Origin: Promethearchaeota archaeon
Lineage (GTDB): Archaea > Asgardarchaeota > Lokiarchaeia > Sigyniarchaeales > SOKP01
Reading direction: 5' to 3'
NCBI GenBank assembly: GCA_016840085.1
Contig: JAEOTA010000043.1
Coordinates: 1-64,000, forward strand
Length of the DNA stretch: 64,000 nucleotides
Under the pieces are notes generated by a model, which saw only the letters and a list, made by a program, of their open reading frames with translations, ran no database searches and was not told the DNA's origin. The first letter of the stretch is position 1; every line of letters starts with the position of its first letter. Positions 1 through 64,000 of this stretch are shown in pieces. Both the position numbers and the translations under genes were made by a program.

Positions 1-327
1 GAAGGAATTGCATCTCTTTCTAAATTAGTAAAAAAACAACTTGTAGAGTTTGATTTTCAAATTCTTGAAGGTGATGCAGTGCTAATAGATTATCATATAC
101 CGCCTAATGGTGGTGGTGGCGGTGGTGAGGAAGGTTGTTTTGGTGGTGATCCTCATTGGGATTGTGAATGGTGTGTGGTGCTTTGTGAGGTGTCCCTTGT
201 CGTCGGATGTTTTATTGGGTGCGCCCCTTATCCTCCATCATGCTTTGCATGCTTAGAAATGATGATGTTAGTGGAATTGCTACATATCGGTTGTTACGTA
301 GTATGCATACTTATTGATTGTTGTTAA
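1..327 (+). CDS. C-terminal part of a Cys-rich, halocin C8-like/saposin-like putative toxin precursor (5' end outside window)
   Basis: Frame is open from base 1 (EGIASLSKLVKKQLVEFDFQILEGDAVLIDYHIPPN), then a poly-Gly linker and a hydrophobic tip with 12 Cys ending C-x4-CC. Confidence 0.6.
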   Translation, partial: EGIASLSKLVKKQLVEFDFQILEGDAVLIDYHIPPNGGGGGGEEGCFGGDPHWDCEWCVVLCEVSLVVGCFIGCAPYPPSCFACLEMMMLVELLHIGCYVVCILIDCC

Positions 328-353
328 TGATATGATTATAAGGAGCTGATATT

Positions 354-821
354 ATGAATGAAAAGGAAATTAATGTGAAAGAAAGGAATACTGAAGAAAA
401 GATTAAGAATTTCTGGAAAAATTTTAAAGAAAATTGGTTATGGGTTACAATCGGGATTTATATAGGTATAACATCAATAGGCTGGATCATGTATTTCAGA
501 GGGTGTTTTTCTTTAATAGAAGTAGTTCTATACACTTTCTTAGCTTCCATTCTTCTATTCAGTATCTACTATATCAGCAAATTAAAAAGCGGAACTATTT
601 TTAGAATATTATGGATACTCGGGGGAGCATTTGTTATAGGAGTATGGATATTCTTTTCCGTCAATTATATTCTTTTTGCTTCGTCTTGGGCTCCTTTTCA
701 TGAGATTGACGTCACATTGCGAAGACTTTTTACCATCTTGGTTTTTTTATTATCATATTGTGGAGCAGCATACATAATGTATAGAATAGAAAAAAAAATT
801 AAATGGAGATTTTTTTTATAA
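354..821 (+). CDS. Multi-pass membrane protein, candidate immunity protein
   Basis: About 4 hydrophobic helices; starts 26 nt after the Cys-rich gene; paralog of 1557-2063. Confidence 0.55.
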   Translation: MNEKEINVKERNTEEKIKNFWKNFKENWLWVTIGIYIGITSIGWIMYFRGCFSLIEVVLYTFLASILLFSIYYISKLKSGTIFRILWILGGAFVIGVWIFFSVNYILFASSWAPFHEIDVTLRRLFTILVFLLSYCGAAYIMYRIEKKIKWRFFL

Positions 822-1338
822 TCTTAGAAATTATAATTATTTTTTTTTTTTACTTGTTTTCTAAATCGAATTTAATCAATAGGAAATACCATTTGTTACT
901 CGCTTATAAGGGTTTAATAATTAGTAATAGGATTTTAGAACTTAATAATGAGATTTAGTATTTTGATATATAAAGCAAGAAAATATTTTTAAAAAATAAG
1001 AATCTTTTTATCAAGATTTAGAGTTTAAATCCCAAAATTTAAAATTATAAAAAATTGACCATTGAATTTTTTTTTGAAATATAACTTCCTAAGTCGGAGT
1101 AAACAATTTTAGCATTTAAAAAATATTTAAATAAACAGACTATTACTAGTTACTGTTAAGTCGCTGAATTTTATTTAAATATGATTAAACAAAGAAATTG
1201 GAAAAAATCTACAATAAAAAAATTTTGTTCGATATATATTCAATAAATTTTCATTTGTAAACATTGATTAAGACCATTATTTGTAATTCAAAAAGTTATT
1301 TGTCTCAGATTTCGTTTTTTAATAAATATTAAAAATAA

Positions 1339-1530
1339 TTATTCAAAAGAAATAATCCTGAAGAAGATTGTATTACGTGTGAAATTGCTGCTGGTGTAAT
1401 TTCAATTATAATATGTTTAGCTGTAATATGGTGGGTTCCAGGTGCTGGATTGTTTTGTGTTGAGTTATTAGAGATATACCATATAACTGGAAGTACTCAT
1501 ATTACTTGTCAGATTGTTGGTTGTTGTTAA
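1339..1530 (+). pseudogene. Start-less orphan Cys-rich tip (second cassette)
   Basis: Open frame after TAA at 1336-1338: LFKRNNPEEDCITCEIAAGVISIIICLAVIWWVPGAGLFCVELLEIYHITGSTHITCQIVGCC*; Cys spacing shared with 1-327. Confidence 0.75.
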
Positions 1531-1556
1531 TGAAATTTTCGTAAATAGGTTATTGT

Positions 1557-2063
1557 ATGATTATAAAGGAAAAGAATACAAAGGAAGATAATAAAGGAAA
1601 GAATAAAAATGAAAGCCATGATAATTTTTGGAAAAGATTTAATGAAAAGTGGTTATGGTTTAATATAGGCGGTTATATCTTAGGAACAATATTATTCTGG
1701 TGGTTATTTTTTATCGGAATTATAAGCTTGATAACAACAGTTTTTTTAACAATTTTGAACCTACTAATCATACCAATGATTTATTATCTTTTCAATTATT
1801 TTAGAATGTCAAAACATCAACAACTCATTACTAAAATAGTATTAGTAGGGTTTGGTGGATTAGGATTCGGTGGTATATTGTGGTTTTTTCTCGGCTATTT
1901 CCTTATTAATTCTCCTTGGGCACCCTTACAAGATTTACCTCCTGTACTAAGAGGTAGACTTTTTCTCCTACTTCTGGTTCCATCATGTGGACTTGCAGGA
2001 TATATAATGTATAGAATAGGCAAAAAAAGAGAATGGAGACCACCTTCACATTTAACAAATTAA
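1557..2063 (+). CDS. Multi-pass membrane protein, candidate immunity protein (paralog of 354-821)
   Basis: Shared motifs NFWKxFxExWLW, WAP and YIMYRIxKK; again 26 nt after the tip stop codon. Confidence 0.55.
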   Translation: MIIKEKNTKEDNKGKNKNESHDNFWKRFNEKWLWFNIGGYILGTILFWWLFFIGIISLITTVFLTILNLLIIPMIYYLFNYFRMSKHQQLITKIVLVGFGGLGFGGILWFFLGYFLINSPWAPLQDLPPVLRGRLFLLLLVPSCGLAGYIMYRIGKKREWRPPSHLTN

Positions 2064-2830
2064 GTTAAAATTTTTTTTTTATTAATTTTAACAATTTCTT
2101 TTTCTTGTACTTATTCATATCATTATAATAGTAATTAATTACGTCAAAATCTTAACTTAGAATTATATCATTTAGGATATTCTTATTGACTAAATCTTCA
2201 AATTTTAAAAAATATGTTATGACTATGTGTAATTTATTAAATATTTTTTAACAGTAATAGAGAGAATGTTATGAGGAAGAGCAGATTGCAATAGAACAAG
2301 GTTTAGGAGCTGAATTTAAGAAAATTCGTTATAACTCAAATCATGTATTAATTTTTAATATAATAGATAATCCCATTAAAAGAAGAGGTTATTTGCTTGT
2401 CACTAAAAAAATGATGTTACTTTGGATTTGTATTGAATGTACAATTCAAGAATGCCTTAAAGAAGAATTTTAAATTCCAATTCATTTGAAAGAAAAAATA
2501 AATTCGAAATATTTCTTTTTAATTATTAAGTTCAAATTAGAAACAAGGCACCTTTCATAATTTATAAATTTTATTTGTAGAAGAAAGATCGTAAAACTTG
2601 CCTTACGAAGATTCATATAAATTTTTTAAAAAAATCTTTCACTTGCTTCTCCTTTTAAAGACATTTTGTTATTGTTGTTTTATGCTTGAATTTCAAGATG
2701 AAAATCAATTTACACAGAAAAATCGATATGTTAAGAGCCCCACTCGACAAAAAAATTTTTTTTGAACTTATTCCAAAAATGGTTTTATTATATTATGACT
2801 TTACTCTCTGAATATCACTTCAACAAGCAT

Positions 2831-3439
2831 CTATACATCTGGAAATTCTAAAGATTTAGCTTTAGTAGCTCCCATCATTTGTCCCATACCACCCGATGCT
2901 TGAGTTTGAAGCTTCAAAAGTCTCTGAATTAACGTATTAAGCCCTAAAGAACATAGGAAATACCAGGCAGTAAAATTTATCCAAATTGTATTACGTGCTT
3001 CAATGAAATCTCCTATCAGTGGAACATCATTAGCATGCATGGCAGAGAGCGCTACAGGACTCCCTCCAAAAACCACGGTATTTAAAACAGAAAAAATTAT
3101 AATCATAGGAAGAAATGTAATACACGTTGGTTTTAATCTCTGCATTGCCATCCCTTGTTGCGATTTTTTAAACATCGCATCTTTTCGCTCCCATTTTTTT
3201 CTGAGTTTACTATACCGCTCTGGATCCACCTCAGCTAATTCAATAATTTTTTCTTTCTCTTCTTGATGAGCCTTGATTTGTTTTTGTTTTCTCGCTAGCT
3301 CCTCAGTATCAACTAACCATTTTGTTAATATCGTAGAAATTAATGCTGTTGTCAAGGCTAAAAGAAGCACAAAAATCATAGATCCTGGAGGAGTGCTTAT
3401 CAGATCTAAAAAATCAATATTAAAGATTAAAAATATCAT
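2831..3439 (-). CDS. EMC3/TMCO1 (DUF106, Oxa1-superfamily) membrane insertase
   Basis: TM1, coiled coil, KPxxITxLPM motif and WYFLCS motif; near secY. Confidence 0.85.
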   Translation of the reverse strand: MIFLIFNIDFLDLISTPPGSMIFVLLLALTTALISTILTKWLVDTEELARKQKQIKAHQEEKEKIIELAEVDPERYSKLRKKWERKDAMFKKSQQGMAMQRLKPTCITFLPMIIIFSVLNTVVFGGSPVALSAMHANDVPLIGDFIEARNTIWINFTAWYFLCSLGLNTLIQRLLKLQTQASGGMGQMMGATKAKSLEFPDV

Positions 3440-3606
3440 ACTTATTCTTTAATTATATTGAAATAATTATAAATTTTTCAGATACTATCACATTGTTTTG
3501 ATCCGAAAAAACAATTAAAGCTAGATTAACTAATTAAAGATATATTAGGTATGGACTTTCAGACAGCTAGAAAATTTTATCTTTCTAGGATCTTATAATT
3601 AAATAT

Positions 3607-4785
3607 TTATTTCTTAGTTTTTTTTTTCATTTCTTCAATACATGTAATTAATATTTTCATTAGTTTTTCCTTTTCTATCAGTCTGTTTTTTTGTATGTAC
3701 AGTAGAACTTTTTGGATTATAACTAAGAATGAATAATCTAAATAATCTTCTGATTTTGATTTTAATATCCAAGAGTTGACTTCTCTCATTTTTTTGATTT
3801 TATTGGCTGTATTGATAATTAAATGAACAAATTCAGGCATTAGGAGGTATTTATTGTCTTCATTTAGCGATGTATTTTCATGTAGAATAAGTTCGCCACA
3901 TGTGTTATATTCAAGTATTTCTTCACTAAGTTCAGAACATTTTAGAATACAATCTAGAAGTACCATTTCAGCAGGTAAATTTTCCTCATGAATGTTAATT
4001 CTTCTATTAAATTCGAGAATAAATTGGGTTTTTAGATTAGGTCTATTGGTTAAGATTTCTGTTAAGATTGGATCGATGATTTCTCTAAAGAAAACCTTGT
4101 TATACCTTGAATAATATTGATCAAGATAAACTTCATAATTCAATTCTGAGATGGAAGGCAATTGCACATTGAAAGTATTGAATAATTCTTTAATGATTGC
4201 TTCATTAATCATAGAAATGGGAATATTTAGTTTATTTTTAACAATGTTCCAGATGTATTGGTAAAAATCATTCTCCATTCTATCAGCTTGGTACTGATAT
4301 AAATAGAATATACGCAAGTCATCTAATTTTATTCTCTTTGCTAAATCTATATCAATTTCCACCATATCCAATAGTTCTAAATAAATCTCATAGATATCCT
4401 TAAAAAAATCGTTGAAATCTACGTCTATAAGCTTCTCTAGTATTGATTTATTGTTAATAAGTTTATAGTATATATTTCTTGCTTCTTCATCCCCAAAATA
4501 AGCAAGCTCATGAAGAAGAGGAAATGCAAAAATAAAATTATTAAGATTAATGTCATAATCATTTTCATACCAAGATCTCAGTCTTTCAATAGTGGAATCG
4601 AATTCACTTCCCCTACGTGTATATTCCATTAATTCTAATTCATTAACACAAATTAAAGTATATTTATTTACTATTTTGACCGAAAGTAAATGGTTGATAT
4701 AATACTCTTTGGTAACTTCTCTGTTCCCTATTTCCCTCTTTCTTAATCCTGTTGTTCCTAAATACTTAAATTCGTTAAAGTCCAT
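3607..4785 (-). CDS. Hypothetical protein
   Basis: 392-aa ORF; WYENDY...AFPLLxxL...GD segment resembles a domain I recall from Lokiarchaeal proteins (unverified). Confidence 0.5.
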   Translation of the reverse strand: MDFNEFKYLGTTGLRKREIGNREVTKEYYINHLLSVKIVNKYTLICVNELELMEYTRRGSEFDSTIERLRSWYENDYDINLNNFIFAFPLLHELAYFGDEEARNIYYKLINNKSILEKLIDVDFNDFFKDIYEIYLELLDMVEIDIDLAKRIKLDDLRIFYLYQYQADRMENDFYQYIWNIVKNKLNIPISMINEAIIKELFNTFNVQLPSISELNYEVYLDQYYSRYNKVFFREIIDPILTEILTNRPNLKTQFILEFNRRINIHEENLPAEMVLLDCILKCSELSEEILEYNTCGELILHENTSLNEDNKYLLMPEFVHLIINTANKIKKMREVNSWILKSKSEDYLDYSFLVIIQKVLLYIQKNRLIEKEKLMKILITCIEEMKKKTKK

Positions 4786-4994
4786 GTAATTTCTTCAGAA
4801 TTTTATGTTTTTGGTTATTTGAATCTACTGGTTATTATTATATAATAAGTTAATTCAGTAATTTAAATTAATTTAGCCTGAACAATTTTAGAATTCTATA
4901 GTATTAGAAAATATTATAAGTTTTTATTTTTAAAGACTAAATCTTTTCTCTGTTCGGGAGCTAATCCAGGATACCATTATCTAAGAGGAGCGCA

Positions 4995-6479
4995 CTAATC
5001 CATTCCAAGAAAGCCTCTTAGGCCGGGGTATTGTTGCGCAGCGAACTCTTTACTGATGGTTTCAGCATATGAATGAATAATTCCAATCGATATTAATAAA
5101 CCCGTTCCGCTTGTTAATGCACCTAAACTATCTGCAAAGAAGCTTAACACAGCAATAATGATCCCGTTTAATATTATCAGCGTTGGGATATATCTTTTCA
5201 ATATTCTTTCTATGATTTTCTCAGAGCTTCTAAACCCTGGTACCTGCATTTTTGAGTCAATTATTTGCCCTGCTATATCTCTTGGGCTTAAACCACTTAC
5301 TTCGACCCAAACACGGCCGAGCATTATGCATAGGACTATAAAAATCATTAAATATATAACAGCTCTACCAGGATCTCCTAATAACTGTTCTATACCCAAT
5401 GGAGGGGTAAGTAAATATATCAAACCGCCCGTTGGTATCAGTTGCCCTCCCATACCTTCTCCAGCTGATTGCGATTCAAACACCCCAATTAAATTGAGCC
5501 AGAAATCAGGGATAAGCCCACCGTTAGTTGCACGCAAGGCGGCGTCAGGACCAGCAAGTAATTGCCCGAAGAATAGAAAATTTGCATATAGAGCATTGAC
5601 TAATATCACAGGAATATTCGAAACGTACAGGAGTTTCATTGGATATTTTCCCTTAAATCCTCTATACCCACGATATGCAAGCGGAATTTCGATCCGTGTT
5701 GATTCAAACCAAATAACTACAAATAAAATAATAACAGTAGTAAATAAACCTAGCAGCGATGGAAGCCGTTGTCTCAAAAATAATGTGCCTAAATGTGTGT
5801 CAGGTTTATCATCAAATAAAACAGAAAAGAAGGCGATAATAATTCCACGTGGAACTCCATCTTCAGCTTGAATAAAACTGAAACTATTCCAAAAAATTTG
5901 ACCTGCAACACCCGCAGCTATAAATAATGAAACTCCACTCCCAAGCCCCCAACCTTTTTGAAGTAATTCATCAAGAAGGATAATTACTATACCAGCGAAA
6001 AGTAATTGCACAAATATGAATACAGCATCTAGAATCCCTATTCCTTCCGCACCTCCTAACCGACCAAATGCACCACCTACTAAATATGCTAAAGCATTGA
6101 AAATGGTTAAAAAAACTGCCAATACCTTCTGGGCTCCACTGAACATAGCTCTATCATAAGGATCTGCCATATTTACATTTATGATCTTTGACCCTAAAAG
6201 TAATTGCATAATAAGGCCTGCTGTTACAATTGGTCCTATACCGAGCTCTGTAAGCGTTCCTCTCTGGCTTGCTAGAATTACCCTTAACCAATAAAAATAA
6301 TCTGTTGATTGCTCAAGCTGAACACCATATAGAGGAATGTTAGACATAATTAAGTAGATTATAAGGACAACAGCGGTCCAAATGAACTTTTCTTTGAAAG
6401 AAACTTCCCGCTGTGGCTGTTTTATTTCTGGCATTGCCCGAACAAAAGGAGAAAAGAACTTAAGAAATCTTCCGGCCAT
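4995..6479 (-). CDS. secY: Preprotein translocase subunit SecY/Sec61alpha
   Basis: GTLTELGIGPIVTAGLIMQLL, KGWGLGSGVSLFIA, YPMKLLYVSNIPVIL and SGTGLL motifs. Confidence 0.98.
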   Translation of the reverse strand: MAGRFLKFFSPFVRAMPEIKQPQREVSFKEKFIWTAVVLIIYLIMSNIPLYGVQLEQSTDYFYWLRVILASQRGTLTELGIGPIVTAGLIMQLLLGSKIINVNMADPYDRAMFSGAQKVLAVFLTIFNALAYLVGGAFGRLGGAEGIGILDAVFIFVQLLFAGIVIILLDELLQKGWGLGSGVSLFIAAGVAGQIFWNSFSFIQAEDGVPRGIIIAFFSVLFDDKPDTHLGTLFLRQRLPSLLGLFTTVIILFVVIWFESTRIEIPLAYRGYRGFKGKYPMKLLYVSNIPVILVNALYANFLFFGQLLAGPDAALRATNGGLIPDFWLNLIGVFESQSAGEGMGGQLIPTGGLIYLLTPPLGIEQLLGDPGRAVIYLMIFIVLCIMLGRVWVEVSGLSPRDIAGQIIDSKMQVPGFRSSEKIIERILKRYIPTLIILNGIIIAVLSFFADSLGALTSGTGLLISIGIIHSYAETISKEFAAQQYPGLRGFLGMD

Positions 6480-6767
6480 AATTGATCAGTAGCGTCAGTT
6501 TTATTTAGTTATTTATTATAGATGTATCAATTTTATAAAATAAAATCTGAAAATTGAAATGTAATCTATAAAAAATTGAATTTTAAAAAAAGTTTTTGAT
6601 TTAAGTATTTATTTCAAACGATTAAGATTTTAGCAGTTAATCTAGAATAGTTTTTTATAAAAAAGATTAAAAAAATATTCAAAATGATAATTGCTTTATT
6701 GCTACTAGAAAAATTAATTAATTCCATTAAATCTTCAAGAATTAATCCAGTATCATGGTTAGAGCAA

Positions 6768-7058
6768 TTAAAAGAGTGATCCAATACCTGTGGGCTCTTC
6801 TTCAACCTCTTCCTCTTCCTTCTTCTTTTTTTCCTCCTTTTTTCCTGCTTTACCTCCAGCAGGAGCAGCAGCTACCGGCATAGCACTAGCAGATTTTACA
6901 ATTTCATCGATATCTGCCCCTTTTAAACCAGTAATTAGCTTAGCGATTTGATCTTTATCAACTTTTGCACCTGCGGCAGTCAAAACTTTCTCTACATTTG
7001 TTGCGCTAATTTTTCCCCCAACTTTATGGAGTAATAATGCTGCATAAATACTTTCCAT
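6768..7058 (-). CDS. rpl12: Ribosomal stalk protein P1/L12
   Basis: YAALLLH N-terminus, Ala hinge, acidic tail ending GIGSLF. Confidence 0.95.
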   Translation of the reverse strand: MESIYAALLLHKVGGKISATNVEKVLTAAGAKVDKDQIAKLITGLKGADIDEIVKSASAMPVAAAPAGGKAGKKEEKKKKEEEEVEEEPTGIGSLF

Positions 7059-7132
7059 ATTATTTTACCTCTTTTTTATTTTTTTATTATTATATTGTTA
7101 ATTTTAATTGAAATTCAAAAAAATCTTATTTT

Positions 7133-8035
7133 TTATCCAAATAAACCTCCAATCCCCACTTCTTCATCGATCTCTTCTTCAGACTCCTTTTCATCAACTT
7201 TTACATCTTCTTCTACAGGGGCTTTTATTCCTTCTCCAAAGATTACAGTATTCATAATATTAAATTCAGATACAGCTTTACGAATATATTCTTCTTTCAT
7301 CTCTTCCAAATAAAACGGCATTTCAAAAAGAATTCCAAGAGCTTGCCTGTAGGCTGTTGCAAAATCAGTTTTAAATTGTTCCATATCCATGTATAGAATT
7401 TCTTCAGGAATTATTTCCCCATCACTCCATGCAAAATGGATCTTAATCAATGACTGTATTGGAGCAATTCCTAATTTCTTCAATACTGCTGCTTGTTTAA
7501 CGTTAACAAAATCACCTGTTTTATGAGTCCTAGTATTTTCTCTTATCCATATTGTATCATTTTGAATTCTTGTTGGTAATCGTAAGATCATATTCAATTC
7601 ACTTATGACTTGTCCTGTTGGCAAACCTGTATCACCTGCGGGTACCCAAATGTCTACTGGTGTAATTTCATTTGGTTTTGCTGCAACCATCCATTCATTT
7701 TCGAGAAAAACCTTTTTTAGATCAAATAAATCAAAATTACTAAATACTAGACTTGATTGACCAGGGATGTGCGTTGCTAATTCATCCAAATTTGACTTTT
7801 TTGATTCCTTTTTAAATTGCTCTATTGCTCGAAGTTGAAGAGATTTTTTTGACATTCTAAATACTGCTTCTCCTCTTAAAAGTTTACGCATAGATTGAAT
7901 TTGCTGATCTTGAATGTGAGCGACTTCGATTACAGCAACATTTTTATAATTTTTAAATAAATCCACTAGATGTTCAATTTCATCCAATTTCCATTGTGGT
8001 ATATGTTTTTTTTTAATCAACTTCTTACACCTCAA
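7133..8035 (-). CDS. rplP0: Ribosomal protein uL10/P0
   Basis: IPQWK start, VPAGDTGLP motif, acidic tail GIGGLFG. Confidence 0.95.
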   Translation of the reverse strand: MRCKKLIKKKHIPQWKLDEIEHLVDLFKNYKNVAVIEVAHIQDQQIQSMRKLLRGEAVFRMSKKSLQLRAIEQFKKESKKSNLDELATHIPGQSSLVFSNFDLFDLKKVFLENEWMVAAKPNEITPVDIWVPAGDTGLPTGQVISELNMILRLPTRIQNDTIWIRENTRTHKTGDFVNVKQAAVLKKLGIAPIQSLIKIHFAWSDGEIIPEEILYMDMEQFKTDFATAYRQALGILFEMPFYLEEMKEEYIRKAVSEFNIMNTVIFGEGIKAPVEEDVKVDEKESEEEIDEEVGIGGLFG

Positions 8036-8765
8036 CTGTTTTTAGAAAATCTTCAGTAACTTTTACTGGTTTCCCCATTGTAGATTTTAAATACATAGAT
8101 TTGAAATTATTAAACTTATGTGGCATTTGATCTGCAATGAAATCAACAATTGTTTTCATATTTTCAAATAATTTATCAATTTCCATTGATTTTTTCCCTA
8201 ATTTTACAAAAATGATTGGTTGTTTTTTCATTTGAATACTAACCACCTTTTTGTATCTCTCAAAAGCAACCTTTAAATCATCTGGATTAGAGATGATTCC
8301 ATATCCAGAAGGAAATGGTTTAGGCATTTTCCCTAGAGGACCAAGAAATCTTGCTAAGTATCGTGCAACATCTCTCATCATTTTGTCTTCAACGATGAAA
8401 AAATCATATTTTTTAGCGAACTTTTTTTTCCTCTTCTTTTCTTCGTTATTTAATTTAATCAATCCATCAGAATCGAGTATATCAACACCTAATTTCTTAG
8501 CTTCAAGTAATATATCATCTGAAGCAATTATACATATATTAGGTTTATCTTTACCAATTATTTCATTAGTTAAAATAATTTCCTTATCAATTCTATTCTT
8601 GGGATCATTTAAATTAATGTCTTTTACATTAATAATAAGGTCGATTGATTCGTCAAACTTTCTTACTTTTTCTTTAAAGCCTTCTCGTTTAATTACTGAA
8701 AAATCTATTGCTGCATTTAATGATTTTTTTAATAATTTATCATCTACTTTCAGTTTACAATTCAC
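8025..8765 (-). CDS. rpl1: Ribosomal protein uL1
   Basis: RKFDESIDL, LGPLGKMP and LKSTMG motifs; operon position. Confidence 0.95.
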   Translation of the reverse strand: MNCKLKVDDKLLKKSLNAAIDFSVIKREGFKEKVRKFDESIDLIINVKDINLNDPKNRIDKEIILTNEIIGKDKPNICIIASDDILLEAKKLGVDILDSDGLIKLNNEEKKRKKKFAKKYDFFIVEDKMMRDVARYLARFLGPLGKMPKPFPSGYGIISNPDDLKVAFERYKKVVSIQMKKQPIIFVKLGKKSMEIDKLFENMKTIVDFIADQMPHKFNNFKSMYLKSTMGKPVKVTEDFLKTVEV

Positions 8766-9252
8766 CCTTTACTTTTTCATCATACTCTCCATTATTTATT
8801 CCTTTTTGGATAATCTTCGGGTCTTCTCCCTCTACAGTTAATCCAATAGATAAAGCAGTTCCAAGAACTGATTTTACCGCAGCTTTATAAGTATTTTCTA
8901 AAAATATATCCTTTTTAGCATCTACAACAGCAAGAATCTGATCAAGAGTTAAATTGCCAATCTTCTCATCAGAACATGCGGAACTCCCTTTTTCAACTCC
9001 CGCTTCTTTAAGTAATAAGGACGCAGTAGAAGGTGTTTCAATAAATATCTCAAATTGTTTAGTTTCTGGATCACATTCAATCCTTACAGGAACGGTTAAT
9101 CCCTTAAATACCATTGTTTGCTCATTTATCTCATCTACTACATCTTTAATATTAATTCCAGTAGGACCAACTGTTGGACCAATTGGAGGTCCACCGCTAG
9201 CGCTTCCTCCAGTCACTAATGCTTTTACGATAACTTTCCCTTTTTCACTCAT
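8755..9252 (-). CDS. rpl11: Ribosomal protein uL11
   Basis: GGSASGGPPIGP, GLTVPV and VLGTALSIG motifs. Confidence 0.97.
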   Translation of the reverse strand: MSEKGKVIVKALVTGGSASGGPPIGPTVGPTGINIKDVVDEINEQTMVFKGLTVPVRIECDPETKQFEIFIETPSTASLLLKEAGVEKGSSACSDEKIGNLTLDQILAVVDAKKDIFLENTYKAAVKSVLGTALSIGLTVEGEDPKIIQKGINNGEYDEKVKGEL

Positions 9253-9334
9253 TGTTATTCAATTTCCTCTTTATTAAGTTTTTCACTTTCACTATTCAAG
9301 GGCAAAGGAACATAAGAATGTTATTCACTATCCA

Positions 9335-9359
9335 TTTCAATATATATATCATATTGAAA
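9335..9359. promoter_or_regulatory. Inverted repeat around a TATA-like core upstream of the rpl11 operon
   Basis: TTTCAATAT-N7-ATATTGAAA, perfect 9-bp arms. Confidence 0.35.
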
Positions 9360-9471
9360 CCGTTTTATTATTACGTCCTAAGTCCTTTAAAATGAATCGA
9401 ACTTAGTAGTAAAATAAATGAATAGAAATTAAAAAATTTTATCAAAACACAAAGTTATTTAGATCTTTAAT

Positions 9472-9657
9472 TTAATATCTACAACATAAACGACGCCCAT
9501 AATCTAAATTATGCTTGAAGAATTCATCTTCAAGAATTTTCATTACGATTTTACAATCTAAATTTACTTTTTCTGCAATTTCCTCAATTTCAACCCCAGG
9601 AGTTGAAATTAACTTAAAAATTTCGTTTTTAACTTCTTCAGTAATTTCTATACTCAT
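9472..9657 (-). CDS. Small hypothetical protein, possible HTH
   Basis: EIEEIAEKVNLDCKIVMKIL has HTH-like periodicity. Confidence 0.5.
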   Translation of the reverse strand: MSIEITEEVKNEIFKLISTPGVEIEEIAEKVNLDCKIVMKILEDEFFKHNLDYGRRLCCRY

Positions 9658-9735
9658 TATTACGAAAAATCGTGGATTTAATTAAAAACTTTTAGATTAC
9701 AAATTTTAGCTTTATATTATTAAGAAAGTAAACTT

Positions 9736-10422
9736 TTAATCTTCTCTTTCTAAAATGACTTTATGTTGTATTTTACCAATTTTCTCTATATAAGCCTCAA
9801 GAGTATCTTCAGGATTAATGGGACCTACACCACTTGGTGTACCTGTAGCAATAATATCATCAGGAACTAACGTAATAAATTTTGAAAGGTATTCTAACAT
9901 TTCAGGGATTTTAAATATCATATGCTTAGTGTTAGAGGATTGCCGAATTTCATTATTCACCTTAAGTTCAATTTTAAGATTATGAGGATTTTCAATTTTT
10001 TTGCTAGGAACAACTTTTGGACCAATAACAGAAAAAGTATCGAAATTTTTACTTCTATACCATGGTAATTTAATATTTCGATCACTAATTTGCATTTTTC
10101 TCGCTGTAACATCAAGAAAAATTGTGTATCCTTTTATATATTCAAATGCTTCATCTGCAGAAATATTTTTACAAGGTTTAGAAATGATAAAAGCCAACTC
10201 TACTTCATGATCTACTCTATTATAATTTTCATTTTCATACAAAATTCGTGGATATATTATTGGTTTTCCTTCAGAAATTAATGTGTTTAACGTTTTCACG
10301 AAAAATACAGGCTCAGTTGGTATAGCTGCATTTGTTTCTTTTATATGTTCTAAGTAATTTCGCCCTAAACATATAATTTTAGTTGGAGTTATTTCTGTAT
10401 TTCCAATTTTTATACTTGACAT
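9736..10422 (-). CDS. Fumarylacetoacetate hydrolase family protein
   Basis: KIICLGRNY, DHEVEL, SKNFDTF and IATGTPSGVG motifs. Confidence 0.93.
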   Translation of the reverse strand: MSSIKIGNTEITPTKIICLGRNYLEHIKETNAAIPTEPVFFVKTLNTLISEGKPIIYPRILYENENYNRVDHEVELAFIISKPCKNISADEAFEYIKGYTIFLDVTARKMQISDRNIKLPWYRSKNFDTFSVIGPKVVPSKKIENPHNLKIELKVNNEIRQSSNTKHMIFKIPEMLEYLSKFITLVPDDIIATGTPSGVGPINPEDTLEAYIEKIGKIQHKVILERED

Positions 10423-11100
10423 CTATTCAACCTCTAAAACAACTTCGTTTGTTAGAGTCCCTATTTCTTCTATTTTAGCTTCAATTAGATCCCCTGGTTT
10501 AATTGGACCAATTCCCCCAGGAGTCCCCGTAGCAATAATATCTCCTGATTCCATCGTGAAATATTTAGTAATGTATTCCAGAATTTCAGGGATTTTAAAT
10601 AATAACTCTTTAGTATTTGAGGATTGTTTAGTCTGTCCATTTACTTTTAATTCTATATTTAAATTATGTGGATCACTAATCTCATTGGTTTTTGCTATTC
10701 TAGGACCAATTGGTCCAAAACTGTCGAAAGATTTAGAACGAAACCATGGTTTTTGAGAAATAATATCTTTAATTTGCATTTTCCGTGCGGTTATATCATT
10801 AAAGACTGTATATCCCAAGATATGATCATAGACATTAGAAATAGCTATATTCTTGCACTTATTCTTTATGATAAATGCGAGTTCTACTTCATAATCTACT
10901 CGATTATATCTTCTATCATCATATAGCATTTTAGGATATATTATTGGCTGATTAACTGTAATTAAACAGTTCAATGTTTTTGGAAAGAGTAAAGGTTCTT
11001 TTGGAATTTCTAACTTAGTTTCTTCTATATGATCCATATAATTAGTTCCTAAACAAATAATTTTAGTTGGATTTATAGAAATATCTCCGATTGTTATCAT
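10423..11100 (-). CDS. Fumarylacetoacetate hydrolase family protein (tandem paralog)
   Basis: Same motifs; start moved to ATG 11100 (MITIGDISINPTKIICLG) to match the paralog and avoid overlapping thiN. Confidence 0.9.
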   Translation of the reverse strand: MITIGDISINPTKIICLGTNYMDHIEETKLEIPKEPLLFPKTLNCLITVNQPIIYPKMLYDDRRYNRVDYEVELAFIIKNKCKNIAISNVYDHILGYTVFNDITARKMQIKDIISQKPWFRSKSFDSFGPIGPRIAKTNEISDPHNLNIELKVNGQTKQSSNTKELLFKIPEILEYITKYFTMESGDIIATGTPGGIGPIKPGDLIEAKIEEIGTLTNEVVLEVE

Positions 11101-11167
11101 AAATAGCACTCTAAATAAAAATGAATAAATAATAGATAAATTAAATAAATTTGTATTACTTATAGAT

Positions 11168-11758
11168 TTGATGGATAAGAATGAGCTCAAAAACCACTTA
11201 GAGACTGAAGAAAAATTAATTCTAATAAATCAAATTAGAGAGATCTATGATTTTATTAAAATTAAAAAATTCAGCAAATTAATTCCTGAAGTAAGGACTA
11301 ATATTTCTGGTGCCTTACAAAATGCAAAAGAAAAAGAAGATATTGCTGGAATTGATGGACGAATTACAATAGTTAATGGAGTTCCTAAAGCTGCCGGAGA
11401 TATTAAATTTAGTGCAGCTGAGCACACAGCTAGATTACTTCTTACTGCAAAAAAATATGATAATTCAATTAACTTCGTTATAAATCTAAAATATTCTCCA
11501 GAATTAATAGATAATATTAAATCAAAAACATATTTACAATTACAAGAAATAAAAAGAGAAGAACAACCTGAAGATATAAAGAAAAAAGAATTTTCTACGA
11601 TGCAATGGTTAATAAAAGAATGCGTGGATAAGACAGGAACAGTACCAGATATTATTTGGGATAAAGGCACAATTGGAAAAGAACCAATGATAAGATTATT
11701 TGCGAAAACTTCAGCTGAATTGATAGATAAACTGAAAAAAATCATCCAACTTATATAG
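11168..11758 (+). CDS. thiN: ThiN-type thiamine-phosphate synthase domain protein
   Basis: LIPEVRTNI, GIDGRIT and PDIIWDKGTIGKEPMIR motifs; adjacent to thiW. Confidence 0.85.
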   Translation: MMDKNELKNHLETEEKLILINQIREIYDFIKIKKFSKLIPEVRTNISGALQNAKEKEDIAGIDGRITIVNGVPKAAGDIKFSAAEHTARLLLTAKKYDNSINFVINLKYSPELIDNIKSKTYLQLQEIKREEQPEDIKKKEFSTMQWLIKECVDKTGTVPDIIWDKGTIGKEPMIRLFAKTSAELIDKLKKIIQLI

Positions 11759-11833
11759 GCAAAAAGCCTAAACCTTATAAATTAAAATAACCTATTAAGC
11801 AAAATAATAGATTGATATTATAGTTTTGATACT

Positions 11834-12391
11834 ATGACCGCAAGCGATTTAAGAGAAGGAAAAACATCTCATATTAATATTACAAAAAGAGTTGCAACTT
11901 CTGGTATAATGGTCGGTGTTGGTTTAGTCCTTAGTTATTTAAATCCATTTGCTTATTTCACTATATTTGGAGCAAGAATAAACCCATTTGCACATGTTAT
12001 AAATGCAATTATGGGAGTTCTAGTTGGAATAGCTTTTGGTCTAATCACCGCCACAATCATAGCAGCTCTAAGATTTTCTTTAGCAATAGGTTCAATTCAT
12101 GCATTCCATGGAGGAATGTCTGGGGCTCTTGTTGTTGGATTATTTGCTTATATATTATGGAAAAAAACTCCTAAATATGTAGAACTCGCTGCCTTAACTG
12201 AACCGATTGGAACTGTTTTTATCGGAGGAACCATTGCACAATTAATTACTCCAATAGGAGGAATTGAGGGATTGTTTATATGGTGGGGATTGTTTGCTGC
12301 TAGCTGTATCCCTGGAAGTATTATTGGCTTTATAATTCTCCTAGCTTTAAAGAGAGCTAATATTAGTAGAGTAGATTTTTTTGAAGAATAA
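11834..12391 (+). CDS. thiW: ECF transporter S-component ThiW
   Basis: PFAHVINAIMGVLVG, GSIHAF and EPIGTVFIG motifs. Confidence 0.85.
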   Translation: MTASDLREGKTSHINITKRVATSGIMVGVGLVLSYLNPFAYFTIFGARINPFAHVINAIMGVLVGIAFGLITATIIAALRFSLAIGSIHAFHGGMSGALVVGLFAYILWKKTPKYVELAALTEPIGTVFIGGTIAQLITPIGGIEGLFIWWGLFAASCIPGSIIGFIILLALKRANISRVDFFEE

Positions 12392-12998
12392 ATGGAATAT
12401 TTCTGATTTAATGGTTTATCTCAAAAACTCTAATTTTAATGATTTTATTAGTCATCGAACTCTGTTATATGGAGAAACAGATACGAAAAAAACATTTTAT
12501 ACTGCTAAATTTATCCAATTTTTAATAGAAACTAAAAATGTCAATCCAAAACAGATATCTATTCTAGATTTTGCCCCAAAACTAAAAGTAATAAAAAATT
12601 TAAAGATAGGTGGGAAAATCGAAGAATTTAATAAAATATCATTAACTTGTAATAATATTACATTCGAGGGTGAAATTATTCCACCTCGCGTAAATGCTCA
12701 AAATAAAGCAGAATTATATGAAAACGCGTGTAAGAATTTTCAAAAAACTGAAAAAGTCCTAAAAACTTTTAATAAAAATCCAACATCAATACTCATAATT
12801 AATGATATTTCCATATATCTCCATATAGGAAGTCTAAAATCATTATTGGAATCAATCAATAAATCAGACACTTTTTTTGGAAATACTTATTATGGAACTT
12901 CGATAAAAAGTGATTACTCTACTCTATTTAACTTAAGGGAAAAAAGATTAGTCGAATATTTGATTAAAAAAATAGAATTTTCATATTTTATGAGTTAG
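12381..12998 (+). CDS. P-loop-like hypothetical protein with degenerate Walker A
   Basis: LLYGETDTKKT and ILIIND (Walker B-like). Confidence 0.55.
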   Translation: MKNKWNISDLMVYLKNSNFNDFISHRTLLYGETDTKKTFYTAKFIQFLIETKNVNPKQISILDFAPKLKVIKNLKIGGKIEEFNKISLTCNNITFEGEIIPPRVNAQNKAELYENACKNFQKTEKVLKTFNKNPTSILIINDISIYLHIGSLKSLLESINKSDTFFGNTYYGTSIKSDYSTLFNLREKRLVEYLIKKIEFSYFMS

Positions 12999-13132
12999 AT
13001 CTTTTTAAAGAATATATAAGGTTTTGAAATTTAATTTAAAAAATTACAAATAATTTACTCTCTCTTAAAATTTAGAAGTAATGAGATAAACAAAAATTAT
13101 TATAGTTAATTTAAGAAATTTTTGATTAAAAA

Positions 13133-14053
13133 ATGATTATGGTAGCTGATTTTTCTAATTTTATGGTGTTTGAATTAAAGGATTCTGGTGAAAGAAAAAG
13201 GCTATATATAACAGAGCAAGAATTTTCTAAGGAAAATGGACGTAGAATCCTACATGATTCACAGGTTGTGATAATAGTAAAAGAAGAGTCAAGAAGGATT
13301 TATATTTGGAAAGGTCATCAATCAACAGTTAGAAAAAAATTCATTGCTTCACGTGTTGCTCAAGATTTGCAGCAAGAATTAACTAATTTGGCTAATTTTC
13401 ATCGCTGTAAAATAGTTTCTATCGATCAAGGAGAAGAACCTTTGGAGTTCTTAAATATATTTAGATTTAAATCACATGAGATTCTCAAGAAAATAGAAGT
13501 TAGTCAACACCAACTCTCTACATTGAATACCCACATTACGGAAAAAAAAATCTCAACAATAAAACCTTATAATAACTCGAATATTAACAAAAAATCTGTA
13601 AAAACTTTAAGACACTTACCCAATAAATCGAAAAAAGAAATATTGAACAAAATCCTTCAAATAAATCCCCCCAATGGTTATAAAAGAAATCATATTTTAA
13701 TAGGTAATAATACCCTCTATGGGATTGTAACTAAAAAAGCTGAAATTTTTGGCAAATCGATTGAAGAATCAGGATGGGAACTATTTAATAAGCTCCCAAC
13801 AGAAATTATTGAGTTAAATAGTCATAAATTACGAATTCATTTTGATAAGGATTCAAATAGTATTGATGCAATAGAAGTTCTGGAAAGAGAATCTCCAGTT
13901 AAGAAAGAGGAAAAATTAGAACAAATAATTGATTGTAATAAATGGACAGTTAAACAATTAAAAGCTTTTTGTGCTAAGAATAATATTAAAGTCCCTTCTT
14001 CATATAGAAAAGCGCAAATCATAAATCTTGTTGAAGAGTACAATAAATCATAA
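13133..14053 (+). CDS. Single gelsolin-domain protein with C-terminal Rho-N/HeH/SAP-like helical motif
   Basis: IYIWKG...SIDQGEEPLEFLNIF gelsolin signature; C-terminal WTVKQLKAFCAKNNIKVPSSYRKAQIINLV. Confidence 0.8.
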   Translation: MIMVADFSNFMVFELKDSGERKRLYITEQEFSKENGRRILHDSQVVIIVKEESRRIYIWKGHQSTVRKKFIASRVAQDLQQELTNLANFHRCKIVSIDQGEEPLEFLNIFRFKSHEILKKIEVSQHQLSTLNTHITEKKISTIKPYNNSNINKKSVKTLRHLPNKSKKEILNKILQINPPNGYKRNHILIGNNTLYGIVTKKAEIFGKSIEESGWELFNKLPTEIIELNSHKLRIHFDKDSNSIDAIEVLERESPVKKEEKLEQIIDCNKWTVKQLKAFCAKNNIKVPSSYRKAQIINLVEEYNKS

Positions 14054-14182
14054 ACTTAAATTTATGAATTTATTTAGATTTGAATTATTTATTGAAACTT
14101 TAAATTTCATTTTTAACTCTTCTTTTTAATTAGTTTTTAATAAAATAGTACTTGATTTATTTAAAAAGTAAAAGATGATTCT

Positions 14183-14821
14183 ATGAAAAAATTAATACTA
14201 TTTGGACCACCTGGCGCTGGTAAAGGAACATTCTCTTCTCAAATTAAAGATGTTTTACCAGACATAGTTCATATTAGTACGGGAGATATCTTTAGGGAAA
14301 ATTTAAAGAATGAAACCCCACTTGGTTTAAAAGCTAAATCCTATATGGATAAGGGTGAATTAGTACCTGATGATGTTACTATTGAAATGGTTAGAGAAAG
14401 GTTAAATAAAGAGGATGTTAAGAAAAACGGATTTATTCTTGACGGATTTCCTCGTAATACTACTCAAGCAGAAGCTCTTTCTAAAATGCAAGAAATCGAT
14501 AGAGTCATTCTGCTTAATGTTCCTCGAGACATAATCATAAAACGAATCCTCGGTCGGTACTCCTGCCTTAGCTGTAATGAAATTTATAATAAATATTTCA
14601 TGAAGCCTAAGAAAGAAGGGATTTGCGATAAATGTGGAAGTAAAATAGAATTTAAACAAAGACCTGATGATACAGAAGAAACTCTCAAAAATCGATTAGA
14701 AGTATATGAGAAGAATACAAAGCCATTAATTGAGTATTACAAAAACCAAAAATTAGTCAAAGAAATTGATTATTCTAATAAATTACCTGAAAAAAAAGTA
14801 AAAAAAGTCATTGGAATATAA
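14183..14821 (+). CDS. adk: Adenylate kinase (bacterial type, Zn-binding LID)
   Basis: GPPGAGKGT, HISTGD, GELVPD, LDGFPR and CxxC...CxxC LID. Confidence 0.96.
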   Translation: MKKLILFGPPGAGKGTFSSQIKDVLPDIVHISTGDIFRENLKNETPLGLKAKSYMDKGELVPDDVTIEMVRERLNKEDVKKNGFILDGFPRNTTQAEALSKMQEIDRVILLNVPRDIIIKRILGRYSCLSCNEIYNKYFMKPKKEGICDKCGSKIEFKQRPDDTEETLKNRLEVYEKNTKPLIEYYKNQKLVKEIDYSNKLPEKKVKKVIGI

Positions 14822-14848
14822 AATTTTCACATTTTTTTTTGATTATCC

Positions 14849-15601
14849 ATGAATCTAAATATTTGTATTAGTATTCCTATCAATACAACTCAATTAGATA
14901 AAAATTTAATATCTATTAGAAGAGTATTGGATGAGAATCCTGAGTTCATCGAATTAAGATTTGATTTTATTGATAGAGTGGAAGAACTAACAAGTGAATT
15001 AATATATAATTTAAGAAAGAGCATAAAAACGGATATTTCTACGATTTTTACATTTAGAGGCTATTCTGAAGGAGGAAATACCCAAATTAGGAGAGATAAG
15101 CAAATATCTATAATAAAATCTTTTATTGATGCCCAACCAGATTATATTGATATCGAACTGAACAGTGATATAAAGTTATTAAACCAGGTACTTAATAACG
15201 CAATTAAAAATAAAGTAAAAATAATATTTTCTTATCATAATTTTGAAAAAACTCCTCCTTATGACGATGCTTTAAGTCTTATAAAATCATTAAAAAATAA
15301 ATTCATTAATGAAATTTCGCCTAATTTAAATAATCTACAAGATATAATATATAAATTTATTTTTACAGCTCAAAGTTTTGAAGATAATTTAGTACCTCTA
15401 AAAATTTGTAAGTATTTTATAGAAAAAAATCATCAAATAATTTCATTTTGTATGGGAGAATTAGGAATTTTTTCAAGAATTGTGTGTCCCTTAGCAGGTT
15501 CCTTTCTAACTTATGCTTCCTTTGAAGAAAAAACAGCACCAGGACAGCTTAATATTAATAGGATGAAAGAAATTTACAACTTAATAATGAATTTCATTTG
15601 A
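14849..15601 (+). CDS. aroD: Type I 3-dehydroquinate dehydratase
   Basis: ELRFD, TFRxxxEGG, SYHNF, MGELGIFSR and TAPGQ motifs. Confidence 0.93.
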   Translation: MNLNICISIPINTTQLDKNLISIRRVLDENPEFIELRFDFIDRVEELTSELIYNLRKSIKTDISTIFTFRGYSEGGNTQIRRDKQISIIKSFIDAQPDYIDIELNSDIKLLNQVLNNAIKNKVKIIFSYHNFEKTPPYDDALSLIKSLKNKFINEISPNLNNLQDIIYKFIFTAQSFEDNLVPLKICKYFIEKNHQIISFCMGELGIFSRIVCPLAGSFLTYASFEEKTAPGQLNINRMKEIYNLIMNFI

Positions 15602-15838
15602 AACCCTTTCTCTGCTTATAATTTTCGGTACATTTTTTTTAAATAATTCAAGAATGTTTCAAACAGATCCATTTATTAAGATCAAAATTTATCTTGATAA
15701 TAAGCTGTTAAAGTTCATTGACTAAAAACTGATTAGTCTACTGGATGCAACTCATTATAGGTTCTTGTCAAATTTTTTTTACAAAAATATCAACTTTTTT
15801 TTCAAAACGACTTAAATATCTTCATTTTTTCTATTTTT

Positions 15839-16561
15839 TTGTTGATTGAATTGTTTACCAAAGATCTTAATGAGTATGAAGATAAAGAAATTAGAATAGA
15901 GAAATTAAAACACGAAAGAAGAAAGAATAAATTCTTATTAGAGGGATTACTGGGCATTATTTTGTTTTTTGGTATTAGTCTAGCGAGTCGAATCATTCTA
16001 AACCTATTTTTTGTTATGATAATGTTTGGAATTGTATTTCCTTTAATCTGGGCAAAATGTACTAAATCATGGGAATTTATAGGATTTACAAAAAAAAATC
16101 TCAGAAAGGCAATTTTTTGGGGTTTGGGGGCAGGTGGTGTATTTATGATTTTTCAATATCTCATAACACTTGGAAATCATTCATTTCCATCATTGTTAGG
16201 TTTACAGTTAATTTTTGGAATCCCTATTTGGGTATTTGTACTCAGTCCTTTTCAGGAATTCTTTTTTAGAGGTTGGATACAACCAAGATTTCAAAAATCT
16301 ATGGGAAAATGGATCGGACTAATATTAACCTCTTTATTTTTCACTTTTTGGCATTTCCTTCCACCGTTTGAGGGAACATCTACTTCGATTATTAAAATAA
16401 CTACTATTGAGGGAATTTTAACTACAATAGGTTTAGGTGTTATGTTTGGATACATTTTTCAACGTACCGAAAATATAGTTGCACCTTGGCTTGCTCATGC
16501 TTTAGCAGGAATAATTATGATATTATTAGGTTTCATAACTTTTATTACAATAAATCCATGA
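15839..16561 (+). CDS. CPBP/CAAX-type intramembrane protease
   Basis: QEFFFRG, FTFWH and LAHALA motifs (first Glu of the usual EE is Gln). Confidence 0.85.
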   Translation: MLIELFTKDLNEYEDKEIRIEKLKHERRKNKFLLEGLLGIILFFGISLASRIILNLFFVMIMFGIVFPLIWAKCTKSWEFIGFTKKNLRKAIFWGLGAGGVFMIFQYLITLGNHSFPSLLGLQLIFGIPIWVFVLSPFQEFFFRGWIQPRFQKSMGKWIGLILTSLFFTFWHFLPPFEGTSTSIIKITTIEGILTTIGLGVMFGYIFQRTENIVAPWLAHALAGIIMILLGFITFITINP

Positions 16562-16640
16562 GGAGTGTAATAAATTTTTTTGATATAGTTGCAAACTTTT
16601 TTTGTCAAAAACACTTTTAAATTAACGATTCTAATAAAAA

Positions 16641-17210
16641 TTGGTGATTAAACATATGTCAATTCATTCGGAAGATGTTGTAATTCACGCGATTAGTCAC
16701 AAAATACGGAGAGAGATAATGGAACTTTTAAAAGAAGGTTCCAAAACTTTTTCCGAACTTCTAAATCATTTTGATATCTCAACTGGAAAATTAAATTATC
16801 ATCTAAATCAGATTAAAGGTTTTATTCGTAAGGATCCTAAAAAAAATTATAATATTACTCACCTTGGATTAAAAGCTTTAGAAATTTTGGAAGCAATACG
16901 TAAAGAATTCACTGAAAAAGAACGACCCTTATTAAAAGAAGCGTTTATCTCTCAGAAAGATTCTACAAAACCTTTAATCCTTCAAGGGATTAATTTAGGA
17001 ATTGGTGGATTGATTTTTATGGTATCAATAACTATTTTTTTATTTGTAGTTTTTCTAATGGATCCAAATGCTCCGATTTTTGTTTTGCCTATTATCATTG
17101 TAATGTTATTAGGAGAAATTATTGGTTTAACATGGGTAATCCGTATTAGAACTTCTGCTCCTGCTTTCATTGAACGTTTTAATAGACATTTGAGAGAGAG
17201 TGAATCATAA
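16641..17210 (+). CDS. Membrane-anchored ArsR-like winged-HTH regulator
   Basis: HKIRREIMELL...STGKLNYHL plus two C-terminal TM helices. Confidence 0.8.
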   Translation: MVIKHMSIHSEDVVIHAISHKIRREIMELLKEGSKTFSELLNHFDISTGKLNYHLNQIKGFIRKDPKKNYNITHLGLKALEILEAIRKEFTEKERPLLKEAFISQKDSTKPLILQGINLGIGGLIFMVSITIFLFVVFLMDPNAPIFVLPIIIVMLLGEIIGLTWVIRIRTSAPAFIERFNRHLRESES

Positions 17211-17562
17211 TGCCTTTTAAGTTAAAAGAGGTCATTCATACCGAAAAAACTTTTAAAACTTTTTTCACTTTTAATCACTTCTCAGAAATCTCATACCTAG
17301 GCAATGTAATGAATATATCTCTGGATATATTTTGAGAAGTATTTAAATGGGAATAATTTTTAATGCATTATTTTAGTCTCTTTACAAAAAATTTGATTTA
17401 GGAAAATAATATTGATATTTTAAGATTTATAGAATAAACAATTTAGGAGTAGACTCAGTTAAGTCTTATTTGAATAGGATAAACGCTTAAATCTAAACGA
17501 AGAATTATACTTTTTTCTTTTAATATCAGTTTCAAAGGAAGTTAAAATCTAATTCCTATTGA

Positions 17563-17772
17563 GCTGAATCTTTTAAAGATAATTTAGTGCCTCTAAAAAT
17601 ATGTAAGTACTTTAAAGTTAAAAATCAGAAAATTATCTCATTTTGTATGGGAGAATTAGGAATTTTTTCAAGAATTATGTGTACTTTAGCAGGTTCCTTT
17701 CTAACTTATGCTTCTTTTGAAGAAAAAACAGCACCAGGACAGCTTAATATTAAAAAAATGAGAGAAAATTAA
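17563..17772 (+). pseudogene. Diverged duplicate of the aroD 3' end
   Basis: AESFKDNLVPLKICKYF...TAPGQLNI aligns with about 15368-15575; preceded by an in-frame TGA. Confidence 0.9.
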
Positions 17773-17861
17773 AAATAGTTAGTAAATAATCTTTAGACCT
17801 ATTAATGTTTCTAAAATCAAAACTATGAAGATTAAAAAAAGTATGTGTTTTAATATATAGT

Positions 17862-18065
17862 ATGGTGGTCTATTTTGCTTTTTTATTTCATATTTATCAA
17901 CCACCAGTTCAGATTCCTATTGTTATAAAACAAATCGTAAATGAATCTTATCGACCAATAATTGATGCTTTGATGGAACACCCTGACGCGAAAATCACTT
18001 TAAATATTAATGGCACGTTAACGGAGCAATTACATGATTTTGGATATGATGTTTTAATAGGTTAA
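17862..18065 (+). pseudogene. 5' fragment of a GH57 glycoside hydrolase gene
   Basis: Near-identical to the first ~68 aa of 20176-21384 (FHIYQPPVQIP), then stops. Confidence 0.9.
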
Positions 18066-18277
18066 AAATTGATCTTTAGGGATGATTATACTTCAATTGT
18101 TTATACAGCAACAATTAACTAGATAAACACTCACATTCAATATGATGATTATCCTGGTGGATTTAAATTTAAATTGGATATATGATATACATATAAAGAT
18201 TTATGGAGATTTAGATACAACTTTAAGAAATTAAAATTTTTTTTATTTAGTTTATATATAATTATATAAATAGAACT

Positions 18278-19444
18278 ATGAAGATTTTTCATATTGTATT
18301 CAAAATTATATGGTATACTTCAATCATATTATTTTGTTTTGAATTAATAATTGGGGCAATTTCGCTAAGTTTTATAATATTTAAAATAGAAAACACTTTA
18401 ATTTTTAGGTTAAATCCTATTATAATTCCAATAATCTGCATTTTATTTTTATTTCTAATTTTTTTCTATCCAACATTCTATAAAAATAAAAAAAATCCAG
18501 AATTCACATTTATCTCTAGATATGAGACGATTAAAGGTACCAATTTTTACTCTCAAATTGGGATAGATTTACTTTTCGGAAGTCTTTTTTTGTTTTTAAT
18601 TATGTTTTTACTTTCCATTTTGATAGGTTATGGTATTTTAGATTTCGAATTAGAAGTCGTAAGATTTGGTGGTTTTGTGACAATTATTATTTTTGTCGAC
18701 ATAATAATAATTAGTATAAAGTATTACAAATTATATTTGAAATTTTTTAGTTCCTTTGTGCTATTTAGTTCGGTATTTGCTGTTATAGTAGCCCCAATGT
18801 TGATATTTATCGGAATTGAATTTGTTATTTTCTATTTTTATGATGTCTCTTGGTATTTTGCTGACCCTACCCTCTTTTTAAGCCTTTTCATGTCTTCATA
18901 TGTTATAAATATAAGAACAATCTGGTTGAATACTTATTTACATTGCTCGTTTATTTACTCTGAAGCATTTTTAATAATTAAAATGATTATATTTCTTACC
19001 GGATTAATTCTATTTACAATTTCAATAGCCCAATTAGTCTATTGGCTTAAAAAGGAAAAAAGTCTAGTTCAACAAGGTGTTTATAAATATATTCGGCATC
19101 CACAAAATTTAGCAATAATAATTATGACTTTTCCGTTTTTTATTTTGTATGGTATCAGAATAGGAAATATTGTAACTTGGATACAATTCGTCTTTCTTAT
19201 GATTCTCTACTCTGATTTTGGGGATCTTAGATTAAACAAGAAATATCCTTACGAATTTCAGAATTATTACTCAAATACAGGCTTTTTCCTTCCAAAAGCT
19301 GTTTCAATAAAGTCTATAGAACCCTTCTCAATCTTTAAAAATAAAAAATTACGGTATATTACTCTAGTTCTCATATATATCTTAACGATTATCATTTTGT
19401 ATGTATTTTACCTAATTTTTCCATTTATTCACGTTACTCTATAA
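18278..19444 (+). CDS. Polytopic membrane protein with ICMT/PEMT-like methyltransferase domain
   Basis: LVQQGVYKYIRHPQN motif after many TM helices. Confidence 0.7.
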   Translation: MKIFHIVFKIIWYTSIILFCFELIIGAISLSFIIFKIENTLIFRLNPIIIPIICILFLFLIFFYPTFYKNKKNPEFTFISRYETIKGTNFYSQIGIDLLFGSLFLFLIMFLLSILIGYGILDFELEVVRFGGFVTIIIFVDIIIISIKYYKLYLKFFSSFVLFSSVFAVIVAPMLIFIGIEFVIFYFYDVSWYFADPTLFLSLFMSSYVINIRTIWLNTYLHCSFIYSEAFLIIKMIIFLTGLILFTISIAQLVYWLKKEKSLVQQGVYKYIRHPQNLAIIIMTFPFFILYGIRIGNIVTWIQFVFLMILYSDFGDLRLNKKYPYEFQNYYSNTGFFLPKAVSIKSIEPFSIFKNKKLRYITLVLIYILTIIILYVFYLIFPFIHVTL

Positions 19445-19507
19445 ACTCAACTAATATTATATACTTACCCTTTAAAATCATTATTATGTACTAAAATTTT
19501 CGAGAAT

Positions 19508-19557
19508 AAAACTATAAAGATTAAAAAAAGTAGGAGTTTTAGTTTATTATATGGTAG
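19508..19557 (+). repeat. Second copy of the GH57 upstream region plus ATGGT
   Basis: Ungapped 50-nt match to 17819-17868 (AAAACTATRAAGATTAAAAAAAGTA...ATGGT). Confidence 0.8.
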
Positions 19558-20116
19558 AGTTTCTATAATCAGGACTTTCTTTATCAGATAACATCTTTAA
19601 AGCAGTTTTTATATGAATTCTAATAGATTTGTAAATATTTTGATCATCAAGAACTTCAGCTATTTCAACTATCTCTTCTTCAGAACTTATTTCTGTGATT
19701 GTATCCCCTACTAATCTATATACAGATAATTTTCTTTTTAACACTTCATTACACCCCTCAACAAAAAGTATATTTGCTCTATATATATTTGGGAAATTTT
19801 CAGCTATAAATTCTATATAATCGAAGGTTTCATACCATTTTGGTTCAAAAAAGTAACTTTTTATTATATTATAAACGTCTCTTTGATTATTCGGTATAGT
19901 ATCTAATGGTGCTTCAAAAAATTCATCCCATAATTTAATAATAAAGGATCTTATTGTTGGATAATTAACATTATATTGGTTAATAACCCCATTCCATATT
20001 TTTTCCAAAAATACATTCCATAACAAAATACGGGTTTTTTCATCTAAATCTTCTCTCTGAATTTCCTTCCTTACAGATTTATAACCCTTTCTTTCAGAAA
20101 ATCTTAATTTTCCCAT
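19547..20116 (-). pseudogene. AbiJ N-terminal-domain-like protein, apparently C-terminally truncated
   Basis: RFSERKGY...IQRE...R..LWN...WYETFDYIEF pattern; ORF ends at DYRNS exactly where the GH57-start repeat begins. Confidence 0.55.
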
Positions 20117-20175
20117 TAAAGCCTTACAACTCTTACAAAATTTTATAGAAATAATTTCTTTTATTAATTTATTAA

Positions 20176-21384
20176 TTAAAGCGTTAAAATAATTTTGTTT
20201 TGAGCTTTTAACATGTCTTTCATTATAAGCTCCATAGCATCTCTAATATCTGGATTGTTTTCAGGAATACTGCATTTTGCATTCACACTTGCCATCAATA
20301 CTTCATTAAGTCCACGTAATATCATATCTGGGCTGTACCAGGGGCGTTTCGAAGCCCACCATTGCTGACAAGAATGTATACCTCGATCTAACAGATTTCG
20401 AGCGTTGTCAAATATTCGTTTTTTCTCGTCATCCATACTTTCTCGGAATTTACTTGAAAGATGGATTAATGTAAGCGCATACATGAAAAATCGATGCTGT
20501 TCTCGGTGAATTTCATTGTTAGGGTCGAACCAGAGGGGAAAGGGCACATCTGTCGCAATGTCATAGGGCATTGTAGACCAACTGGAATCCCGTGGAACTT
20601 GAGTGAACCCTTTAGGAAATGTATCAACAATTTCTGACACGGTGCATAGTCTCACATCGTTCCTATGAGGGAGCGCATCAAACAAGGGGATAAGAAAATT
20701 CTGTATCGCATGTTTTACATGATGCCCGAATGTTTCGCCGTCCATCGCAAGAAGAATATAGGTGTCCTCTGAAGTATCCTTATATTTTAACCTATTGGCA
20801 AACGCATTGACATGGTTGATTTTATCAAAAGCACAATCTATTGAGATATAATCATCGCGAAACAACACTTTTAATCCATTTGGATGTACGGAAATATGGT
20901 TCGTAGGAAATTCTGACAATATATTCGCAATCCCGCTCATAATCATCCAATCAAATCCTGCTTTTTTAACAGTTTTAAAGACTTCTTCGGAAACCGCCAT
21001 TTCTGGTGGAAAAAATCCACGAGGCTTATACAGCTTACCAAAAAAATATTGATTCGTTTCATTATTGAGTTTTATCTGCCGTTTAATTTCAGGCTCTGGA
21101 ATTAATGGAAGTAGAGGGTGAAATTTCCCTGATCCCGTGAATTCAATTTGTCCTCGTGATGCAAGGGTAGTAATTGCTTCTATCAAATCATCATACCCAA
21201 AATCATGTAGCTGTTCGGTTAAGGTTCCATTAATGTTTAGTGTTATCTTTGCCCCTGGATGTTCTCTTAAGGCTTCAATTATAGGCTTGTACGATTCGTT
21301 TACAATTTGTTTTATTACTGCAGGTATTTGAACTGGTGGTTGATAAATATGAAATAAAAAAGCGAAAAAGACTACCATAATCAA
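20176..21384 (-). CDS. Glycoside hydrolase family 57, intact copy
   Basis: HIYQP, HPLLPL, FFPPEMA (nucleophile) and AMDGETFGHH (acid/base) motifs. Confidence 0.92.
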   Translation of the reverse strand: MIMVVFFAFLFHIYQPPVQIPAVIKQIVNESYKPIIEALREHPGAKITLNINGTLTEQLHDFGYDDLIEAITTLASRGQIEFTGSGKFHPLLPLIPEPEIKRQIKLNNETNQYFFGKLYKPRGFFPPEMAVSEEVFKTVKKAGFDWMIMSGIANILSEFPTNHISVHPNGLKVLFRDDYISIDCAFDKINHVNAFANRLKYKDTSEDTYILLAMDGETFGHHVKHAIQNFLIPLFDALPHRNDVRLCTVSEIVDTFPKGFTQVPRDSSWSTMPYDIATDVPFPLWFDPNNEIHREQHRFFMYALTLIHLSSKFRESMDDEKKRIFDNARNLLDRGIHSCQQWWASKRPWYSPDMILRGLNEVLMASVNAKCSIPENNPDIRDAMELIMKDMLKAQNKIILTL

Positions 21385-21948
21385 TCATACATTTTTTTTG
21401 AATTTACTAATATTGTAATATTGATAATACTATTTATAGCACATTAAATTATTTTCCATATTTACAGAATGAAAAAAAATAGTCAATAAAGAATATTAAT
21501 AATTCTATTATGTTATTGTAGCAAAATAAAAAAGCATAAGAAAATACTAGATATGTATAGTTCCCAAATCTATTTTCAAGTAAGAAACAATAAATTTATA
21601 ATAAATTACTTAGATTTTAAATTATCATGATGATAATCCCTCATAATATAAATATGTGAATATATTCTAAACCAAGATGAACTTTCTCGATAATAACGAT
21701 CTTTTCTATTTTTCTTAAATGATAACTTTTTTGATACTTCACATACAACATTGGAATGTTTTGATAATCTGATTAAAAGTATTTGATCTGAATTTGTCTG
21801 AATTTGTTGATCAGAAGAGAATGGTGAATCATCTGAGATGAATCATGACCATCGCTATTAAAAAATGTTGTATCTCTTTATTAGAAAGTAATTTATCTGG
21901 ATCTACAATAAGTATGGATGATTGGGAAGCATACCGTTATGTAAAAAA

Positions 21949-23181
21949 TTAAAAACATAAACCACACATTCCCATTCCTTTTTTATTAAAAATGGGACAG
22001 TTTTCTTTCCCTTTACATTTGAATTTCTCTTTCTCATAAAAATTACATATACCTAAGGATGGATCACATTGAAATCCTTTTGAACCAAAAGGACAATTAT
22101 CGCAATTATTTTTATCACAATATTTTTCAGCAAACCAGTATGTAAAATCCATGTCAATAGGATAATATTCAAATGCTTTTTCAGATTTTATTATTTTATT
22201 TTTTAGGGCAAGAATCTTAATTGTTTCATATACTTCTCTTGTCATTTTGCTTGCGTTATCATATCTCTTGATATTTAAACTACAGACCTTTATTACTGCC
22301 GGAAGGAAAAACCTTGTGTTCCATCTATCACCAGGTAATTCTAAATCATTAATATTTAATGAAAACCAATTATTTGCTTCCTTAGAAAACAAATTGGGAT
22401 ATTGAAAATTATTTTGCTCCTCAATTTTTTGGAATTGCGTAATAAAAAATATTGACCTTACTAAATCTCTCAGACAAGCCATTAATCTTTTACTTCTATA
22501 CCTTTTATTATTTAACCAATTTTTCCAATCTAATTTCTTATGTGAAAACAATAATTGGAATTTATCATTCCCTTTGTCTTTAAAGGCTTCAAAATAGGAA
22601 TTTAATTTTACATCAAAATTTTCCGTATTCTTTAAATTTCCTTTTTTATCAATAACAGAATAGCTAAGTAAGTTTAAAATAAAACCGAGATATTTTAAAA
22701 TAGTCAGATCTTCATTTTTTTCAATCAATCTGAAATTTTCAAAAACTTTATCAAGAAATACTAATAAGCTTTTATTATAGAATTTCCCTAGTATCCATAA
22801 AGTATATACAATTAGTCCCCAATCCTGTTTATAAATTTGTTTTACTTTTCGACTGGACTCAATATCGTTGCTGATAACCTCAATTTTTTCTTTAAATTCC
22901 TCGTATTTCTTGAATTCATTTATCTCTGCTTTATATTTTTTAATTATATATCCAAAAAAATTGACCCATTTTTTCCATTTTTCGGGAGTAACTGTTTTCA
23001 TCCTATCATTAATATATGTAATCCAATGAGTAAAAATAATTATTTCTGGATCATCCTGTTTGTATTTATCATAAATATCATCCAACTTTCGAGTTTCCAT
23101 TTGATAACTAAGATTCAGCCATTTAATTAAATCAAGGGTCTCAAGTGTTCTCATAATATTTTGTTTTTTTAAATCGTTCAT
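21949..23181 (-). CDS. Hypothetical protein, possibly a divergent HhH-GPD glycosylase-like protein with a C-terminal Cys cluster
   Basis: THWITYINDR, SKRLMACLRDL, LELPGDRWN and C-x4-C-x2-CP plus further Cys. Confidence 0.4.
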   Translation of the reverse strand: MNDLKKQNIMRTLETLDLIKWLNLSYQMETRKLDDIYDKYKQDDPEIIIFTHWITYINDRMKTVTPEKWKKWVNFFGYIIKKYKAEINEFKKYEEFKEKIEVISNDIESSRKVKQIYKQDWGLIVYTLWILGKFYNKSLLVFLDKVFENFRLIEKNEDLTILKYLGFILNLLSYSVIDKKGNLKNTENFDVKLNSYFEAFKDKGNDKFQLLFSHKKLDWKNWLNNKRYRSKRLMACLRDLVRSIFFITQFQKIEEQNNFQYPNLFSKEANNWFSLNINDLELPGDRWNTRFFLPAVIKVCSLNIKRYDNASKMTREVYETIKILALKNKIIKSEKAFEYYPIDMDFTYWFAEKYCDKNNCDNCPFGSKGFQCDPSLGICNFYEKEKFKCKGKENCPIFNKKGMGMCGLCF

Positions 23182-23477
23182 TTTATCACTTTTCTTTTAA
23201 TTTTTTATAATAAAAGAGGATTTTATTTTAATTTAAACTCCCTTTTAGCTTGTATAATATCATTCAAAAATAGATAAATTTTTCACTTAATTGTATTATA
23301 GTTCTTGAAAAATAATTAATCTCTTATCTAAAATAAGTTCATTGAAATTTTATGTTGGAATTTGTGTAAAAAAACAATAGTGCATTACATCTTATTGTCA
23401 TTTGAAAATCTAATAAAATAAATTTGGTTAAGTGTTATAGAGATACTATCCAAGAATTTTCATTTATTAAAGAATTA

Positions 23478-25802
23478 TCAATTCATTTTTCTTATTTCGT
23501 TTAGTAAATCTTTTTTATTTTTTCTACTAGCAGTTAATAGATTACTCTTCCTAAGTTTATTCTCTTTTTCAACAAATTCTATTATTTTAGGAACTATTTT
23601 ATCTGGATTCCATTCAATTGCTTGATCTCTTGTGAATCCAACACACTTTATCTTAACACTTGAATTCTTGCTATAATCTTTTAACCTATCTCTTAAAAAA
23701 AGTGCATATACAGTGATTTGCGGTAAGGATTTATAAATTTTCCTTAATTTTGGCTTATAATCAGCAATTACTAACGTATCACTTTCTACTAACAGTAAAT
23801 CGATATGACCGATAAAAAATTCAGAATTCGCAGATGCAGTAATCTCCTTCCAAACAGGAATCTCTATTGCTAAAGCTTTCTTCTCCTCAGAGAGAATATA
23901 ATTTAAAATCGGGGGATGGTCTGGATATTTACCTATCCTATTGATTTTGTAATGATTGAATACGCTCCTAACATGCTGGCATAAATAATGATTCGAATCA
24001 TGAAAATCGAGAAATTCAGAAAAATAGTGCTCGATACGAGTTGTTTTCATTGGTTCTTCAGCTATGCCATGAAATTTTAGGTTTGATGCGCGAGTATTCT
24101 TAGGATCGGTAAAAATCTCTCGTGGATAAATCCCTTTCCATAGCTTAAACAGAACACGATAAAGAGAACTATTCTTGAGAGTGCTATGTCTCTTCATAAC
24201 CCACTTGAATGAATACGTAATGCTTCCATGTCTAAAGTCTTTATATCGCAAATTTCTTAAATTATTTAGCCAAAATAATGATTTCTTTTGGTCTTCGGGG
24301 GTAAGATTCTTCAGTATGAATTTTTTAATGTTGTAGAACGTTCTGGGTTCTGTAAATTTAGATTTATTATCAACAATCTGCAAAACACTTGTCACTCCTC
24401 GTCCGCTGTGGATATTTAATTTATTTCCGAATTCAAAAGGGGAAAGATCCGTCATAGTATAGAGCTTAAGCAAAAAATCAGTTTCCAAATGATAAAATCG
24501 TTTTAATTCAGCGGTTAATCGTTTCTTGAATGAGTTTTTTGAATATACTTGACCTTTATATCGTCCGATTTCCTCTTTAATGAACGGATATAAGCGATTC
24601 TCCTTTTCGGTAATATATCTGTAAGAGACCTTAAAAAAACGTAAACTAGGATCTGAGTCGATGAGTACTTTGAAAAATTCACCATTTATTATTTTTTGAA
24701 GGGTCTCATTTCTTCGTGAGCAATAAAAAATTAAAGAGAGTGCCATAGTTTGCGGAAAATAATAATAGAGCTGGTTATTCCTCGCAATATAGTGTATTTC
24801 AAAACCGTGCTCAATAGCTTTTCCAAATAATACAAGAATGTCCTTTAAAAATTTAGCTCCTAAATAGTGTGTAATCCTTTCATTTACATTTTCTTGTGGA
24901 AAAGAGTGTAGAATCCAGCATGTGAGGGTTCTTATATACGATACTGCGTAAAAACCAACCTTATATTTATAAAAAGAAAAATCGAATTTGAAAATTGTTT
25001 CTAAACAATCCTTTTTGCTTTTAGATAACAGCCATAAAGTAGGGACAGAGCTCGTTTCTAATAGACTCTTATTATGAGTAAATCTTACGTCTTTCTTTAA
25101 TTGAATCGTATTAATAAAGTCTTTGGTATTAATGTCAAAATCTTTATAATATATCAAATAAATCCAACAAATTATAGACGCAACATATTGTGGATGCTTT
25201 AAAGCAAAACTCTCTCTATTCTCATCAATTTTCTTGTAATTTTTGTTAAACACCAATAAAATGAAATTGGTTTCTGTACCATCAATTAAGTTTTGTTCAG
25301 TTAATAATCTTGAAAAATACTTTATGTTTTCTCTAACTGCAATTTTGTACTCTTTCTTAGTTAACGTTTTAATAGGAATAAAGTGATAAATGAAGGAATA
25401 CTCGTGGTGAGATTTTAAGAACCAAAGTAAAGAATTAAAGGTATTACCGATATTCCCTTTATTGTGTATATCTAATAAGTCTGCTAAACCCCTTTGATTA
25501 ATGTGTATTCCATTTTTAAGCAATGCTATCAATAATAACGAAGCTGATACATATCGAGCCCCTTTAATTTTATCGAGGCTATCATAAAACACGGTAAATT
25601 TACTCTCGTCTGGAGTGCTTTCGATTGAAGCTAAAATATCTGTATAAATGTTAAATGAGATATCATTGTAAGTTTCTGGTAATTTAAGTTTTTCAATATA
25701 CTCCTCTAAAAATGCTCTTAAGTTTGTTTCATATTCATTTTGAGAAGGTGTCCTTAATGACCAATGTTCCCGCTGACCTTGATTTTTTATTGAAATATCC
25801 AT
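23478..25802 (-). CDS. Large protein with cyclin/TFIIB-like helical repeats and a C-terminal RecB-like PD-(D/E)XK nuclease
   Basis: EIPVW...GHIDLL...IADYKP...QITVYA; repeats YVSASLLLIA, YVASIICWIY and TMALSLIFYC. Confidence 0.7.
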   Translation of the reverse strand: MDISIKNQGQREHWSLRTPSQNEYETNLRAFLEEYIEKLKLPETYNDISFNIYTDILASIESTPDESKFTVFYDSLDKIKGARYVSASLLLIALLKNGIHINQRGLADLLDIHNKGNIGNTFNSLLWFLKSHHEYSFIYHFIPIKTLTKKEYKIAVRENIKYFSRLLTEQNLIDGTETNFILLVFNKNYKKIDENRESFALKHPQYVASIICWIYLIYYKDFDINTKDFINTIQLKKDVRFTHNKSLLETSSVPTLWLLSKSKKDCLETIFKFDFSFYKYKVGFYAVSYIRTLTCWILHSFPQENVNERITHYLGAKFLKDILVLFGKAIEHGFEIHYIARNNQLYYYFPQTMALSLIFYCSRRNETLQKIINGEFFKVLIDSDPSLRFFKVSYRYITEKENRLYPFIKEEIGRYKGQVYSKNSFKKRLTAELKRFYHLETDFLLKLYTMTDLSPFEFGNKLNIHSGRGVTSVLQIVDNKSKFTEPRTFYNIKKFILKNLTPEDQKKSLFWLNNLRNLRYKDFRHGSITYSFKWVMKRHSTLKNSSLYRVLFKLWKGIYPREIFTDPKNTRASNLKFHGIAEEPMKTTRIEHYFSEFLDFHDSNHYLCQHVRSVFNHYKINRIGKYPDHPPILNYILSEEKKALAIEIPVWKEITASANSEFFIGHIDLLLVESDTLVIADYKPKLRKIYKSLPQITVYALFLRDRLKDYSKNSSVKIKCVGFTRDQAIEWNPDKIVPKIIEFVEKENKLRKSNLLTASRKNKKDLLNEIRKMN

Positions 25803-25829
25803 ATTTTTGATCCCTTACTTCTATAATAG

Positions 25830-25929
25830 AAACTGTTATAGTTAATATAACAGATAATCCTCGTTAAATATCCTAAGAGACCTATGATTTTTCGTATAAC
25901 ACCTTAAGGTATATATACTATAACAGTTT
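25830..25929. promoter_or_regulatory. Divergent promoter with operator-like inverted repeats
   Basis: AAACTGTTATAGT (25830-25842) and ACTATAACAGTTT (25917-25929) form a perfect 13-bp IR; CTGTTATA-N5-TATAACAG palindrome at 25833-25853. Confidence 0.7.
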
Positions 25930-25939
25930 ATGGGATAGT

Positions 25940-26098
25940 ATGGAAGCTAAGAGAATTACTACGCTTATCAAACGTCCAACAAAAAAAGGCGAGCAGTATT
26001 ATTTCAATATCCCTATTGAATTTATTCGTTCAGGAAAAATTAATCCCAAAAAAGAGTATGAACTTCAAATTTTCGATGTCTATAACGCAGAAGATTAG
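25940..26098 (+). CDS. Small AbrB/SpoVT-like DNA-binding protein (52 aa, not in ORF track)
   Basis: MEAKRITTLIKRPTKKGEQYYFNIPIEFIRSGKINPKKEYELQIFDVYNAED; paralog at 47732-47881 supports coding. Confidence 0.75.
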   Translation: MEAKRITTLIKRPTKKGEQYYFNIPIEFIRSGKINPKKEYELQIFDVYNAED

Positions 26099-26164
26099 GA
26101 TTTACTATATATTAGAAACACATTATTAAAAACAAAAAAAAAGATTATTTAAACATAATTGAGA

Positions 26165-26776
26165 TTATTTATTTGGTCTTAAAAGCCCCACTAATAGAAC
26201 TATCAATCCAATTAAAATTGTTGCAGGTCCAACTACATAGTAGTATGCCCAAGAGGAGGTTGTAGGTATTAACAAATTAACTACGTATCCTAACACTCCT
26301 GCAATCATTAAGTATGTGCCAGCTTTACTTACTTTATTTAACTCTACCATGAAACTTTTATCCTTTATACTTATTACTCCTACATATATTCCTAGTAATG
26401 CCGCAACAAAAATAATATAATGTGGGATAGCGATAACAGTTATTCCACGATTAATAATAATAATAAAAAACCAAATCGGTACAATTAGAAGAGAGAATCC
26501 TGCAATCAACCCTAAAGCGTCCAACCCGTGTGTATTTGTTCTCCGATTATTAATTCCTACTATAAGCAACAATGCTGTCCCTAATGGGACCAAAATGAGA
26601 TTGAGACCTATACCACCGAAACCGATTCCTGTCTCTGTATCAAAATATAGTCCCCATATCCAAGAGTAAAAATTGTCATTACTAGTGATTTGTATTGAAG
26701 GTATAAAAAATGCTATTATACATATCATTCCAGAACCTTGTAAAATCAACCAAAACTTTTCCTTTAGATCACCCAT
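26165..26776 (-). CDS. Hypothetical multi-pass membrane protein
   Basis: About 6 hydrophobic segments. Confidence 0.7.
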   Translation of the reverse strand: MGDLKEKFWLILQGSGMICIIAFFIPSIQITSNDNFYSWIWGLYFDTETGIGFGGIGLNLILVPLGTALLLIVGINNRRTNTHGLDALGLIAGFSLLIVPIWFFIIIINRGITVIAIPHYIIFVAALLGIYVGVISIKDKSFMVELNKVSKAGTYLMIAGVLGYVVNLLIPTTSSWAYYYVVGPATILIGLIVLLVGLLRPNK

Positions 26777-27056
26777 TTCATTTCATCTTTTAAGTAAAAT
26801 TCTTTTTGTCTTAATATATATTCGATACTACTATTTATAAAACTACTCAGTCTTTTTCTTTGATATTTTTAATTAAGTCATTAATTAATTATGACCATGT
26901 AAGATTAATAATGAATACAGATTTCTCCTGTAATTCTATAAATAAAACTTAAGTTTTTAATCTCAATTTAAAATTAAAATATGGTCTAAAAAATAAATAA
27001 GGAAAGAAGAATTACTTAATTTATTGAATTAGATATATATAATTTCCAGTGTTGAT

Positions 27057-27320
27057 ATGAAGTTAGCAACTGTTTTAAACATATTAGCAATTTTAATATC
27101 AATCTTAATTGGAATACTGGTGTTTGTATTTCTAGATCCTCCTATATTCGTATTGTATGTAATATTTGGTGTGCCATCTATTTATCTTTTCATTCTCCTA
27201 ATTGCTTATGTGGCAGGTGCATTAAGAGAAGAAAAACAGAAGTTTTACATATGTCCACGATGTAAAATATTGGTTGAAAAACGTAAGGGAATCTGCCCAG
27301 AATGTGGACATAAAGTATGA
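27057..27320 (+). CDS. 2-TM protein with C-terminal zinc ribbon
   Basis: CPRC...CPECG; paralog of 28539-28832. Confidence 0.75.
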   Translation: MKLATVLNILAILISILIGILVFVFLDPPIFVLYVIFGVPSIYLFILLIAYVAGALREEKQKFYICPRCKILVEKRKGICPECGHKV

Positions 27321-27471
27321 TGAAATGATTATAGTTATCATCTCAACCTCATAAACCTAATAAATTCAACTTAAAGAAGGAATTTCTATTCACAAAATTT
27401 ATATAGAATTACAGATGATAACATTTCATAAAGACAATAATACAATTGAATAAAAAAAAGTAAGGATTATA

Positions 27472-27915
27472 ATGACAGATATTTACGTACCTATTGATTA
27501 TACTAATCTGAATTCAGTTATACCCCCAGGAGAAGATATAATTTATAGCACATTATGTAAAGTCACTCAAACTCTTGTAGCAGGAGAACTAAAATGGGAA
27601 TCACATGTATTAATGACCACAAAAGGTTTCGCTTATAGTAAAACTCGAGGAAGAAAATCCTTAAAAGGGATTTATGTCGATTGGTATAAAAAAAGAGTAA
27701 CTAGGACAAAAATAACTACTCCTCTTATGCAATTTAAAATAAAAAGAGATCCTAATTATGAATCAAGTGGAGCCTTTTATACACGATCCCAAAATTTTAA
27801 AGCAACTATTAAACCAATCGTGGAAGCTAGGGAAAAAGAATGGGAAGCTAAAATTCCTAACAAGAGAGATAGAAAAAAACTAGCAAAAGGTCGCAAATTT
27901 AAAAAGGAATTATAA
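27472..27915 (+). CDS. Hypothetical basic protein
   Basis: 147-aa ORF preceded by AGGA. Confidence 0.6.
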   Translation: MTDIYVPIDYTNLNSVIPPGEDIIYSTLCKVTQTLVAGELKWESHVLMTTKGFAYSKTRGRKSLKGIYVDWYKKRVTRTKITTPLMQFKIKRDPNYESSGAFYTRSQNFKATIKPIVEAREKEWEAKIPNKRDRKKLAKGRKFKKEL

Positions 27916-27934
27916 CCAAATAGTTAATTTCAGT

Positions 27935-28537
27935 ATGTCTGAGAAGTACCCTCAAAAATGCATCAAATGTCATAGTGAAGATGTTGAATTAGAAGAATTT
28001 CCTATAGTAAAAACCAGATCCATTTTTACATTTAGCTTCTATAGGCATGAATATAGAACAATGCAAACAAATGTCCCTGTGTGTACCTCTTGCAAATCGA
28101 AATTTACTAAGTTCCAACACTTAAAAAGTAGAGCAGATATAATTGGGGGTTTCTTTAGTTTATCAATATTCACCATGATTATATTGTTTTTTGTCCAGTT
28201 CTTTTTCATAGAATATTTATATAATTTCTTTCTTTTTTTTCTCATCCTTTCTGTTATATTAATTTTCCCCTCCATTATACTATATGCCCAAGTTTCCTCT
28301 CATCCTGATAAAATTAGTAACTATGTAAGTTTTAAAAAGGATACTGTCATAATTAAAAATCCTGATTATAGAAAAGCTATAGTAGAGCATGCGATAACAA
28401 AACAAATAGAAGATAAATTAAAAAAAGAATTTGACATAGATATTGTGCACTGCCCCAAATGCGGTTCCAAACAAAAAAAAAATGCCGATTTTTGCTTGAA
28501 CTGCGGAAAAGAATTAAGAAAAAAATATAAAGTTTAA
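27935..28537 (+). CDS. Zinc-ribbon membrane protein
   Basis: CxxC...CxxC, 2 TM helices, C-terminal CPKCG...FCLNCG. Confidence 0.75.
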   Translation: MSEKYPQKCIKCHSEDVELEEFPIVKTRSIFTFSFYRHEYRTMQTNVPVCTSCKSKFTKFQHLKSRADIIGGFFSLSIFTMIILFFVQFFFIEYLYNFFLFFLILSVILIFPSIILYAQVSSHPDKISNYVSFKKDTVIIKNPDYRKAIVEHAITKQIEDKLKKEFDIDIVHCPKCGSKQKKNADFCLNCGKELRKKYKV

Positions 28538-28538
28538 A

Positions 28539-28832
28539 TTATAGTTTATATCCACACGATGGACAAATTCCTTTCTCATTATCCATTACTTCCTTACATT
28601 GGGGACAGATACTATATTTACCTTTTTTTTTCATTCTAGATACTTGTTTATTTCTTATTTCTTCAAGAATTACTGGTCCAATTAACGCAATAAGCAAAAT
28701 AAAACCGAGTGCTGTTACTCCAAAGCTAACAATAAAGGAATGAGAGAAATATCCAATAATTACAGCGATAATGATCAATATAACAATCCCTATACTATGT
28801 CCTATAAGTTTATTTCTATTATCTTTATCCAT
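28539..28832 (-). CDS. 2-TM protein with C-terminal zinc ribbon
   Basis: CPQC...GICPSCG. Confidence 0.75.
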   Translation of the reverse strand: MDKDNRNKLIGHSIGIVILIIIAVIIGYFSHSFIVSFGVTALGFILLIALIGPVILEEIRNKQVSRMKKKGKYSICPQCKEVMDNEKGICPSCGYKL

Positions 28833-29011
28833 TCAAGAACCACTCCCTTTTCATATTCAATTTTAAATCTAGACCAATATTAATAGAAAATAGCAAGTTA
28901 TTCACCTTCTGGATTCTTTAACATATAGTCAATTATTATATTGTACTTAAGTTCCTATTTAAAATTAATTCTATTCATAATATTCAATAATATTCTTATA
29001 TTCACTCCTGA

Positions 29012-29074
29012 AAAATCAATCCTGAAAAAGAATATGAACTCCAGATTTTTAGCATTACCAAGTCATCAAAATAA
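29012..29074 (+). pseudogene. 3' remnant of the AbrB-like gene
   Basis: KINPEKEYELQIFSITKSSK*; 31 consecutive nt identical to the 47732-47881 copy. Confidence 0.8.
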
Positions 29075-29100
29075 AGCTTATATCTAATAACTGATCAACA

Positions 29101-29178
29101 TCCCTTGAGCCGACCGTTAGCCCCAAGCTGGGGTGCAGAGCGAAGCGGAGCAGTCGGCGACTAAGCGAAGCCCCCTAC
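29101..29178. other. GC-rich structured non-coding element
   Basis: GCCGAC/GTCGGC outer stem, CCCCA-AGC-TGGGG hairpin, two GCGAAGC mini-hairpins. Confidence 0.6.
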
Positions 29179-29447
29179 TAAAATTTATAGTGATATAGTT
29201 CTGTATTCTTCTTTCCCAATCTAAAGGTATTTCCACTCACTTCACAAATATCATCATTATATAAGATATATACTAGTGAATCAATAGTTTGTCGCTCCAA
29301 ATATGTTAACCCAATTGACGTAACCAACCTTTCTAATAGCGACAATCATTAGAATATCTTTAAATTAACTATTAAAAATCGTTTGAAATTTACCTTTTTA
29401 TAGGTATTAGAATTGATTTTTCTTCATTGAGATGTTATTCACATTCG

Positions 29448-30359
29448 TTATTTTTTTCTTTTTCCTATTCTTTCCTCAAGATATACAATAGTAGAATAAA
29501 AAGGATCTTCTTCTAACTCTTTTTTGAAGTCCTTCATTTTTTGAATGTAAAGTTTTATTTCTTCTTCAGTTAGATTTTCATCATCTAAAATATCTGATAT
29601 TTCTGATATTTTTTCTAGAATTGTCTCAATATATCTTATGTTTTCAATAGATTTTTTACATTCATCGAGCTTCTTTTCAAGCTCTAATCTTGTAGGAACA
29701 TCGACTGGATTTTTTAGTTTTTTCATTAAAGTTTCCATATTATGTATTATAACTATTCTCCATCCCAATAACCTTCTTTTTATTATAGTTTCTTTATCTT
29801 GTATTTTATTCGATTTTTTTTGAAAGAATTTCAATGCAAAAAATGTGGATCTTCCCTCTTCCTTACTTTTAAGCTTTTCTTCTCTAAGCATTCTCTTAAT
29901 TCTTAATTTTTCTCGTTCCTCTTTTCTTACTGAATATTCATCTAATAGTTTCGACAATTTATCGTTTTCCTTACCAAACATTACATTCCAGAGGGATTTT
30001 TCTTCATCATCACCTATATCCTTTCTTGGAGTATAGCAGGGATCTGATAGAGAATTTCTAGGTAATTTCCATGTGATATATCTTAACGGATGACCTCTTT
30101 TGGTCTTAGTAGGATGAAAACAATATCCAATAATACCTTTTTCTTTAAAATCCTTATCTCTTTTTTTGAGGTTTAATTTTTTACCCTTAAAATCCCGAAA
30201 ATACTCGCAATTAGTACAACTATACCACACCTCACCTTCTGCTTCAATCTTTACAATTCGCATATATTCTTCAAAAGCTTTCTTCTTTAAAATTTCTTGA
30301 AGTTCAGGATCTAGTTTTTCAATTTCTTTATCAATTTCATCAAACATATCATCACACAT
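29448..30359 (-). CDS. Hypothetical protein with putative Zn finger and coiled coil
   Basis: CTNC...YCFHP...PC and a charged helical C-terminus. Confidence 0.6.
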   Translation of the reverse strand: MCDDMFDEIDKEIEKLDPELQEILKKKAFEEYMRIVKIEAEGEVWYSCTNCEYFRDFKGKKLNLKKRDKDFKEKGIIGYCFHPTKTKRGHPLRYITWKLPRNSLSDPCYTPRKDIGDDEEKSLWNVMFGKENDKLSKLLDEYSVRKEEREKLRIKRMLREEKLKSKEEGRSTFFALKFFQKKSNKIQDKETIIKRRLLGWRIVIIHNMETLMKKLKNPVDVPTRLELEKKLDECKKSIENIRYIETILEKISEISDILDDENLTEEEIKLYIQKMKDFKKELEEDPFYSTIVYLEERIGKRKK

Positions 30360-30398
30360 ATTTGCAACCTATTTTTTATAATGCTGGAAAATTATTTA

Positions 30399-31037
30399 CT
30401 ATCTTTGTGGTAATATTTTAAGGAATTTTTTAAAGTCTTTTGGCAATTTTTTATAAAACTTCTTTGTTTCTTCTTCTTTTTCTGTTAGATCTCCTCCTTT
30501 TCGATAAATTTCATGAAACTTATGTTTTGCATATTGCACCATTACAAATTTTTTCCATTTTTCCATTCCCCTTTCTACATATTTGTTCTTTGTAAGCTCA
30601 TCATTTAACTTTTGTATATAATAATCCTTAAAATTTGTCCAACTTGGATCGAGCCTCTTTTTCCATTCCTCTATATCCCTCTCTACTGGAAGATATTCTG
30701 GATATTTTGAAAAGAATTCTATTTGCTCTTTGTGTACCGCCATTTCCAACTCTGCAACCAGTTGATCAAAGTATCGAGATGCAGCATCTAATCTTCCTTT
30801 TGTCTTCTGGTCGTTCTCCCCTCTCTCTTTAGATCTTTTATATTCACCTGCCAAAAACATATTCTTAAGAGGGAAACCAACTATTAGTTTTTCATTCTTA
30901 AGCATAGAACGGAGTTTCTCCAAGGGATTTTTTCTTTCTTCTTCTGTTAAAGAAGTATCATTTAAGATTTGATCTATCTTTTCTAAAATGGTTTTTCCAG
31001 AATAATACCGCAATTCTTTATTATTTTCTTCTGACAT
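30399..31037 (-). CDS. Hypothetical charged helical protein
   Basis: 212-aa ORF with GTGA-type RBS. Confidence 0.6.
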   Translation of the reverse strand: MSEENNKELRYYSGKTILEKIDQILNDTSLTEEERKNPLEKLRSMLKNEKLIVGFPLKNMFLAGEYKRSKERGENDQKTKGRLDAASRYFDQLVAELEMAVHKEQIEFFSKYPEYLPVERDIEEWKKRLDPSWTNFKDYYIQKLNDELTKNKYVERGMEKWKKFVMVQYAKHKFHEIYRKGGDLTEKEEETKKFYKKLPKDFKKFLKILPQR

Positions 31038-31151
31038 TAGGAATCACTTTACTTATGAATTGGAGAATAATTCTAGTCAATTTTAATATTACTTTTGTCT
31101 TTATTTTAAAGTAAGATCTTCATCATTAAAAAATAATCGAATTTTCAAAGT

Positions 31152-31252
31152 AGCGATGGTTCTGACGCGATATGAAATGAGCAACAGAACCGAGCAACCT
31201 GTGAAAATGAGCGGTCGGAAGCAGCAGAAACCACCGAAGGGGTGGTTTCGCA
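31152..31252. other. GC-rich structured non-coding element
   Basis: GGTTCTG/CAGAACC stem; GAAACCACC-GAAGG-GGTGGTTTC 9-bp hairpin; AAATGAGC occurs twice. Confidence 0.6.
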
Positions 31253-31406
31253 AAATTACTTATCACTTAACTAAAACCTATAGCTAATTATTTTTATCTT
31301 TTAATTAATACATAAAAATTTAAATACAAACCTCCTAATAATCCTAAAACAGTGAAAATATTCATAACTTACCATACCTATAAGAATAAATAGATGGATT
31401 GCTAAA

Positions 31407-32117
31407 ATGAAGAAAAAAAATAAGAAGATTGACTTAAAATTTCAAAAAAGAAAATTAATGCTTTTAAATGTTTATCAGTTCATTAAAGATTCTCAGAAAC
31501 TTGTTCCAATTCAGTCACATATCCTATGGATAAAAAGAATCATAAATTTTATTGAAAATGAACTTCCAAATCGTAAAAAATATCAAAAAACAGTTTCATA
31601 CTTAAATAATTTAATTGTCGACGAAGATCAGCTAAAATATAATGAAATTCAAACAAAAATGCATGTTCTTAAAATTCTTGAAGAGTTAGTATATTCCCAG
31701 ATATATGAGTTTTATGATGAGTTTAGTAATAATTTGTATATAGACTTTCATCCCAAAGTAAAAGAACATAGTCTTGACCTATTCAATAATGGTCATTATG
31801 CTCAAGCAATTTTTGAATCAGTAAAAGCATTAGATATTTTTGTACGAAGAAAGGCAAATCTAATGGATGAAACTTCAAGTAATGTTATGACAAAAGCTTT
31901 CAATGAAAATAATCCAATTATCAAATTAAATAATTTAGAAACAATATCGGATATCGATGAACAACGAGGTTTTAGATTCTTATTTATGGGAGCAATGACA
32001 GGTATAAGAAATCCAAAAGCACATGAAATTATAATACAACACGATAGGAATAGAACATTAGAATATTTAGCCTTTATTAGTTTATTATTTCGCAGAGCTG
32101 AAGAAGGGAAAATATAA
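31407..32117 (+). CDS. TIGR02391/Ymh-like protein (HEPN-type RxxxxH motif)
   Basis: AIFESVKAL, EQRGFRFLFMGAMTGIRNPKAH. Confidence 0.8.
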   Translation: MKKKNKKIDLKFQKRKLMLLNVYQFIKDSQKLVPIQSHILWIKRIINFIENELPNRKKYQKTVSYLNNLIVDEDQLKYNEIQTKMHVLKILEELVYSQIYEFYDEFSNNLYIDFHPKVKEHSLDLFNNGHYAQAIFESVKALDIFVRRKANLMDETSSNVMTKAFNENNPIIKLNNLETISDIDEQRGFRFLFMGAMTGIRNPKAHEIIIQHDRNRTLEYLAFISLLFRRAEEGKI

Positions 32118-32125
32118 AACCTTTA

Positions 32126-32371
32126 TTATTTATCATCTTTAACTCCATTCATCTCTTTAATTTCTTCGAGAAACTCCTCAAATTTCCGAAATCCATCTGA
32201 TTTTATCTTAAAAATCTTCACTTTGGAAAACTCATCAATAGAAGAAGACTCTCTCGCAAACTTCTTTTCTACAAAATCGCGAATCGCATTCCTATATTCT
32301 TTCCTTTTGCTCTTTGGAACCCGAACGCTTACAAAATCCGACTCCTCCCCGAATTTCCTCTTCCTGCCCAT
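32126..32371 (-). CDS. Small ribbon-helix-helix/CopG-like DNA-binding protein
   Basis: GRKRKFG...VSVRVPKSKRKEYR. Confidence 0.6.
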   Translation of the reverse strand: MGRKRKFGEESDFVSVRVPKSKRKEYRNAIRDFVEKKFARESSSIDEFSKVKIFKIKSDGFRKFEEFLEEIKEMNGVKDDK

Positions 32372-32475
32372 GAAATTACGTCTCTCAGTAGCAAATCCTT
32401 AAAAAAATCCTATAAAAATATCTCAAGAATCATTCTTTTAAACTGCTCATTTAATCTTAAATTACCCAAAAATAG

Positions 32476-32508
32476 CGTATCACGAAATCTTATTACCGTA
32501 TCACGAAA
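32476..32508. repeat. 12-bp direct repeat with 21-bp period
   Basis: CGTATCACGAAA at 32476 and 32497. Confidence 0.75.
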
Positions 32509-32569
32509 ATTCCTCTGTATCTTTGTAACATTATACGAAAGTGGGCAAATTACCAAAAAATCCCCCACA

Positions 32570-33121
32570 CATCATGTAAAGCATGCGATAAAGAATTTTC
32601 TTATCCCATTATTTGATGCGCTCCCTCATAGGAACGATGTAAAATTATGCACAGTGTCAGAAATTGTAGATAAATTTCCTAAAGGTTTCACTCAAATTCC
32701 ACGAGATTCCAGTTGGTCCACAATGCCTTATGACATAGCAAAAGATGTGCCATTTCCTCTGTGGTTCGATCCTAATAATGAAATACACCTCGAACAACAC
32801 CGATTTTTTATGTATGCCCTTACATTAATCCATCTCTCAGGTAAATATCGAGAAAGTATGGATGATGAGAAAAAAAAAATATTTGACAATGCTAGAAATT
32901 TGTTGGATCGAGGAATTCACAGTTGTCAGCAATGGTGGGCTTCGAAACGCCCCTGGTACAGCCCAGATATGATCCTACGCGGACTTAATGAAGTATTGAT
33001 GGCAAGTGTGAATGCAAAACGCAGTATTCCGGAAAATAATCCAGATATTAGAGATGCTATGGAGCTTATAATGAAAGATATGTTAAAAGCTCAAAATAAA
33101 ATAGTTCTATCATTAATGTGA
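32570..33121 (+). pseudogene. 3' fragment of the GH57 gene
   Basis: Homology to the intact copy starts abruptly at CATCATGTAAA (HHVKHAI); both catalytic motifs are absent. Confidence 0.9.
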
Positions 33122-33191
33122 AAAATAAAATAAAAAAGGAAAAAATAAGTTTTTAAAAAGAATTTTTCTAAACCAATATAGTTTCTCAATT

Positions 33192-35090
33192 TTAGCTTGT
33201 TGCACTTATTGGTAATATATCTAACTCTTTCAATTTTTCTTCAGTAGGTCTTCCTGTTTCCCAATCCCAGCCACGAACACTATAATATTTTTTTAAATTA
33301 TCTTCTAATTCGAGTTTTACGTTTTTTGTTCTTCCTGATGATAAGACTTTCATATTATGATTTGTCAACCTATCATCTTTCCTTGTAATTCCTAAATTAC
33401 AGCTGATTAAACGTTTCACAGTATTTATTCGCGATCCAACTTTCATCAGTGATTTTCTATTATAATTAAATCCAGTAGCAGCATTGATATAACCGATAAT
33501 ATGTTCAAGTTTAGGGGTTGCGAAATTACAATTTACTGCTGAATCATCAATAGCTCTAAGATCTTGAAGATTAACAAGTCCCTTTTCTCGTCCTGTTACA
33601 TCATATCTATTTTTACCCCTTTTAATACGAAGAAGTGGAATATTAACGGTTCCAGATTCCGCCGCATACCAATCACATTTATTATGATTTGCACCAACAC
33701 ATCCAGTCATATAACTTAATGCCTGTCCGGCGAATGCTCGTGGTTCATGCATAGGTATTTCTAATCCTTTTACATGTGCTGCTAATTCAGGATCTACTTC
33801 CAGCTTCTCTGCCATTATTCTCACCCCTTCGGCAAGTATATCCCCAATACCTTCCCTATTAACTATTTTTTCAATAAGTCTACAAACAACCTCTCCGTTT
33901 CCCCACTTAATATCTTGTATTGGAATATCATTTAAAAATTGCTTTATTTTCTCAATCCCAATATTGTTCTCAACCAAATAAATTAGAAAAGCAATTGAGA
34001 CTCCGCAAGAAATAGTATCGATACCAAATTTATTACATAAATGATTGGCAAGAAGTACTGGTTTTGAATCAAAAACACCGCATAAAGTACCTAGTGCAGC
34101 AACAGATTCATATTCTGGTCCATCGCTCTCAATTTCATTCCCATCTATTTCAATAATTGTTGATTTTCCACACTTCAGAGTACAACCTGCACATCCATAA
34201 CTAAACATTGGATATTCTTCTGTTAAAGTTTTTGATGTTAAATTCTCGGCAAAAAATTCTGTTTCTGTAAAGTAATATCCTGGTGTATCACCATTAACCA
34301 TGCCTAAATCGAGATACATGTTAGTACCATATAAAGTAAAAAGTAAATTCCCCAAATTTCCCATCGGATTTGCTTCTCTTTCAAGTTGTGCCTGTTTTCT
34401 TAATTCCTTCCCTACTTCATTATCTGCAAGAATAATCTTTTCTTTTCCGTCTACTATTAATGCTTTCAAATTCTTTGAACCCATAAGAGCCCCTAACCCA
34501 CATCTCCCTACTGCTCTCCCTTCATCATTTATTATAGCACCATATTTAACAAGGATTTCTCCCCCTGGACCAATACAAGCTATTCGAACTTTAGGCTTAT
34601 TTAATTCATCTTTAATTAATTTTTGAGTTTCGTAACAATCTTTACCATGTAATTTTGAAGCATCTTTAAACTCTACGTTTCCATCGTGAATATACACATA
34701 ACTTAATCTATTTGCTTTTCCTAAGAAAACAATAGCATCAAAGCCACTATTTCTTAAAGAGATACAAAACAAACCTCCTGAAGATCCCTCACCCCAAATC
34801 CCAGTTAAAGGTGAGATTCCACTCACGGTATAGCGGCCTGAATTTGGTCGAATGGTGCCTGTTATGGGACCAGTAGCAAAAATTAAAGGATTAATTTCTG
34901 AGTAAGGATTTTCTTTTAATTTAATGTAATCATCTTCTGAGAGCAGATCATACGTTATTTTTGCACTTAATCCAGTCCCTCCTAAATATTCTTGTGCAAT
35001 TTTAGGGCTTAAATCCTTTATTTCAAAACTTTCTCTGCTTAAATCCACAAAGAGGATTTTTCCATTATAGCCGTATAATTTATCATTCAT
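33192..35090 (-). CDS. aor: Tungsten-dependent aldehyde:ferredoxin oxidoreductase family protein
   Basis: SPLTG, GRCGLGALMGSKNLKA, CAGCTLKC, GPEYE and GIDTIS motifs. Confidence 0.93.
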   Translation of the reverse strand: MNDKLYGYNGKILFVDLSRESFEIKDLSPKIAQEYLGGTGLSAKITYDLLSEDDYIKLKENPYSEINPLIFATGPITGTIRPNSGRYTVSGISPLTGIWGEGSSGGLFCISLRNSGFDAIVFLGKANRLSYVYIHDGNVEFKDASKLHGKDCYETQKLIKDELNKPKVRIACIGPGGEILVKYGAIINDEGRAVGRCGLGALMGSKNLKALIVDGKEKIILADNEVGKELRKQAQLEREANPMGNLGNLLFTLYGTNMYLDLGMVNGDTPGYYFTETEFFAENLTSKTLTEEYPMFSYGCAGCTLKCGKSTIIEIDGNEIESDGPEYESVAALGTLCGVFDSKPVLLANHLCNKFGIDTISCGVSIAFLIYLVENNIGIEKIKQFLNDIPIQDIKWGNGEVVCRLIEKIVNREGIGDILAEGVRIMAEKLEVDPELAAHVKGLEIPMHEPRAFAGQALSYMTGCVGANHNKCDWYAAESGTVNIPLLRIKRGKNRYDVTGREKGLVNLQDLRAIDDSAVNCNFATPKLEHIIGYINAATGFNYNRKSLMKVGSRINTVKRLISCNLGITRKDDRLTNHNMKVLSSGRTKNVKLELEDNLKKYYSVRGWDWETGRPTEEKLKELDILPISATS

Positions 35091-35113
35091 TTTTTTAAAT
35101 CACTCCAAATAAT

Positions 35114-36445
35114 TTAAAAATCAATGGTTCTACCATCCCAAGCATATTCAAATATTCTTTTTATAATTTCGCTATCGATATAACGAGCAACCATGAAAGC
35201 TACTGGATCGGTTTCAGCATACTTCACTAGCAGATCTAAATTTTTAAAGTACTCTTTCTCAGTAATAACAGGATTCTTCATTTCTTTTACGCATACTGGA
35301 CCATCTAATGAATGTATGAAATCTTTAATAATTTGAAGAAATTCAATAGATAACTTATTATTGTCTTTATCTTTAGTATCAATTCCAAAAAGTGGACATA
35401 AATCTTTCCACCTTTCTGAAATTTTCATTTGGAAAGCAATACTATACTGAAGAAACATCCCAACACAAAGTCCATGATGAACATTGAGTACTTTCCCTAA
35501 ACTATGGCCTAAGGCATGATCAATTCCAACACGAGAATGAATAAATCCAAGTCCTGCCATCAGTGCTGCTATTTGCATTCGTGATCGTGCTTCTATATCT
35601 TTAGCTCCATATTTATATGCACGAGGTAAATACTTCACTATTTGTTTAATAGCATAGGTATTCATGGCATCGGAAAATGGAGTTCCTATAGTCGATACAT
35701 AAGATCCTACTGCATGAGCTAATGCGTCAAGTCCTGTAGCCATTGTTAAAAAAGGCGGCATATCTTTTACAAAATCAGTAATTAATATTGCAAAATCAGG
35801 AATCAACTCTGGATGAGAGACAGTAAATTTTTTCGGCGGATTAAAACGTGTATCAGTTAACATCGAAGCGAGAGTAGCTTCAGATCCAGTTCCAGATGTT
35901 GTCGGAATAGCAATAAAATATTTAAGTTTTTTGCGTAAACCAAGAGGTTCTAAAGCTGCAACATTAAATAGATCCATTTCAGGTCTCTCGTATCTAACCA
36001 TTAAACCTTTCGTACTGTCAAGTACACTCCCTCCACCAATCGCTATAAATATTTTAGGTTTAAAATCTTCACATATTTTAAATGCTTCATCAATAGTAGC
36101 GAAAGGTCCCTCTGGCTTCACTCCAGCCCATACTTTTGACTCTATATTTATTTTATTTAACATATTACTAATTTGATTACCATATTTTTCAGTAAAATCA
36201 TCTGTTATTATTAAAGCTCTTCTCTCTCCTTCTTCAAGATTACCATTTAAATAATCGATTAGTCGGTTTAATGCTGTCATTCCAAATATAACCTTTGGTG
36301 ATCGAAAAGAAGTCAATATTCCTGAAAGTGCTCTCGCTTTCAACATATTCATTAGATTTCTTAAATTCTCATTAATTTGCTGAGTCGCTGGCTCAGGTAC
36401 TTGTTCAGACGCTTGTTCAGTTTTATTTTCCAAAAAACCACCCAT
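35114..36445 (-). CDS. Iron-containing alcohol dehydrogenase
   Basis: GGGSVLD, IPTTSGTGSE, GLDALAHA, DHALGH and HHG motifs. Confidence 0.93.
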   Translation of the reverse strand: MGGFLENKTEQASEQVPEPATQQINENLRNLMNMLKARALSGILTSFRSPKVIFGMTALNRLIDYLNGNLEEGERRALIITDDFTEKYGNQISNMLNKINIESKVWAGVKPEGPFATIDEAFKICEDFKPKIFIAIGGGSVLDSTKGLMVRYERPEMDLFNVAALEPLGLRKKLKYFIAIPTTSGTGSEATLASMLTDTRFNPPKKFTVSHPELIPDFAILITDFVKDMPPFLTMATGLDALAHAVGSYVSTIGTPFSDAMNTYAIKQIVKYLPRAYKYGAKDIEARSRMQIAALMAGLGFIHSRVGIDHALGHSLGKVLNVHHGLCVGMFLQYSIAFQMKISERWKDLCPLFGIDTKDKDNNKLSIEFLQIIKDFIHSLDGPVCVKEMKNPVITEKEYFKNLDLLVKYAETDPVAFMVARYIDSEIIKRIFEYAWDGRTIDF

Positions 36446-36545
36446 TTATATTTTAATATAATTTTTGATAAAATATTATTAAATAAGTTAAACCTTCTTA
36501 ATAAATCTTAATTCATTTTAAAGCTGATTATTAAATTGATTATGA

Positions 36546-36672
36546 TTGTGAAGACTAAACCTAGTTTTCTTGAAAATAATTAAGACATAATTAATTCTGG
36601 ATTAAAAGATGCGATGGAGCTTATTATGGAAGATATGCAAAAGGCACAGAATAAAATAATCTTATCACTGGA
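36546..36672 (+). pseudogene. Degenerate second copy of the GH57 3' end
   Basis: KDAMELIMEDMQKAQNKIILSL, with an upstream in-frame stop and a short insertion. Confidence 0.8.
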
Positions 36673-36737
36673 ATTAATTGTATTTCTAATTCTAGTATCA
36701 ATAAAATTAAAAAAATAAGATTAAAAATAATCAAGAT

Positions 36738-36937
36738 TTAATCCTTTTTGAAAATATTACCACACCCGCCACACTTCACATTCTTAGCATATACCGGAGT
36801 ACCCTGCTTCAGCAGCATGCTTAAATAGCATTACTTATACTATAGTAAAGTACATTGCTTTTATCGGGCTCCTCATGAAGCTTACGTGGGTTCTCATTGC
36901 CACACTTAGGACATTTAACCCTTTTATACTCAGTCAC
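36738..36937 (-). CDS. 56-aa zinc-ribbon protein interrupted by a putative 29-nt intron (not in ORF track)
   Basis: AGGGG RBS and GTG start; removing 36808-36836 gives MTEYKRVKCPKCGNENPRKLHEEPDKSNVLYYSMQGTPVYAKNVKCGGCGNIFKKD. Confidence 0.8.
36808..36836 (-). other. Candidate bulge-helix-bulge/loop-type mRNA intron
   Basis: UAGU/GCUG 4-bp helix, AU^A and AA^G cut positions, intron hairpin AGUAAUGCU-AUUUA-AGCAUGCU. Confidence 0.7.
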
Positions 36938-36999
36938 TTTATTCCCCTTAACTCTAAAATAAGATTTTTACATATTTAGTGGGTTTTATAAATTTAAAT

Positions 37000-37530
37000 T
37001 TAGGTTTTTACTTGGGTTTTTATTATAATCTCTCTCACAATATCATTTATTTTCTTGTTAGTTGTGTCAATAATAATCTCTGCTGCTGCTTCGTAAGATG
37101 GATTTCGAAAATTTAATACTTTTTCAATTTCTATTTTGGGATCTTGTGTATTAATAACAGGTCTAGACTCTTTTCCATCCATCATTATTCTTTTATATAT
37201 TTCTTCTGGTGTCGATTTTAGAAGGACTATAATAAAATTCTCCTTCAAATTATCAATGTTAATTTTATTTAAAACAACTCCACCCCCACATGAAATAACG
37301 GTTCTTTTTAGCTTAGATGCTTTTATACATGCTAAATTTTCATATTCTCTAAATTTTTGTTCTCCTTCTTCCTTAAAAATTCTTGGAATGGATTTACCCG
37401 TTTCTTTAACTATAATTTCGTCAGTCTCAATAAATTTATAATCATTTCCAAGCTGTTTAACTATTGCTTTTCCAATAGTTGTTTTTCCTGTAGCCATAAA
37501 ACCTATAAGCGCAATAGAATCCTTACTCAT
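37000..37530 (-). CDS. aroK: Shikimate kinase (bacterial AroK type)
   Basis: IGFMATGKTT, GEQKFREYE, SCGGG and RP motifs. Confidence 0.93.
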   Translation of the reverse strand: MSKDSIALIGFMATGKTTIGKAIVKQLGNDYKFIETDEIIVKETGKSIPRIFKEEGEQKFREYENLACIKASKLKRTVISCGGGVVLNKINIDNLKENFIIVLLKSTPEEIYKRIMMDGKESRPVINTQDPKIEIEKVLNFRNPSYEAAAEIIIDTTNKKINDIVREIIIKTQVKT

Positions 37531-37583
37531 TTTAAAATCAATTTTGTAGTAATAGTAATATTTAGGAATAACTTATCCTCTAA

Positions 37584-38162
37584 CTATTCGAATGAAAAGC
37601 CATGAGTTCCTAAAATATCTTTTTTTAATTCGATATAAAAACCAGATAAATATGCAAATGAATTAATTTTTTCAGGATCTAGATTACCATTTTTAATATA
37701 ATATGGATCAGTATGTACAGCAACTGCTTCACCAAAATAACATATATGTGAACCTAGTTCAATTCTTTTTATTACTTTGCATTCCATATTCCATGGAAAC
37801 TCTTTTATCATAGGAACTTTTACTATTGAGGCTTCTTCTTTTGTTAGATTTAATTCATTCCATTTATTAACATCTCTTCCTGAACGTGTACCACAATAAT
37901 CCGTTTCTCTTAATTGTTCTATTGTAGGATAATTAATTACGAATTCTCCATGTTCTTCAATTAATTGATAGGAATGACGTTTAGGCTGTATAGAGATAGC
38001 TATAATAGGCGGGTTTAAGCACACTTTGCCAACATATGCTAAAGTTATTAAATTTGCTTCTTCACCAGTTCCTACTGATATAACTGAGGCGGGCATAGGA
38101 AAAGTGGCAATTTTCGGGCTAAGAGAAATTTTGTTCATTTTTTTTACTTCTCTATTTTTCAA
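37584..38162 (-). CDS. Flavin reductase-like protein
   Basis: GEFVIN, CGTRSGRDVNK, ECKV and GSH motifs. Confidence 0.88.
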   Translation of the reverse strand: MKNREVKKMNKISLSPKIATFPMPASVISVGTGEEANLITLAYVGKVCLNPPIIAISIQPKRHSYQLIEEHGEFVINYPTIEQLRETDYCGTRSGRDVNKWNELNLTKEEASIVKVPMIKEFPWNMECKVIKRIELGSHICYFGEAVAVHTDPYYIKNGNLDPEKINSFAYLSGFYIELKKDILGTHGFSFE

Positions 38163-38243
38163 TAAATTGGTTATATAATTATAAATTGTTTATAATCTTA
38201 AAACATATTATTAATTTTTAATTTAATAAGTTAATTACTAAAG

Positions 38244-39113
38244 ATGTCAGCAATAAATTCTATTACAGGTCCTACACTGATCCTTTGTGTTATTGGACAT
38301 CCAATCGAACATTCTATGAGTCCGATTATGCATAATGCTGCTATAAAAGATTTAAATCTTAACTATATATATGTTTCATTTAATATTCTTCCAAAAAATT
38401 TAAGAAATGCAGTAAAAGGCTTTAAAGCTTTAAATATTAAGGGAATAAATGTCACTCTTCCTTTTAAACAGAGAATTATGAAATATTTAGACGAAATTGA
38501 TCCTTTAGCACAAAAAATTGGGGCAGTTAATACAATAAAAAATGATGACGGCTTTTTGAGAGCAAAGAACACAGATGGAATAGGAGCAAAGATGGCCTTA
38601 TTAGAGGCAGGATACGATTTTTCTAATAAAAACATCTTGATATTAGGAGCTGGGGGAGCTGCAAGAGCGCTTTCATTTATTTTAGCTGAAAATGCGAATA
38701 AAATAGTTATAGTAAATAGAACTGAAAAAAGAGCCTTAAAGTTAGCAACCGAACTAAAAAAGTCTTATGGATTGAATTTCGAAGGAAAGAATTTCAGTAA
38801 TAAAATTTTGGAGGAAGAGATTAAAAAAGCTGATATCTTAATCAATACGATTCCTACTGGTATGTATCCTAAAATAAATGAATCACCTATCTCTTCAGAG
38901 ATTTTACATGAAAGTTTGATAGTTTTTGATGTAATATATAATCCTCTTGAAACTAAATTAATAAAGAATGCAATAGAAAAAGGTTGTAAAACGCTAGGAG
39001 GTTTGGATATGTTAGTAAATCAAGGAGCATTAGCATTTGAATGGTGGACGAATTTAAAACCAAATAGAGGAATTATGAAAAATAAAGTAATTGAATATTT
39101 AGGGTTAAAATGA
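38244..39113 (+). CDS. aroE: Shikimate dehydrogenase
   Basis: HSMSPIMHN, NVTLPFK, GAVNT, NTDG, GAGGAA and MLVNQG motifs. Confidence 0.96.
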   Translation: MSAINSITGPTLILCVIGHPIEHSMSPIMHNAAIKDLNLNYIYVSFNILPKNLRNAVKGFKALNIKGINVTLPFKQRIMKYLDEIDPLAQKIGAVNTIKNDDGFLRAKNTDGIGAKMALLEAGYDFSNKNILILGAGGAARALSFILAENANKIVIVNRTEKRALKLATELKKSYGLNFEGKNFSNKILEEEIKKADILINTIPTGMYPKINESPISSEILHESLIVFDVIYNPLETKLIKNAIEKGCKTLGGLDMLVNQGALAFEWWTNLKPNRGIMKNKVIEYLGLK

Positions 39114-40012
39114 TGTTAGGGAAAAATTTAACAATAATAGGCGGTTCAGGAGGAATGGGCCGCGTTTTTTCAAGATATTTTAAACAGCATGGCTTTAATG
39201 TCACGATAAATGCTCGAAATGCGAAAAAACTGAGACAGATCGCTGAAGACTTAGGGGTAAATTATGAGTTAGATCTCAAAAAAAGTGTAGAAAATGCTGA
39301 TATTGTAATGGTTTCAATTCCTATTCACTCAACACCTAAGATGATTGAAAATATAGTCCCATTCATGAAAGAAAATTCTCTAATTTTTGATATAACATCA
39401 ATCAAAAGAGAAACTTATAGAGTGTTAAATATAGCTCATAATAAATTCCATATAAACTGCTTATCTCTTCATCCTATGTTTGGTCCTGGTATTAAGAATT
39501 TTAAAAATTACACACTTATTGTTTTAAGAGTTGGAGGTACAAAACACTACAATGAAACTGTCGAAGAATTTTTGGATTTGTTTAAATCAGATGGACTAGT
39601 TATAACTGAAACTACACTAGAAGTCCATGATAAGCATATTGCATTAACCCTAGGGGTACCGCATATGTTAAACATCCTTTTCTTGAATTTATTAAAAAGA
39701 ACTAATGAATCTTTATCTGAATTAACAAGATATACTGGTACAACATTCTTACTACAAAAAGTCTTCGCTGAAAGTATTATCCAAAGAGAAATGGAAATGT
39801 TTGGCGAAATTCAAATAGAAAATCAAGATTTTTATACTATCTTAGAATTATTTGAGAATTTAATTAAAGAATATAAAAATATAATTAAAACAAAAGATTT
39901 AAAGAGATTCTCCAATATTTTTTCTCAGGGACTGGAATATTCTAAAAAAGATATTCATTTTGAGAATTCATACAAATACTTCTATAAATTTATGAAAATC
40001 TTAAAAGAATAA
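39110..40012 (+). CDS. tyrA: Prephenate/arogenate dehydrogenase
   Basis: IIGGSGGMG, DITSIK, HPMFGP and HD motifs. Confidence 0.9.
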   Translation: MMLGKNLTIIGGSGGMGRVFSRYFKQHGFNVTINARNAKKLRQIAEDLGVNYELDLKKSVENADIVMVSIPIHSTPKMIENIVPFMKENSLIFDITSIKRETYRVLNIAHNKFHINCLSLHPMFGPGIKNFKNYTLIVLRVGGTKHYNETVEEFLDLFKSDGLVITETTLEVHDKHIALTLGVPHMLNILFLNLLKRTNESLSELTRYTGTTFLLQKVFAESIIQREMEMFGEIQIENQDFYTILELFENLIKEYKNIIKTKDLKRFSNIFSQGLEYSKKDIHFENSYKYFYKFMKILKE

Positions 40013-40034
40013 AAAGAATAAAAAATTGTTAAAT

Positions 40035-40418
40035 TTATTCAGTACTGCTTCCACATAAGGGACAAAACTTAGCATTTTCTCTTTGATTCAGCTCAACTCC
40101 ACAGTTAAAACAGAATTTTGCCTTTTCCTCAACTAACTGCGTTTTTGCTATAGGTTTCTGATTCTCAATTTGAGTGGAAGTGCTAATTAATTGATAATTT
40201 GAATTTGATTGAGTAATAGTCATTTGACGTGGTTCACAAACATGATTACAATTTGTACAACGGTTTTGTGGTTTATCCAAATAAATCGCAACATAAATTA
40301 ATAATCCAAGACCGCCTGTAAATATAGCTAAAATTATTGCTAAACCGATTCTAAAATCCTCTTTTTTAGTGGAAACATTCATTTTACAGTGAGGACAATA
40401 CATCACAGACATAGACAT
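40035..40418 (-). CDS. LITAF-like membrane zinc-ribbon protein
   Basis: CxxC, hydrophobic hairpin, CxxC, plus C-terminal zinc ribbon. Confidence 0.65.
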   Translation of the reverse strand: MSMSVMYCPHCKMNVSTKKEDFRIGLAIILAIFTGGLGLLIYVAIYLDKPQNRCTNCNHVCEPRQMTITQSNSNYQLISTSTQIENQKPIAKTQLVEEKAKFCFNCGVELNQRENAKFCPLCGSSTE

Positions 40419-40583
40419 TTTTTTACCTCCAATTTTTCTTTTTAAAAACTATTTCTTTTCTTTAATTAAGTAATATAGAAAGAGATACAAAAATGATCTT
40501 TAGACCAATTTTTAATTTGAGAAAGAATACTAACTAAAGAAATTTGAAGGAGAATGTAATTATAATAAAAAAAAACTATTATT

Positions 40584-40973
40584 TTAGACTTTACCACCAC
40601 AATTTGGACAATATTTTACTCCAGCTTCTAATTTTTCACCACATAATGAGCAAAAACTAGGCATATCTCCTGTTATTTCCTCAGTTACCCCAACTGGTGC
40701 TGGTGCTGGTGCAGAATAAGCTCCCCTTTGAAGGCTTTGGGGTTGGGATTGATAAGCAAATTGACTCTGCGGTTGAGAGACAGTGATTTTAGTTTTGCAA
40801 TGCACGCAAGTGTTTTCTTCTTTAGAATAATACCAAATTAAATAGATTATCAGACCAATTCCAGCAGTGAAAATCAGCAATACTATTGCGAGACAAGTGT
40901 CAATATCTTGACGAGTTAATAACACATTCTGATTACACCTAGGACAAAAGCCGGTAGGATTAACAGTTGGCAT
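40584..40973 (-). CDS. LITAF-like membrane zinc-ribbon protein
   Basis: Same architecture with a Gln/Pro-rich linker. Confidence 0.65.
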   Translation of the reverse strand: MPTVNPTGFCPRCNQNVLLTRQDIDTCLAIVLLIFTAGIGLIIYLIWYYSKEENTCVHCKTKITVSQPQSQFAYQSQPQSLQRGAYSAPAPAPVGVTEEITGDMPSFCSLCGEKLEAGVKYCPNCGGKV

Positions 40974-41047
40974 TTCTTAACCTTATTTTATAATAATTAT
41001 ATTGTTGTTATAATTAAGATAAAGAATGATAGTATTCATATATATTT

Positions 41048-41443
41048 TTATTCTTTAAGATTAACCCCACAACTCGGACAAATTTCGTCTTGTGCATTAA
41101 TTTCCTGTTGACAGTATTGACAATGCAGTTTGTTAGCATCTTTTTCTTTTTTTTCTTGTTCTATTGTTTGAAGAATTCGGGTAATTTGGGCTTTAGGTTC
41201 AGGAATTTCTTCGCGTGAATTGTAAAAATCTAATTGATTTTGGCAAAAAGGGCAAACTGTCTTTTTTGAAATAATATAACGATAAATTAAAAAAGGAATA
41301 AGAGCAAATCCTAATGATGCAAAAATGCAAAGAATCCATATATTAAGATACATACCTTCAATTGCTTTTCTTTTTGGATTTTCAATTTCTCTCTCACAAT
41401 TATCGCAATATGCGAATGTCTGACTTTTTTCCATCTCTCTCAT
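41048..41443 (-). CDS. LITAF-like membrane zinc-ribbon protein
   Basis: Same architecture, more diverged. Confidence 0.6.
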   Translation of the reverse strand: MREMEKSQTFAYCDNCEREIENPKRKAIEGMYLNIWILCIFASLGFALIPFLIYRYIISKKTVCPFCQNQLDFYNSREEIPEPKAQITRILQTIEQEKKEKDANKLHCQYCQQEINAQDEICPSCGVNLKE

Positions 41444-41633
41444 TTTAAATAAGATTACACAATCATTTTAATTTTTGTGGTAAAGTTTTTTCATTCTATT
41501 ACTTGATAAAATATTATATTTCAATTTGTTAAAAAATTAATAAAATAAGTTCATTAAAAATAAAATCAATATGTCCTTATTGATTTATAATCTATAGGAT
41601 TTCAATTTTGAAAGCTAATTGTTTTGAATTAAT

Positions 41634-42251
41634 TTGACGCAAAAATCTTACTTCATTGCACTAGAAGGTATTGATGGATGTGGTACAAGCACTCATAGTC
41701 ATCTCCTTAAAGGATTTTTAGAAAGCAAAGGTTTAAAAGTTCATTTAACGATGGAACCTTCTGAAAGTGACATAGGGAGATTGGTCAGGAAATATTTAAA
41801 AGATAAAGATGTTCCTCCTACTACAGATGCCTTATTATTTGCGTCTGATAGAGATCTCCATTATAAAAATGAAATAAAGAATAAACTTGAAGAGGGATAT
41901 ATCGTTATCTCAGATCGATATCTAGAATCTTCAATAGTATATCAATCGGTACAATCTGATAAAATTTCAGTTGATTGGGTTAAAGAAATAAACAAATTTG
42001 TAGGCTTACCTGATATTACAATCATTTTGGACATAGATCCAAAAATAGCATTAGCAAGAAAAGAAGATGAAGATTTAGAAAAATTTGAAGATACTAACTT
42101 TTTAGATAAGGTGAGAGATCTTTATCTTACTCGAGCTAAACAAGAGGGATATACTATTATTAGTTCAGATGACATAATAGAATTTGTCCAAGAAAAGATT
42201 CAAAAAATTATATTGGATAAACTTAGTAAATTGGGTTATATTATAAGTTAA
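41634..42251 (+). CDS. tmk: Thymidylate kinase
   Basis: FIALEGIDGCG, LLFASDR and ISDRYLESSIVYQ motifs. Confidence 0.93.
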   Translation: MTQKSYFIALEGIDGCGTSTHSHLLKGFLESKGLKVHLTMEPSESDIGRLVRKYLKDKDVPPTTDALLFASDRDLHYKNEIKNKLEEGYIVISDRYLESSIVYQSVQSDKISVDWVKEINKFVGLPDITIILDIDPKIALARKEDEDLEKFEDTNFLDKVRDLYLTRAKQEGYTIISSDDIIEFVQEKIQKIILDKLSKLGYIIS

Positions 42252-42331
42252 AATAATAAAACCTAAATTATAATTGCGACTTTAGAAATTGGAATTATTT
42301 ATTCTGAATCTATAAAAATTCTCGATAAAAG

Positions 42332-43621
42332 TTGAAGAATAGTAAATCTACTGAATATTTTTCCTTTAATGCTGACCGGTTATTTGATTTAGTAAAACAT
42401 TTTAGTTTTCCTAGATTAGCTGGGACTGAGGGTGAGCAAAAAGCTGTAGAACTTGCTGTAGAAACATTTAAGAAAAATGGTTTTGATGATTCGCAAATAC
42501 AAAAACAACCCTTTGAATTCTCTGATTTTTATTCTACGACCTTAATCAAGTTAATTATGGTTATCAACTTAACATTTTCATTATTTATTTTGATGTTTGT
42601 ATATATTGAATTATTTATTACAATATTTATCATAAGTAGTGGGATTATACTAATTATGTTAATTATTAGAGGCTTAAAACATCCTGAAGATTCTGGTTTT
42701 TGGGGGGAATACTATGGAAAAACAATTTCAGCGACTAATGTATTTGCAAAACTAAATGCCACGGTGATTCCAACTGAAACTGCTGGAAATATAATTATTT
42801 CCGCGCACTTAGATTCGAAGTCACAGACCTTTAAAACATTATGGAGAGTAATTTTCTATCGTGTTTGGCTCTATGGAGGTATTTTTTTAGGAGGATTCCT
42901 AATAGCTTTATTTCTTGGAACTTATACGGCTTTAAAACTAAACTTACTTGTCATAAGGGTGGGCCTTTGGGTATTTACAATTTTAATTTCAATTTCAAAC
43001 ATATTTTTAATGTTTCTAAGCACTCATAATAGATCCCCTGGTGCTTTAGATAATGCGTCCGGTATGGGTATTACATTTGAATTAAGCAAATATTTTAAAG
43101 AACATCCTCTGAAGAACTTCAATATTTGGTTTTGCCAGTTTTCTGCTGAAGAATTAGGAACTATGGGATCAAGAATTTTTGTTAATACTCATGAAGATAA
43201 ATTTGTTAAAGGAAGAATATTTCAGATTAATTTAGATATGGTTTCATGTGCTAATGACAAAAAAAATAAGCTTCAATTTTTAAAATCTTATGGAGTTTTC
43301 CCACGTAAAAAAATAGCACCTTTACTCAGTAAATATTTGGAAAAAGCTTCAGAAGAAGTTAATTTAAAAATAACAGGATTTCATTTATCTACAGGGGCTC
43401 ATACAGATTCTGTTCCTTTTCATTTAAGAGGATATGATTCTGTTGATATCACTACAAAAGTTGCTGGAAAACATACTCATACTATAGAGGATACTCCGGA
43501 TAAAGTTGATCCAAAAATATTACTAGAAGCATGTCTAATTATTCGAAAAGTAATAGTATTGATTGATAATGATTATGAAATGTTATGTAAAAATCAACAA
43601 TTAGTATGTGATGAAAATTGA
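42332..43621 (+). CDS. Membrane-embedded M28 family peptidase
   Basis: SAHLDS, GALDNASG, AEELG, NLDM and TD motifs. Confidence 0.85.
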   Translation: MKNSKSTEYFSFNADRLFDLVKHFSFPRLAGTEGEQKAVELAVETFKKNGFDDSQIQKQPFEFSDFYSTTLIKLIMVINLTFSLFILMFVYIELFITIFIISSGIILIMLIIRGLKHPEDSGFWGEYYGKTISATNVFAKLNATVIPTETAGNIIISAHLDSKSQTFKTLWRVIFYRVWLYGGIFLGGFLIALFLGTYTALKLNLLVIRVGLWVFTILISISNIFLMFLSTHNRSPGALDNASGMGITFELSKYFKEHPLKNFNIWFCQFSAEELGTMGSRIFVNTHEDKFVKGRIFQINLDMVSCANDKKNKLQFLKSYGVFPRKKIAPLLSKYLEKASEEVNLKITGFHLSTGAHTDSVPFHLRGYDSVDITTKVAGKHTHTIEDTPDKVDPKILLEACLIIRKVIVLIDNDYEMLCKNQQLVCDEN

Positions 43622-44877
43622 ATTACACCTTGGCAGAAAAAATATTATTGGAACATTCAAATCTTAAAGAAATTTCTCCAGGACAGTTTATTGATTGTGA
43701 TATCGATTTAATAATGGTCCATGAACAATTAGGAGGACGAATACATAGAGAGTATGAAAAATTAGGTATTGATTATGTTTGGGATCCTAATAAAATCTTT
43801 TTTATTCTTGATCACTGGGTACCTGCTCCTACAATTTCAGCAGCTGAAATGCATCAAGATTGTAGAAAATTTGCAGAAAAATACAAATTTATTCATAACA
43901 TCGGAATGGATAAAGGTATTTGCCATCAAGTCTTACCAGAGATGGGATTTGCCCGACCTGGTATGTTAATAGTAGGTTCTGACAGTCATACAACTACTTA
44001 TGGTGTTTTTAATTGTTTATCTACAGGTATCGGAGCTACTGATGTGTCTGTTGTTTTTGCTACTGGAAAATTATGGTTTAAGGTCCCAGAATCATTTAAA
44101 ATAAATCTTTCTGGTAAATTAAATAAAGGAGTGATGTCAAAAGATTTTATCCTAAAATTAATAGGTGACATGTCTACCAAAGGTGCTATTTATAAATCTT
44201 TGGAATTTCATGGAGATGGTGCAAAATCATTATCAATTGATGGACGTATGACAATTTCAAATATGGTTGTAGAGGCGGGGGCTAAATTTGGTATTTTTTT
44301 ACCTGATGAAAAAGTAACTGATTGGCTCCATAAAAGAACTAATGAAACATTTCAATTTGTATATCCTGATGACGATGCTCTATACGAAAAAACTTTCGAT
44401 TATAATTTATCGGATATTACTCCTGTTGTTGCAAAGCCATCTACTCCGGATAATTTAGCTTACATTGAAGAAGTAGAAGGAATTGAATTTGATCAAGCAT
44501 TTATTGGAAGTTGTACAAACGGTAGAATGGAAGATCTTAGGATTGCCGCAAGAATTTTAAAAGGAAAGAAGATAAATTCTAAAATAAGATTGATAATCAT
44601 TCCTGCTTCTAAAGAAATATATAAAGAAGCATTACATGAGGGTTTAATTGAAATATTTATTAACGCTGGAGCAATATTTGGACATTCCACCTGTGGTCCT
44701 TGTATTGGTGGACATATGGGTGTATTAGGATCAGATGAAATTTGTATAAGTAGTTCTAATCGAAATTTTGTTGGGAGGATGGGTTCGCCTAGTTCTCAAA
44801 TCTACTTAGCATCACCCGCTACTATTGCGGCTTCTGCTATAAGAGGCAAAATTACAGATCCTAGAGAGGTATTATAA
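43618..44877 (+). CDS. leuC: 3-isopropylmalate dehydratase/homoaconitase large subunit
   Basis: DH, GICHQ, GSDSHT, IGSCTNGR, CGPC and NRNFVGRMG motifs; substrate not resolvable (could be hacA). Confidence 0.88.
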   Translation: MNYTLAEKILLEHSNLKEISPGQFIDCDIDLIMVHEQLGGRIHREYEKLGIDYVWDPNKIFFILDHWVPAPTISAAEMHQDCRKFAEKYKFIHNIGMDKGICHQVLPEMGFARPGMLIVGSDSHTTTYGVFNCLSTGIGATDVSVVFATGKLWFKVPESFKINLSGKLNKGVMSKDFILKLIGDMSTKGAIYKSLEFHGDGAKSLSIDGRMTISNMVVEAGAKFGIFLPDEKVTDWLHKRTNETFQFVYPDDDALYEKTFDYNLSDITPVVAKPSTPDNLAYIEEVEGIEFDQAFIGSCTNGRMEDLRIAARILKGKKINSKIRLIIIPASKEIYKEALHEGLIEIFINAGAIFGHSTCGPCIGGHMGVLGSDEICISSSNRNFVGRMGSPSSQIYLASPATIAASAIRGKITDPREVL

Positions 44878-45378
44878 ATGATTGATATAATTGGAGGTTT
44901 CGTTTATATTTTGGGAGATAATATTACTACTGATGATATTGTCCCCAGTGATGTCTTAACATTAAGAGATACAAATGATATGGCTAAAAGTACTCTAAAA
45001 TACATTGATCAGTACTTTGTACAAAATATTAACAGAGGAAATATTATTGTAGCAGGAGAAAATTTTGGATCAGGCAGTTCTCGGGAAGAAGCTGTTAATG
45101 TATTTAAAATTTTAGGAGTAAAAGCAATTATAGCTAAATCTTTTGCTCGAATTTATTTTAGAAATCTGATTAATTTAGGTATTCCGGGTATTCAATTAAA
45201 ATGGGAAGATATTCATTTTTCAAAAGAAGATGATCTAGAGATTTCACTTGATCAAGGAATAATTTTTAATAAAAGTAAAAATCTAAAGATTCAATTTGAA
45301 AAATTGCCAACTTTTTTAACAGAAATATTAGAAGAAGGAGGAATTTTAAACCGATTAAAGAGGAATTTAAAGAAGTAA
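44878..45378 (+). CDS. leuD: 3-isopropylmalate dehydratase/homoaconitase small subunit
   Basis: DNITTDDI, NFGSGSSRE and SFARIYFRN motifs. Confidence 0.88.
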   Translation: MIDIIGGFVYILGDNITTDDIVPSDVLTLRDTNDMAKSTLKYIDQYFVQNINRGNIIVAGENFGSGSSREEAVNVFKILGVKAIIAKSFARIYFRNLINLGIPGIQLKWEDIHFSKEDDLEISLDQGIIFNKSKNLKIQFEKLPTFLTEILEEGGILNRLKRNLKK

Positions 45379-45383
45379 TATTA

Positions 45384-45923
45384 TTACATTAGTCTTTCTA
45401 TTTCTTTTTGAATCTCTTCTATTCTTCTTTTTGATTTTAACAAAATTTTACTTCTACCATACTTCTGAAACCATCTATTAAACCTTTCATGTATTGTAAC
45501 TTCTCTAGTTCCTGCCATATGCTTATCAGCCAAACATATAATTTTTTCTTCTAATGTGATTGGTAAGTAATCTTTTTCAGGTAATCCAAACCTCTTAGCA
45601 TCTATTTTATCCAATCCTCCTAAAATATGCCTTTCACAGATTTTCGAGAGTTTATCTGAAAAACCTCTCTCTCTTAATATCTTACTTCCAATTAAAGCAT
45701 GTTTAAACCCATGTGTTTTAGTTCTTCCTATATCGTGTAATAATGCTCCAATTTCAATTAAATTCAAGTCAACTTTAACTTTAGTTATTTTTTTTGCGAT
45801 ATCTAAAGCCTTATCTGCAACTTTTTCAGAATGACGCCTAACTGAATGTTGGATTTTTAGACTTCTAAGTAAATCAAGTGCAAATTCCCGATCAGGTAGA
45901 ATTTCTTCTTTTTTATTCCCCAT
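45384..45923 (-). CDS. HD-domain metal-dependent phosphohydrolase
   Basis: LLHDIGR, ERH and EEKIICLADK motifs. Confidence 0.88.
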   Translation of the reverse strand: MGNKKEEILPDREFALDLLRSLKIQHSVRRHSEKVADKALDIAKKITKVKVDLNLIEIGALLHDIGRTKTHGFKHALIGSKILRERGFSDKLSKICERHILGGLDKIDAKRFGLPEKDYLPITLEEKIICLADKHMAGTREVTIHERFNRWFQKYGRSKILLKSKRRIEEIQKEIERLM

Positions 45924-46027
45924 TAATAACTTATATTATCAACTAATATTAAATTTTTTTAAGATAAGTCGGATTATAACCCAATTAGAATTTCTTAAAG
46001 AAAGAAAAAAGATAAACCATAAGATGA

Positions 46028-46516
46028 TTAATAAAACTCTTCATATGGACCACTTATTAGCCCACCGATTAGTCCTCCTGTAAAGGCTCCTAAAAAGGCA
46101 CTAAAAATCCCCCCTAATGTTTCAGTTAATTGATTTCCTTGAAATAAAGCCATTAAATCTACCCCAGAAATTATACTTATTATAATCCAGATTAATAAAA
46201 CTACTACAACCACTAATACACTTGATATAATACCTCTTCTTAAACCTTTTGCTATTGTACCACTAATATACCCTATAAATAGCCAAGCTAGAAGTTGTGC
46301 TGCGAAAAATCCTGAAACTGTTAAAGATCCGGAAAAAAATGCGATGATATCAAATTTAAAATTAGCACCAACTAATAATGCAATCGCTTTTAATAAATCA
46401 GAACCGGCATAAGTGTGGATTTGATTAATGAGACTCTCCATATTAAAGAAAAATACACTAAAAAAACTTAAAATAATGCCAGTTATGATTCCTAAAATTA
46501 ACCGATAAGAAGCCAT
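46028..46516 (-). CDS. Hypothetical Gly-rich membrane protein
   Basis: 4-5 TM helices. Confidence 0.7.
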   Translation of the reverse strand: MASYRLILGIITGIILSFFSVFFFNMESLINQIHTYAGSDLLKAIALLVGANFKFDIIAFFSGSLTVSGFFAAQLLAWLFIGYISGTIAKGLRRGIISSVLVVVVVLLIWIIISIISGVDLMALFQGNQLTETLGGIFSAFLGAFTGGLIGGLISGPYEEFY

Positions 46517-46749
46517 TATTTAAACTAGTATAAAATTAAATTTTTATATAATAAATGTAATTGATTAGATATATTAATAATTAAAATCATTTTTGCTATA
46601 TTAATACTTTAGTTCTTAGAGATTTAGCAAAAACCTCTTAATAAAATATTAAAATTATGGTATATTTAAGTAATTATTCATTGAATTTTGAAAATTTCAG
46701 AATAACAAATTAAAATTGATATAAGAAAAACATTAACAAGGCTTTAATC

Positions 46750-47577
46750 TTGGCAAAAAGGAAAAAAAAGACTGTTGATGAGGAAACAGAAAAAAAAGAG
46801 GAGATCTTAGAAGATTTTGAAGATGATTTCAATATTGACTTTGAAGATGATTTGGATTTAGAAGAAGAACTTGAATTATTAGATACTGATGACATAGAAA
46901 CTGATATAGAGGCTAGAGAAGAATTAATTGATAAAGACGAAGAAAGAAAGCAACTATATTTAAGCTGTGGGATTCATATTGGAACTAAGCTTCTCACAGG
47001 CGATGCTAGACGTTTTATATATCGTCAAACAAATTATGGCCTATATGTAATTGATTTAACTAAAACAGATGAGCGACTGAAAATAGCTGCTAGATTTTTA
47101 AGCAAATATATTGAAGAAGGAAGCGATAGAGTAATTGTGACAAGTGTACGCAGATACGGAAAAGAACCAGTTCGTCAATTTTGCAAAGTTCTTGGATGTA
47201 AAGCGATAACTGAACGTTTTATACCCGGAAGTTTAACAAACCCTTCAATAGATCCTTATATTAAGGATGCTAGTGTTGTTGTAATAGTTGATCCTCATGC
47301 AGATAAAGTTATTCTGAGAGAAGCTAAATTAGCTCGAATTCCAGTAGTTTCTCTTTTCGATACTGATGATACACTAAGAGGAATAGATCTTGCGATTCCA
47401 GCAAATAATCGCGGAAAAAAAGCATTAGGTTTAGCTTTTTGGCTCTTAGCACGACAAATTATGTTAGAAGTAGGAAAAATTTCAAGTGAAGAAGAATTTC
47501 CATATACATTGGAGGAATTCACCTCGAAAATTGTTCCGGTATACCGACAAGAACAACAAAATCAAGCAAGAAGATGA
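46750..47577 (+). CDS. rps2: Ribosomal protein uS2 with acidic N-terminal extension
   Basis: GIHIGT, RFIPGSLTNP and IPANNRG motifs. Confidence 0.95.
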   Translation: MAKRKKKTVDEETEKKEEILEDFEDDFNIDFEDDLDLEEELELLDTDDIETDIEAREELIDKDEERKQLYLSCGIHIGTKLLTGDARRFIYRQTNYGLYVIDLTKTDERLKIAARFLSKYIEEGSDRVIVTSVRRYGKEPVRQFCKVLGCKAITERFIPGSLTNPSIDPYIKDASVVVIVDPHADKVILREAKLARIPVVSLFDTDDTLRGIDLAIPANNRGKKALGLAFWLLARQIMLEVGKISSEEEFPYTLEEFTSKIVPVYRQEQQNQARR

Positions 47578-47731
47578 TTTATTAATTATTACTTTCCTTA
47601 TTAATTCCATTTATAATTCTTATTTTAATAATCCTTATTCTTTTGAATTATTTATAATAAATTTTTAATCTTAAATCAATTTCATTACCCTAAGGAATAA
47701 TAACTAATATTAAGTATAGGGTTTATTTAGA

Positions 47732-47881
47732 TCACTTGCCAATTTTATAAATCTGGAGTTCATATTCTTTTTCAGGATTAATTTTTCCTGAGCGGATATA
47801 TTCGATTGGGATGTTAAAATAGTAGTTTTTTCCTTTTTTTGTCGGCTTTTTTATGAGTGTGGTAATTAATGCTACGTCCAT
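47732..47881 (-). CDS. Small AbrB/SpoVT-like DNA-binding protein (49 aa, not in ORF track)
   Basis: MDVALITTLIKKPTKKGKNYYFNIPIEYIRSGKINPEKEYELQIYKIGK; paralog of 25940-26098. Confidence 0.75.
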   Translation of the reverse strand: MDVALITTLIKKPTKKGKNYYFNIPIEYIRSGKINPEKEYELQIYKIGK

Positions 47882-47986
47882 AGTGTACCATTAAGTATTA
47901 TATTATATATATCTTTTGGTATAATACACAAAATCAGCAGGGTCTTTGAAGATATAAGCCATGAGGTATTATTCTACGTAAGAATC
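47882..47986. promoter_or_regulatory. Divergent promoter homologous to 25855-25939
   Basis: Reverse complement aligns as TGATTTT..GTAT.A.ACC..AAG.TATATATA.TATAA.A.TT.ATGG.A.A.TATG. Confidence 0.7.
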
Positions 47987-49321
47987 ATGACGCACTTAAA
48001 TCCCAATTCTGAATTTAGAACAGAGTATATTTATTTGAATACGAAACAAGTTCGAGTTCTCATAAACAGATTAAAGTGTAAAAAGGAGATGACGCAAAAA
48101 GCAATTAGCGAGAAGATTGGGTCAAGTATTGGGAGTGTGTTAGCAAGGGGATCAGCACTCAAATACGAAAGTTATCAAAAATTAAGTGAATTGGCTAGAA
48201 AGGTAAATTTAACGGTTGACATAACGCAAAGGAAATATGTTTATAATCATTCTATCGCATCACTGCAAAAATTAGCGAAAGAGATTGGGCTAAAGAAAAC
48301 GGGAGTAGCGGGGAAATTCTTGTCAAAAAAGTATAGAGGGATGAATACATCACATAAATGGCAATGTGGGAGATGCGGAAAAATCTGGAATACATCCCCT
48401 AATAGCATCATGTATCAAGAAAGTTGGTGTACAAGGTGTTCAGGGCGGGAAACATGGACATATGAACAGATGGTAGAATTAGCAAGAGTGGGTGGTATAG
48501 AAAAGACAGGAGTAGCGGGTAAATTTTTAATGAGTAAAAGGGAATATGAACAGCAAACATATCCAGATAGAAGTAAATATCAATGGGAGTGCGGGAAGTG
48601 CGGACATAGGTGGGAATCAAGTGCAAATAACATAAAGCGGGGGTCATGGTGTAGAGAATGTCAATATACTCATCTTTCACGCACATTAAGGACGCCATAT
48701 CATGAAATAGTAAAATTGGCAGAAAAAGTCGGGATTATGAAAACAGGGTATGCGGGTGTATTCTTTGCGAGTAAAGAAGAATATCAAAAAGTTCAAACTC
48801 CCAGCCATCATAAATTTATGTGGCAATGCGGAAAATGTCATGAGGTTTTTGAGATGGATATAACCCACGTTAGTCGACCGCAGTGGTGTCCAAGTTGTAC
48901 TGAAGGAGAAAGCGAAGAAGTGTGTCGAGGGTTCTTTGAACATATTTTTAAGGCAAAATTTCAAAAAGGGCATCCAGAATGGCTTGTTAACCCTTTTAGT
49001 GGAGGAAAGATGCACCTTGATGGCTATAACAAAAGATTAAAATTAGCATTCGAGTTTAACGGTCCGCAACATTATAAAATGTATCCAAAATATCATAAGA
49101 AGTATCAAGATTTTGTGAAACAACAGGAGCGGGATCTGTTCAAAGCGACACTATGTAAGGAAAAGGACATTAATTTAATTGTAGTTCCCTATTGGTTTGA
49201 TTATGATGAATTTCAGGAACATATTATAGAAGAATATGCGAAATTAACTGGGAATGTACTAAAAAAAATTCCTAAGTATGATTGGAGTAAATTTAAGAGA
49301 CAAAATTCTAGTTTAAAATAA
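47987..49321 (+). CDS. HTH + three zinc-finger repeats + Vsr/PD-(D/E)XK-like endonuclease
   Basis: Three KTGxAG...W.CGxC...WCxxC repeats; SE..CR...LDGY...AFEFNGPQHY nuclease signature. Confidence 0.8.
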   Translation: MTHLNPNSEFRTEYIYLNTKQVRVLINRLKCKKEMTQKAISEKIGSSIGSVLARGSALKYESYQKLSELARKVNLTVDITQRKYVYNHSIASLQKLAKEIGLKKTGVAGKFLSKKYRGMNTSHKWQCGRCGKIWNTSPNSIMYQESWCTRCSGRETWTYEQMVELARVGGIEKTGVAGKFLMSKREYEQQTYPDRSKYQWECGKCGHRWESSANNIKRGSWCRECQYTHLSRTLRTPYHEIVKLAEKVGIMKTGYAGVFFASKEEYQKVQTPSHHKFMWQCGKCHEVFEMDITHVSRPQWCPSCTEGESEEVCRGFFEHIFKAKFQKGHPEWLVNPFSGGKMHLDGYNKRLKLAFEFNGPQHYKMYPKYHKKYQDFVKQQERDLFKATLCKEKDINLIVVPYWFDYDEFQEHIIEEYAKLTGNVLKKIPKYDWSKFKRQNSSLK

Positions 49322-49333
49322 ATAAACTATTTT

Positions 49334-50110
49334 CTATACTATTTTAGCATATAATTCTTTAGCTGTTTGATATGCTTCACTATCTTTTGGGAGTTGTAAA
49401 AGATTTTCTCCAATTAAATTCATTTTACTGATTTCTTCGCTGTTTGATATAAACCCAAGGAGTTTTACATAATTTTTCTTAATACTAGCGACATCCTTTT
49501 CCAAAATGTCATGTAAATTGTCTGGAAAGCGATTTCCGAGTATCCAGATATTTTCAAACCGTAGATCAACTTCCTCTGATACTTCTAATATGCGTGTCAT
49601 GGTATGGATGCCCATTTTAGATGGATCACTTACAATTACTAAATCAGTAACATTGCGACCAGTTTTTCGGGAAAAAAATTCTAGCCCCGCGGGAGCATCA
49701 ATGAGCACAATCTCATAGTTTTTCGCTAATACGTCAATGATACGTTTCAAATAATTATTAATGCTACAATAGCATCCCTCTCCTTCTCCTCGACCCATCT
49801 CTAAAAGATCAAAAGCATCCATTTCAATTAGGGCATCAAAAACCTCGGATTCGACGATTTGATCCTTAGATACATCAAGAGGTATTTGCCTTTTTTGGAT
49901 TTTATGTTTAAACTCAGCCATTTTTCCCCCGATTGTTTCCTTAAAATGGATTTCTTTTCCGATAAGATCTGCAATATTTGCGTCGGGATCGGCATCAATT
50001 ATGAGGATGTTTATTTTTTTATATTTTTCAAGAAGATATTTGAGCATTAAGACGAGGAGCGTAGATTTTCCAACCCCGCCCTTTCCTGAAAATGAGATAA
50101 TTTTTCGCAT
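49334..50110 (-). CDS. cooC: CooC/AcsF-type nickel-insertion ATPase
   Basis: SGKGGVGKST, DADPD, GEGCYC and AGLE motifs. Confidence 0.85.
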   Translation of the reverse strand: MRKIISFSGKGGVGKSTLLVLMLKYLLEKYKKINILIIDADPDANIADLIGKEIHFKETIGGKMAEFKHKIQKRQIPLDVSKDQIVESEVFDALIEMDAFDLLEMGRGEGEGCYCSINNYLKRIIDVLAKNYEIVLIDAPAGLEFFSRKTGRNVTDLVIVSDPSKMGIHTMTRILEVSEEVDLRFENIWILGNRFPDNLHDILEKDVASIKKNYVKLLGFISNSEEISKMNLIGENLLQLPKDSEAYQTAKELYAKIV

Positions 50111-50312
50111 TTTTTCTTTATCTTATTATTGCTCCTGTTTGGTTAAAATAATTCTATGTTAGAAAAAAAGTTTATTTCATTTAAGGTTTGATTTTATAAG
50201 ATATTATTTGATAATGGATTTATCTTTCATAACAAATCTGCAGAAACTCTATTAACTCTTATTTATAAATTCTGATTAACACTTAAAAAACATTCGCGAA
50301 AATACTATGATA

Positions 50313-50996
50313 TTAAAGATAATCATTGATCTTTTTATTTCGAGTTAAATTACGTTTTTCTACATAACGTTTTTCTATCCCATTTCTCATTCCAGGTAAT
50401 TCATAACACTTGTCAGGGATGATACTTTTAAAGAAACGTGGATTTTCACGCTCAATAATATTTTGAGATTCATAAAGCGTTTCGAAAATTTCCTCACCAG
50501 AAAATTGGATGTCATCAAAATATGGTATAATTGGGCGTTTCTTACTTATCTCATCCACAACTTCATTGAGAGGTAATATAAACTCCTGAATAGTTCCTGC
50601 CTCATTAATTATACTCGTTTTATGAATATGCTCATTGTATAAGCAGACTACACATTGAGGCCATCGTTCGTGAAAATAATTTAAGACAAGATCCATTACT
50701 CGATGTTTAAGTAATGCCAACCCAAATAAAACACCACGATTATTTATTTCTGTTCGTGTAAATTGCTTTGCTCGATAAGCTTCAGTAAATACTTCTCGCA
50801 TCATTTGGATGAATTTCTTAGCTATTGGAGTACCTGAATTGCGTAGGATTACGTCTGATAATTTGTTTATCTGATTTATATAATTGGGTGAATATTTAGA
50901 ATGACGTGGGAGATTTTCTATAAATTCCTTTCGTGTATATCCTTTCGCACGACCAATGACTTTTAAAGGATCTTGGCAAGTTCCCCTCTTCTTCAT
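50313..50996 (-). CDS. DUF4130/TIGR03915-like partner of a DNA-repair radical SAM enzyme
   Basis: EAYRAKQFTR...H......YFHERW...YESQNIIERENP; overlaps the radical SAM stop codon. Confidence 0.7.
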   Translation of the reverse strand: MKKRGTCQDPLKVIGRAKGYTRKEFIENLPRHSKYSPNYINQINKLSDVILRNSGTPIAKKFIQMMREVFTEAYRAKQFTRTEINNRGVLFGLALLKHRVMDLVLNYFHERWPQCVVCLYNEHIHKTSIINEAGTIQEFILPLNEVVDEISKKRPIIPYFDDIQFSGEEIFETLYESQNIIERENPRFFKSIIPDKCYELPGMRNGIEKRYVEKRNLTRNKKINDYL

Positions 50997-52321
50997 TGAA
51001 TCTCCTCATAAAGAATTTTATTATTATCAGAATTCAAAAACTTGCATAGGGTTGTTTGAGTCCGACCATTAATTTTGAGAAAAGGATCTGCTCTTTTTAG
51101 TACCACACCAATAGATTTTAAGTCTTCTCGACGTTTAAATATGAATTTTTGAGTTCTTAAATTTATTATCCGTTTAGCTGAAATGGGACCTATCCCTGGA
51201 ACTCGTATCAACTCTTGGTAAGATGCATTATTAGGATCTACAAGATTATGATCTTTAAAATAGTATCTTGCTAAGTGGACTTTTGGATCTCCTTCAGGTA
51301 AGTTATCATCCTCTGTTAAAACTTCTTTTAAATCTTTTAATTTAAAATGATATATACGTAATAACCAATCACTTTGATATAACTGATGTTCTCTTGCTAG
51401 TGAGGTTGCTTGCTTACCTGCTAATGGAGTGCCCTCGATTGGGATGAAAGAAGAAAAATAAGCACGCCTTAGATCAATTTCCCGATATCCCCAGTCGATC
51501 CTTTTAAGTAGTTCATAATCGCTTTCATTTTCTGCAGCTCCTACGACAAACTGGGTTGTTTGACCACTATTAAGAATTGGTGCACTATCCCATCGAAATT
51601 TTTTGTAACCATCTGCTCGTCGATCCTTAATCATTCTTTCTTGAAATTTCAGTTGACAGTCTTTTTTCAAATCTCTTATGACCTTAAGGGTTTCCTCATT
51701 ATGTCTAATACGAATCTGTTTTAACCAGCGCTGTCTTGTTATAATATCATTATTAAAATCTTTCTGATCTGCAATTTCCGCGAGATGATCTTTAGTTGAG
51801 GCTTCTGTATTAATTGATATTCTATCGGAAAGAGATATCGCTTCTTTAAGGAGATACTGACTTACTCCAGGTAGGCATTTAAAATGCACATATCCTTGAA
51901 AGTTATATTTGAATCGAAGGAGTTTAACCGCTTCCAACATTTCTTCAGTTGTTCTATCAGCACTGCCGCATACCCCTGATGAAATAAATAACCCTTCAAC
52001 AACATTCATCGAGTAAAGTTTCATAAATGTGCGAGCATATTCTTCTGGTGTAAAGCTCATCTTCTTCTTACAACTATGAGAAAAACAATATTTACAATTG
52101 TAGATACATTTATTAGTATACAGAGTTTTAAAAAGACTCATACATCGACCATCAGGAGTATAGCTATGGCAAATCCCAGCACTTGCTGTAGCTCCAATCC
52201 ATTTCTTTGAATCTCCAAAAAGTTTTGGATATTTATCGGTACGACTGGAAGCAGTACTGGCACAAATATCATATTTAGAATTTTCTCCTAATACTCGAAT
52301 CTTTTCTAAAGTAGATGGCAC
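50993..52321 (-). CDS. Putative DNA modification/repair radical SAM protein (TIGR03916-like)
   Basis: GICHSYTPDGRC, CIYNCKYC, REHQLYQSDWLLR and C-terminal HhH (RVPGIG). Confidence 0.9.
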   Translation of the reverse strand: MPSTLEKIRVLGENSKYDICASTASSRTDKYPKLFGDSKKWIGATASAGICHSYTPDGRCMSLFKTLYTNKCIYNCKYCFSHSCKKKMSFTPEEYARTFMKLYSMNVVEGLFISSGVCGSADRTTEEMLEAVKLLRFKYNFQGYVHFKCLPGVSQYLLKEAISLSDRISINTEASTKDHLAEIADQKDFNNDIITRQRWLKQIRIRHNEETLKVIRDLKKDCQLKFQERMIKDRRADGYKKFRWDSAPILNSGQTTQFVVGAAENESDYELLKRIDWGYREIDLRRAYFSSFIPIEGTPLAGKQATSLAREHQLYQSDWLLRIYHFKLKDLKEVLTEDDNLPEGDPKVHLARYYFKDHNLVDPNNASYQELIRVPGIGPISAKRIINLRTQKFIFKRREDLKSIGVVLKRADPFLKINGRTQTTLCKFLNSDNNKILYEEIQ

Positions 52322-52530
52322 GTTATCTCTCAGCTTCGTAGAATAATATACTTGAATATTCCATATAAGTTTAAATCTTGATATTTACCTTATAAAAAGA
52401 GGGGGCATAGTGAATTTTAAAAAAAATTTAACTAATAAATCTCAATATTATCTTGAGAAATAAAAATTAAAGTTTTAATTTATTCTCTCATAAGTATCTA
52501 ATAATTTCCTTAAAATAAATAGCAAAGTAA

Positions 52531-54357
52531 TTGATTAATATGGTTAAATATACTGGCGGTGAAATAATCGCCAAATACCTAATTAAAGAAGGTGTAAAAT
52601 ATGTCATTGGTATTCCAGGACATGGAAATCTAGCATTAACTGATGCTTTTTACAGAAATAAGGATAAATTGCAATTAATTCAACCTAAACAAGAAATGGC
52701 AGGTGTACATCTTGCAGTAGGATATTATAGAATTACAGGAAAACCTCTTGTTGTATTTACTTCAATTGGACCAGGTGCAATGAATACAGCAATAGGATTG
52801 GCAGATGCTTACGTAGATAGCTTCCCTGTTCTATGCTTGACTGGGACTACTCACACACATATGCGTGGGAAAGGAGTTCTTCAAGAAATTGAAAGAAAAA
52901 GAGATTCTGATATGTTAAGGGTGCTAGAACCAATAGTAAAACGTAGTTGGCAAGTTAGTGAAGTTTCTCAATTACCCTCAATATTACAGAGAGCATTTAA
53001 TCAAATGACGACAGGGCGACGTGGATCAGTACATATCGATCTTCCCATGAATGTGCAAGCAGATGGTATTGACATCGAAATACCAGAACCCTTTGAAAGA
53101 AGAGCATCTGGACGAATTTTGGGCGATCCTGAATTAATTCAAAAAGTTGCAGGGTTATTAAAAAATTCTAAAAGACCTCTTTTACTTTTAGGAGGAGGTG
53201 TTGTTATATCTGAAGCTTTTGAAGAAGTCAAGAATTTAGCCGAAAAACTAGGTGCCGGGGTAGTTGTCACAATGATGGGAAAAGATGCCTTTCCAAATGA
53301 TCACCCTCTTTTCTGTTGGAGTACTGGAAGCAAAGGCACTACTATAGGTTTGAAGATGACTTCTACTGCTGATATTATTATTGCTATTGGCTGTAGGTTT
53401 GCTGATCAAACAGCAAGTTCTTATAAAGATGGTGTAAGTTTTTCCATTCCGCCAACAAAACTCATTCAAATTGATATCGATCCACATGAAATAGGTAAGA
53501 ATTATCCTGTCGAAGTTGGCATTATTGGAGACGCTAAAGCATGCCTTCAACAAATTATTGAGGAATTGGGTGAATATTCAAAAGACTATAAAAATGCTGA
53601 ATATTTCAAGGAAATTCAAGAAGAAAAGAAGAAATGGTTTGAATTCCTTGATAAACATAGAGATAATACGAAAGTTCCAGTAATGATTTCAACAGTATTA
53701 AAAGAAATAAGGAAATTTTTCGATAGGGATGCGGTGATAATTACTAGTTCTGGTAATGTTCAAGCACAAATGATTCAGGAACTTGAATTCTATGAACCAA
53801 AAACCTGTTTAACGGCGGGCGGTTTTTCTACTATGGGATATAGCGTTCCTGCTGCGATAGGAGCCAAATTGGGTTCAATTGATATAGGAAAGCCAGATAG
53901 GCAAGTTGTTGCTTTAGTAGGGGATGGAGATTTTATGATGACCATTTCTGAGCTTTCAGTTGCTGTACAATTAGGGTTAACAAATATTTTCTTTATAGTA
54001 ATCAATAACTACGGATGGATTGCTATTAAAGACCTTCAGCAATCAGCATTTGGAGAAGATCGAGGATATGGTACCGCATTTTATGATAAAGAAGGGAATC
54101 CTTATTCACCTGATTTTGCAAAAATCGCTGAAGGTTTTGGTTGTTATTCTGAGAGAATTTCGAAAAAAGAAGAGATTCTTCCAAGCTTAAAAAGAGCTGC
54201 TGAGTCAGGAAAACCAGCAGTCATAGAACTTGAAGTTCAAAGGAATTTTCCTTATACTGGTTCACCTGCTGTTGGCTGGTGGGATGTACCCATTCCAACT
54301 TATCTAGTAGAGCGAAGAAAAAAATACGAAGAGGAAATTAAAGAAGAAAAGTTATAA
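52531..54357 (+). CDS. ThDP-dependent enzyme, acetolactate synthase-like
   Basis: GIPG, SIGPG, MGYSVPAAIGA and GDGD...NN motifs. Confidence 0.88.
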   Translation: MINMVKYTGGEIIAKYLIKEGVKYVIGIPGHGNLALTDAFYRNKDKLQLIQPKQEMAGVHLAVGYYRITGKPLVVFTSIGPGAMNTAIGLADAYVDSFPVLCLTGTTHTHMRGKGVLQEIERKRDSDMLRVLEPIVKRSWQVSEVSQLPSILQRAFNQMTTGRRGSVHIDLPMNVQADGIDIEIPEPFERRASGRILGDPELIQKVAGLLKNSKRPLLLLGGGVVISEAFEEVKNLAEKLGAGVVVTMMGKDAFPNDHPLFCWSTGSKGTTIGLKMTSTADIIIAIGCRFADQTASSYKDGVSFSIPPTKLIQIDIDPHEIGKNYPVEVGIIGDAKACLQQIIEELGEYSKDYKNAEYFKEIQEEKKKWFEFLDKHRDNTKVPVMISTVLKEIRKFFDRDAVIITSSGNVQAQMIQELEFYEPKTCLTAGGFSTMGYSVPAAIGAKLGSIDIGKPDRQVVALVGDGDFMMTISELSVAVQLGLTNIFFIVINNYGWIAIKDLQQSAFGEDRGYGTAFYDKEGNPYSPDFAKIAEGFGCYSERISKKEEILPSLKRAAESGKPAVIELEVQRNFPYTGSPAVGWWDVPIPTYLVERRKKYEEEIKEEKL

Positions 54358-54374
54358 TTTTTTTTATTTGCTTC

Positions 54375-54587
54375 TTATAATTCTTCTGTCAAATACTGGT
54401 TCTTGAATTTTTCAGAAGCGGGTTCTCCTCCGATTCCCCAATGAGTCCTTGGAATTTCATGGACAATTACTTCTACTGCTTGCTGAGGGACATTCAAATC
54501 TATGAATACTTTAGTAATGTTTTCAATTAACGTTTTCACTCTTTCTTCCCCGAAACCTTTCCAAACATTTACATGAACAATTGGCAT
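54375..54587 (-). CDS. 4-oxalocrotonate tautomerase family protein
   Basis: MPIVHV start (catalytic Pro1) and WGIGG motif. Confidence 0.88.
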   Translation of the reverse strand: MPIVHVNVWKGFGEERVKTLIENITKVFIDLNVPQQAVEVIVHEIPRTHWGIGGEPASEKFKNQYLTEEL

Positions 54588-54730
54588 TCTTATCAATTAA
54601 TTTTAATATTAATTAATTTAATTTGTCTATAAAAAATATACTAAATTTTTTCACTTTTTAATTTTACTTCTGGTTTTATTTCTAATATTTGATATCTTAA
54701 TTAATATGCTTAGTATATTTTGTATCTTTT

Positions 54731-55633
54731 TTAACTAGTTAAACGATTGACTATAAAATTTTTAAAAGCTTGGAGATCTTTCCAACTTCTTGCACATCTT
54801 ATATTATTTCCCTTTTTACTTATTTTAGTAAAACCAGTTTCAGTAACTTCTAATTTCAAATCATCTATATTAAGCAATTCTTCAGAAAAAGCAAGATATA
54901 TTGCAACTGTGTCAAATAAAATTGAGGTTTTTTGTTCTTTACTTATTAAACTCCCAAGTCCTGTTTTTTCAACCCATAATTCAAAACATTCTTTTATTGC
55001 ATCTACAACGGGATTATTACATTTCATGAATTGCTTATAATTTTCACCCGATAATACGATATTTCCACATGTATCTAAAGGTGTTATTGTTTTTTCCCAA
55101 GGAGCTTGAAAAACCTTTCTACAAGCAATGACATCGCTAAAGACATTGTATTCTGCCGTAGGTGTAGGATTTTCTTTATATCCAATAAAAATACTACCCT
55201 GCATTCCTATAAAAAACGCATTCTCAGTAATTTTACTGTTAAATTCAATTGCTTCTGCGATATTTCCTAATGGTCCAATAGCAATGAGTGTTATAGGGTT
55301 ATAAGATTCTATTATCGTAGAACAAAGTGCTTCAATCCCATTTTCGTAAATAATTCCGGGATAGTTTGATAAATCATAGTCCTTTACCCAATTATATAAT
55401 AATCCTTTATTACTATTGCTTTGAGGTCCAATTCCTATGGGAATGTCAGTGCGATTTGCACGTTCAAGAAATTTAGCAACTAACTTAGCCTTAATATGAG
55501 TATCTTGGGCAACTGTTGTTATTAATTTAACATCTAGTTCTGAACATTTCAATAATAAACCAAGAGCCCATGTATCATCGATATCTATACCTATATCAGT
55601 ATCCAGAATAACTGGAATTTTTTTAAAATTCAA
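54731..55633 (-). CDS. Nucleoside hydrolase (IU-NH family)
   Basis: ILDTDIGIDIDD, IGPLGN, AEYN and PLD motifs. Confidence 0.88.
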   Translation of the reverse strand: MNFKKIPVILDTDIGIDIDDTWALGLLLKCSELDVKLITTVAQDTHIKAKLVAKFLERANRTDIPIGIGPQSNSNKGLLYNWVKDYDLSNYPGIIYENGIEALCSTIIESYNPITLIAIGPLGNIAEAIEFNSKITENAFFIGMQGSIFIGYKENPTPTAEYNVFSDVIACRKVFQAPWEKTITPLDTCGNIVLSGENYKQFMKCNNPVVDAIKECFELWVEKTGLGSLISKEQKTSILFDTVAIYLAFSEELLNIDDLKLEVTETGFTKISKKGNNIRCARSWKDLQAFKNFIVNRLTS

Positions 55634-55664
55634 TTTCTAAAAGAGTGTTTTTAATTCTATACCA

Positions 55665-56504
55665 TTATACGTTTATAAAATCTAAAAAGACATCAATTAA
55701 ACTTTGAAGAACTAAAGCTTTGGCGATATCTCCCTGTATAATTATTTTTCCTGCCATGAAAGCAGATACAGGATCACCATTAAGTAATACTTCTGTAGAA
55801 GTTTCAAGACTCATTTCTAATATTAAATTAGGATTGGGAACTGTTTTTTTAGTCCATTCCATTCTATTGTCAACAATGCGGATTAAATAATTATCAAGGT
55901 CAGTAATTTTCATTTGAATTATTAAATCTTCTTCTGAAATTACTTCTTTAGCTTCAGGATTATTATTGACAAAAGCAGTTAAGACTTCCAAGAAAAGAGG
56001 TACTTGGGAGGGTTCAACGGACGATCCTTTAAAATACACATTTATAAGACTTTTCATTGAACTTGCATCAATTAAAATTCTTTCCTCTCGATTATCTATA
56101 ATATCTAATAATTTAAAAGCTAATTCTAAGATTTCAACAAATAAAACAACCTTAGATAAATCACCTTTAATTGTAAAGAGTTCTGAGAAATAGGCTTCTA
56201 ACGGATCCAAATGACCAAGTAATAATTTAGAAATAGTCCTTAGATCTGAGATTATAATAAAATCAGGGGATTTTAAACTTCCCTCGTTAAATTTAGCATT
56301 TTTATTTTCTATGACAAGGTGATAAGGTTCAGCATCTTCAATTTTCACTTGCAAAGTTAGTTTATAACCTTCAATAAGTTTCTGAGCTTCTGGATTTGTA
56401 TTGATAAAATCACAGATTACTTGAAATACAATAGGAATATCTTCAATACTAGCAGCTTCAACACCTTTTTGTCTAATTTCAAATAATCTTTCTAAATTTT
56501 TCAT
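55665..56504 (-). CDS. Tandem SCP2 sterol/lipid-binding domain protein
   Basis: Two repeats ending DP..A.....I.GD..K. Confidence 0.85.
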   Translation of the reverse strand: MKNLERLFEIRQKGVEAASIEDIPIVFQVICDFINTNPEAQKLIEGYKLTLQVKIEDAEPYHLVIENKNAKFNEGSLKSPDFIIISDLRTISKLLLGHLDPLEAYFSELFTIKGDLSKVVLFVEILELAFKLLDIIDNREERILIDASSMKSLINVYFKGSSVEPSQVPLFLEVLTAFVNNNPEAKEVISEEDLIIQMKITDLDNYLIRIVDNRMEWTKKTVPNPNLILEMSLETSTEVLLNGDPVSAFMAGKIIIQGDIAKALVLQSLIDVFLDFINV

Positions 56505-56525
56505 TTTAGGTCATGTTCAAGTTTT

Positions 56526-58064
56526 TTAATTAAGTATATTAATTGGTTTATTTTTATAAATAGAGTATGTTCCATCTAATTTTTTTTTTAGATTCGAAGG
56601 AAAATTAAATCTATTTGAATATAGGGTATAAATCAAATCATCAATTTCTTTTTGAAAATCTATGTAATCATAATTTTGGTTGGTTCGTTTTCCTTTAATA
56701 ATCTCATTGACTAATTTTTCAACTTTAATTTTTGTTTCAATATTAGGTAGAATAAAAGGCAAAGCTTGAATCCCTGTGATTTGAATACTATTCGTATTAT
56801 TAATAATTCCTTTAGCAAGGTAATTATATAAAGAGCTATTCAACAATCCTAACATAAAAAGAATTGAAATTGATTTATTTTTAACTATAAAACCGATTGC
56901 TTTATTAGAATCCCAGAAACATCCTTTTGGCATATATCGTGCTGCTAATTTTGAACTTACGCCACTAATAACTATTCCCTCCTTTTCAAATGGGACGTTT
57001 TTAGGAATATCGTAATTTTTTCTTGAATTCTTATTCCAATCCAGTGCTTCCATTATTGGTCTATAATATTGATCTGCTCCCCCTTGCTTCAAATATGGTA
57101 TCCATTCTTCTGATTCTAAATCCTCTCTTTTAATAATTTTATACTTTCTGTTTAAATCTGATATATTAGTATTTCTTTTGTTAAATATCTCAGCTAATTT
57201 AGTACCCTTAACAGCTGCTATATATTTTTTATTATCGTGTGTATGCATTCCGATAAACCCTTGTATATAATCCTCTAATCTTGGTGCTTCTTCAAATAGT
57301 TTGATCACTTGTTCTTCAACATCAATATAAAATATATTAAAAGGTAAGGAATTATACTTTAGTTGCTTAATTTTATTAACAATCTTATGAGCTGGATAAT
57401 CATCTTCACTGTTAATCCTGGTTATAACCTTTATTACATTATTTTCTCTGATATTCTTATTTTTTTGACCTGAAAATTTTGTTAAGATAATAATTACTGG
57501 ATTTGTACTAACTTTTTGTTTTGAGAATAAGTTCTTTGGTGCTAAAAGAATCTCATTGATTATACAATTTCTAAGAATGAATTTCCTTAATTTTCTATGG
57601 GTACTCAGCGTTAAAAATGAATCGCTAGTGATAAAACCTAATCTACCTCCCTCTTTCAATCTCCAGATGCTATTTACGATGAACATCGCGTAAGTTTCAT
57701 GAGCATTAATTTTGCCATAAATACTTCTTAATTTTAATCTATTTTTTCTTACATAGGAACTAGCTTTATTTAAATAAGGAGGATTTCCAACAATAAAATC
57801 AAATTCGTTATAAGAATCTGGATATAAAGATAAGAGCGTGTCCTGTAATTTAAAAGAAACACCTAACATTTCTATATCGTGTTTAAAGCTAGGATTTATA
57901 TCATAAGTAATTATTTGATTCTTATCAATTCCACATTCTAGTAATTTTTTTACAAAAATACCTGGACCTACGCAGGGATCCAAAATTTTTTGCCCTTCTT
58001 TAATTAGTCCTAATCTAGAAATAATGTATTCTGCTGTTTTAGGAGGTGTTATAACTATTCCCAA
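56526..58064 (-). CDS. N6-adenine DNA methyltransferase (TaqI-like gamma class)
   Basis: LDPCVGPG motif I, VGNPPY motif IV, C-terminal LGLLNS target-recognition region. Confidence 0.88.
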   Translation of the reverse strand: MGIVITPPKTAEYIISRLGLIKEGQKILDPCVGPGIFVKKLLECGIDKNQIITYDINPSFKHDIEMLGVSFKLQDTLLSLYPDSYNEFDFIVGNPPYLNKASSYVRKNRLKLRSIYGKINAHETYAMFIVNSIWRLKEGGRLGFITSDSFLTLSTHRKLRKFILRNCIINEILLAPKNLFSKQKVSTNPVIIILTKFSGQKNKNIRENNVIKVITRINSEDDYPAHKIVNKIKQLKYNSLPFNIFYIDVEEQVIKLFEEAPRLEDYIQGFIGMHTHDNKKYIAAVKGTKLAEIFNKRNTNISDLNRKYKIIKREDLESEEWIPYLKQGGADQYYRPIMEALDWNKNSRKNYDIPKNVPFEKEGIVISGVSSKLAARYMPKGCFWDSNKAIGFIVKNKSISILFMLGLLNSSLYNYLAKGIINNTNSIQITGIQALPFILPNIETKIKVEKLVNEIIKGKRTNQNYDYIDFQKEIDDLIYTLYSNRFNFPSNLKKKLDGTYSIYKNKPINILN

Positions 58065-58118
58065 ATTTTTATTATTGAATTCGATTACTAATCAACACTT
58101 TTAAATTATTTTAACTAT

Positions 58119-59294
58119 TCAGGAATCAATTTCAGCTAATAAAATTGTATAAAATTGACAGATTTTTTTTAAAACTAACGGATCTATTTTATCAATATTA
58201 TCATTGATGGAATGTATATAATTATACGAAGTTTTATCTCCATTGCCAAGTCCATGGAACTTCTTACTCATTAGAAATAATCCATCACTATATGTCCCTA
58301 TATAAATTCTCTTTGCATTTTCTAAGCTCATCAGATCCCTATTTTCTAAAATAAAATTCATTGATTTAAAATTATTATTATTAATGAGACCATGATTATA
58401 TAAGATAACCTTCTTTGCAATTGAATCAAAATTGATAGTAAACGTCCTTTCTCTATCAAAATCCTTAATATTTTTGTAAAAATTCCTAACTCCCATTGTT
58501 CCAGATTCTTCTGCTCCTGTGAATACAAACCATAAATTAATATTTTTTAGTCTATTATTCGGATTTGAATAGTAATTTAGCAATTCCATAACAATTGATA
58601 TTCCAGACGCATTATCTATTGCTCCTTTAGATTTATTATTCGTTGTATTTAAAACGATAAATAATGTGGCTAATCCGTTAATACTTAAAACCAAAATACC
58701 AACAATCTGAAGTATCAAAATTGAGTTTAGAAGGTAGTATGAATTTATGATATTAATAAATAAACCAACAATGAAGCTAAAAATCCATAAATAATAAAAT
58801 AAAATACGAAATTTCACAGATAATAATTGTCCTTTTGAGTCTAAATGCGAAAAAAGAAGAATATTTTTATTCCAATCTGTTCCTCCATTTTTTTCTTCAT
58901 AATTTATGTTTTTCTGCCCAGATTTTGAAGGTATGGTTACAAAAATATTTTGAGAATGTAATTTTCTTCCTAATTTAATCTCTTCTGGATTCCTTGTAAT
59001 TATAATTAGAATAAAAAGCAAGAAAAAAACTAGAAAGATATTTGTATAAGTAAAGATAATTTGGATGTTTGAAAATAGAATTAAATGAAGCCAAAATAAT
59101 AGAGTTAAGGATATTTTTGGATAAATTCTTGAATAGAATATACTAAAAGAGAATTCTTGAATGGTTGGAGTAAGATTTAAACCTTCTATCTTTTTCTTGG
59201 CAAGATTGAAACTATTTCTCTCTAAATATGTACCTGATAATCTTGGAAAAGAAAATTCCTCAAGATTTTCTAAAATATGGTTCTCATCGATCAT
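58119..59294 (-). CDS. Membrane-embedded M28 family peptidase (paralog of 42332-43621)
   Basis: SHLDS, GAIDNASG, GAEESG and NFDS motifs. Confidence 0.85.
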   Translation of the reverse strand: MIDENHILENLEEFSFPRLSGTYLERNSFNLAKKKIEGLNLTPTIQEFSFSIFYSRIYPKISLTLLFWLHLILFSNIQIIFTYTNIFLVFFLLFILIIITRNPEEIKLGRKLHSQNIFVTIPSKSGQKNINYEEKNGGTDWNKNILLFSHLDSKGQLLSVKFRILFYYLWIFSFIVGLFINIINSYYLLNSILILQIVGILVLSINGLATLFIVLNTTNNKSKGAIDNASGISIVMELLNYYSNPNNRLKNINLWFVFTGAEESGTMGVRNFYKNIKDFDRERTFTINFDSIAKKVILYNHGLINNNNFKSMNFILENRDLMSLENAKRIYIGTYSDGLFLMSKKFHGLGNGDKTSYNYIHSINDNIDKIDPLVLKKICQFYTILLAEIDS

Positions 59295-59314
59295 AATGCA
59301 TTATTTTGCTTAAT

Positions 59315-60982
59315 TTAATTTAAATAAGCGCCCACTTTTGCAGAAGCTACACTTTTCCTATAAAGATTTAAATAACCTGTTTTAATCTTTGGTTCTGGTT
59401 TTTTCCATTCAGTTAATCTTTTTTCTATTTCTTCTTTTGTGACTAATAGATTCAATTTACGATTATCAATATCAATTTCTATATCATCTCCATCTTCAAC
59501 AATAGCAATAGGACCTCCTTCAAATGCTTCAGGACACACATGTCCAATGCAGGGCCCTCTTGTAGCTCCGGAATATCTTCCATCAGTTATCATCGCTACT
59601 GAATCCCCTAGTCCCATACCCATTAAAATTGCTGCGGGAAGTGATAATTCTCTCATTCCAGGTGATCCTTTTGGACCTTCATATCTTATTACCAAAACAT
59701 CTCCTTCCTTTATAAAACCTTGAATTAAAGCATCTTTAATATCCTCTTCACTCTCAAACACTTTAGCAGAACCTTTATGATATCTCATTTTTGAACTTAC
59801 AGCACTCTGTTTTATAATTGCGCCCTCAGGTGCTAAATTCCCCGTCAAAATAGCAATTGCTCCTTCTTTCGCTATGGGATCTTCAAAATTACGAATTATT
59901 TGATAATCTTTAAATTCAATAGAGTTTAAGTAATCTTTCAATGTTAAACCTAAAACAGTTTTAGTAGATAAATCTAAAATACGAGATAATTTTTTCATTA
60001 GAACACCAACACCTCCAGCTTCGTGAAATTCAGTTAAGTTATATTCTGAAGCTGGTTTGAATTTTGCTAATAATGGAACAGATTTGCTGAGATTGTCAAA
60101 ATTAAAATGATTTAAGGATCCCCCAATCTCATGAGATAAAGCACACATATGTAATATCATATTTGTAGAGCCGCCAAAGGATAAAGCTACTTTGATAGAA
60201 TTTTCAATTGAATTATGTGTAATAATATCCAATGCTCTCACGTTGTTTTTAACCAAATTCATTATTATTTGACCAGTTTGTTTGCATAGTCCTTCTCTTT
60301 CAGTACCAATAGCGCTCATTGTAGCACACTTTGGTAAAGAAAGTCCCATTGCCTCAACAATACAAGCCATTGTGTTTGCAGTACCCATCATATTACAAGC
60401 TCCAGGAGAACAACATGTTTGAGATTCAATTAGAAAAAAATCCTCTTTACTTATTTTTCCAGCTTTATATTCTCCAATTGCTTCTTTAATGTCACTTGCA
60501 ACATAAGTTCTTCCTTTTAATGGACCATCTTTAAAATGCTTTGGCTCCATAATTCCTCCTGTAAGGAAGATTGTTGCGATATTACACCTTGCAGCTGCTA
60601 AAAGCATACCAGGTATTATCTTATCACAAGAGCACAGCATAACCATACCATCAAAATTGTAAGCTTTTATTGTACTTTCGATCGATGATGCAATGATCTC
60701 TCGAGATGGTAAAACATATTTAGAGAAATTTCCCGAATTAGCAATCCCATCGCATATCGCAATTGTGTTAAATTCCATAGGTGTTCCTCCCCTATTTCTA
60801 ATTTCTGCTTTAACGATATTAGCTAATTTTTTTAAATGAATATGTCCTGGATTAATCTCATTCCATGAATTCACAATAGCAATCTTAGGTTTTTGTAAAT
60901 CCTCATATGAAAATCCGCAAGCCCGATATAAAGCTCTTTCATAAGCTTTTATAGGATCCAATTCTTCTTTCTGAATTGACAT
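59315..60982 (-). CDS. ilvD: Dihydroxy-acid dehydratase
   Basis: [27 protein letters not shown] and TDGRYSGA motifs. Confidence 0.95.
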
Positions 60983-61064
60983 GATTAATTATTCTACAAA
61001 TAGAGATTATATAAAATTAATGAATAAAAAGAAATTTTAAGATTCCAATACAAGTTTTAAAATC

Positions 61065-61826
61065 TTAGAATCTAATTGATAAGCAAGAAAGACCTCCATC
61101 CATTTTTCTAAATTCTGATATATCGATTTCAAGTATATCATATCCATAATTTAATATCGATTTTTTTAGCTTTTTAAATCCCTTCGGGATAAGAACATAA
61201 TTGTTAATCCTTATGCTATTTGCAGCATAACTTTCATCTTTAGTAACTTCAATTAAATTATACTCCTTAAAGATTGGATTATTAATGAATTCACCTGATA
61301 CAATTAAATTATTATCTCCGATATAAGATACTCCTGTTTTAAGATGAAGAATATTACTTAATGGAACAGTTACACATGAATAACTATAGTGTTCTAAAAT
61401 CTCTATTAATTGTCTTACCCCTTCCTTATTTGTTCGCTTAGAAACTCCAATATAATATTTATTATCTACTCTCAAGATATCTCCGCCTTCTAATGTTCCA
61501 GGATTTGTAATACACGCAATATTATCATAAAACCTCCCTAAAACCCCCTTTATTTCTATCTCTTCACCTTTTCTACTTATAACACCTAAATTTGCAATTA
61601 TTGCTACTTCCTCATTAACAACGGCTGTATCTTCAACAAACGTGGAATCGGGATAACTATCATTTGCATCCAATTGAATAATTTTAAGTCCACATTTTTT
61701 CAAAGCAATCATATATGATAAATGCTGAAAAACAGCCTTGTCATAATCAGGCTTTCCTAAATTTGAAGAAGTTATACCCTTTTGAAAATTTTTTGCTGGT
61801 TTTCTCACAATTGCCTGTTTAAACAC
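61065..61826 (-). CDS. Dimethylarginine dimethylaminohydrolase / amidinotransferase family protein
   Basis: PDSTFVED, EGGD, LHLK and DGGLSCLS motifs. Confidence 0.9.
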   Translation of the reverse strand: MFKQAIVRKPAKNFQKGITSSNLGKPDYDKAVFQHLSYMIALKKCGLKIIQLDANDSYPDSTFVEDTAVVNEEVAIIANLGVISRKGEEIEIKGVLGRFYDNIACITNPGTLEGGDILRVDNKYYIGVSKRTNKEGVRQLIEILEHYSYSCVTVPLSNILHLKTGVSYIGDNNLIVSGEFINNPIFKEYNLIEVTKDESYAANSIRINNYVLIPKGFKKLKKSILNYGYDILEIDISEFRKMDGGLSCLSIRF

Positions 61827-61863
61827 AGTTAATCAACATAAAATAAATTTATACCTATAGGGA

Positions 61864-62766
61864 TCACAATTCTGATGTAGGATTTTTATCCATGCAAGGA
61901 ACTCCAAATTGACAAAATGCACATCCGACAGGAAAAGTAGCAGGTCTCAATTTACCATCAACCCGACGGATATGAGGTTTTAAAATTGTACCAATTCTTG
62001 CAACTACTTTTCTTGCTACTTTTCGACCATATTCATAACATTTAACTTTATCATGTCCTTTTTCTGTTATAGCTTTAGCGGGACATTTTTCCACACACAT
62101 TTTACAAGTACCATTTGAATAATATAAACAATTTCCATATGGGTTATCACTCTTTCTTGGTGTAATTTTGAGAGGTGCATCAGTTACAACAGAAGTTAAT
62201 CTAATATTACACCCAACCTCAGTAATCAAGCCCTCATGTAAACTAAATGTTCCTAAACCAGTTGCAAATGCTATATGACGTTCTGACCAAGTTGAGTAAA
62301 ATCTTCCCTTAGCAATTATTGTAAATGAATCACTTAACATTCCAGCTACAGCTCCATAACTTTTTTTCTTAAAAAAATCAATAATCTTTCTACATGTTTC
62401 CTTCTTAAAAGCATTAGCATAGTTCCTTCCCACAGAATAAATTTCTGCAGGAAGTATTACTCGTAATAATTCTTTTACATTTCTACTTTCTTTTCGAATT
62501 TTATCAACAAAAGGGAATACGATTGAAATAACACGTAGATCTGAAGCTTTTAAATAATCTTGACCTTCTCCTAACCATAATTCAAGAGGAGTTAAATGTT
62601 CTGAACCTACAACTTCTTTAAACTTCTGAAAAATTGGGTCATCACCGCTAGCAACACCAATTTTGGGATTGGAAAAGATTTTACCACCACCATAATTTTC
62701 ATGAAGGCGATTAAGTTTGCTGGTTTCAAAAAAAGAAGTTAGAAACTGATATAATTCATCAATCAC
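61864..62766 (-). CDS. QueG/epoxyqueuosine-reductase-like Fe-S protein
   Basis: WSERHIAFATGLG, CxxCxxxCP and CAFCQFGVPC motifs. Confidence 0.75.
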   Translation of the reverse strand: MIDELYQFLTSFFETSKLNRLHENYGGGKIFSNPKIGVASGDDPIFQKFKEVVGSEHLTPLELWLGEGQDYLKASDLRVISIVFPFVDKIRKESRNVKELLRVILPAEIYSVGRNYANAFKKETCRKIIDFFKKKSYGAVAGMLSDSFTIIAKGRFYSTWSERHIAFATGLGTFSLHEGLITEVGCNIRLTSVVTDAPLKITPRKSDNPYGNCLYYSNGTCKMCVEKCPAKAITEKGHDKVKCYEYGRKVARKVVARIGTILKPHIRRVDGKLRPATFPVGCAFCQFGVPCMDKNPTSEL

Positions 62767-62856
62767 TAGGTATTACCTTTTATTCCTCTTTAGATAACTA
62801 TTTTTACCAAAGGAAATTATATAAATTTAATTAATAATTCTGGGTTTGAATAATTT

Positions 62857-63966
62857 ATGTTAAAAGTAGGGATCATTGGCACAGGAGTTATCTTTGATCT
62901 TAATATATTAGGATATTTAAGACGAAGTGATGTGAAAATCACTTGTTTATGCAATAGAACTGTTGAAAAAGCCAAACAAAAAGTTGAAAAATTCAATTTA
63001 GATAAGAACATCCCCATTTACTCTGATTATAAGGAAATGTTAGATAAGGAAGATTTGGATATTGTAGAGATACTTTTACCACATTATCTTCATGCTGAAG
63101 CGACTATTTATGCCGCTCAAAAAGAGATAAAGGGAATTTCGGTTCAAAAACCTATGGCTACGACGTTAAAAGAAGCAGATGATATGATTAAAGCTTGTAA
63201 AAAAACCAACTCAATACTTTCGATTTATGAGAATTTTATTTTTGCGCCTCATATAAAGAGAGCAAAAGAACTATTAGATGATGATTATATCGGAGACCTA
63301 TCATCAATTCGGATTAAAACAGCTATGGGAACTAAGGGTGGTTGGCAAATTCCAGAAAACGCAACGAAATGGAGAAAAGATCCAAAAAAGATAGGAGGTG
63401 CAAAAAAAGGATCTCCGATTTTATTAGATAATGGATGGCATGCTTTTTCCTTGGCATGGTGGTTTTTCAAAGAAGAAATTGAAAAAGTATTCTCATGGAC
63501 AGGTAATTATCAAGGATTGGACGCTCCAGCTTATGTAATGTTTAAATATAAACAAAGTAAAGAACATGTAGTTCCTCAATATGGAAATATGGAATTTACC
63601 TTAATGCCAGAAATGAATTTCTCAGATTCAAAATACTATCCTGTAGATGAATTTATTGAGATTATAGCTAGTCGTGGTATAATGAAGATAAACCAAGGCA
63701 CGTCCATAGGAAATAAGATATCTGAATCAGAAGTTTTTCCTCCTATTGTTATTATAAGAGATGGTAAAGTAGAAACATACACAGATTTTGAAAAAGACTG
63801 GAAATACAGCTTTATTAATGCAACAAATCATTTTATAGATGCAATAAAAAATAATGATGAACCTTTACTTTCTGGCGATCAGGCAAGATATATTCTAAAA
63901 TTTGATCTAGCTGCTATCAAATCTGTTGAAGAAGGAAGAGATATATTTCTTGACGATTTTAATTAA
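62857..63966 (+). CDS. Gfo/Idh/MocA family oxidoreductase
   Basis: VGIIGTG, PHYLH, QKPMA and LLDNGWH motifs. Confidence 0.9.
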   Translation: MLKVGIIGTGVIFDLNILGYLRRSDVKITCLCNRTVEKAKQKVEKFNLDKNIPIYSDYKEMLDKEDLDIVEILLPHYLHAEATIYAAQKEIKGISVQKPMATTLKEADDMIKACKKTNSILSIYENFIFAPHIKRAKELLDDDYIGDLSSIRIKTAMGTKGGWQIPENATKWRKDPKKIGGAKKGSPILLDNGWHAFSLAWWFFKEEIEKVFSWTGNYQGLDAPAYVMFKYKQSKEHVVPQYGNMEFTLMPEMNFSDSKYYPVDEFIEIIASRGIMKINQGTSIGNKISESEVFPPIVIIRDGKVETYTDFEKDWKYSFINATNHFIDAIKNNDEPLLSGDQARYILKFDLAAIKSVEEGRDIFLDDFN

Positions 63967-64000
63967 TCTAATAATAAATCTTTATCATATTTCAATTCTT

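Follow-up and report, generated by a model that had tools for sequence, protein, structure and literature searches.

The window, namely the whole stretch of 64,000 nucleotides that was analysed, derives from a Lokiarchaeia-type Asgard archaeon, and its first base is also the first base of contig C35, where a long gene is cut by the contig start. From this end, two units composed of a Cys-rich tail and a membrane protein gene follow one another:

1–90, plus strand: last 30 codons of the precursor body, ending at the family-wide junction …LSKLVKKQLVEFDFQILEGDAVLID, whose motif is common to 75 relatives
91–135, plus strand: linker YHIPPNGGGGGGEEG, Gly-rich in the window and poly-Pro in relatives
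136–327, plus strand: tip1, a Cys-rich tail of class A (12 Cys), hydrophobic, which follows CFGGDPHWD and has its stop codon at 325–327
354–821, plus strand: mem1, a 155-aa partner with four transmembrane (TM) segments, of the clade that follows class-A tails; AGGAG upstream
822–1338, no strand: AT-rich non-coding spacer, without homology to the precursor body and 98–100% identical to G076:C74
1339–1530, plus strand: orphan tip2, a start-less class-B tail in which the terminal CC and each of the six invariant Cys are preserved
1557–2063, plus strand: mem2, a 168-aa 4-TM partner of the clade that follows class-B tails, with the C-terminal end …GKKREWRPPSHL

In unit 1, the open 3' end of the long gene (1–324, 108 codons) encodes at its C-terminus PPNGGGGGGEEG and then a hydrophobic tail of 63 residues with 12 Cys that ends in CC, and is closed by the stops TAA TGA at 325–330. 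The Cys frame of this tail is C-x2-C-x3-C-x7-C-x3-C-x6-C-x2-C-x13-C-x3-C-x4-CC; with a GRAVY value of 1.55 and two hydrophobic stretches, its hydrophobicity matches that of a TM hairpin. The tip2 frame of unit 2 (1339–1527) is open, is closely preceded by stops and contains no ATG, GTG or TTG; it is in fact start-less, as noted in the first-pass annotation. Numbered from a shared DC, the two tails have C2, C5, C17, P25, C31, E33 and C-x4-CC in common, their DNA ends are identical (TGTTGTTAATGA), and in both units exactly 26 nt separate the tail stop from the partner ATG; every detail given there of the Cys-rich tips and membrane partners, of their spacing, shared positions and shared ends, is present in the sequence. 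The pairwise identity of tip1 and tip2 is weak (24%, E 0.003); their likeness is not due to chance, because a tail profile run against the genome recovers both (E 6e-25 and 2e-22) and nothing else. Moreover, tip2-type tails sit on full-length relatives after the motif CFGGDPxWDCxWC, which also precedes tip1. The partners mem1 and mem2 are 39% identical (E 1e-22), and tblastn detected no further tail or partner paralogues in the same genome.

The leftward extension of the long gene, suggested in order to reach its N-terminus and signal peptide, is impossible on C35, which itself begins at the first base of the window, but the 5' part (352–354 N-terminal codons) and a Sec-like signal were found on contig C32 of the same genome. 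Candidate 5' parts lie at both ends of C32 (two copies), either of which may join the window, and the gap of 5 codons between the C32 part and the window is bridged by P0021. The N-termini of the C32 copies, of L033 and of L034 are composed of a Lys-rich n-region, a hydrophobic core and an A-x-A-like site and are without RR motif, which indicates a Sec-like and not a Tat signal. Full-length relatives of about 470 aa contain, in this order, a Sec-type signal, a rhodanese domain, a beta-rich domain, the junction (consensus LSKLVKKQL.EYD..IL.S.A.L.D), a Gly/Pro linker and the tail.

The rhodanese domain, which lies outside the window, matches PF00581 at E 2e-16 in L034 and 1e-17 in L033, and the best Foldseek matches of this part are rhodaneses. 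The catalytic loop CKSGYRS is intact in both C32 copies of the window's genome and the active site is nearly invariant among relatives, so that the body probably does more than carry the tail and works as an enzyme itself. Apart from rhodanese families, Pfam and NCBIfam scans of the precursors returned nothing; the fold of the middle domain plus tail had no Foldseek match at E below 1e-3 and reached in VIA-align wide a best Z of 5.3, which is within background, and no match of the fold searches bore out the comparison with saposins made in the first-pass annotation. Neither for the partner nor for the middle domain did the ESM Atlas yield a usable lead. The resemblances of the middle domain plus tail to lipid-binding sheet-and-helix folds and to TipC2 are too weak to serve as evidence. 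Structure models predict the tail to be a helical hairpin: in the AF2 model of a relative the linker is disordered (pLDDT below 50) and tail helices span 416–440, 444–457 and 462–468 (pLDDT 73–84). The genes neighbouring the locus are housekeeping genes; among export and delivery parts only the Sec-type signal was seen, T5SS, T6SS, T7SS and Rhs/YD-shell parts being absent from the Pfam and NCBIfam matches.

The 75 full-length relatives, from metagenome-assembled genomes (MAGs) of Asgard archaea, Bathyarchaeia and Thermoprotei-type lineages, all share the junction and carry tails that fall into approximately 31 clusters defined by global identity, a procedure which replaced single-linkage BLAST clustering because Cys/Pro composition merged all tails. 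The tails have 55–75 residues, 7–14 Cys and two to three helices and end in CC or CP; these helices and Cys, together with the lack of a basic end and of any CTERM model match, led to the rejection of a C-terminal sorting signal of the PGF-CTERM/archaeosortase type. In class A, a 10-Cys frame is maintained from Loki to Bathyarchaeia. How similar two tails are is almost independent of the similarity of their bodies (r = 0.19 between the two identities), 272 of the 317 pairs with body identity of at least 65% differ in tail cluster, and one tail cluster can occur on bodies merely 40% identical. These sequence comparisons show an exchange of tails among otherwise similar bodies, in line with the exchangeable tips on a conserved secreted body that had been proposed; compared across relatives, the tails vary and are linked to a membrane partner.

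Regarding the carriers of the tails, nearly all matches of the class A profile against 1.84 billion representatives, and of the class B profile against longer proteins, were this body type or its fragments, the exceptions being P0211, one degenerate fragment on an unrelated N-terminus, and P0210 and P0214, divergent rhodanese-less bodies; no small leader-type genes with tails appeared in these class A and B searches. Some relatives carry the Cys-rich segment inside the protein: PKD-like, PPC-like, discoidin-like or Hint domains come after it, and it is flanked on either side by extracellular domains. The distribution is patchy, clear tails being found in 8 of the 135 genomes of the family that were searched.

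Orphan tails accompanied by partners occur in the window (1339–2063), in G157 (L059) and in G076:C54 (L036), and others retain the 3' end of the body (L071:7336-7761, L068:7337-7846 and L075:6594-7364, with many similar short database entries); the orphan tip cassettes postulated at this locus do recur, as 5'-truncated copies, across relatives. The DNA homology of tip2 to full-length class-B genes starts at about 1356–1368, at the PEEDC junction motif. The window and G076 are 99–100% identical at 201–1500 and 66–81% identical at 1501–2100, a pattern of mosaic recombination. Partner genes are also retained alone, as had been suggested, at loci where no precursor was found: mem genes without body match are present in G050, G040, G048 and G042, with a positive control of the search that worked, and close mem2 relatives lack a neighbouring precursor in G061 and in G001, where 1.6 kb of the precursor is deleted and the partner is intact.

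Hydropathy indicates three to four hydrophobic stretches each in mem1 and mem2, and the family alignment four; in this alignment only W, P and G are near-invariant, without conserved Cys or catalytic-type residues. About 100 relatives and the neighbouring genomes bear out a membrane partner linked to each tip, as annotated for the window, as they do the exchangeable tails, the orphan cassettes and the partner-only loci. Directly 3' of class A and class B tails lies the same 4-TM mem family, the pairing with class A occurring in Loki and also in Bathyarchaeia (L069–L072), whereas tails ending CCMCAEYMGWIDCP are followed by unrelated 2-TM proteins (L074, L075). On the mem tree, the tail classes can be accounted for by 5 changes; the mean after shuffling is 12.4 and 0 of 200 shuffles reach so low a number, in a test that overstates the association of tail and partner since relatives share labels. 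Resolution of the tree is poor, with 9 of 21 inner branches open, and, as a caveat to the pattern of partners tracking tails, the two tail classes of the window, A and B, share one partner family. Several partner genes per locus are present in L034 and L036. The L078 type has no small same-strand partner downstream, its nearest mem-like gene being an opposite-strand wHTH fusion; in Bathyarchaeia a winged helix (DUF7347/HTH_20) fused to a mem-like 4-TM domain adjoins precursors (L078, L107, P0198). Loki partners are without output domain.

Bacterial polymorphic toxin systems with orphan cassettes, such as CdiA-CT/CdiI, Rhs and MafB, of which Zhang, Aravind and colleagues reportedly gave a general description in 2012, are built like this family: the exported body and the junction motif are conserved, the C-terminal modules are hypervariable, and a small cognate gene lies directly downstream. 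They also have in common mosaic recombination, partner-only loci and orphan modules, truncated at the 5' end, in which part of the junction homology survives. In contrast to them, the present system is archaeal, has a Sec-type signal only with no T5/T6/T7 or Rhs-type delivery part seen, and is built on a body of rhodanese and a beta-rich domain without fold match; its variable modules are Cys-rich hydrophobic hairpins of 55–75 residues and not enzymes, and its partners are multi-TM proteins, whereas theirs are soluble immunity proteins. In pore-forming colicins a hydrophobic helical hairpin enters the membrane, and an immunity protein with 3–4 TM segments is thought to recognise this hairpin in the bilayer. 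The predicted hydrophobic helical hairpin and the small multi-TM partner are reminiscent of this arrangement, although no sequence or fold relation to colicins was detected and the tails are much smaller, Cys-laddered and without receptor-binding or translocation domains.

Among archaeal peptides, halocin C8 is summarised in a preprint (bioRxiv 10.64898/2026.07.27.741052): it is a hydrophobic peptide, about 76 aa long and with about 10 Cys, at the C-terminus of ProC8 of Natrinema (HalI + HalC8; TIGR04449), a larger precursor with a Tat signal in which immunity is the N-terminal part of the same protein, and halR and ABC transporters are in the halC8 neighbourhood. Likewise, a hydrophobic Cys-rich peptide of similar size (12 Cys in the 63 residues of tip1) ends a larger exported precursor here, and the N-terminal part of the precursor probably carries a function of its own. 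A kinship with halocin C8, to which the tips are compared in the first-pass annotation, was not supported, since neither the window tails nor the 41 relatives match the halocin model (TIGR04449) and the signal is Sec-like and not Tat; in addition, tail release is putative here, a separate membrane gene follows the tail and the neighbourhood of halR and ABC transporters was not seen. The NCBIfam scan returned no family for either window tail at E up to 10 and, with 0.01 as the E limit for 41 full-length relatives, only rhodanese families; models of halocin C8, of colicins and of other toxins or bacteriocins had no match among the window proteins and the relatives scanned. PspE is presented in PMC5403849, which cites Chng et al. 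2012, as a periplasmic rhodanese in disulfide formation that partly replaces DsbA in E. coli; the precursors have in common with it an exported single-Cys rhodanese domain beside a presumed Cys-rich substrate, and differ in the fusion in cis of the rhodanese to this presumed substrate and in the lack of rhodanese in some tail-bearing relatives. Among the papers searched, none connected rhodaneses in this way to polymorphic toxins or archaeocins, and none on this archaeal protein family was found.

Taken at the level of sequences and predicted structures, the locus may be regarded, with a probability of roughly 0.55, as an archaeal polymorphic toxin/immunity system that targets membranes; the failure of Pfam and NCBIfam to detect known toxin domains counts against this, as do the nearly invariant active site of the rhodanese and the single partner family of the window's two tail classes. 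The tail would be exported on the body and would insert into the membrane as a disulfide-zipped hairpin, damaging the membranes of competitors devoid of the matching partner, while the producer would be protected by a partner that binds the hairpin inside the membrane in a manner comparable to the multi-TM immunity proteins of pore-forming colicins. The rhodanese and/or the middle domain could act in cis by oxidising or persulfidating the Cys ladder or, alternatively, by keeping the greasy tail soluble until its release; if the tail is cleaved, the conserved junction Asp and the frequent Asp-Pro are candidate sites. Orphan cassettes would constitute a store for tail replacement via recombination at the conserved junction. 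In the window, unit 1 would be the expressed toxin-partner pair; the spare tail of unit 2 would be silent and its partner gene probably functional. A more specific proposal is put forward tentatively: the tails might be widespread archaeal antimicrobial peptides, TM hairpins laddered by disulfides or persulfides, folded or armed in cis by a secreted rhodanese, exchanged among strains as cassettes and countered by membrane antidotes that recognise them in the bilayer. The lineages concerned by it are Asgard, Bathyarchaeia and Thermoprotei-type.

The main rival to the toxin/immunity reading is a variable membrane anchor with its partner, in which a cell-surface sulfurtransferase would be held in the producer's membrane by the Cys-rich two-helix hairpin, the 4-TM protein would be a docking subunit, an assembly factor or part of a thiol/sulfur relay, and tail diversity would result from relaxed constraint and from co-evolution of the two membrane parts that interact, and not from warfare. 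This is considered unlikely, with several observations on its side: the catalytic loop of the rhodanese hardly varies, no part other than the tail would span the membrane once the signal is cleaved, and the Cys-rich segment that is internal in some relatives, flanked by extracellular domains, fits an out-in-out hairpin and keeps this reading alive; with the L078 type, which is without small partner, such segments appear better suited to a membrane hairpin anchor than to a terminal toxin. The NCBIfam rhodanese/DsbD-like fusion TsoB would be a precedent for a rhodanese tied to a membrane thiol relay, but the match covers only positions 38–166 of the 572-position TsoB model, the rhodanese part, with the DsbD part unmatched, and a TsoB-like relay was rejected. 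The tails themselves, set beside the DsbD part of TsoB, are two-helix hairpins of many unrelated sequences. An anchor is moreover hard to reconcile with unrelated tails on near-identical bodies, with start-less or 5'-truncated spare tails that have their own partners, with partners in genomes without any body match, with the absence of conserved Cys in the partner and with tail-bearing proteins that have no rhodanese (P0210, P0214).

The tail and the 4-TM protein could also be a ligand/receptor pair for self-recognition or cell-cell signalling, with variable tails as identity tags that matching receptors, some of them fused to DNA-binding domains, would detect in the membrane. The winged-helix fusions beside precursors in Bathyarchaeia hint at signalling, polymorphism and cognate pairing are typical of recognition systems too, and multiple partner genes per locus (L034, L036) could widen recognition; this reading is nevertheless judged improbable, as the variable part is membrane-embedded and not an exposed surface, the Loki partners have no output domain, regulator-immunity fusions are conceivable in toxin loci as well and immunity retention explains the partner-only genomes at least equally well. 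That unit 2 is a dead duplicate and its resemblance to a toxin cassette accidental, an artefact or decaying junk, would agree with the missing start codon of tip2, a Cys-to-Tyr change in its G076 copy and the visibly degraded locus of G001, and is nonetheless extremely improbable: mem2 is intact with close intact relatives in four genomes, tip2 retains all invariant Cys of its class, and the same layout was found again in several genera and phyla, a recurrence that already contradicts it.

To our knowledge, almost nothing is known of competition among Asgard and other uncultured sediment archaea, and characterised archaeal toxins are very few. Because assemblies break at the duplicated body of this locus in at least 2 genomes, counts of the family in MAGs are probably too low. 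Should the tails prove to be anchors or identity tags, they would still form with their cognate partners an unusually tractable system in which to study how helices recognise one another specifically within the membrane. If they are toxins, the family would comprise dozens of compact natural Cys-laddered membrane peptides, each with a matched antidote; conflict between strains of the archaea closest to eukaryotes among prokaryotes could be read clearly from genetic data, and the action of an exported sulfurtransferase on its own C-terminus could be put to the test.

The window opens on two units, each composed of a Cys-rich tail (tip1 and tip2) and a membrane partner with four transmembrane segments (mem1 and mem2). 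It covers the initial 64 kb of C35, one of the 89 contigs of a 4.68-Mb genome; related MAGs in public genome records are labelled Promethearchaeota / Lokiarchaeota.

1-324, plus strand: 3' end of the precursor gene, an open frame at the contig start, final 108 codons
354-821: mem1, 155 aa, starting 26 nt past the tip1 stop
between mem1 and the tip2 frame: AT-rich spacer of 0.5 kb
1339-1527: orphan tip2 frame, with stops upstream and without ATG, GTG or TTG
1557-2063: mem2, 168 aa
2831-3439, minus strand: EMC3/TMCO1-like (DUF106) membrane insertase
3607-4785: gene for 392 aa with no Pfam match
4995-6479, minus strand: SecY
7136-7999, minus strand: ribosomal protein L10/P0

The cassette is thus adjoined by housekeeping genes. 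The final codons of the precursor encode, in order, a conserved stretch, PPNGGGGGGEEG and a hydrophobic tail with 12 Cys and a CC end; the tip2 frame finishes with TGTTGTTAATGA, as unit 1 also does, and mem2 starts 26 nt later. The partners share 39% identity (E 1e-22) and the tails only 24% (E 0.003), yet the tail positions that the first-pass annotation had considered shared are common to both; its description of 1-2063 holds in all details, including coordinates, 26-nt gaps and partner paralogy.

The N-terminus of the precursor and its signal peptide, expected to the left of the window, are located on the 37-kb contig C32 of the same genome, which carries at its edges the opening 352-354 codons of two outward-facing precursor genes, both with a Sec-type signal and a CKSGYRS loop.

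C32 2-1057, minus strand: 5' part of a precursor, at the contig edge
C32 36174-37235, plus strand: 5' part of a precursor, at the opposite edge

The terminal 127 nt of the two edges are identical to each other, which suggests that assembly broke off at a repeat. The 5-codon gap between C32 and base 1 of the window is bridged by the database protein P0021, and in the related genome G076 a contig breaks at nearly the same precursor position. Since 5' parts face outward at both ends of C32, at least two copies of the precursor must be present in the genome, the repeat having interrupted the assembly.

Full-length relatives of about 470 aa are present in same-genus genomes at loci L034 (G061, 'Loki_b32') and L033 (G063). 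They are characterized by a Sec-type signal (Lys-rich, with a hydrophobic core and ALA-Q, twin arginine being absent), a rhodanese with the CKSGYRS loop (PF00581, E from 1e-16 to 1e-17), a stretch of about 240 residues unmatched in Pfam and NCBIfam, a Gly/Pro linker and the Cys-rich tail; the rhodanese active site is close to invariant across relatives. The AlphaFold2 model of a full-length relative (41-sequence alignment, mean pLDDT 79.5) predicts, besides the rhodanese, a long antiparallel beta-sheet domain that lies against two long helices; the linker is disordered in the model, and the tail forms three helices (416-440, 444-457 and 462-468; pLDDT 73-84). In this model Foldseek identifies the rhodanese alone. 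Modelled separately, the middle domain and tail give no Foldseek match at E < 1e-3 and a top VIA-align Z of 5.3, within background. The predicted middle-domain fold is therefore left without a known assignment and is not claimed as new.

A search with the L034 protein retrieves 480 proteins at E < 1e-5, about 100 of which span the rhodanese and middle domains, with source labels of Bathyarchaeia, Thermoprotei, Nezhaarchaeota and Njordarchaeota; MAGs of Sulfolobales and Crenarchaeota come in addition from a genome scan. The bodies of 75 full-length members close with the junction LSKLVKKQL.EYD..IL.S.A.L.D, followed by an optional linker and a hydrophobic tail of 55-75 residues with 6-15 Cys. 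Global-identity clustering divides these tails into about 31 clusters; body and tail identity are poorly correlated (r = 0.19), among 317 pairs whose bodies are at least 65% identical, 272 differ in tail cluster, and one cluster can sit on bodies merely 40% identical, so that the proposal of exchangeable tips is supported. Of the 135 genomes searched within the taxonomic family, only 8 have clear tails.

The tip1 tail belongs to class A, whose 10-Cys frame is kept from Loki through to Bathyarchaeia, and tip2 to class B, which has the motifs HITGSTYI.CQ..GCC together with six invariant Cys; where class-B tails belong to full-length genes they are preceded by CFGGDPxWDCxWC, as is tip1. The class-A spacing (i, i+3, i+7, i+15, i+19 on each helix) would line up five Cys along a single side of each helix, which suggests a putative interhelical disulfide ladder. 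Profile searches with class A, against 1.84 billion representatives, and with class B match almost exclusively the precursor body type or its fragments. The exceptions are P0211, a degenerate tail fragment joined to an unrelated N-terminus, and P0210 and P0214, class-A tails on divergent bodies that lack the rhodanese and appear to keep the beta-rich middle domain; hence the tail seems more tightly tied to the middle domain than to the enzyme. Four relatives (P0048, P0081, P0104 and P0042) have an internal rather than terminal Cys-rich hydrophobic segment, with PKD-like, PPC-like or discoidin-like domains or a Cys-starting Hint domain (PF05203) on its C-terminal side, a topology that suits an out-in-out membrane hairpin; P0077 and P0107 have an extra CBM-like domain between body and tail.

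The family of mem1 and mem2 comprises about 80 unnamed clusters in a large database. Its members share a charged N-terminus with KNFW..FK.NWLW, four hydrophobic segments, a loop reading APWAPL and, at the C-terminus, the basic motif Y.MYRIGKKR.WRP; the near-invariant residues are W, P and G only, and no conserved Cys is found in the alignment. In agreement with the linkage of a membrane partner to each tip, a mem gene follows all class-A and class-B tails examined in Loki, and class-A tails also in Bathyarchaeia (L069-L072). When 24 mem proteins are placed in a maximum-likelihood tree, mem1 groups with partners of class-A tails and mem2 lies in a clade (…RPPSHL) linked to class-B tails or remnants; tail-class labels change 5 times against a shuffled mean of 12.4, with 0 of 200 shuffles so low, in a test in which relatives share labels and the tree leaves 9 of 21 inner branches unresolved. 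After tails ending CCMCAEYMGWIDCP, L074 and L075 carry unrelated 60-126-aa proteins of 2-TM units, and L073 carries two 4-TM proteins ending …LGDKVWKRLGIY that, missed by the mem profile, are judged to be at most distant mem relatives. At loci of the L078 type, a small partner on the same strand is missing downstream. In Bathyarchaeia, L078:7158-7898 (minus strand), L107:3969-4805 (plus strand) and P0198 encode, beside a precursor, fusions of a winged helix (DUF7347/HTH_20, ArsR-like) with a membrane domain, mem-like in L078 and P0198; such a fusion could be a membrane-tethered regulator sensing the tail.

The orphan condition of tip2 is also recurrent, as start-less or truncated tails with partners occur in related genomes:

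L059:3955-4125 (genome G157): orphan tail and partner
L036:8160-8324 (contig C54 of G076): orphan tail and two mem genes
L071:7336-7761, L068:7337-7846 and L075:6594-7364: orphan tails with part of the body kept

Numerous short database entries likewise begin within the last helices of the body. DNA homology of tip2 to full-length class-B genes starts at about 1356-1368, exactly at PEEDC, and no homology to the body is seen in the spacer before it. Partners without tails are found in tandem at L034:5884-7202, where two additional mem genes precede the precursor of G061, and at L036:8342-9405, after the G076 orphan; each pair consists of one A-type and one B-type partner. The supposed retention of partner genes is borne out by G050 (two copies), G040, G048 and G042, 87-92% complete, in which mem genes are present and the middle domain and tail profile has no match, the same profile matching G061, G063, G084 and G000 as positive controls. 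It is also evident in a degraded G001 locus (L022, contig C453, ~700-2300), where a clean 1.6-kb deletion fuses precursor codon ~65 to the final ~105 nt of the partner, ahead of what remains of tip2 (…STHITCQIVGCC) and a B-type partner that is still intact.

Alignment of the window with L035 (contig C74 of G076) gives 84-93% identity over 1-200, 99-100% over 201-1500 and 66-81% over 1501-2100, with no alignable homology beyond ~2100. These steps indicate recombination breakpoints within tip1 and at the tip2/mem2 border; between the two genomes tip2 hardly differs, but the partner gene following it was either replaced or underwent strong divergence.

Polymorphic toxin/immunity systems are organized as a conserved exported body, a junction with swappable modules, a tracking small gene, orphan cassettes and partner-only loci. 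The joint occurrence of these features points to such a system at the window locus, with a probability of about 55%. We infer that the tail may be a membrane-inserting helical hairpin, probably disulfide-laddered, that the cognate 4-TM protein would neutralise inside the bilayer, and that the rhodanese, the middle domain or both may serve in cis for folding, arming or solubilising; according to Chng et al. 2012, as cited in PMC5403849, the periplasmic rhodanese PspE can partly substitute for DsbA in E. coli. Against a toxin count the failure to recognise a toxin domain in family members, the near-invariant rhodanese site, the internal Cys-rich segments, the missing partner in L078 and the winged-helix fusion. 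Owing to these points two other explanations are kept: that the tail is a variable anchor, accompanied by its partner, on a surface sulfurtransferase, which is rather unlikely, and that tail and partner form a ligand/receptor recognition pair, which is more doubtful still. C-terminal sorting signals, as the identity of the tail, and a DsbD-type relay were considered and rejected.

In halocin C8, too, an exported precursor ends in a hydrophobic peptide with about 10 Cys (bioRxiv 10.64898/2026.07.27.741052). In contrast, the signal is here Sec-like, the presumed immunity function resides in a separate membrane gene, and the halocin C8 profile matches neither the window tails nor the 41 rhodanese-family members scanned; the resemblance noted by the first-pass annotation thus does not extend to membership. 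The locus shares its architecture with bacterial polymorphic toxin systems, which differ in delivery parts, module nature and partner type. With pore-forming colicins and their multi-TM immunity proteins the analogy is limited to mechanism. No paper describing the rhodanese-body/Cys-rich-tail family was found in the literature searched. What the window adds to this family is the split between C32 and C35 with two precursor copies, an orphan starting exactly at the junction, the G076 mosaic, the G001 deletion genotype and the A-type and B-type partner clades.

What the first reader, a model, noticed from the sequence alone, without database searches (positions are those of the whole stretch)
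36738..36937. Candidate bulge-helix-bulge mRNA intron splitting a small zinc-ribbon gene
Seen: a minus-strand gene with RBS AGGGG and GTG start reads MTEYKRVKCPKCG...VLYYS and then hits TAA. The matching second knuckle (QGTPVYAKNVKCGGCG...) lies in another frame. Removing exactly 29 nt (36808-36836, AAGUAAUGCUAUUUAAGCAUGCUGCUGAA) joins AU+G into a Met codon and gives a 56-aa CxxC...CxxC protein. Independently, the RNA folds with a 4-bp central helix UAGU/GCUG, a 3-nt bulge AUA, an 8-bp intron hairpin whose loop region carries the premature stop, a second triplet AAG, and an exon-exon helix GUACUUU/AGGGUAC. Established: archaeal EndA cuts after the second nucleotide of each bulge, here AU^A and AA^G, which are precisely the frame-restoring positions. 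mRNA BHB introns are known mainly from crenarchaeal cbf5. The exon-side helix is not flush with the second bulge, so this is the relaxed BHL form. Inference: EndA/RtcB-type splicing of an Asgard mRNA could act as an on/off switch, conceptually like short frameshifting XBP1/HAC1-type introns.
Basis: partly seen in the sequence, partly recalled or inferred. Interest (0 to 1): 0.92.

Follow-up and report, generated by a model that had tools for sequence, protein, structure and literature searches.

The report
tRNA-type mini-intron in Asgard zinc-ribbon gene
A 29-base insert shaped like the introns that archaea cut out of tRNAs splits a small protein gene in this Loki-type Asgard archaeon; it is one of at least 12 such inserts in the genome's protein genes, including ribosomal protein S3 and EF-2, so these cells very probably splice many mRNAs, although no spliced RNA has been seen yet.

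Summary
Confirmed. The 29-nt insert (36808-36836, minus strand) sits at the same site and has the same length in 33 Promethearchaeia genomes of one genus. All 61 uninterrupted homologues read YSM-QG, and only the BHB-predicted cut gives this. The stems covary, and both exons are under purifying selection (pN/pS 0.14 and 0.17). A motif-free census found a BHB at 10 of 13 ORF-breaking inserts (0.3 expected) but at only 4 of 144 frame-preserving indels (7.8 expected). This genome has at least 12 such introns in 9 genes, including the only uS3 gene found and EF-2. Best reading (0.9): an EndA/RtcB-spliced mRNA intron of the relaxed HBh' type, like crenarchaeal cbf5 but part of a genome-wide set. 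The on/off-switch idea is unsupported. No RNA run was listed, and this assembly lacks the presumed catalytic EndA paralogue, which 51 of 54 genus genomes have. A lead not found in the scan's notes: two rare introns (a second one in this gene in G016, and one in this genome's cdhC) resemble this intron, hinting at copying. I found no paper on Asgard mRNA introns, but this scan noted this intron and the phenomenon before, on other DNA.

The parts
36944..36948 (-). Shine-Dalgarno-like AGGGG, 6 nt upstream of the start; relatives have a similar purine-rich motif and mostly ATG starts
36837..36937 (-). Exon 1 (33 codons + AT) of a 56-aa zinc-ribbon gene, first CxxC knuckle
   Evidence: pN/pS 0.14 across 33 intron-bearing alleles
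36808..36836 (-). 29-nt frameshifting, stop-containing BHB-type (HBh') intron
   Evidence: same site and length in 33 genomes; covariation; only cut that gives YSM-QG
36839..36842 (-). 5' strand of the 4-bp central helix (UAGU; CAGU in most relatives), in exon 1
   Evidence: 99% of cells paired with 36810-36813
36836..36838 (-). 5' 3-nt bulge AU^A, predicted cut between 36837 and 36836
36814..36835 (-). Intron hairpin (h'); 6 of 7 scored pairs show two-sided changes; holds the premature TAA (36821-36823) in this allele
36810..36813 (-). 3' strand of the central helix (GCUG), in the intron
36807..36809 (-). 3' bulge/loop triplet AA^G, predicted cut between 36808 and 36807; not closed flush by an exon helix
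36799..36853 (-). Offset exon-exon helix (36847-36853 with 36799-36805); also possible in intron-less alleles, so not intron-specific evidence
36738..36807 (-). Exon 2 (G + 22 codons + TAA), second CxxC knuckle
   Evidence: pN/pS 0.17
37000..37530 (-). Shikimate kinase gene directly upstream; neighbour of the gene in all 11 loci checked, with and without the intron (orthology marker)

Best explanation
The 29 nt are a genuine intron in the mRNA of a small Promethearchaeia zinc-ribbon protein. The transcript folds so that the intron's GCUG pairs with the exon's (C/U)AGU to form a 4-bp helix, with a 3-nt bulge and the intron hairpin on one side and an internal loop on the other (relaxed HBh' motif). 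The two-subunit tRNA-splicing endonuclease EndA cuts after the second nucleotide of each bulge. RtcB joins AU and G into the Met codon, which restores the frame and the second CxxC. It is one of at least 12 roughly 30-nt introns in this genome's protein genes, all with the same geometry, which come and go in evolution. Shown by sequence comparison: the insert, its exact ends, its conserved structure, selection on both exons, and presence of RtcB and EndA genes in the genus. Inferred: cleavage by EndA, ligation by RtcB, and constitutive rather than regulated splicing.
For: The insert has the same site and exactly 29 nt in 33 genomes. 61 of 61 uninterrupted homologues read YSM, and only the BHB cut gives it. 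Covariation: 31 cells with two-sided change vs 8.6 shuffled; slid controls are at most 52% paired vs 96%. Exon pN/pS is 0.14 and 0.17, and the insert has no codon periodicity. Five further inserts at three other sites of the same gene in other genomes also end at BHB cuts and restore homologous residues. Motif-free census: strict BHB at 10 of 13 ORF-breaking inserts vs 0.32 expected, and 4 of 144 vs 7.8 for frame-preserving indels. The only uS3 gene found in G000 (two inserts) and the only uL11 gene in G006 are broken this way and are restored by BHB cuts. RtcB is present, and 44 of 54 genus genomes have two EndA paralogues. Asgard EndA is reported as (alpha-beta)2 with the L1 loop, the type that cleaves relaxed motifs (PMC5829648).
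Against: No spliced read, circular intron or peptide has been seen. The G000 assembly holds only one EndA paralogue, which lacks the usual catalytic His, and the higher-scoring paralogue was not found there. The 3' bulge is not canonical: RNAalifold pairs two of its bases with exon 1. The 67-nt fold alone is unremarkable (z -0.79). The genomes are related, so the covariation counts overstate the number of independent events.
Confidence: 0.9

Rival explanations
1. The intron is spliced, but it is kept as a regulated on/off switch (XBP1/HAC1-like) that ties production of the zinc-ribbon protein to EndA/RtcB activity. This is not exclusive of the best explanation.
For: The intron is retained in 33 species with a non-canonical 3' site that could splice inefficiently. 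A negative-regulator role was proposed for the cbf5 intron (PMC2738675).
Against: It is absent from close relatives with near-identical exons. Several other introns occupy other sites of the same gene. The same kind of intron occurs in EF-2, uS3, uL11 and cdhC, with patchy presence on the AMP-phosphorylase tree.
Confidence: 0.12
2. The insert is bypassed at translation, by a programmed frameshift or a ribosome hop over the hairpin, and is not spliced.
For: The two frames overlap inside the insert in most alleles, and a hairpin is present.
Against: No single shift site fits all alleles: one allele stops at insert codon 3 in the exon-1 frame, while two stop at codon 7 in the exon-2 frame. The insert's translation is not conserved and has no codon periodicity. 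In-frame 30-nt inserts with varying stops in this gene, EF-2 and AMP phosphorylase cannot be rescued by a frameshift. The ends coincide with BHB cuts.
Confidence: 0.03
3. The insert is removed by another route: a different structure-specific nuclease/ligase, or precise DNA-level excision in part of the population.
For: Intron-less alleles with exact junctions exist. The presumed catalytic EndA is missing from this assembly.
Against: The geometry is that of EndA substrates in all 12 cases. 51 of 54 genus genomes carry the second EndA paralogue. Intron-less alleles belong to distinct species rather than being mixed within assemblies.
Confidence: 0.05
4. The gene is a pseudogene, or the insert is an assembly artefact.
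For: Only that the ORF is broken in the DNA and the fold is weak on its own.
Against: 33 separately assembled genomes carry it. Exons have no other lesions and pN/pS is below 0.2 on both sides. Stem changes are compensatory. Essential single-copy genes carry the same kind of insert.
Confidence: 0.01

Closest known systems
cbf5 pre-mRNA intron of Desulfurococcales/Sulfolobales (Watanabe 2002; Yoshinari 2006; Yokobori 2009, PMC2738675)
   Same: Short intron in a protein-coding gene, relaxed BHB ends, cuts between the 2nd and 3rd bulge nucleotides, hetero-oligomeric EndA, lineage-specific gain and loss.
   Different: Other phylum and unrelated host gene. Here there are at least 12 introns in 9 genes of one genome, several per gene, and at least four sites in this one gene. 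cbf5 splicing is shown by cDNA; this one is not. As of PMC2738675 (2009) and PMC7714728 (2020), cbf5 was the only confirmed coding-region case.
Non-canonical (HBh'/BHL) archaeal tRNA introns, including the heavily interrupted Asgard tRNAs (bioRxiv 10.64898/2026.10.13.758758)
   Same: Same motif, size range and inferred enzymes; repeated gains; G000's tRNA genes also look intron-rich.
   Different: The host is an mRNA, so failure to splice truncates a protein. The preprint does not mention mRNA and finds almost no copying between tRNA genes, whereas two candidate copies of this intron are seen here.
Haloferax volcanii HVO_1309 5' UTR BHB intron (PMC7714728)
   Same: EndA substrate in an mRNA.
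   Different: It lies outside the reading frame, whereas this intron splits a codon.
XBP1/HAC1 unconventional splicing (own knowledge)
   Same: Short, frameshifting, non-spliceosomal intron; RtcB is the ligase in metazoans.
   Different: Cut by Ire1 in two hairpin loops under stress control, not by EndA at a BHB; no evidence of regulation here.

Membership tests
Archaeal BHB-type (EndA/RtcB) intron | 4-bp central helix between upstream exon and intron 3' end | tested here: met
   99.2% of cells paired in 33 alleles
Archaeal BHB-type (EndA/RtcB) intron | 3-nt bulge at the 5' junction closed flush by the intron helix h' | tested here: met
   6 of 7 h' pairs show two-sided changes
Strict hBHBh' motif | Second 3-nt bulge closed flush by an exon-exon helix | tested here: not met
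   The exon helix is offset by a 4x4 loop and RNAalifold pairs two bulge bases; the motif is the relaxed HBh'/BHL form described in PMC5829648
Archaeal BHB-type (EndA/RtcB) intron | Cuts after the 2nd nucleotide of each bulge coincide with the exon ends | tested here: met
   Only this cut gives YSM-QG; 61 of 61 intron-less homologues read YSM
Archaeal BHB-type (EndA/RtcB) intron | Host encodes an EndA able to cut relaxed motifs ((alpha-beta)2 with L1 loop) | tested here: inconclusive
   Two paralogues in 44 of 54 genus genomes; G000's assembly has only the one lacking the usual catalytic His; the L1 loop and the catalytic residues of the other paralogue were not inspected
Archaeal BHB-type (EndA/RtcB) intron | Host encodes the RtcB ligase | tested here: met
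   G000:C83, E 1e-166, open frame
Archaeal BHB-type (EndA/RtcB) intron | Spliced RNA, circular excised intron or in vitro cleavage demonstrated | not testable with these tools
   Needs an RNA run or an in vitro assay
cbf5 pre-mRNA intron | Located in cbf5 at the catalytic Asp codon in Desulfurococcales/Sulfolobales | tested here: not met
   The host is a 56-aa zinc-ribbon gene of Promethearchaeia; it works like the cbf5 intron but is not that intron
Group I/II or homing-endonuclease intron | Ribozyme core or intron-encoded ORF | tested here: not met
   29 nt; no Rfam match at E<=1
Programmed ribosomal frameshift | One conserved shift site with both frames open around it | tested here: not met
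   Stop positions in the two frames are incompatible across alleles
XBP1/HAC1-type regulated splicing | Signal-dependent cleavage that changes the spliced fraction | not testable with these tools
   Needs expression data across conditions

The most novel reading that the evidence does not exclude
These micro-introns are actively spreading through protein-coding genes of a Promethearchaeia family, and this intron is itself a donor. A 31-nt look-alike sits at a second CAGUAU^ site 20 nt downstream in one genome (G016). The cdhC intron, found only in G000 among 45 genomes with a match, is most similar to the G000-clade variant of this intron. That would be intron-to-mRNA transposition, for example by EndA/RtcB reverse splicing and fixation in DNA, in the prokaryotic lineage closest to eukaryotes.
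Probability: 0.4. Interest if true: 0.92.

Novelty: new variant of a known kind. Interest (0 to 1): 0.8.

Why it matters
The papers I could search confirm coding-region mRNA splicing in archaea only for cbf5. If the reading is right, a common family of Loki-type Asgard archaea must splice many mRNAs, including those of uS3, EF-2, acetyl-CoA synthase beta and a ubiquitin E1-like enzyme, with the tRNA machinery. Intron-split protein genes would then be established, and turning over, in the closest prokaryotic relatives of eukaryotes without a spliceosome. In practice, such genes are invisible or called as pseudogenes or fragments in Asgard annotations; this 56-aa gene has no ORF call at 40 aa. 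The two candidate copies make the open question of how BHB introns arrive directly testable with population-level genomes and an in vitro reverse-splicing assay.

Tried and rejected
No RNA holder was listed for the locus, so expression and splicing could not be examined. Four DNA runs were laid: only the possible source run spans the whole stretch, and no joint skipping the 29 nt is listed; neither counts as evidence. Folding energy alone (z -0.79) and frame rescue alone (38 possible 29-nt deletions) were rejected as evidence. The exon-exon helix was rejected as intron-specific evidence because intron-less alleles keep it. An ab initio BHB plus ORF-rescue scan was noisy: of 218 short candidates only four held up by homology, and it missed the EF-2, uS3 and E1 introns, so I used a homology-based census. 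The second EndA paralogue was not found in G000 by tblastn, motif search or HMM at E<=10. No Pfam family above cut-off and only an unnamed Promethearchaeota Atlas cluster were found for the protein. No Rfam match. The sigma-70 promoter scan was at chance level and does not apply to archaea. Covariance model R1 was built but not used, because it is tied to this gene's exons. BLAST of 11 of the G000 introns against the genome found no multi-copy family. Eight literature searches found no paper on Asgard mRNA introns; the library lacks most subscription papers.

Full report
1. Observation. The minus strand has AGGGG at 36944-36948 and GTG at 36937. The first frame carries a CPKC knuckle and stops at TAA 36821-36823; the CGGC knuckle lies in another frame. 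Removing 36808-36836 gives a 56-aa protein with an AT|G junction. The region folds as described. Taken alone, neither fact is strong. The fold has z -0.79, and 38 different 29-nt deletions open the frame. No ORF of 40 aa or more is listed here, so ordinary annotation misses the gene.

2. Organism and orthologues. Named records of the homologues are almost all Promethearchaeota/Promethearchaeia MAGs; Loki_b32 and the bin108 chromosome carry the split form. The gene follows shikimate kinase in all 11 loci checked, with and without the insert. The product is a zinc ribbon with no Pfam family above cut-off. Its nearest Atlas cluster is an unnamed Promethearchaeota family, and the genome has several paralogous domains. 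Its function is unknown; a small Zn-binding adaptor is my guess from the fold class only.

3. The insert is a conserved structured element with exact ends. It occurs at the same site in 33 genomes of the genus and is always 29 nt. Close relatives lack it and read straight through the junction. All 61 uninterrupted homologues read YSM before QG, and of the 29-nt deletions around the site only the one at 36836/36808 gives that. This is the cut after the second base of each bulge. In the 33-row alignment 96.3% of cells pair, 8 of 18 pairs have two-sided changes, and there are 31 such cells against 8.6 shuffled. Slid controls pair at most 52%. Six of seven scored intron-stem pairs covary, and the central helix is 99% paired. 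The rows are related, so these are not independent events. RNAalifold recovers the central helix, the 5' bulge and the hairpin, but pairs two bases of the 3' triplet with exon 1. The motif is therefore the relaxed HBh'/BHL form. The exon-exon helix is also possible in intron-less alleles and is not counted as evidence.

4. The gene is alive. Spliced in silico, all 33 alleles give intact proteins, with pN/pS 0.14 (exon 1) and 0.17 (exon 2). Exon variation is concentrated at third codon positions (0.29 vs 0.05-0.06), while the insert shows no periodicity (0.16, 0.12, 0.15). Every allele has a stop in the exon-1 frame within the insert, at differing positions. One allele stops at insert codon 3 in the exon-1 frame and two stop at codon 7 in the exon-2 frame, so no single frameshift site serves all.

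5. The same gene has other introns elsewhere. G016 has a second, 31-nt insert after PVY and G017 a second, 30-nt insert within YAK^S. Two genomes of another genus (30 nt) and G092 (32 nt) have one at YK^. Each has a 3-4-bp helix, 3-nt bulges and a hairpin, and cutting by the BHB rule restores the residues of the homologues (read from the sequences).

6. It is a genome-wide phenomenon. An ab initio scan gave three more candidates: cdhC, AMP phosphorylase and a small GTPase. All three are clean 30-nt insertions relative to homologues. The AMP phosphorylase intron is in 21 of 30 loci, and a 30-nt stop-containing insert in that stretch occurs in seven genera of the family and was not seen in the three other families searched. 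A motif-free census then compared G000 with 2.4 Mb of G006 at protein level. Of 13 ORF-breaking insertions, 10 have a strict 4-bp helix plus flush stem at the homology-defined ends (0.32 expected at random nearby positions). Of 144 frame-preserving indels, 4 do (7.8 expected). In total I count 12 introns of 29-38 nt in 9 genes of G000: this gene, cdhC, AMP phosphorylase, the GTPase, EF-2 (2), an acyl-CoA ligase, an E1-like enzyme, uS3 (2) and an 88-aa conserved gene (2). This is a lower bound. uS3 has a single hit in G000 and is restored to full length by the two cuts. The only uL11 gene of G006 is split by a 28-nt BHB insert. Since these proteins are essential (established knowledge), the inserts must be removed or bypassed in the living cell.

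7. Machinery. RtcB is intact in G000. 44 of 54 genus genomes have two EndA paralogues and 51 have the higher-scoring one. G000's assembly shows only the paralogue in which the usual catalytic His is replaced (residue assignment from my knowledge of M. jannaschii EndA). Its nearest relative G024 has both, so an assembly gap is the likely reason, but this is not shown. Asgard EndA is reported as (alpha-beta)2 with the L1 loop, the type that removes relaxed introns (PMC5829648).

8. Mechanism. Shown: ends, structure, selection and enzyme genes in the genus. Inferred: EndA cleavage at both bulges and RtcB ligation to make the Met codon (0.9). A regulatory switch is possible but unsupported (0.12). 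Presence is patchy. On a midpoint-rooted AMP phosphorylase tree, intron-bearing and intron-less alleles of that gene are sisters with full support, and three genomes lacking the focal intron nest among genomes that have it. That suggests turnover with precise loss, but it is one gene with no outgroup, so the order of events is not established.

9. A lead on how the introns arrive. Most G000 introns are unrelated in sequence. Two are not. The second intron of G016 matches its own first intron at 23 of 31 columns and sits behind the same CAGUAU; none of 20,000 pair-preserving shuffles scored as high. The cdhC intron, seen only in G000 among 45 genomes with a match, matches the focal intron at 22 of 30 columns. 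It scores best against four alleles including G000's own and G024's (13, against 3 or less for 23 of 33 alleles), with family-wise p about 0.008. Caveats: the test was post hoc; the G016 case could be a local DNA event; and the cdhC target helix differs, so a straight copy would at first pair only two of four central bases. Direction is inferred from distribution only. A 2026 preprint found almost no such copying among Asgard tRNA introns and calls the arrival route open (10.64898/2026.10.13.758758).

10. Known and new. The closest case is the crenarchaeal cbf5 intron. PMC2738675 says no other archaeal pre-mRNA splicing was confirmed, though some was predicted. PMC7714728 adds only a 5' UTR intron in Haloferax. 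Eight searches found no paper on Asgard mRNA introns. The single intron is a new member of the EndA-intron class; many introns across core protein genes is a new variant. This scan has noted the same intron in other genomes, and the phenomenon in at least 75 genomes. Those are unchecked AI notes and I do not count them as support. My census found the EF-2, uS3, E1 and 88-aa cases before I read those notes. A word search of the notes for intron copying returned nothing.

11. Verdict. The feature is real and very probably spliced, but unproven at RNA level; the switch idea is not supported. Interest 0.8.

Noticed in passing
G000:C85:142161-142191 and 142249-142278 (+): The only uS3 gene found carries a 31-nt frameshifting and a 30-nt stop-containing BHB insert; both cuts restore a full-length protein.
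   Followed up: yes
G000:C4:16302 and 16173 (-): EF-2 has two 30-nt BHB inserts, the first in the G1 motif; G006's EF-2 lacks both.
   Followed up: yes
L083 (G000:C4:202483-202512, +): cdhC has a 30-nt BHB intron found only in G000 and resembling the focal intron; G093 (L095) and G018 (L108) have different introns at other cdhC sites.
   Followed up: yes
L084 (G000:C9:138211-138240, -): The AMP phosphorylase intron splits DKHS-T-GG; it is in 21 of 30 loci, with a similar insert in seven genera of the family and patchy presence on the tree.
   Followed up: yes
L085 (G000:C24:30582-30611, +) and L151: A small GTPase has a 30-nt intron in switch I in G000; G024 has a different one at another site of the same gene.
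   Followed up: yes
G000:C6:14028 (-), C78:56854 (-), C51:58189 and 58260 (+): BHB inserts in an acyl-CoA ligase, in the GxGxxG of an E1-like enzyme, and two in an 88-aa conserved gene.
   Followed up: partly
window 8755-9252 (-): uL11 is intact here, but its orthologue in G006 (C1:1129379) is split by a 28-nt BHB insert. G006 also has 30-nt BHB inserts at 1410049 and 1621977.
   Followed up: partly
L016 (G016): A second 31-nt intron behind a second CAGUAU, similar in sequence to the first intron of the same gene: a candidate local copy.
   Followed up: yes
L089 (G000:C79:3618-4226): The only EndA gene in this assembly lacks the usual catalytic His; the other paralogue, present in 51 of 54 genus genomes, was not found.
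   Followed up: partly
G000 genome: ARAGORN finds only 13 tRNA genes, most with odd intron calls, consistent with multiply interrupted tRNAs.
   Followed up: no
G000 contigs C36, C76, C70, C75, C4, C9, C20, C85, C18, C50: Many paralogues of the CxxC...CxxC domain; in relatives, similar domains lie in open frames of about 335 aa.
   Followed up: no
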